Shown: piece by piece, positions 1 through 26,908 of the stretch | How positions within the stretch are numbered: the stretch's first letter is position 1 | Layout: every line of letters starts with the position of its first letter | Assembly (NCBI GenBank): GCA_031441465.1 | Contig: JANOEP010000051.1 | Span: forward strand, 1-26,908 | From: a bacterium | Lineage (GTDB): Bacteria; Krumholzibacteriota; Krumholzibacteriia; LZORAL124-64-63 | Reading direction: 5' to 3' | Length of the DNA stretch: 26,908 nucleotides | Program-made: the position numbers and the translations under genes | The notes under the pieces: model-generated | Database searches by the model: none | What the model saw: the letters and a program-made list of their open reading frames with translations, nothing else | What the model was told of the DNA's origin: nothing

Positions 1-1
1 C

Positions 2-517
2 GAATACTGCGCTGGTTAATTTCGCATCGGCCACGGCTTTGGGCATGCCGTAAACCACGCTGGTTGATTCATCTTGTGAGATAACCACGCCGCCGCCCTC
101 GACCACTTCGCGCGCACCGCGCGCACCATCGGCCCCCAAACCCGTAAGCACCACCGCCAATAATTTATCGTTATAAATTTTGGCAAGGCTACGAAACATG
201 GGGTCAGCCGAGGGGCGGCAGAAATTTTCGGGCGGGTTTTGGTTAAGCTTCATGCGGCATGGGCCGGCGCCACTGCGCACCGCCGACATGTGATAATCAC
301 CCGGCGCGAGATAAATAACCCCACCGCGCACCTCTTCGTCTTCCACCGCTTCGTGGCAATCCAGCCCCGAGGCTTTGCTGATATGATCGGCCAAAATAGC
401 GGTAAAATTAGGCGGCATGTGCTGCGTAATGAACATGGGAACGCGCAATTTTTTTCCCTTAAACTCACGAAAAATATGGAGCAATGCTTGTGGCCCACCC
501 GTTGAGCAGGCAATGGC
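2..517 (-). CDS. cheB: Chemotaxis methylesterase CheB, catalytic domain only (cut at ~517, runs off the window at position 1)
   Basis: My minus-strand translation: [16 protein letters not shown]...[19 protein letters not shown]...[10 protein letters not shown]...[18 protein letters not shown]...[16 protein letters not shown]...[19 protein letters not shown]. The Ser (STGG), His (QHMP) and Asp (GADG) triad motifs are intact. There is no stop in 172 codons. Absent from the ORF track. Confidence 0.95.
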
Positions 518-1404
<887 letters not shown>

Positions 1405-1408
<4 letters not shown>

Positions 1409-2301
1409 CCACGGCGCCCATCTCGCCGGCTGAGTTCGCGGCGCTGGGTCGTCTGGACCTCATCGCGCGCCTGGTCGTCGAGGGCTTCCTGGTCGGCCTG
1501 CACCGCAGCCCCTACCACGGGTTCTCGTCGGAGTTCGCCGAGTACCGCGCCTGCTTCCCCGGCGAGCCGGTCACCCACGTCGACTGGCGCGTCTACGCCA
1601 AGAGCGACCGCCTCTACCGGAAGGTCTTCAGCGAGGAGACCAACCTGCGGGCCACGCTGCTGGTCGACTGCTCGGCCAGCATGGGCTACGGCTCGGACGC
1701 GGCCCGGCCGACGAAGCTGGCCTACGCGCGGCTGCTCGCGGCCAGCTTGGCGCGCCTGCTGCTGCGCCAGAACGACGCCGTCGGCTTGGAGCTGTTCGAC
1801 AACCGCCGACTGGGGTCGGTGCCGGCCCGCGCCGTCCGCCGGCAGCTCTTCGAGATCCTCAAGCACCTGGACGACCTGCCGGCCGGCCGGGAAACCGCCC
1901 TCGGCCCCGTCCTGCACGAGGTGGCCGAGCGGCTGCCGCGGCGCGGGCTGGTGGTGCTGATCTCGGACCTGATGGACGCGACGGCGGACGTCACCGCGGG
2001 CCTGCGCCACTTCCGCCACCGCGGGCACGAAGTGATCGTCTTCCAGGTGCTGGACCCGCGCGAACTCGACCTGGACTTCAAGGGCGAGGCGCGCTTCCGG
2101 GATCTGGAGCGGCCCGAACGCACGCTGCGCCTGGAGCCGGCCCACGCCCGCGCGGCTTACCGCGAGCGGCTCGAGGCGTGGCGCGGCGAGGTGCGCCAGG
2201 CGTGCCGTCGCGAGCGCATCGACCTGGTCGAGACGACGACCGACACCCCTTTCGACCGCGCCCTGCTTGCGTACCTTTCCAAGCGGCGCCGGCTGGCCTG
2301 A
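1405..2301 (+). CDS. DUF58 / vWA-type protein of MoxR operons
   Basis: GTG at 1405 overlaps the moxR stop (GTGA). Motifs [40 protein letters not shown] (MIDAS-like), VVLISD. The ORF-track start at 484 is spurious. Confidence 0.92.
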
Positions 2302-2316
2302 TCGGAGCATGACGAC

Positions 2317-4449
2317 GTGCCGCTGACCTTCTTGAACCCGGGCCTGCTGTTCGGCGCCGCGGCCGCGGCCGTGCCGCTGCTGCTGCACCTGCTGCAGCGG
2401 CGGCGCGTGCGCGAGATCGCCTTCAGCGACCTGCGCTTCCTCGAGGAAGTGAAGGCGCGGCGCTCGCGCGCCCTCGGCGTGCGGCGCTGGCTGCTGCTGC
2501 TGCTGCGGATGCTGGCGATCCTGCTGATCGTCGCCGCGGCGGCCCGCCCGCGGCTGGGCGGCCGGGACGCCGCGACGACGGCCCCGGCGGCGCTGCTGGT
2601 GGTGCTGGACGCCAGCGCGAGCATGCGCACCGAGCAGGACCGGGGCACGCGCTTCGACGCCGCCCTCGCCGCCGCGACGGACGCCGTGACCGCGTTGCCG
2701 TCCGGGGGCGTGGTCCAGGTCGTGCTCGCGGGACCGCGCCCCCGCGCCGTGTTCAACGGCTGGACCGGCGCCGGCGCCGGGGCGGCGTCGGCCCTGCGCG
2801 CCGTCGCGCCCACCGACGGCGCCGGCGATCCCGCGGCCGCGCTCGCGGAGGCCGCGGCCTGGGTCGCCGTCTCGCCGCAGCGGCCGGTGACGGTGCTGCT
2901 GATCTCGGACCTGCAGGCCGTCGCGTGGGACGACGCCGCGCTCGCCGCCGCGGCGCGGGCCCTGGCCGAGGCGGGCGGGGCGAGGCTGGCGCTGCTGCCG
3001 GTGGGGGAACCGCAGGTCGCCGGCGGCGTCACGCGGATCCGCACGCCGTTGCGGGCGCTGCGGGCCGGCGAACCCGTGCAGGTCGAGGCCGACGTGCGCG
3101 TCGGTCATGTCGGCCAGGTGTGGCGTCTGGAACTCGACGGCCGCCTCGTGGCCGAAGCGGCGAGCGCGGCGGCGCCGGGGGAGACCGACCGTTTGACCTT
3201 CGCCTTCGCCGCGCCGGCCGCCGGGCTGCACCGCGGCCTCGTCGCCACCGCGGCCGACCGCTTCCCCGTGGACGACGCGCGCCCCTTCCTGCTCGAGGTC
3301 CGCGACCGTCTCGAGGTGCTGATCGTCCACGGCCCCGGCGCCGGGGCGGCCGGACGCGGCGGCTGGCGCTACTGGGCCAACGCCCTGGCGCCGGGAGGCG
3401 GCGAGGCCGGCGCCGACGAACTCTACAGCGTGAGCGATCGCGTCGTCGCCGACGTGGTCGACGGCGACCTGGTCGGGGCCGACGTGGTCCTGCTGGTGGA
3501 TCCGGGTCCGCTCGGTCGGCGCCTGCAGGACGCGGTCGTCGAGCGATTGGCGCGCGACGGCGGCGTGGCCCTGTTCGCGGGCGACTCGGCCGACGCCGAG
3601 GAACTGGGGCGGACGCTGCTGCCGGCGCTGGGACTGGCCGGACCCATGTCCTACCGCGCCCACGGCCCTGCCGGCGCGCAGGAGGCCGTGGTGGTCGCGC
3701 CGGCGCACCCGGTCTTCGACGGTCTGCCTGCCGAGGCGCTGACCACGCTGGCGCGCGCCACCTGGCGGCGCTACTACGCCCTGCCCGACTCGGGCTGCGA
3801 CGTGCTGCTCGCGACACGAGGCGGGGACCCGCTGCTGGCTCTGGCGCGGCGCGCGCGGGGACGGTTGCTGATCGCGCCCTTCCACACGCTGCCCGACGCC
3901 ACCGATCTGGCCCACAATCCGATGTTCCCGCCCTTGGCCCGGCGTCTGGCGGCTTATCTGGCCGGCGGCGGCCGGGGCGTCGCGGACGAGGTCGGCGCCG
4001 CGCCGGCGATCGCGCTGGCCGGCGCCGCGGACGGCGAGGACGCGAATGCCGGCGATGTGCTGGCCGGGCCGTTCCTGCTCTTCCGCACGCGGCCCGGCGT
4101 GCCCGCCGAGGTCCTGCCCGCCCGCCTCGGCTGGCGGGGCGGGCGCGCGTTCGTGGCGGGAGAACCCGTGCCGCGCCAGGGCTTCTACACCTTCGTCGCG
4201 GGGACGGACACGCTGGGCGACGCGGTCCTGGCGGCGCCGGCGGCCGAAGGCGACGCGGTGCTGTTGACCGCCGCCGAAGCCGCGGCGCGGTTGGCGGCGG
4301 CGGGGCTGCCGGACGCCGAAGTCCTCGCCACGACGCCGGACGGCGGGATCGCCGCCGGCGCGGACGGCCGCGAACTCGCGCCCTGGCTGCTGGGCCTCGC
4401 CGCGCTGATCCTGCTGGCCGAGACGAGGTTGTCCCGCCGCGCCGCTTGA
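2317..4449 (+). CDS. BatA-like N-terminal double-TM domain + vWA domain membrane protein
   Basis: N-terminus FLNPGLLFGAAAAAVPLLLHLLQRRR...FSDLRFL...LLLLLRMLAILLIVAAAARP. MIDAS LDASASM and LISD. C-terminal TM ELAPWLLGLAALILLAETRL. GGAG 9 nt upstream of GTG. Confidence 0.85.
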   Translation: MPLTFLNPGLLFGAAAAAVPLLLHLLQRRRVREIAFSDLRFLEEVKARRSRALGVRRWLLLLLRMLAILLIVAAAARPRLGGRDAATTAPAALLVVLDASASMRTEQDRGTRFDAALAAATDAVTALPSGGVVQVVLAGPRPRAVFNGWTGAGAGAASALRAVAPTDGAGDPAAALAEAAAWVAVSPQRPVTVLLISDLQAVAWDDAALAAAARALAEAGGARLALLPVGEPQVAGGVTRIRTPLRALRAGEPVQVEADVRVGHVGQVWRLELDGRLVAEAASAAAPGETDRLTFAFAAPAAGLHRGLVATAADRFPVDDARPFLLEVRDRLEVLIVHGPGAGAAGRGGWRYWANALAPGGGEAGADELYSVSDRVVADVVDGDLVGADVVLLVDPGPLGRRLQDAVVERLARDGGVALFAGDSADAEELGRTLLPALGLAGPMSYRAHGPAGAQEAVVVAPAHPVFDGLPAEALTTLARATWRRYYALPDSGCDVLLATRGGDPLLALARRARGRLLIAPFHTLPDATDLAHNPMFPPLARRLAAYLAGGGRGVADEVGAAPAIALAGAADGEDANAGDVLAGPFLLFRTRPGVPAEVLPARLGWRGGRAFVAGEPVPRQGFYTFVAGTDTLGDAVLAAPAAEGDAVLLTAAEAAARLAAAGLPDAEVLATTPDGGIAAGADGRELAPWLLGLAALILLAETRLSRRAA

Positions 4450-4493
4450 CCGGACGCCGAGCCGCCCGACGGGCCGGTGCAGCGCCCGGGCTC

Positions 4494-4521
4494 TTGATTC
4501 CAGCAGGCGATGGGTTACCCT
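4494..4521 (+). promoter_or_regulatory. Candidate sigma70 promoter for nifUS (TTGATT-N16-TACCCT)
   Basis: Partial consensus match in the intergenic gap upstream of nifU, followed by a short inverted repeat TGTC-cgaa-GACA. Confidence 0.4.
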
Positions 4522-4586
4522 TGTCCGAAGACAGGTCCGGTCCCGATTCGCGGCCCATCCGGCGCCGCCAACGCGAGGTCACCGCC

Positions 4587-5444
4587 ATGTGGGATTACTC
4601 CGAAAAAGTCCTCGACCACTTCATGAACCCCCGTAACGTGGGCGCGCTCGACGATGCCGACGGCGTGGGCGAAGTGGGGTCGATGGCGTGCGGCGACGCG
4701 CTGCGGCTGAGCTTCAAGCTCGACCCCGACGGGCGCATCGCCGACGCGCGTTTCCAGACCTTCGGCTGCGGCAGCGCGATCGCCTCGTCGTCGATGCTCA
4801 CCGAGATGCTCAAGGGCCTGACCCTCGAGCAGGCGGCGCGCATCAGCAACGAGGACATCGCCCGCGAACTCGACGGCCTGCCGCGCGAGAAGATGCACTG
4901 CTCGGTCATGGGCCGCGAGGCGCTTGAGGCGGCCATGATCGACTACTACCGCCGCCAGGGCCGCGAGGTGCCCTGCGGGCTGCTGAACCAGGACGTCGAG
5001 ATCTGCCATTGCTTCCAGGTCAGCCGCGACACGATCGTCAAGACCGTCCGCCAGTACCGCCTGCGCGAGATCGAGGACGTCACCCACTACACCAAGGCCG
5101 GCGGCGGCTGCACGTCCTGCCACCACGACATCCGCCACCTCATCGATGAGGTCTGGCAGGAGCTGGAGGCCGCTCCCGCGGGCCTGGTGCAGGTCGAGCT
5201 GCCCGCCGCCGACGAGCTGACCCGCCAGATCCGCGAGGTGCTGGAGAACGACATCGCCCGCGCCCTGCGCACCGACGGCGGCGACATCGAACTCGTCGCG
5301 ATCCGGGGCCGCCGCGTCCACGTGAAGTTGACCGGCGCCTGCGCCAGCTGCCCCTCCTCCGGAGCCACCATCAAGGGCTGGGTGGAGCAGCAGCTGCGCG
5401 AGCACGTGAGCCCGGATCTCGAAGTCGTCGAGGTGAAATCGTGA
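4587..5444 (+). CDS. nifU: Three-domain Fe-S cluster scaffold NifU (285 aa)
   Basis: MWDYSEKVLDHFMNPRNVG. IscU-like domain with CGD, FGCGSAIASSS, KMHCS. Central [2Fe-2S] CHC...AGGGCTSC. C-terminal Nfu DGGDIEL...GACASCPSS. GAGGT upstream of ATG 4587. Confidence 0.95.
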   Translation: MWDYSEKVLDHFMNPRNVGALDDADGVGEVGSMACGDALRLSFKLDPDGRIADARFQTFGCGSAIASSSMLTEMLKGLTLEQAARISNEDIARELDGLPREKMHCSVMGREALEAAMIDYYRRQGREVPCGLLNQDVEICHCFQVSRDTIVKTVRQYRLREIEDVTHYTKAGGGCTSCHHDIRHLIDEVWQELEAAPAGLVQVELPAADELTRQIREVLENDIARALRTDGGDIELVAIRGRRVHVKLTGACASCPSSGATIKGWVEQQLREHVSPDLEVVEVKS

Positions 5445-6661
5445 CGTTCAACCTGCAGGACGGCCTGCCGCCGCGCCCGCCGGACGGGGTCTACCTCGAC
5501 AACAACGCGACGACCCGCGTCGCGCCGGAAGTCGTCGAGGCCATGCTGCCCTACCTGACCGGCAACTATGGCAACCCCTCGAGCATGCACGCCTTCGGCG
5601 CCGCGGCGGGCCGCGCCGTCGACCGCGCGCGCGTCCAGACGGCCGCGCTGCTCGGGGCCGCGCTGCCGGCGGAGATCGTGTTCACGGCCGGCGGCTCCGA
5701 GAGCGACAACCTCGCGATCGTCGGGACGCTGCGCGCCCACCCCGAGAAGCGCCATCTCGTGACCACGGCCGTGGAGCATCCGGCGGTGCTCGGCCTCTGT
5801 CGCGAACTGGAGAGCCGCCAGGGCTACGCGGTCGACTACCTGCCGGTCGACGGGCGGGGCGGCCTGAACCTCGACGACTTGCGGCGCGCCCTGCGGCCCG
5901 ACACTGCGGTGGTCAGCGTCATGGCGGCCAACAACGAGACCGGGGTCGTCTTCCCGATCGAGGAGATCGGCCGGATCGTCAAGGAGCACGGCGCCGTCTT
6001 CCACGTGGACGCCGTGCAGGCGGTCGGCAAGCTGCCGCTGGACATGTCCGTCTCCACCGTCGATCTGCTCTCGCTGTCGGGGCACAAGCTCTACGCGTGC
6101 AAGGGCGTCGGCGCGCTCTACGTGCGGCGCGGCACGAAGCTGCGCCCGCTGATCGCCGGCGGGCATCAGGAGCGCGGGCGCCGCGCCGGCACCGAGAACG
6201 TGTCGGGGATCGTCGCCCTCGGCCGGGCCTGCGAGCTGGCGGCCGCCGGTCGCGAGGTCGAGGCGGGCTCCGTGCGGCGGCTGCGCGACCGCCTCGAGCG
6301 GGCCGTGCTGTCCGCCGTGCCGGACTGCCGCGTCAACGGGGATCCGGACCGCCGCCTGCCCAACACGACCAACATCAGCTTCGACTACATCGAGGGCGAG
6401 GGCATCCTGCTGCTGCTGGACCGCGCCGGGATCGCCGCCTCGAGCGGCTCGGCCTGCACCTCCGGCAGCCTCGAACCATCGCACGTCCTGAAGGCCATGG
6501 GGGTGCCCTTCATCGCCTCCCACGGCTCGATCCGCTTCTCGCTGAGCCGCTACACGACCGAGGAGGAGATCGACTACACGGCCGCCGCGATGCCGCGCAT
6601 CGTGGAGAGGCTGCGGGCGATCACCCCCTTCGGGAAGGAGCGCATGACGTTCGGGGGCTAG
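5441..6661 (+). CDS. nifS: Group I cysteine desulfurase NifS
   Basis: YLDNNATT, YGNPSSMH, HVDAVQ, SLSGHKLY (PLP lysine), SSGSACTS (catalytic Cys). GTGA overlap with nifU. Confidence 0.95.
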   Translation: MTFNLQDGLPPRPPDGVYLDNNATTRVAPEVVEAMLPYLTGNYGNPSSMHAFGAAAGRAVDRARVQTAALLGAALPAEIVFTAGGSESDNLAIVGTLRAHPEKRHLVTTAVEHPAVLGLCRELESRQGYAVDYLPVDGRGGLNLDDLRRALRPDTAVVSVMAANNETGVVFPIEEIGRIVKEHGAVFHVDAVQAVGKLPLDMSVSTVDLLSLSGHKLYACKGVGALYVRRGTKLRPLIAGGHQERGRRAGTENVSGIVALGRACELAAAGREVEAGSVRRLRDRLERAVLSAVPDCRVNGDPDRRLPNTTNISFDYIEGEGILLLLDRAGIAASSGSACTSGSLEPSHVLKAMGVPFIASHGSIRFSLSRYTTEEEIDYTAAAMPRIVERLRAITPFGKERMTFGG

Positions 6662-6685
6662 GCCGCTTCCCGCCGTCGCCGCACC

Positions 6686-10236
<3,551 letters not shown>

Positions 10237-10240
<4 letters not shown>

Positions 10241-12075
10241 CCTCGAACGCACGCAGGTTCCTCGCCGCGGCCGCCGCGACGGTGGCGCTCGCGCTGGTGC
10301 TGGGAGCCGCCGGCTGCGGCGGCAAGGCCAAGAAACCGGCGGCGGGCGCCATCAAGGAGGACGGGCGCGTCGTCGTCAGCGTCGGCGACCGCAAGGTCAC
10401 GGCCGGTTACTACCTGTCCCGCCTGCAGAAGATGGCCCAGAACGACCTGCCCCGCGACGCCCAGGGCAAGCCCGTCGACACCGCCGCCCCGGAGGGCAGG
10501 CGGGCGTTCCTGGACGTCATCATCAACAAGGAGTTGATGGTGCTGAAGGCCGGGGAACTCGGCTACGACGAGCAGGACGACGTCAAGAAGCTCGTCGAGG
10601 CGGTCACCTACTACCAGTCGACCCAGGTGATGCGCACGGACCTGATCCAAAAACCCGGCGAGGAAGTGGCCGCCGAGGAGATCGAGACCTACCACGGCCG
10701 TCGGCAGCAGGTCCGCCACTTCGAGTTCATGATCTGCAACTTCGAGTCCGACGCCGCCAAGGCCCGGCAGGCGGTGCTGGACGGCGGCCTCTGGGAGACC
10801 GTCGCCGAGGAGTACAACGACGGCTCGCGCGGCCCCACCGACGACTACCGGATGCAGCTGCAGTACGGCACGGCCGACGACCTGTTCGAGCGCCCGCTCT
10901 TCGAATTGGGGGTCGGCGAGGTCAGCCGTCCCATCGAGAGCGTGTACGGATACTGGGTCGTGCGCCTGGACAGCGTCGCGACCGTGCGGGAGCGCCCGCT
11001 GGACGACGAGTACCGTGAGCGCATCCGCGCGACCATCGCCCAGAAGCGCGCCAAGATGCGCGAGGCGGCCTTCATCAAGGAGAGCCGCGAACGCCACGAG
11101 TTCAAGTTCGACGACGCCGCGCTGTGGATCGTCTTCAACGGCATGCCCGAGGAGGAGGCCTACCTCGACCCCGCGACCGAGAAGCCGGTCGAGAAGGAGC
11201 GGCTGCAGCCCCTGGACATCCCGGCGTCGGAACTGGGACGCTTCTTCTTCAGCGTCAAGTTCGACCTGGACCAGGAGCCCGAGGTCTGGACCATCGGGGA
11301 CTACAAGGCCAAGTACGACGAGATGAGCGTCTTCCAGCGGCCGAAACGCAACACCCTGCTCGGCGGCGTGAAGAACAAGCTCTTCACCGACGTCGTCGAT
11401 CAGGGCCTCTGGGCCGCCGAGGCGCGCGAACGCGGCTACGACAAGGACCCGCGCGTGATCGCCGAGGCGAACGAGCGCAGCGAGCAGCACATGCTGTCCC
11501 TGTTCCACGACGAGGTCGTGAAGTACGACGAGCACGTGAGCATGGAAGCGATCCGCGCCCTGTACGAGGAGAACCCGCAGGTCTACCGCGCGCCCGAGGA
11601 GCGGCGCGGCCGCATCCTGATGTGCGCGGACAAGGAGTCGGCCGGCGCGGCGGCCCGCGAGCTGGCCGCCGGCCAGCCCTGGAGCAGCGTCTTCGGGGCC
11701 CGCAACCGGTCCACCGGCGGCACGCCGGAGGGGCAGATCGCGATCAACGAGTTCGCGCAGTCCACCGACCGCGACCAGCTCTTCGCTCTGACGAGGCCCG
11801 GCGAGATCAGCGGGCCCTTCCAGTCGCACGACCGCTGGTGCCTGATCATGCTCGACAACGTCGTGCCCGGACGCCAGAAGCCGATCGAAGAGGTGATCAA
11901 CGACGTCGGGGCGCGGGTCAAGCGCAAGCGCCAGGACGAGGCCCTCCAGGCGCTGCTGGCGCAGTGGCGCAACGAGTACCCGATCAAGATCAACGACCGC
12001 GTCTTGGATTCCCTGCCCTCCTGGGAGCAGCTGCAGGAAACCGCGAAGAGCCAAGCAAAACCGACCGTCATGTAG
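10237..12075 (+). CDS. Lipoprotein with two PrsA/SurA-like (chaperone + parvulin-type) modules, 612 aa
   Basis: ATG 10237 overlaps the mfd stop, with AAGGAG upstream. Signal peptide ends LGAAGC. Repeated blocks KAGELGYDEQDDV / EARERGYDKDPRV and LGVGEVSRPIESVYGYWVV / RPGEISGPFQSHDRWCLI. Confidence 0.8.
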
Positions 12076-12081
12076 CTGCGA

Positions 12082-12112
12082 GGGCGCCGGGGAGGGGCCC
12101 TCCCCGGCGCTC
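12082..12112. repeat. Perfect 13-bp inverted repeat (GCGCCGGGGAGGG-g-CCCTCCCCGGCGC) between the two PPIase genes
   Basis: Arms 12084-12096 and 12098-12110 are exact reverse complements. No U-tract follows. Confidence 0.85.
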
Positions 12113-12130
12113 CTGTGAAAGGAACCTGGC

Positions 12131-13474
12131 ATGAAGGCATCGCGGCGATGGATGACGGCGGCGTTGCTGGCGCTGGCGGCGGGTTTGGCGTCGGCGACCG
12201 GAGCCCCGGCCCTGGCCCAGGATGCCTCAGCCCCGCCGACGCCGGCCCCCGAGCTGGTCGACCGCATCATGGTGGTCGTGGACGAGGAGGCGATCCTGCA
12301 GAGCGACCTCGAGCGCGAGATCGCCCTCTACCACCTCGAGGCCCGCAACATGGGCGCCCCCGACGACAAGGACGAGGCGACGGTCCGCGCCGAGGTGCTG
12401 GACCGGCTGATCGAGAGCAAGCTCATCATCGCCGCCGCCCGCCAGGAGAAGATCGAGATCGGCGAGGAGTCCGTGGACCGGGAGGTCCAGGCGAACATCG
12501 ACCAGCTCGTGCGCTATTACGGCTCCCAGGCGCGCCTCGAGGCGGAGCTGGAGCGCAACGGCATGAACCTGGACGACTACCGCCGCCGTTCCGCCTCGCA
12601 GCTGCGCGACCAGCACTACATGCGGGCCGTGGTCAACCGCTTCATCCGGCCGGGCATCGAGGTGCGCGAGGAGGAGGTCGAGGCCTACTACGCGGCCCAC
12701 CGCGACGAGGTCCCCGCGGCGCCGGACACCCTGACCCTCTCGGACATCCTGATCGCCGTGCAGCCCTCGCCGGAGGTCCAGCGGGAACTGCAGGCCAAGC
12801 TCGGGGCCGTGATGCAGGAACTCGGGCGCGGCGACACCTTCGCCGCGGTCGCCGACCGGCACACCGAAGGCCCCGGCGCCGGCGCCGGCGGCCGCATCGG
12901 TCTGGTCGGCCCGGGCGACCTGTTCAGCCGCGCGCTCGAGGACGCCGTGTTCTCGCTGCAGGAGGGCGAGACCGGCCAGCCCGTGGTCACCGAGCGCGGC
13001 CTGCACATCATGCACGTGGACAAGGTCGGGGCGGAGGGGCGCGAGATCAGCCAGATCTTCTTCCCCATCGCGGTGACCGAGGACGACGTCGCCCGCGCGC
13101 GCGCCGAAGCCGTGGCCGCCCGCGCGCGGCTCGCGGCCGGCGAGCCCTTCGCCGCGGTGGCCGCCGAGGTCAGCGTCGACACCGGTTCCGCCCCGCGCGG
13201 CGGCGAACTCGGCACCTTCGCCCTGGACGACCTCTCGCCGACCATCCGGGAGCAGCTCGCCGACGCCGCGGCGGGCACGATCACGGAGCCCTTCCTGACC
13301 CCGGCGGGTTTCTACATCTTCCTGGTGCGCGAGCGGACCGCCGGCGCGAGCGCGGGCTTCGACGAACTGCGCGAACAGGTGCGCCAGGCCGTCGAGTCGC
13401 AGAAGCTGCAGGAGGCCCTGGCCGTCTACGTCGAGGGTCTGCGGACGCGGTTCGCGGTCGAACGCAAGGACTGA
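12131..13474 (+). CDS. surA: SurA-like periplasmic chaperone/PPIase
   Basis: Sec signal (ALA-QD), SurA_N-like VDRIMVVVDEEAILQSDL...VLDRLIESKLI, and two parvulin-like domains (FAAVADRHTEG...GGRIG; FAAVAAEVSVD...GGELG). Confidence 0.8.
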   Translation: MKASRRWMTAALLALAAGLASATGAPALAQDASAPPTPAPELVDRIMVVVDEEAILQSDLEREIALYHLEARNMGAPDDKDEATVRAEVLDRLIESKLIIAAARQEKIEIGEESVDREVQANIDQLVRYYGSQARLEAELERNGMNLDDYRRRSASQLRDQHYMRAVVNRFIRPGIEVREEEVEAYYAAHRDEVPAAPDTLTLSDILIAVQPSPEVQRELQAKLGAVMQELGRGDTFAAVADRHTEGPGAGAGGRIGLVGPGDLFSRALEDAVFSLQEGETGQPVVTERGLHIMHVDKVGAEGREISQIFFPIAVTEDDVARARAEAVAARARLAAGEPFAAVAAEVSVDTGSAPRGGELGTFALDDLSPTIREQLADAAAGTITEPFLTPAGFYIFLVRERTAGASAGFDELREQVRQAVESQKLQEALAVYVEGLRTRFAVERKD

Positions 13475-13506
13475 GAGCCGGCGCCCGCCGGGATGGAGGC
13501 CGTCGC

Positions 13507-14700
13507 TTGCTGCAGCGTTTCGCCGGTCGCGCACCCGCCGTCGGGCGTTTCCTGGACCTGGAGCGGTCCGGGACCCTGGGCCAGAGCTACCTCTTCGTCG
13601 GCCCCGACGGCAGCGGCAAGGAACTCACCGCCCTGGAGATCGCCCGGCTGATCAACTGCGCCGACCCCGACGCCTGCCGCCTCGAGGCCGCGTGCGAGAG
13701 CTGCCGCAAGGCGCTCGGCTTCCAGCACCCCGACATCCACTGGATCTGCCCTGCGCCGGCGTCCCTCAGCGACGCCGAGGTCGGCGAGCTGCTCGCGGCC
13801 AAGGCCGAGGACCCGTTCCACCGCCCGGCGTTCGCCGGTACGAGCGAGGTGCTGATCGGCGATCCGGATCGTCCGGGGCCGCTCACGATCCGCTCGGTGC
13901 TGCAGTTCCTGCGCCTGAAGCCGTTCCAGGGCCGGCACAAGGTGGCGATCGTGGCCGACGCCCACCGTCTGCGCGCGGGCGCGGCCAACGCCTTCCTCAA
14001 GACGCTGGAGGAGCCGCCGCCCGGCGCGCTGATCCTGCTGCTGTCGAGCCTGCGCGGCGCCGTGCTGCCCACGATCCTCTCACGCTGCCAGCGCGTGGCC
14101 TTCGAGCCCTACCCGCGCGAGGAACTGACGACCCTGCTGCACGACCTCTACGACCTGCCGGCGCGGGAGGCCGAGGATTACGTCCTGGCGGCGGACGGGG
14201 ACGCCCGCCGCGCGGCCCGCTCCCGCCTGACCTTGTCGCGCGCGCTGCGCGCCTGGGCCCGCGAACTCGTCGCCGGTCTGGATGCGGGGCGCCTGGGTTC
14301 GGCCCAGATCGCGGCCGAGATGCTCCACAAGGGGGTAGTGCCGGCGGAGCTGCTGGCCGAAGCCGCGGACGGGACGACCCGTCCCGGCGTCGCCAAGGAA
14401 CTGTCGGAGCGCCGGGACCGGGCGATTCAGCTTTGCGAGCAGTTGCATCTCCACTACAGTGAAATCTTGGGCTGCGTCGCCCGCGGCGACGGCTGGGAGC
14501 CGCGCCTGCCGCGCGACGCCGCCCTGATCGCGGACCTGGCGGGCCGCCGCGCGCCCGCCGGCCTGCTGCGCGACATCGACGCGGTCGAGCAGGCCCGGCG
14601 CGAGATCGACCAGAGCCTCAATCTCGGCCTGGTGATGGCCGTGTTGTTCCAGGAGCTGAGTGAACATGCCCGAATGGACCGAGCCGCCGCGCGGGTCTGA
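13507..14700 (+). CDS. holB: DNA polymerase III delta-prime subunit
   Basis: TTG 13507 follows [18 protein letters not shown], four-Cys Zn module ending [35 protein letters not shown]. Confidence 0.9.
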
Positions 14701-15682
14701 GCCCGACGCCGTGCCGAACATGGCGCCGAACACGACGCCGATCGCGGCGCCGCGCAACGCTCCGGACGACGGCCCGGACGACGCCGCGGCGAGACCGGCG
14801 CCCGACCCCGACGCCCTGGTCATGGTGCAGTTCAAGGGCCACCGCAAGGCCTGCTACCACAACCGCCGCGCGGTCGGTCTGGGCGTCGGCGACTACTGCA
14901 TGGTGGAGGCGGATCGCGGCCGCGACATGGGTCGCGTCTGCTACGTCGGCCCCGGCAAGGACGTCTGGCGCCGCGAAGCGGCGCGCCAGGGCGTGCTGTC
15001 CACCTGCGGGCCGGACGACCTGAAGCGCCTGCACGACAACCGCGCCGACGAGTGGGAGTGCTACGACATCTGCCTGGAGAAGATCCAGGAGCGGCGCCTC
15101 GAGATGGAGCTGGTGACGGTCGAGCGCCAGTACGACCGCAACAAGATCACCTTCTTCTTCACGGCCGAGAAGCGCGTCGACTTCCGGCAGCTGGTCAAGG
15201 ACCTCGCCGCGATCTTCCGCACCCGCATCGAGCTGCGGCAGATCGGCGTGCGGGACGAGGCGAAGATCAAGGGCGGGCTGGGGATCTGCGGCCGTGAGCT
15301 GTGCTGCAGCAGCTTCCTGGGCGAGTTCAGTCCCGTCACCCTGAAGATGGCCAAGGGGCAGCAGCTGCCGCTCAGCCCGAACAAGCTGTCGGGACTGTGC
15401 GGGCGGCTGCGCTGCTGCCTGTCGTACGAGCATGCGGGTTATCTCGAATCGCTGGCGCGCATGCCCCGCGTCGGGGCCCGCGTGACCACGTCGCGCGGGG
15501 ACGGGCGCGTCCGCAAGCTCGACCTGCTGCGCGAGACCGCCACGGTGCAGCTGGACGAAGGCGCCCAGACGCTCGTGCTGGGCGCGGCCGAGATGACCTG
15601 GGACGCGCGCCAGGACCTGCCGCGCAGCCGGCAGCGGCGGCCGCGCAAGCCGTGCCACCAGGACGGATCGACCGAGCACTAG
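14666..15682 (+). CDS. ricT: PSP1 / YaaT (RicT) family Fe-S protein
   Basis: VEADRGRDMG, KITFFFTAEKRVDFRQLVKDLA, RTRIELRQIGVRDEAK, GGLGICGRELCC, KLSGLCGRLRCCLSYE. Start is ambiguous (GTG 14660 or ATG 14666 after AGGAG). Confidence 0.9.
   Translation: MPEWTEPPRGSEPDAVPNMAPNTTPIAAPRNAPDDGPDDAAARPAPDPDALVMVQFKGHRKACYHNRRAVGLGVGDYCMVEADRGRDMGRVCYVGPGKDVWRREAARQGVLSTCGPDDLKRLHDNRADEWECYDICLEKIQERRLEMELVTVERQYDRNKITFFFTAEKRVDFRQLVKDLAAIFRTRIELRQIGVRDEAKIKGGLGICGRELCCSSFLGEFSPVTLKMAKGQQLPLSPNKLSGLCGRLRCCLSYEHAGYLESLARMPRVGARVTTSRGDGRVRKLDLLRETATVQLDEGAQTLVLGAAEMTWDARQDLPRSRQRRPRKPCHQDGSTEH
14702..14785 (+). repeat. Degenerate 12-bp tandem repeat x7 encoding P-x-x-x units
   Basis: PDAV PNMA PNTT PIAA PRNA PDDG PDDA; e.g. 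ccgaacatggcg/ccgaacacgacg and ccggacgacggc/ccggacgacgcc. Confidence 0.65.
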
Positions 15683-15737
15683 CATTCCGCCCGGAACGCC
15701 CGGGCCAGGCCACGCACCGCCCGCCGCCGGAGGCTGC

Positions 15738-16541
15738 TTGTTCACCGACACCCACCTGCACCTGGACCGCCGCGAGTTCGCCGGCGAGATCGACGCGGTC
15801 CTGGCCAGGGCGCGTCTCGCCGGCGTCACGCGCCTGATCAACATCGGCTACGATCTGCCCAGCAGCGAGGCGTCGTTGGCGCTGGCCCGGGGCGACGACC
15901 GGCTGCGGGCCGCAGTCGGCGTCCACCCGCACGACGCGCTGGTGATCGCCGACGCGGGCGGGGAGATCACGCCAGCCGGCGAGCGCGCCCTGGCGCGCCT
16001 GGCCGAGCTGGCCGCCGACCTGCGCGTGGTGGCGATCGGCGAGATCGGCCTGGATTTCTACCGCGACCTGTCGCCGCGCCCGGCACAACGCGCCGCGCTG
16101 CGGGCCCAGCTCGCGCTGGCCGCGCGCCTCGAGCTGCCGGTGGTGCTGCACGTGCGCGACGCCCACGACGACATCGTCGCCGAACTCGAGGACGCCGGCG
16201 TGCCGGCGCGGGGCGGCATCCTGCACAGTTTCACCGGCGGGGCCGGGCACGCCGCCTGGGGCGTGGCGCACGGGTTCCTGCTGGGGATCGGCGGCCCGGT
16301 GACGTACCGCAACAGCGGCTTGCCGGAGGTCCTGGCCGGCGTCGCGGTGGAACATCTGGTCCTGGAGACCGACGCGCCCTGGCTGCCGCCGGTGCCGCAC
16401 CGCGGCGGCCGCAACGAACCCGCCTTCCTGCCGCTGACGGCGGCCCGCGTCGCGGAGATCTACGGGATCGCGGCGCCGGAGCTGGCGCGCATCACCGGGG
16501 CGAATGTCGATCGCCTGTGCGGCGTGCGGGGGTGGGCGTGA
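15738..16541 (+). CDS. tatD: TatD-family metal-dependent hydrolase/DNase
   Basis: DTHLHL, VGVHPH, AIGEIGLD, VLHVRDA, ILHSFTG, LETDAPWL, RNEP. TTG start after GGAGG. Confidence 0.93.
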   Translation: MFTDTHLHLDRREFAGEIDAVLARARLAGVTRLINIGYDLPSSEASLALARGDDRLRAAVGVHPHDALVIADAGGEITPAGERALARLAELAADLRVVAIGEIGLDFYRDLSPRPAQRAALRAQLALAARLELPVVLHVRDAHDDIVAELEDAGVPARGGILHSFTGGAGHAAWGVAHGFLLGIGGPVTYRNSGLPEVLAGVAVEHLVLETDAPWLPPVPHRGGRNEPAFLPLTAARVAEIYGIAAPELARITGANVDRLCGVRGWA

Positions 16542-17389
16542 GCGAGCCTCTCAACCGCAGCCAGCTCGAACTGCTGCGCGCCCACGACATCCGCCCGGTC
16601 AAGCGCCGGGGTCAGAATTTCCTGCTGGACGGGAACCTGGCGCGGGCCATCGCGGCCGACTGCCTGGAACTGGGAGCGGACGTCCTGGAACTCGGGGCCG
16701 GGGGCGGGGCGTTGACATTCCCGTTGCTGGAGGCCGGGGCGCAGGTGACCGCGGTCGAGGTCGACCGGCACCTTTGCGACCTGCTGCGCGCCGAAACGGC
16801 CGGACGGGAACGATTCCGGCTGGTGGAGGCCGATATCGCGCGTTTGGACTGGTCTGCGGTCCTGGACCTGGCCGGTCCCCGGCCGGTGGTGGCCGGGAAC
16901 CTGCCCTACGTCCTGACCAGCGAGGTGCTGTTCGCGCTCATCGACCACCGCCGGCGCGTGGCCGGGGCGGTGTTCATGATCCAGCGCGAGGTGGCCGCGC
17001 GGCTGGCCGCCGGGCCGGGCAGCAAGGAGTACGGCGTGCTGGCGGTGGTGCTCGGGGCGCTGTTCGCGGTGGACGTGCGCCGGCAGGTGCCGGCGGCGGT
17101 GTTCTGGCCGCGGCCCGACGTCGTGTCGGCCGTGGTCGTGTTGCGCCCGCTGCCGGGGGACTGGGACGACGCGGAGCTGGCGCGTTTCAAGGCCCTGGTC
17201 AAGGGTCTCTTCCAGCAACGGCGCAAGCGCACCGCCACCGTCCTGCGCTCGCTGTGCGGCACCGACGAGGCGACCGCGGCCGGCTGGTGCCGCGCCGCGG
17301 GCGTGGACCCCGACGCGCGGCCCGAACAGGCGTCGCGCGAGGCCCTGCGCGAACTGGCCCGGATCATCCCCAGGGAGGACGAACGTTGA
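16538..17389 (+). CDS. rsmA: 16S rRNA adenine dimethyltransferase
   Basis: GQNFL, LELGAGGGALT, VEVD, VAGNLPY, MIQREVAARL, FQQRRK. GTG 16538 overlaps the tatD stop. Confidence 0.95.
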   Translation: MSEPLNRSQLELLRAHDIRPVKRRGQNFLLDGNLARAIAADCLELGADVLELGAGGGALTFPLLEAGAQVTAVEVDRHLCDLLRAETAGRERFRLVEADIARLDWSAVLDLAGPRPVVAGNLPYVLTSEVLFALIDHRRRVAGAVFMIQREVAARLAAGPGSKEYGVLAVVLGALFAVDVRRQVPAAVFWPRPDVVSAVVVLRPLPGDWDDAELARFKALVKGLFQQRRKRTATVLRSLCGTDEATAAGWCRAAGVDPDARPEQASREALRELARIIPREDER

Positions 17390-19452
17390 GGTGCAGGCCG
17401 GGACAGGGGATCGCCGCGGCGCTGGCGCTGTGCTGGCTGCTCGCCGCCGCGGCCGGCGCGGCGCAGGAAGCCGACGAGGACACGACCGGTTCGGCCGCGG
17501 CGGACAGCGCGGCCGCCGCCGGCGGCACACCGGCCCTGAACGAGTTGCAGCGCCTGTTGGCCGAAGCCCGGGCCGCCGCGGCGGACACCACCCTCGCCGG
17601 TCGCCCGCCCTTCCTGATGCGCTGGCAGCGGACGGCCAAGGGCACGGTGCGGGCCCAGATGCAGAAGGTCGACTGGGAGGCCGGCCTGACCAACAATTTC
17701 GCGCTGCGCGACATGAGCACCGTCGGTCTCACCCTGGACAAGGCGCACGAGGACTACCGTTCGCAGGAGAAGGTCGTCGACCGCCGCAACGGGTCGCTCG
17801 CCTACGCCACCGATTCCCAGCGGAGTCTGATGGGTACCCTCTCGCTGGCCCAGAACTGGAGCCGCGACGAGGTCACCAACACCACGGGCCTGACCAACGC
17901 CAACGAGCGCGACGTGCGCACGGCCAACGCCACGGTCCAGCGCCAGGATCTGGGCCTGTTCGGGGCGTTGCACAACGTCCATGTCCGCGGCACCTTCACC
18001 GAGCAGCAGGCCGAGCAGCTCGGCATGCGCAACGACATCTCCGAGGGCCAGCTCGACGGGGCGTTGCGCTCCAGGATCGCGGCCGGCGACTGGCTCGTTC
18101 TGCAGACCGGCCTGTACGGTGCGTCCCAGAGCGGCGAGCGCTCCCTGGGCCTGCAGACGAACCCCTCGAGCACCAGCGGCGACACCCTGCGCGTCGGCGC
18201 CCACTACGATCGCGGCGCCTGGCGCGGCGGGTTCACCGTGGCGAGTTCGAACTTCGACAAGCGCTACCTCGACTACCGCCGCAACGCCAACGGCATCGTC
18301 GACACCATCGGCGTCGACGAGAAGATCGTGCAGGAACTCGAGAGCGACGACGCGGTGACCCTCACCTGGGACAACGCCCTGCGCGTGTGGGGCGTGAGCT
18401 TCGGGGCCAAACTGGCCCGGGACATGTCGCAGAACGGCTTCCGGGCCAGCGGCATCGGCACGCGGGAGCGCCACCAGGACCGCGCCAACTTCGATCTGGG
18501 TTTCCGGCCTACCCGGCTGGACTCGGTCCAGTTCCAGTACAGCTACCTGTGGAAGTGGGACGACCAGAGGTTCAAGGGCGCCACCAGCTCGCGCGGCCGC
18601 CAGATCTCGGAGTCCCGCGACTTCAAGTTCAACTGGGTCCACGACCTGTTCCGGCACACCGACCTGAGGCTGGCCTTCGCGACGGGACTGTCGCAGGAGA
18701 TCGCCGAGCGCATGTTCAACCAGAACGACCGCGACCGGCTCGAGACCTCCCTGAACATCAAGGTCGACACGACGTTCGACAACAACTTCAAGGTGAACCT
18801 GGCCTTCGACGCCCGGCACATCGAGGACATCTCGATCCGGCGCGAGCGGTCGGCCAACAACAGCGTGAAGGACACCTACGAAGTCGCTCCCGGCTACTCC
18901 TGGCCGGTCGCGCCCTGGCTGGAGCTGGCCCAGAGTTTCCGCGTCTGGATCCAGTACTCGGACTACGTCTATTCCGATTACGAGGGCATCGACAAGCAGG
19001 ACGACTACAACAAACGCGGCAACCTGAACACCCGGGTGTCGTTCAAGGTGAGCAGCCGCCTGCGCGTGACCCTGCGCCACGACTACAACGCCAAGTCCAA
19101 CGCCAAGAAGTCGGCCTCCGACGCCCTCGGCCGCTCGTTCTACAGCCGCGAGCAGATCCAGGACGTCTCGAAGGTCGACGTCAGCCTGACCTACAAGCCG
19201 ACCCCCTGGTTGACCCTGGACGGCACCACTTACCAGTCGCGCGACTACAAGGAAACCTACGGCGCGCGCGATACCGAGAGCGAGCGCTTCAGCGGCCAGG
19301 TGAGCGTGGGCGGGCAGATCGATCTGTCCAACAAGGACGACTCGCTCACCCTGAAGGCCGGCGTCCACCGGTTCTTCGCCCACGGCCCGAGCGTCCAGGC
19401 CTACAACAGCGAGTACTGGGATGCCGACATCCAGGTGAGCTGGAGGTTTTGA
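17386..19452 (+). CDS. Large predicted outer-membrane beta-barrel protein of unknown function (688 aa)
   Basis: TTG overlaps the rsmA stop, with GGAGG 7 nt upstream. Hydrophobic signal ends AGA-AQE. About 590 aa of alternating-polarity strands (e.g. SVQFQYSYLWKWD, FKVNLAFDARH, LRVTLRHDYN). C-terminal beta-signal DIQVSWRF. Confidence 0.8.
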   Translation: MRCRPGQGIAAALALCWLLAAAAGAAQEADEDTTGSAAADSAAAAGGTPALNELQRLLAEARAAAADTTLAGRPPFLMRWQRTAKGTVRAQMQKVDWEAGLTNNFALRDMSTVGLTLDKAHEDYRSQEKVVDRRNGSLAYATDSQRSLMGTLSLAQNWSRDEVTNTTGLTNANERDVRTANATVQRQDLGLFGALHNVHVRGTFTEQQAEQLGMRNDISEGQLDGALRSRIAAGDWLVLQTGLYGASQSGERSLGLQTNPSSTSGDTLRVGAHYDRGAWRGGFTVASSNFDKRYLDYRRNANGIVDTIGVDEKIVQELESDDAVTLTWDNALRVWGVSFGAKLARDMSQNGFRASGIGTRERHQDRANFDLGFRPTRLDSVQFQYSYLWKWDDQRFKGATSSRGRQISESRDFKFNWVHDLFRHTDLRLAFATGLSQEIAERMFNQNDRDRLETSLNIKVDTTFDNNFKVNLAFDARHIEDISIRRERSANNSVKDTYEVAPGYSWPVAPWLELAQSFRVWIQYSDYVYSDYEGIDKQDDYNKRGNLNTRVSFKVSSRLRVTLRHDYNAKSNAKKSASDALGRSFYSREQIQDVSKVDVSLTYKPTPWLTLDGTTYQSRDYKETYGARDTESERFSGQVSVGGQIDLSNKDDSLTLKAGVHRFFAHGPSVQAYNSEYWDADIQVSWRF

Positions 19453-20075
19453 TGACCCACTATCGCCGCGGCTCATTTCTTGCTATAATGATCTTGTCCC
19501 TGGGCCTGATCCCCGCGCTGGGGGGGTGCCTGTTCGAGCCCCGGGACGCCGAGGACCCGTCGGGCGGTTCGATCACGTACCTGGACCAGTCGCAGCCCGA
19601 AAATGTCCTGGCGAACCTGGAAACGGCGTTCCAGAACAAGGATGCCGCCGGCTACGAGCGCCAGATCGCCACAGAGTTCAGCTACGAGCCGGACGCGGAC
19701 ACCCAGGCGTCGTACCCGGATGTGGATTGGTCGACCTGGAACCGGGACACCGAAATCGCGTTCATCCAGAACTTCTTCAACAACGTGGACGGGATCACGG
19801 CGAATCTGAACGAAGTGGTGATCCAGGGTGAATGGGACGGGTCGACGGCGGATCTGCGCTACATCTACGCGGTTACGGTGACCGAGAGCGGCGGGGCGGT
19901 GCCCTACCGGGCCAGCGTCACCTTGAATTTCCGGCTCGACGGCACGTTCTGGGTCCTGTCGCGCTGGTTCGATGAGCAGGGGGAGCAGGATCCCCAGTCC
20001 CAGACCCCGCTGCCCACGCTGGGGCAACGGCGGGGTGCCTTCGCCGCATCAGGAGGTGGCCGAGCGAGCGGTTGA
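19452..20075 (+). CDS. Lipoprotein A (207 aa), hypothetical, possibly NTF2/SnoaL-like fold
   Basis: ATG overlaps the barrel stop (TGATG). SD GGAGG at 19442-19446. Lipobox LGGC at residue 26, followed by LFEPRDAEDP. Buried in the 17391..20075 track ORF. Confidence 0.85.
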   Translation: MTHYRRGSFLAIMILSLGLIPALGGCLFEPRDAEDPSGGSITYLDQSQPENVLANLETAFQNKDAAGYERQIATEFSYEPDADTQASYPDVDWSTWNRDTEIAFIQNFFNNVDGITANLNEVVIQGEWDGSTADLRYIYAVTVTESGGAVPYRASVTLNFRLDGTFWVLSRWFDEQGEQDPQSQTPLPTLGQRRGAFAASGGGRASG

Positions 20076-20087
20076 TATGCTATGATC
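20072..20087 (+). promoter_or_regulatory. Extended -10 promoter candidate TTGATATGCTATGATC for lipoprotein B
   Basis: TG-c-TATGAT. 14/16 identical to the element at 20906-20921. Confidence 0.65.
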
Positions 20088-20189
20088 CGTCCCTACATCG
20101 AATGACGATCCGCCTCGCCTCGTGCGGGGGTCGACGGCGAAGAGCCTACGGCGCGCCGATGCGCCATCCGAGATGTGGAGGTGACCAAC

Positions 20190-20801
20190 ATGCGAAGCCA
20201 CACCAGATTCCTTTCCTGCCTGACCGCCTTGGCGGCCCTGGTCGTGATGGCCGGGGGCTGCATCTTCTCGCCCGACGAGGGGGGCGATCCGCCAATTGTC
20301 GTCGTGACGTACCCGTTCCCGGACACGGCCGAGAAGCTCATGACGAACTTCAAGAACGCGTACGGCACCATGAACGTCGACGAGTACCGCAACGCGCTGC
20401 ACACGGGCTACATCTTCGTGTTCGCCGACGGCAGCCCCGTGGCGCCCACGACCGGCATCTACACGCGCGAGGAGGACCTGCAGTCCACCACGCGCATGTT
20501 CAACGGCGACCAGGGGCAGGACCCGGACGGTCAGCCCAAGCCCGGCGTGCGTGACATCGAGTTCACCGAACTGCTGCGCCTGACCGACTGGGAGGACGTG
20601 CCGGAGACGGACGTCTACTTCCCGGGCGCCATCCGCGCCCTGTTCGACGTGCGGGTCGTGTTCTACCTGAACACCGAGTCGACGAACACCATCACGGTTG
20701 ATTCGCAGCAGCTGTTCTACCTGAAGTCCATCTCCGAAGTGCAGCCGGACGACAGCACCAAGCTGCACTTCTACCTGATCGGGCAGCAGGACCTCGACTA
20801 G
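20190..20801 (+). CDS. Lipoprotein B (203 aa), hypothetical
   Basis: SD GGAGGTG at 20177-20183. Lipobox AGGC at residue 24. Close paralog of 20990..21604. Confidence 0.9.
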   Translation: MRSHTRFLSCLTALAALVVMAGGCIFSPDEGGDPPIVVVTYPFPDTAEKLMTNFKNAYGTMNVDEYRNALHTGYIFVFADGSPVAPTTGIYTREEDLQSTTRMFNGDQGQDPDGQPKPGVRDIEFTELLRLTDWEDVPETDVYFPGAIRALFDVRVVFYLNTESTNTITVDSQQLFYLKSISEVQPDDSTKLHFYLIGQQDLD

Positions 20802-20830
20802 ACGCACGCCCCGCGGCGTGCCGATCACGG

Positions 20831-20859
20831 GGAGGGGCGCGCGGCGCCCCTCCTTTTTT
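20831..20859 (+). terminator. Intrinsic terminator after lipoprotein B
   Basis: GGAGGGGCGC-gcg-GCGCCCCTCC followed by T6. Confidence 0.9.
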
Positions 20860-20905
20860 CTTGCTGCCGGCTCCGGGGTCGGCTCCCGGGCTGGCCTGCG
20901 CGCGA

Positions 20906-20921
20906 TTGATATGGTAGGATC
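20906..20921 (+). promoter_or_regulatory. Extended -10 promoter candidate TTGATATGGTAGGATC for lipoprotein C
   Basis: TG-g-TAGGAT. Lies between the upstream terminator and the SD. 14/16 identical to 20072-20087. Confidence 0.65.
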
Positions 20922-20989
20922 GATTCCATTCCGAAACCGATCGTTCACCCCGCGCGATGCGCACCCAACCCGTGGCGGAGGTTCCTTCC

Positions 20990-21604
20990 ATGCGACGTCC
21001 CACGACGAGCCTGTCCGGCCTGGTCACCGCGATCGCACTGATCGCACTGACCGGCGGCTGCTTCAACTCGAACGATCCCGTGGACACGGATCCGCCGCCG
21101 GACGCCTACCCGTTCCCGGACACCGCCGAGCAGCTCATGACGAACTTCAAGGACGCCTACGGCGGCATGAACATCGACGAGTACGACAACGTGCTGCACG
21201 AGGACTTCCTCTTCGTGTTCGCCGACGGCAGCCCCGTGGCGCCCACGAACGGCGTCTACACGCGCGAGGAGGACCTGCAGTCCACCACCCGTATGTTCAA
21301 CGGCGATCAGGGGCAGGACGAGGAAGGTGTCGTGAAGCCCGGCGTGCGCGACATCGAGTTCACCCAGCTTGAGCGCCAGACCGACTGGGAGGAGGTGCCC
21401 GGTGACGACCTCCATTTTGCCGGCGCCCGGCGCGCCCTGTTCGATGTGCGGGTCGTGTTCTACCTGAATACCGAGTCGACGAACACGATCACGATCGACT
21501 GCCAGCAGCTCTTCTACGTGACGTCCGTGGCCGAAGAGCAGGCGGGCGGCGGCACCCGGCAGCACTTCTACCTGATCGGGCAGCACGATCTCGATTCGAA
21601 GTAA
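20990..21604 (+). CDS. Lipoprotein C (204 aa), hypothetical
   Basis: SD GGAGGT at 20977-20982. Lipobox TGGC at residue 24. Paralog of lipoprotein B. Confidence 0.9.
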   Translation: MRRPTTSLSGLVTAIALIALTGGCFNSNDPVDTDPPPDAYPFPDTAEQLMTNFKDAYGGMNIDEYDNVLHEDFLFVFADGSPVAPTNGVYTREEDLQSTTRMFNGDQGQDEEGVVKPGVRDIEFTQLERQTDWEEVPGDDLHFAGARRALFDVRVVFYLNTESTNTITIDCQQLFYVTSVAEEQAGGGTRQHFYLIGQHDLDSK

Positions 21605-21627
21605 GACCGCGCCGTCCGCGCGGGTCG

Positions 21628-21653
21628 AGGGGGGGGCGCCGCGCCCCCCCTTT
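21628..21653 (+). terminator. Terminator-like hairpin after lipoprotein C
   Basis: GGGGGGGCG-ccg-CGCCCCCCC then TTT. The U-tract is short. Confidence 0.7.
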
Positions 21654-21656
21654 CCG

Positions 21657-21685
21657 TTGGACAATTCCCGGCCCGTGCGTATCGT
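21657..21685 (+). promoter_or_regulatory. Candidate sigma70 promoter (TGGACA-N16-TATCGT)
   Basis: Directly after the terminator. The predicted +1 falls on or near ATG 21692. Confidence 0.5.
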
Positions 21686-21691
21686 GGCCGC

Positions 21692-22690
21692 ATGCTGCCA
21701 GCCGCCATGAAAACATGCCGCCACGAACGGCGTTCGGCCCCGGCCCCGGCTTCCCTCCGGACGCTCCTGCTGATCGTCGTGATCGGCCTGGCCGGCTGCG
21801 GCCCCTCCGAGCCCGATCGCAACGCGAAACCGGCCGCGCGGCGGTCCCGGCCCGCGGCGGCGCCGCCCGTTCCGGCGCCGCCCGCGCCCCGGACGTCGTT
21901 GTTGACCGACCTGCTCGGCTCCCTGGACACCCCGACGATCGCGATCGTCGTCGACGACTGGGGCCACCGGCGCGACGCCACGACCCGCGGCTTCGCCGAG
22001 CTGGATTTCCCGCTGACCTTCTCCATCCTGCCGGGCCTGCGCTTCTCCCGCCAGGACGCCCTGCAGGCGACGCCGCTGGCGCTGCCGGAACAGGCCCCCG
22101 GGGGCGAGGCCGCCGGCCCGCCGCCGCACCGTCGCCGCGAGATCATGCTGCACCTGCCGATGGAGCCCGAGGGATTCCCCGACCAGGATCCGGGACCCGA
22201 CCCGTTGCGGGTCGGCATGGACCGCGGGCGCGTCGCCGCGATCCTCGATGCCGCGCTGGCGGGTGTGCCGGGCGCGCGCGGTCTCAACAACCACATGGGC
22301 AGCGCCGCCACCGCCGACACCGCGCTGATGTCGGCGCTGGCCGACGAGCTGTCCGCGCGCGGGATGTTCTTCCTGGACAGCCTGACGACGCCCCGCTCGG
22401 TCGCGGCCCGGCAGATGCGCGCCGTCGCGGTGCCGACGCTGGTCAACCGCATCTTCCTGGACCAGAGCGTCACGAACCGCGAGCAGGTCCGCGAGCTGCT
22501 CGCCCGGCTGGTCAAGTCGGCGCGGGCGCGGGGCGCCGCGGTGGGCCTCTGCCATCCCTATCCCGAGACGCTGGCGATCCTGCGCGAGGAGTTGCCGCGC
22601 CTGCGGGACGAAGGGCTGCGGATGGTGACCGTGTCGGAGCTGCTGGCGCTCGAGGCGGCCCGTCGCGCTGCGGCCGAGACGTTGCCATGA
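21692..22690 (+). CDS. Divergent polysaccharide deacetylase (YibQ-like), probable lipoprotein
   Basis: IAIVVDDWG, LTFSILP, EIMLHLPMEP, GLNNHMGS, FFLDSLT, RIFLD, GLCHPYPET. Hydrophobic segment ends LAGC. Start is 21692 or 21707. Confidence 0.88.
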   Translation: MLPAAMKTCRHERRSAPAPASLRTLLLIVVIGLAGCGPSEPDRNAKPAARRSRPAAAPPVPAPPAPRTSLLTDLLGSLDTPTIAIVVDDWGHRRDATTRGFAELDFPLTFSILPGLRFSRQDALQATPLALPEQAPGGEAAGPPPHRRREIMLHLPMEPEGFPDQDPGPDPLRVGMDRGRVAAILDAALAGVPGARGLNNHMGSAATADTALMSALADELSARGMFFLDSLTTPRSVAARQMRAVAVPTLVNRIFLDQSVTNREQVRELLARLVKSARARGAAVGLCHPYPETLAILREELPRLRDEGLRMVTVSELLALEAARRAAAETLP

Positions 22691-23670
22691 TTCGAGACGC
22701 TGTCGTCTACCACGCGCCGCTGGACGCGACCGCCGACACGCTGACGGTCAGCGGGCGGGCGGTGCGGCTCGTCGACGCGGTCCTGCGCGATCTGGATCTG
22801 CCGCCCGACCTGCCGCTGGCCTACCACCTGCAGGACCACAACCGGCGGCGCGCCGAGGAGCAGTTCCTGGGCTGGACGGTGCCGGTGCTGGACCGCCTGC
22901 GCGAGCGCGGCCACGGGCTGACCACGCTCGCGCCCGTCGCGGGGCCGAGCGTCGACGCCGTCGGCGTGCCGCTGCAGGACGCCGCCGTGCCTTTCGCCTC
23001 CCTGGCCCGCGACGCGCACGACGCCCCCGGCCTGCTCATCGGGTTGCGCCTGGGCTGCCACCCGCGATCCGGCTTGGCCGGGGCGGTGCGGGCCACCGCG
23101 CTGGCCTGCGCCTCGGCCGACGGGAAGCGCGCCCTGCAGCAGGGGGTGCAGCCGCGCATCGAGCGCGCCGTCTGCGGCGGCTGCGGCATGTGCGTGACGC
23201 TTTGCGGCAACGACGGCGTGCGTCACAACGGCCACGTCGCGGTGATCCGCCCCGAGGCCTGCCTGGCCTGCGGGGACTGCCTGGCCGAGTGCCACACCGG
23301 CGCCCTGAAGTTCCCGGCCGGGGGGGGGGACGTCCTGCAGGCGCGCCTGGGCGCCTACGCGGCCGCCGTCGTGCGCGGCAAACCGCGGCGCGGCGTCTGG
23401 CTGGCCTTCCTGCTGGGCGAGCCCCAGCGTCGGGCCGCCAACCTGGCTCGTGCGGCCGCCTTGCCGGATCTCGGCGTGCTGGCCGCGGCCGATCCCGTCG
23501 CCCTGGACCTCGCCGCCGCGGCGTTGCTGGAGGCCGCCGCCGGCCCGGGATGGGCCGCGGTCGGCAACCCGGACCTCGAGCCGGGGCTGGACCCGCTGGC
23601 GGCGGTTCGGGAAGCCGCCCGGCTGGGCGCCGAGGTCCGGGACGCCCCCCGCATCGTGACCGTGGGCTAG
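22687..23670 (+). CDS. DUF362/COG2768-like protein with 2x[4Fe-4S] ferredoxin insert (divergent)
   Basis: ATG 22687 overlaps the upstream stop. CGGCGMCVTLC and CLACGDCLAEC. ACASADGK and PDLGVLAAADPVALD flank the ferredoxin. Confidence 0.75.
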   Translation: MIRDAVVYHAPLDATADTLTVSGRAVRLVDAVLRDLDLPPDLPLAYHLQDHNRRRAEEQFLGWTVPVLDRLRERGHGLTTLAPVAGPSVDAVGVPLQDAAVPFASLARDAHDAPGLLIGLRLGCHPRSGLAGAVRATALACASADGKRALQQGVQPRIERAVCGGCGMCVTLCGNDGVRHNGHVAVIRPEACLACGDCLAECHTGALKFPAGGGDVLQARLGAYAAAVVRGKPRRGVWLAFLLGEPQRRAANLARAAALPDLGVLAAADPVALDLAAAALLEAAAGPGWAAVGNPDLEPGLDPLAAVREAARLGAEVRDAPRIVTVG

Positions 23671-23706
23671 TCCGGAACGGCCGGGATCCCGAGGCCGGGA
23701 TTGCGG

Positions 23707-23735
23707 TTGACCCGTCCGTGACCGGTGCCTATAAT
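23707..23735 (+). promoter_or_regulatory. Near-consensus sigma70 promoter for secDF (TTGACC-N17-TATAAT)
   Basis: -35 at 23707-23712, -10 at 23730-23735, 17-bp spacer. Confidence 0.85.
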
Positions 23736-23888
23736 GGCCGGTGCTGTTCCGGCGGCTTGCTGCGGTGCGGCCGCTCGGGATGTTCTGCCTTTCCGAGCAC
23801 GTTTTGACGTGTTTTTTTTACGCGTGCGGAGGCGGCCCCGCCCTGCCACCGCACCGCAAGCGCTCGGCCCGAGACCAAAGAGGCGCTC

Positions 23889-25574
23889 ATGAACCGCTCC
23901 CAGACCCTGTGGTCGATCCTGATCGTCGTGCTGATCGCGTTCTCCCTGTGGGGGCTCTACCCGACGTGGCGGGCCTCCCGGGTGGACGCTTCGATGTTGG
24001 CGCGCGCCGCCTCGGATCCGGCCCTCCAGGCCAAGATCGACGGCTGGAACGCCAAGGCCATCCGCAAGGGCCTCGATCTCCAGGGCGGGATGTACCTGGT
24101 CCTGGAGGTCAACACCGAGGGCATGTCCGCCGCCCAGGCCAGCGACGCGCTGAGCCGGGTCGTGGAGATCCTGCGCAACCGCGTCGACCAGTTCGGCGTC
24201 AGCGAGCCGGAGATCAAGCCCCTCGGCAACAACCGCATCATCGTGCAGCTGCCGGGCCTGCAGGATCCCGAGCGAGCCAAGAGCCTGATCGGCTCGACCG
24301 CCCGCCTCGAATTCCGTCTGGTACGGCCCTGGGAAGACGCCGCGTTCGTGGCCACCAAGCTCGACGAGGCCCTCAAGACCGCGGCCGCCGTTGCACCCGC
24401 CACGACGACCGAGGTGGCCGCCTCCGCCGCCGCGGCGGCTCCCGGCGCCGACGACGCGCTCGGCGACCTTCCGGCCCTGCCGGGCGAGCAGGGGACGGAA
24501 GCCGAGCTGTCGGTCGAGCATCCCTTCTCGAGCCTCGTCATCGTGGACCAGGGTTTGGGCCAGTACGGCGGCAGCTACATGTTCGTGCCCTTGGAGGCCG
24601 TGGAACAGGTGCGCAACCTGCTGGCCGGTCCCGCGGCGCGCGTGATCCCGCGCGACATGGAACTGCAGTTCGGCATGGACGAGCGCGCGCCCTTCGGCCA
24701 GCCGGGCGTGTTCCTGTTCCTGATGGACCGCACGCCGTCGCTGACCGGCGACCGCCTGACCACCGCCATGAGCAAGCCCGACCCCGAGAAGCCGGGCATG
24801 TTCCAGGTCAACTTCTCGCTCGACCGCCGCGGCTCGCGCATCTTCGGCGAGACCACCGGCGCCAACGAGGGCCGCTTCCTGGCCATCAGCCTGGACGGCA
24901 AGGTGAAGTCGGCGCCCCAGATCATCACCAAGATCACCGATTCCGGCTCGATCACCGGCAGCTTCACCAGCGCCCAGGCCAGCGACCTCGCCCTGATGCT
25001 GCGCGCCGGCGCCCTGCCCGTGGACGTGCGCATCGAGGAGGAGCGGGTCATCGGTCCGAGCCTCGGCCGCGACTCCATCGAGCAGGGCCTGAAGGCGGGC
25101 TGGATCGGCGCGGCACTGGTCGTGATCTTTCTGCTGATCTACTACCAGGCCGTCGGCGCGGTCGCCGTGCTGGCCCTGGCCGTCAACATGCTGTTCCTGA
25201 TGGCGACGCTGGCGCAGTTCGACCTGGTGCTGACGCTGCCCGGCATCGCGGGCATCTTCCTGACCATCGGCATGGCGGTGGACGCCAACGTGCTGATCAA
25301 CGAGCGCATCCGCGAGGAGTTGCGCCGCGACAAGACGACCCGCGCCGCCGTCGACTCCGGCTACCACAACGCGATGCGGACCATCATCGACTCCAACGTG
25401 ACGACGCTGATCGCGGGCATCGTGCTGCTCTGGTTCGGCACCGGGCCGATCAAGGGCTTCGCCATCACCCTGAGCATCGGCATCCTGACGAGCATGTTCA
25501 CCGCGCTGGTGCTGACGCGGGTCATCCTGGAGACGTACACGCGCAGCCGCACGAACGCGACGCTGAGAATCTGA
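23889..25574 (+). CDS. secD: Protein translocase subunit SecD
   Basis: KGLDLQGG, RNRVDQFGVSEP, RIIVQLPG, LRAGALP, IGPSLG, GMAVDANVLINERIREE, IIDSNVTT, GPIKGFA. Confidence 0.97.
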   Translation: MNRSQTLWSILIVVLIAFSLWGLYPTWRASRVDASMLARAASDPALQAKIDGWNAKAIRKGLDLQGGMYLVLEVNTEGMSAAQASDALSRVVEILRNRVDQFGVSEPEIKPLGNNRIIVQLPGLQDPERAKSLIGSTARLEFRLVRPWEDAAFVATKLDEALKTAAAVAPATTTEVAASAAAAAPGADDALGDLPALPGEQGTEAELSVEHPFSSLVIVDQGLGQYGGSYMFVPLEAVEQVRNLLAGPAARVIPRDMELQFGMDERAPFGQPGVFLFLMDRTPSLTGDRLTTAMSKPDPEKPGMFQVNFSLDRRGSRIFGETTGANEGRFLAISLDGKVKSAPQIITKITDSGSITGSFTSAQASDLALMLRAGALPVDVRIEEERVIGPSLGRDSIEQGLKAGWIGAALVVIFLLIYYQAVGAVAVLALAVNMLFLMATLAQFDLVLTLPGIAGIFLTIGMAVDANVLINERIREELRRDKTTRAAVDSGYHNAMRTIIDSNVTTLIAGIVLLWFGTGPIKGFAITLSIGILTSMFTALVLTRVILETYTRSRTNATLRI

Positions 25575-25627
25575 ACAGCCGCCGCGCGGTGGCAGTGGGG
25601 GCCCTCGGCCCCGGGAGAGGATCCGGC

Positions 25628-26548
25628 ATGCAGTTTTTCCAGCAGACGAACATCAAGTTCACCAAGCTGTTCCCGTACGCGATCGGGCTGTCCTGGCTGC
25701 TGATCGCCGCGGGCCTCGTCTCGCTGATCGCGCACGGCGGGCCGCGCCTGAGCATCGACTTCACCGGCGGCACCGTGCTGCAGGTGAGGATGACGCCGGC
25801 GCCGGACATCGGGCAGATCCGCTCGCTCCTCGAGCAGGGCGGCTACAAGGACGCCCAGGTCCAGGACTTCGGGTCCACCGACGAGTTCCTGATCACGTTC
25901 ACCGGGATCGCCAAGACGGGCCAGGACGCTGCGTCGACGATGCAGCATCTGCTGGAGGCGGGGCTGCCCAGCAGCAAGATCGAGATGCGGCGCTCGGAGT
26001 CGGTCGGGCCGAAGATCGGCAGCGAGCTGAAGACCGCCGCCGTGAACTCGATCCTCGTGGCCATCGCCCTGATCGTGGTCTACATCTCGTTCCGCTTCAT
26101 CTTCAAGTACGGGGTCGCGGCGGTCATCGCCCTGGTCCACGACGTGACGATCACCCTGGGCCTGTTCTCGATCCTGAACAAGGAGATCTCGCTCAGCATC
26201 ATCGCGGCGTTCCTGACGCTCGTCGGCTATTCGATCAACGACACGGTCGTCGTCTTCGACCGCATCCGCGAGAACATGAAGCTGCGCAAGCGGGGAGAGT
26301 CCTACTCGGCGGTGGTCGACCGCTCGATCAACGAGACGCTCAACCGCACGATCATCACCGGTCTGACGACGCTGATGGTCTCGGCGATGCTGTACTTCTT
26401 CGGCGGGCCGGTGATCCACGACTTCATGTTCGCCCTGTTCTTCGGCATGATCATCGGCACCTACTCGTCGGTCTTCGTCGCCGCCCCGATCCTGGTCTGG
26501 TGGCACGAGCGGCGGGTCTCGGACCCGCGGCGCCGCGAAGCCATGTGA
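25628..26548 (+). CDS. secF: Protein translocase subunit SecF
   Basis: ATG 25628 follows GGAGAGG. IDFTGG, VGPKIG, ALVHDV, GYSINDTVVVFDRIRE, GTYSSVFVA. Confidence 0.97.
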   Translation: MQFFQQTNIKFTKLFPYAIGLSWLLIAAGLVSLIAHGGPRLSIDFTGGTVLQVRMTPAPDIGQIRSLLEQGGYKDAQVQDFGSTDEFLITFTGIAKTGQDAASTMQHLLEAGLPSSKIEMRRSESVGPKIGSELKTAAVNSILVAIALIVVYISFRFIFKYGVAAVIALVHDVTITLGLFSILNKEISLSIIAAFLTLVGYSINDTVVVFDRIRENMKLRKRGESYSAVVDRSINETLNRTIITGLTTLMVSAMLYFFGGPVIHDFMFALFFGMIIGTYSSVFVAAPILVWWHERRVSDPRRREAM

Positions 26549-26570
26549 TCGATCCGGGTTCCGGACCGGG

Positions 26571-26596
26571 AGGGCGCCCAACGGGGCGCCCTTTTT
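26571..26596 (+). terminator. Intrinsic terminator after secF
   Basis: AGGGCGCCC-aacg-GGGCGCCCT followed by TTTT. Confidence 0.88.
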
Positions 26597-26662
26597 CGTA
26601 CACGCTCGTACCGGGGGGGCGACGCGGACCGGGTGCCGGCCGCCGCCCGGATCCGCCGGTCC

Positions 26663-26688
26663 GGAACGGACGAACCGGAACCGGCGTT
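26663..26688 (+). promoter_or_regulatory. Candidate ECF-sigma promoter GGAAC-N17-CGTT
   Basis: Exact match to a motif used by several ECF sigma groups. Intergenic, ~75 nt upstream of the last ORF. Confidence 0.35.
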
Positions 26689-26761
26689 TCCTGGAGACCG
26701 GCCTTGGGTTAGGATCGAGGGCAGCCCGCCGCACGCACGCGGCGGCATCAGGGGAGGCCTC

Positions 26762-26908
26762 GTGCCGCATCGCGCCCGCGCCTGGACCGTCACCGCCCTG
26801 CTGCTGCTGCTCGGGCAGGGCGCCGTGCTCGTCGTGTCCGGCACCGGAGCGCCCGGCGTCGCCGCTGCCGAGGACGTAGCCCTCCTCCATCAGCATCTTG
26901 AGCTGGTC
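26762..26908 (+). CDS. N-terminus of a probable secreted protein (partial)
   Basis: GGGGAGG then GTG. MPHRARAWTVTALLLLLGQGAVLVVSG...VAAA-ED resembles a signal peptide. Open to the window end. Confidence 0.55.
   Translation, partial: MPHRARAWTVTALLLLLGQGAVLVVSGTGAPGVAAAEDVALLHQHLELV

Follow-up and report, generated by a model that had tools for sequence, protein, structure and literature searches.

A conserved outer-membrane beta-barrel and lipoprotein gene module in Krumholzibacteriota, with a lipoprotein predicted inside the barrel

Several described outer-membrane systems pair a large beta-barrel with a lipoprotein or another partner protein. In LptD-LptE (PF03968 with PF04453 or PF19838; PF04390), a very wide barrel of 26 or 27 strands holds a lipoprotein in its lumen, and in Proteobacteria surA-like genes and rsmA are found around lptD. 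The TonB-dependent barrels of the SusC-SusD, BtuB-BtuG, and XusA-XusB systems have 22 strands and carry a surface lipoprotein as a cap at the mouth. SusD has a TPR-like fold, and such barrel-lipoprotein gene pairs are characteristic of the FCB group. MtrB of the MtrCAB complex is a wide barrel that sheaths a partner protein. An NTF2-like domain has been described in MlaC. The accessible text on the expanded Bacteroidota LPS translocon describes its accessory barrel, LptN, as having 22 strands and a lumen occupied by an N-terminal region of the same protein, about 100 residues long (10.64898/2026.10.03.756453). Among single-chain outer-membrane barrels of more than 26 strands, SlpA (30) and SprA (36) are the only ones named in the accessible text of a study whose strand-count data set excludes such barrels (10.64898/2026.03.07.710327).

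The window analyzed here is a whole stretch of 26,908 nt (contig JANOEP010000051.1, assembly GCA_031441465.1) from a member of the Krumholzibacteriota. It contains an outer-membrane beta-barrel gene followed by genes for three lipoproteins, A, B, and C (Table 1). Translational coupling links the barrel gene on its 5' side to rsmA and on its 3' side to lipoprotein A: the rsmA TGA overlaps the barrel TTG (TTGA) with GGGAGGA a few bases 5' of the start, and the barrel TGA and the ATG of lipoprotein A share one base (TGATG) with GGAGG within the final barrel codons. The gap between A and B is about 115 nt. A preliminary description of this DNA had already read the overlap and ribosome-binding site at the start of A. 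It had also chained the module to tatD-rsmA, near two SurA-like genes and secDF, and the TTGA overlap and Pfam matches agree.

Table 1. Features of the module and its surroundings, in window coordinates.
Feature	Position	Strand	Basis and remarks
SurA-like genes, two	~10.3-13.5 kb		Pfam
tatD	15738-16541		Pfam
rsmA (16S rRNA adenine dimethylase)	16517..17389	+	Pfam RrnaAD E 1.3e-41; stop overlaps barrel start
Outer-membrane beta-barrel ORF	17386..19452	+	Translation: TTG start, 688 aa, C-terminal S-W-R-F
Lipoprotein A	19452..20075	+	207 aa; weak NTF2-like family matches; predicted inside barrel
Lipoprotein B	20190..20801	+	203 aa, modelled NTF2-like fold; module's conserved second lipoprotein
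Terminator-like hairpin	20829..20855	+	Consensus scan only: 12 pairs, 9 G-C, then T run; 3' of lipoprotein B
Lipoprotein C	20957..21604	+	215 aa, or 204 aa from ATG at 20990; B duplicate
YibQ-like divergent polysaccharide deacetylase	21692..22690	+	Pfam Polysacc_deac_2 E 9.4e-64; conserved downstream neighbor, candidate module member
SecD/SecF domain	~25.7-26.5 kb		Pfam

The barrel protein starts with a hydrophobic signal-like segment (...AAALALCWLLAAAAGAAQ), followed by a tail of about 50 residues that is rich in Ala, Asp, Ser, and Thr and includes one helix, and then by the strands. The AF2 model (mean pLDDT 88.7, pTM 0.73) places about 28 strands over residues 77-687, and the approximately 75 non-barrel residues ahead of them form a disordered tail and one helix. 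This high-confidence model is a barrel that lacks a plug. No Pfam family (TonB plug, POTRA, or OstA/LptD) was matched, and neither the Pfam search nor the model gave a TonB box region. The preliminary description of a barrel with a signal peptide, a terminal W-x-F, and none of these domains holds. Searches of the barrel against Pfam, NCBIfam, and PDB sequences gave no match, and 46 family members searched at E values up to 1 matched no Pfam family, including PF04453 and PF19838. A sequence-cluster search recovered the family as 86 clusters in 1.84 billion representatives. No published description of the barrel-lipoprotein module was found in the literature. The module belongs to no described family, in support of its earlier designation as new.

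Each of the three lipoproteins has a signal peptide that ends in G-G-C after a hydrophobic segment, and the lipobox G and C are invariant in the family alignments of A and of B. By their lipoboxes, A, B, and C are bacterial lipoproteins, with predicted lipidation. B and C are 67% identical. BLASTP of A against B gave an N-terminal match only (24% over 79 residues), and the two family profiles align with an hhalign probability of 98% (E 2e-13) over 106 columns, signal peptides included. By profile comparison, A and B are remote homologues, and the kinship proposed earlier for the three lipoproteins is supported. B modelled alone with AF2 (pLDDT 88.0) has an NTF2-like fold. Its Foldseek matches are NTF2-like, SnoaL, KSI, and LEH chains (E about 4e-5 to 2e-4, target TM 0.5-0.64), and one of 31 members of the B alignment matched an NTF2-like family. 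In the A family, weak matches to DUF4440 (PF14534) occur in 10 of 31 members (best E 1.7e-5) and to SnoaL_3 (PF13474) in 6 of 31; the window's own A falls under the Pfam curated cut-offs (19.6 vs 25.2 bits and 18.4 vs 22, respectively). In contrast to the NTF2-like superfamily, to which they are candidate additions, these proteins are predicted to be lipid-anchored and have conserved N- and C-terminal segments that may serve in docking. No catalytic or ligand residues were recognized in them.

Conserved motifs follow the lipid cysteine. Family alignments show C-[LIV]-F-x-P-R in A, together with a C-terminal G-x-[LR]-R-G tail, and C-I-F-S-P-[DE] in B; both motifs are conserved across families. 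Of 187 heuristic lipoprotein candidates in the genome, two have C-[ILVF]-F-x-P, and these are A and B. C has C-F-N-S-N-D, unlike B. A genome search found four A/B-type genes in total: A, B, C, and a fourth, unlinked copy.

The module gene order recurs in 35 related loci. A follows the barrel gene in 33 of 33 and a B-type gene is present in 32 of 33, although these counts are not independent events because related loci are kin. This synteny persists at barrel identities down to about 20-25%. Where upstream DNA is available, rsmA lies directly upstream of the barrel in 16 of 16 and 14 of 14 related loci, and a YibQ-like gene follows the lipoproteins in 16 of 16 and 12 of 14 loci with sufficient downstream sequence. 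One locus, L034, keeps A with neither a B-type gene nor yibQ nearby. Across the phylum, 187 of 201 genomes encode the barrel (121 of 125 when high-quality genomes alone are counted), mostly as one copy. The host organisms are uncultured. Outside the 14 loci of other families, two adjacent B-type copies were seen only in this window and in its closest relatives, L007, L010, and L011. Judged from synteny and alignments, B occupies the conserved second-lipoprotein position of the module, and C is a recent, lineage-specific duplicate of B that has lost the post-cysteine motif. The suggestion that B and C are interchangeable variants needs revision for B, which is more than a variant of C: B is kept in 32 of 33 loci and shares a post-cysteine motif with A, and C lost the motif. 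Of the outcomes that the preliminary description named as refuting a barrel-lipoprotein machine, none was obtained: the protein models as a barrel, it matches no characterized family, and the lipoproteins are co-located with it in related genomes.

A complex of three chains (barrel, A, and B) was predicted with custom alignments, and A was the only partner scored. The median ipSAE between A and the barrel was 0.77, compared with 0.00 for the best of three controls. At least 80% of contacts are shared among the three runs, with a partner pLDDT of 82 or more. Among reference pairs, 116 of 157 solved complexes and 2 of 215 mismatched pairs attain this mark, counts that are only approximate here because the job used three chains and custom alignments. 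These values express the confidence of the model itself. In the model, A occupies the half of the lumen on the loop side of the barrel. The barrel contributes 92 interface residues: 43 are loop residues, confined to a single side, and 48 of the 49 strand residues are in the half nearer the loop side. Invariant or near-invariant barrel residues are enriched at the modelled interface (11 of 32, about 4.6 expected; hypergeometric p 0.003), and no such enrichment is seen on the A side (10 of 34, p 0.91). No confident A-B contact is listed in the three-chain model. A is likely a partner held inside the barrel, as the earlier proposal of a plug or partner lipoprotein had it, and its position after the barrel gene in 33 of 33 related loci is in keeping with this prediction.

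On balance, we favor a conserved outer-membrane complex separate from LptDE, in which a wide barrel plugged by lipoprotein A would serve as a core envelope channel or carrier. In this complex, A, with a probable NTF2 fold, would fill the loop-side half of the plug-less lumen. By the usual outer-membrane protein topology, that half would face outward. A would be held by its own domain, by the extended C-[LIV]-F-x-P-R..E.P segment after the lipid cysteine, and by its conserved C-terminal tail. Synteny and the sister motif C-I-F-S-P-D/E suggest that B probably resides in this barrel as well, and C and the unlinked fourth copy may be recent spare copies of B. By analogy with LptD-LptE, the assembly could be built together, with the barrel folding around the lipoprotein. 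The complex may be constitutive and serve as a wide channel with a gate or as a carrier site, and the NTF2 cup may hold an envelope component of hydrophobic or amphipathic character or pass it across the outer membrane. The lipid or hydrophobic ligand is a guess, because NTF2 folds serve many unrelated roles. A bolder version, which we hold to be possible but doubtful, is a second, LptDE-independent translocon that is core to Krumholzibacteriota. It would consist of a 28-strand barrel and two NTF2-fold lipoproteins whose cups pass a lipid or hydrophobic envelope molecule to the cell surface, with the sequon-rich, probably glycosylated N-terminal tail reaching a periplasmic or inner-membrane partner.

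The likeness to LptD-LptE lies in a very wide barrel modelled with a lipoprotein in its lumen, in a housekeeping and envelope neighborhood with surA-like genes and rsmA, and presumably in assembly of the barrel around the lipoprotein. In contrast to LptD, the module barrel has no beta-jellyroll, no sequence or profile similarity, and about 28 strands, and its lipoproteins appear NTF2-like and may be two. The genome has an LptD of its own, a 1283-aa protein at G000:C66 (LptD_2 E 3.4e-50, with LptD_N and OstA_2), an LptE (PF04390 match above cut-off, C10:64166-64540), and LptF/G and LpxC. Identification of the barrel as LptD was rejected (no PF03968/PF13100 jellyroll, no PF04453/PF19838, and an LptD_2-type LptD at another locus), as was that of A, B, or C as LptE (no PF04390 match, an NTF2-like model for B, and LptE elsewhere). 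The kinship with LptD/LptE hinted at in the preliminary description is contradicted by these genes and by the profile comparison given below. MtrB (PDB 6r2q_B) is the best structural match of the barrel (Foldseek E 1.4e-10, TM 0.42; VIA Z 16.0, 448 residues aligned, rmsd 7.5), and both are wide barrels with a partner protein, by prediction in the case of the module. However, the overlay is partial at 8-9% identity, the barrel has no MtrB/PioB Pfam match, the translations of A, B, and C contain no CxxCH heme motif, and no cytochrome gene was seen adjoining the module in the Pfam survey of the window; assignment to MtrB/PioB was rejected. LptN is also an FCB-group barrel with a long N-terminal periplasmic tail that works with lipoproteins, and the accessible description sets it apart by its 22 strands and self-filled lumen (10.64898/2026.10.03.756453). 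A term search of that accessible text returned no mention of an NTF2 subunit or a 28-strand barrel.

An unlikely alternative is a TonB-independent uptake channel of the SusC-SusD or BtuB-BtuG kind, in which A and B would be lids at the outer mouth that capture a nutrient, with B copies diversifying with the substrate. The model puts a lipoprotein at the loop-side mouth of a large barrel, which recalls SusC-SusD, BtuB-BtuG, and XusA-XusB. B-type copies vary in number (0 to 3 at the 14 loci that represent other families of the phylum; two adjacent ones here and in three close relatives; here also the unlinked copy elsewhere in the genome), and TonB-dependent transporters with lipoprotein partners are among the Foldseek and VIA matches, although as generic partial overlays (TM about 0.3). 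Against this, the barrel has about 28 strands instead of 22, with neither a plug domain nor a TonB box region, and the modelled partner appears NTF2-like rather than TPR-like. The gene is single-copy, near-universal in the phylum, and set in a housekeeping operon, unlike substrate-specific uptake loci, and no glycosidase, binding-protein, or regulator genes adjoin the module in the Pfam survey of the window. A TonB-dependent transporter or SusC was rejected as the identity of the barrel (no Pfam match, no plug, about 28 strands, and partial overlays).

The chances are low that the barrel is a Slam-like exporter or display device that carries B-type lipoproteins to the surface, so that B and C would be cargo, an option already raised in the preliminary description. 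B-type copy number is variable, and the extra B-type copies in other families have C-[SG]-D-[DE] from the cysteine, which resembles the acidic signal for export of surface lipoproteins in Bacteroidota. However, the barrel has no Pfam match at all, hence none to Slam (DUF560/SlipAM, PF04575) or Omp85 (PF01103), and the genome's eight Omp85 matches are elsewhere; both identities were rejected. With four A/B-type genes in the genome and the motif in two lipoproteins, a dedicated exporter would be almost without clients. Furthermore, the accessible text on the Bacteroidota system assigns surface lipoprotein export to the expanded LptD complex (10.64898/2026.10.03.756453).

Lower again is the chance that a large general porin and unrelated lipoproteins are neighbors only, retained side by side through operon inertia. 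In its favor, the synteny counts come from related genomes, and a gap separates A from B. However, the barrel stop overlaps the start of A, the order persists at 33 of 33 loci even though barrel identity drops to about 20%, the A-barrel score is well apart from its controls (0.77 vs 0.00), the interface is enriched in conserved barrel residues, and the post-cysteine motif is unique to A and B among the genome's candidates. Descent from LptDE as a paralogous LPS or glycolipid translocon is very improbable: the shared plan, the nearby surA-like genes and rsmA, and the LptD chains in VIA (Z 11.1, 416 aligned, rmsd 8.3; Z 10.6, 427 aligned, rmsd 8.3) are set against a barrel with no beta-jellyroll or OstA domain, an hhalign probability of 0.7% between the barrel profile and the genome's own LptD, lipoproteins that appear NTF2-like and not LptE-like, LptD ranks of about 44-48 in VIA, under MtrB and many TonB-dependent transporters, about 28 strands versus 26 or 27, and a holB-psp1-tatD-rsmA order that is a general housekeeping one.

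Few single-chain outer-membrane barrels exceed 26 strands. Here, a barrel modelled with about 28 strands is near-universal and mostly single-copy in a whole phylum. Its gene is part of a housekeeping operon, and a lipoprotein of probable NTF2 fold is predicted to lie inside the barrel. Should the complex prove real, it would be a third lipoprotein-in-barrel architecture, after LptDE and the SusCD type, and would point to an unassigned core step in envelope biogenesis or transport in FCB-group bacteria.

Together, rsmA, the barrel gene, A and B make up a module that is coupled at the level of translation, spans the phylum, and is separate from the genome's own LptDE. It is a real and conserved feature. 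The window comprises a whole 26.9-kb contig (about 72% G+C) from an assembly of 3.49 Mb with 96.8% completeness. The rsmA stop and the barrel start share TTGA, with GGGAGGA upstream of the barrel TTG. The sequence features listed in the preliminary description were borne out in every detail, including the barrel signal peptide, its S-W-R-F C-terminus, the TGATG shared by the barrel stop and the ATG of A, the GGAGG within the final barrel codons, and the relatedness of lipoproteins B and C. The yibQ product in the window has a lipobox-like N-terminus (L-A-G-C), and in most of the distant families (L029-L042) the yibQ homologues appear to start with a Lys/Arg-rich stretch followed by a membrane anchor.

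Features of the window and of two other sites in the same genome (G000)
Feature	Position	Strand	Basis or remark
CheB methylesterase gene, runs off contig start	2-1342	-	Pfam
DUF58 and BatA/VWA "aerotolerance" genes	484-4449	+	Pfam
BatA/VWA genes, nifU, nifS, mfd	window	+	Pfam
Two SurA-like genes, holB, psp1	window	+	Pfam
tatD	15738-16541	+	Pfam
rsmA	16517-17389	+	Pfam
Barrel ORF, 688 aa, TTG start	17386-19452	+	Translation
Lipoprotein A	19452-20075	+	Signal peptide ending G-G-C
Lipoprotein B	20190-20801	+	Signal peptide ending G-G-C
Hairpin, 12 pairs, then T run; directly 3' of B	20829-20855		Consensus scan only
Lipoprotein C	20957-21604	+	Signal peptide ending G-G-C
YibQ-like divergent polysaccharide deacetylase	21692-22690	+	Pfam
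4Fe-4S protein, then secDF; 3' of the flagged genes	window	+	Pfam
Fourth B-type paralogue	G000:C10:96250-96936 (L028:6251-6937)		43-44% identical to B and C
LptD	G000:C66:61847-65698 (L006:48-3899)		LptD_N/OstA_2 ~50-160; weak LptA-like 215-305; LptD_2 630-993

Gene order around the barrel is maintained among relatives. A scan of one genome per species gave 21 loci, mostly labelled Krumholzibacteriia or "bacterium"; a few bear other MAG labels despite 80-88% identity to the window. Two loci are cut inside the barrel, and in all 19 with downstream DNA the barrel is followed by A and then by a B-type gene. Upstream, rsmA is present in 16/16 loci with enough DNA, and yibQ lies 3' in 16/16 loci that reach far enough. 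Among the 21 loci, a second, C-like copy of the B type occurs solely in the closest relatives (L007, L010, and L011). In the close relative L011, the B and C homologues are split into several frames (L011:8781-10185), likely by indel errors, the contig name suggesting a long-read assembly.

Fourteen further loci, drawn from seven families elsewhere in the phylum, have a barrel that is about 18-25% identical (BLASTP) or detectable only by profile. All 14 have rsmA 5' and A 3' of the barrel, 13 have a B-type gene (none in L034), and 12 have yibQ (none in L034, while L035 stops at the contig end). Ten of these loci have a single B-type copy, one has two, two have three, and one has none. On inspection, the 700-900 nt that separate B from yibQ in the distant loci gave no convincing ORF for a third lipoprotein and would most simply encode a longer N-terminal part of the yibQ homologue; yibQ itself lies consistently downstream of the module. 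The expected co-location of this lipoprotein family with the barrel is therefore seen in near and distant loci. Across the phylum, 187 of 201 sampled genomes matched the barrel profile, mostly once per genome (121/125 high-quality genomes; 76/80 genera). Because the synteny counts come from kin genomes, they represent persistence over deep divergence and not independent events.

The barrel matched no Pfam family and no NCBIfam model at cut-off (the lone NCBIfam row, TIGR04565, E 0.046, was far under it), and neither its single sequence nor the 46-sequence family profile matched PDB sequences. Pfam searches of all 46 alignment members with E up to 1 found any given family in at most two members (OMP_b-brl, under cut-off), and 30 distant barrel relatives gave none at a Pfam cut-off. 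An exhaustive phmmer search of 1.84 billion representatives returned just 86 clusters, among them full-length relatives with 16-28% identity in the alignment. For 10 distant homologues, "hypothetical protein" was the sole name in the cluster look-up, which listed no taxa. The nearest ESM Atlas clusters are unnamed barrels of 620-700 aa, most commonly labelled Bacteroidota or Cloacimonadota, and serve as leads only.

In the AlphaFold2 model of the barrel, with the family alignment as input (mean pLDDT 88.7, pTM 0.73), the signal peptide is followed by a disordered tail and a single helix (residues 49-66). DSSP assigned 29 strand elements within residues 77-687; of these, 493-500 and 503-509 appear to form one bulged strand, giving a predicted barrel of 28 strands and no plug. 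This count is supported by parity, since all modelled contacts of A then fall on one side of the barrel, which fails if the bulged strand is counted as two. Foldseek and the Foldseek-independent VIA gave only generic partial overlays on other large barrels. MtrB was at the top (Foldseek TM 0.42; VIA Z 16.0, rmsd 7.5 over 448 residues), followed by many TonB-dependent transporters, and LptD chains reached a VIA Z of about 11 (rmsd 8.3). No family stands out in these structure searches, a result that does not in itself make the fold novel. The predicted fold agrees with the proposal of a large barrel outside the characterised families. An MtrB-like electron conduit was rejected because the module has neither haem motifs nor cytochrome neighbours.

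The N-terminal tail of the barrel carries a recurrent triplet, D-[ST]-[AILMTV], which crowds residues 28-76 (window 17467-17613) and the same region of all 46 aligned sequences, with at least one in each. The tails contain 121 triplets in 3826 residues (3.2 per 100, vs 0.58 per 100 in the barrel body), a count reached by none of 500 composition-preserving shuffles. This triplet is described as the general O-glycosylation motif of Bacteroidota (PMC12871550); it is thus possible that the barrel tail is glycosylated in this phylum of the FCB group.

Lipoproteins A, B, and C are related to different degrees. B and C are 67% identical, and the BLASTP match of A to B is confined to the N-terminal 79 residues. 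Comparison of the A and B family profiles (probability 98%, E 2e-13, 106 columns) includes the signal peptide and extends into the domain. The B model (pLDDT 88.0) has three helices and a curved sheet, and its Foldseek matches are to chains of the NTF2-like, ketosteroid-isomerase, limonene-epoxide-hydrolase, and SnoaL types, with E values of about 4e-5 to 2e-4. Weak matches to DUF4440 (10/31 members) and SnoaL_3 (6/31) occur in the A family, with the window's A under the curated cut-offs, and 1/31 members of the B alignment has a weak match to such families. Some A homologues are annotated at source as "nuclear transport factor 2 family protein", and all B homologues as "hypothetical".

Two conserved, docking-like segments stand out in the alignments. 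After the lipid cysteine, A reads C-[LIF]-F-x-P-R..E.P, with F28, P30, R31, and P36 invariant in the alignment; its C-terminal tail is L-P-T-L-G-Q-R-R-G-A-F, in which G191, R194, and G195 are invariant and F197 nearly so. The corresponding segment of B is C-I-F-S-P-[DE], and both post-cysteine motifs are kept even in the phylum's most divergent families. A rough screen of the genome in all six reading frames gave 187 candidate lipoproteins, of which only A and B have C-[ILVF]-F-x-P, so this is not a general sorting signal. C starts C-F-N-S-N-D, and the fourth B-type paralogue, which has no linked barrel, starts C-F-D-P-E-D. By eye, from ORF translations, the latter adjoins a divergently oriented pair, one apparently encoding a polytopic membrane protein and the other a protein that looks Cys-rich and Fe-S-like, and an apparent serine hydrolase or beta-lactamase gene lies 3' of it. 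Most extra B-type copies in the distant loci start C-[SG]-D-[DE]; in L032, L033, and L036, which have two or three tandem B-type copies per locus, this replaces C-I-[FL]-x-P. Such an acidic start recalls the surface-lipoprotein export signal of Bacteroidota.

We modelled a complex of three chains, barrel residues 55-688 and the mature forms of B and A. Each chain was given its alignment, and A was the partner scored. The ipSAE of A was 0.77, 0.76, and 0.79 (median 0.77), and the best of three controls gave 0.00; runs shared at least 80% of contacts, with partner pLDDT of at least 82. This mark was reached by 116/157 solved complexes and 2/215 mismatched pairs, counts that hold only roughly for three chains and alignments of our own. 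The model supports, short of showing, that A binds the barrel, and the predicted interface fits the earlier suggestion of A as plug or partner. It involves 92 barrel residues, spread between strand 3 and the final loop, which places A in the lumen or mouth and not on the outside wall. Loops hold 43 of the 92, all after odd-numbered strands and none in turns after even-numbered strands, and 48 of the 49 in-strand contacts sit in the strand half nearer those loops. Since the barrel tail follows the signal peptide it should be periplasmic, and by standard OMP topology the contacted side would be extracellular. On A, the predicted interface comprises segment 27-43 and portions of the C-terminal tail. 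Invariant or nearly invariant barrel residues are enriched at the interface (11/32 vs about 4.6 expected, p 0.003), and conserved residues of A are not (10/34, p 0.91). B was present and unscored, and no confident A-B contact was listed. We infer that B would also have a place in the complex from synteny, homology to A, and its sister motif.

Our best explanation, which we favour with modest confidence, has a structural and a transport part. Structurally, the outward half of a 28-strand barrel lacking its own plug would be filled by the NTF2 domain of A; the barrel would form around A, and probably also around B, in the way that LptD forms around LptE, and the post-cysteine segments would tether the lipoproteins to the barrel wall. 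We consider this part quite probable. NTF2 cups typically hold small molecules or lipids, and on this ground the complex might be a gated wide channel or a site where a hydrophobic or amphipathic molecule is handed over, a tentative proposal.

Other explanations were also weighed. The modelled place of A at the outer mouth recalls SusCD and BtuBG, and a TonB-independent uptake channel with lipoprotein lids is conceivable but rather unlikely; the housekeeping position and near-universal single copy of the barrel gene stand against it and point to a core role in the envelope rather than to a locus for uptake of a specific substrate. A device for display or export of surface lipoproteins, close to the cargo role earlier suggested for B and C, is improbable. 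That the barrel and lipoprotein genes are mere neighbours appears quite improbable.

Kinship with LptD/LptE, hinted at in the preliminary description, did not hold. The genome has its own 1283-aa LptD on contig C66, matching LptD_2 (PF19838, E 3.4e-50), LptD_N, and OstA_2, as well as an LptE match over cut-off on contig C10, LptF/G, and LpxC. PF04453 had no match in the genome, in a search that gave matches in just 2/14 control genomes. With LptD and LptE at other loci and an hhalign probability of 0.7% between the barrel profile and the genome's LptD, barrel and A were rejected as LptD/LptE, and a diverged LptDE paralogue is very improbable. The domain spread in this LptD suggests an extended periplasmic beta-jellyroll. 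The 3.5-Mb genome also has eight Omp85-family (PF01103) matches over cut-off on several contigs (L045-L052); one of these is truncated at the edge of its contig, and there may thus be fewer genes than matches.

For Bacteroidota, a recent preprint (10.64898/2026.10.03.756453) describes an expanded LPS translocon that includes several lipoproteins and whose accessory barrels have 22 and 8 strands. It states that LptP and LptT, not LptN, are conserved in other FCB phyla; an accessory role of the barrel in the LPS translocon is therefore possible. Neither "NTF2" nor "28-strand" occurs in the available text of two preprints from October 2026 that deal with the expanded Lpt pathway of Bacteroidota. 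A strand-count data set omits barrels of more than 26 strands, and the accessible portion of that work lists no known examples other than SlpA (30 strands) and SprA (36) (10.64898/2026.03.07.710327). Our literature search found nothing on 28-stranded outer-membrane barrels; titles and abstracts yielded only MlaC, type IV secretion, and Mce systems for an NTF2-like lipoprotein with an outer-membrane barrel, and nothing on this module for the Krumholzibacteriota outer membrane. On the defining features tested, the barrel and its partners do not belong to the LptDE, SusCD, BtuBG, or MtrB families, MtrB being the best, partial, overlay. As modelled, the module shares with LptDE the plan of a lipoprotein within a very wide barrel. 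It is undescribed as far as the literature search reaches, and within that scope it would represent a new variation on the lipoprotein-in-barrel theme.
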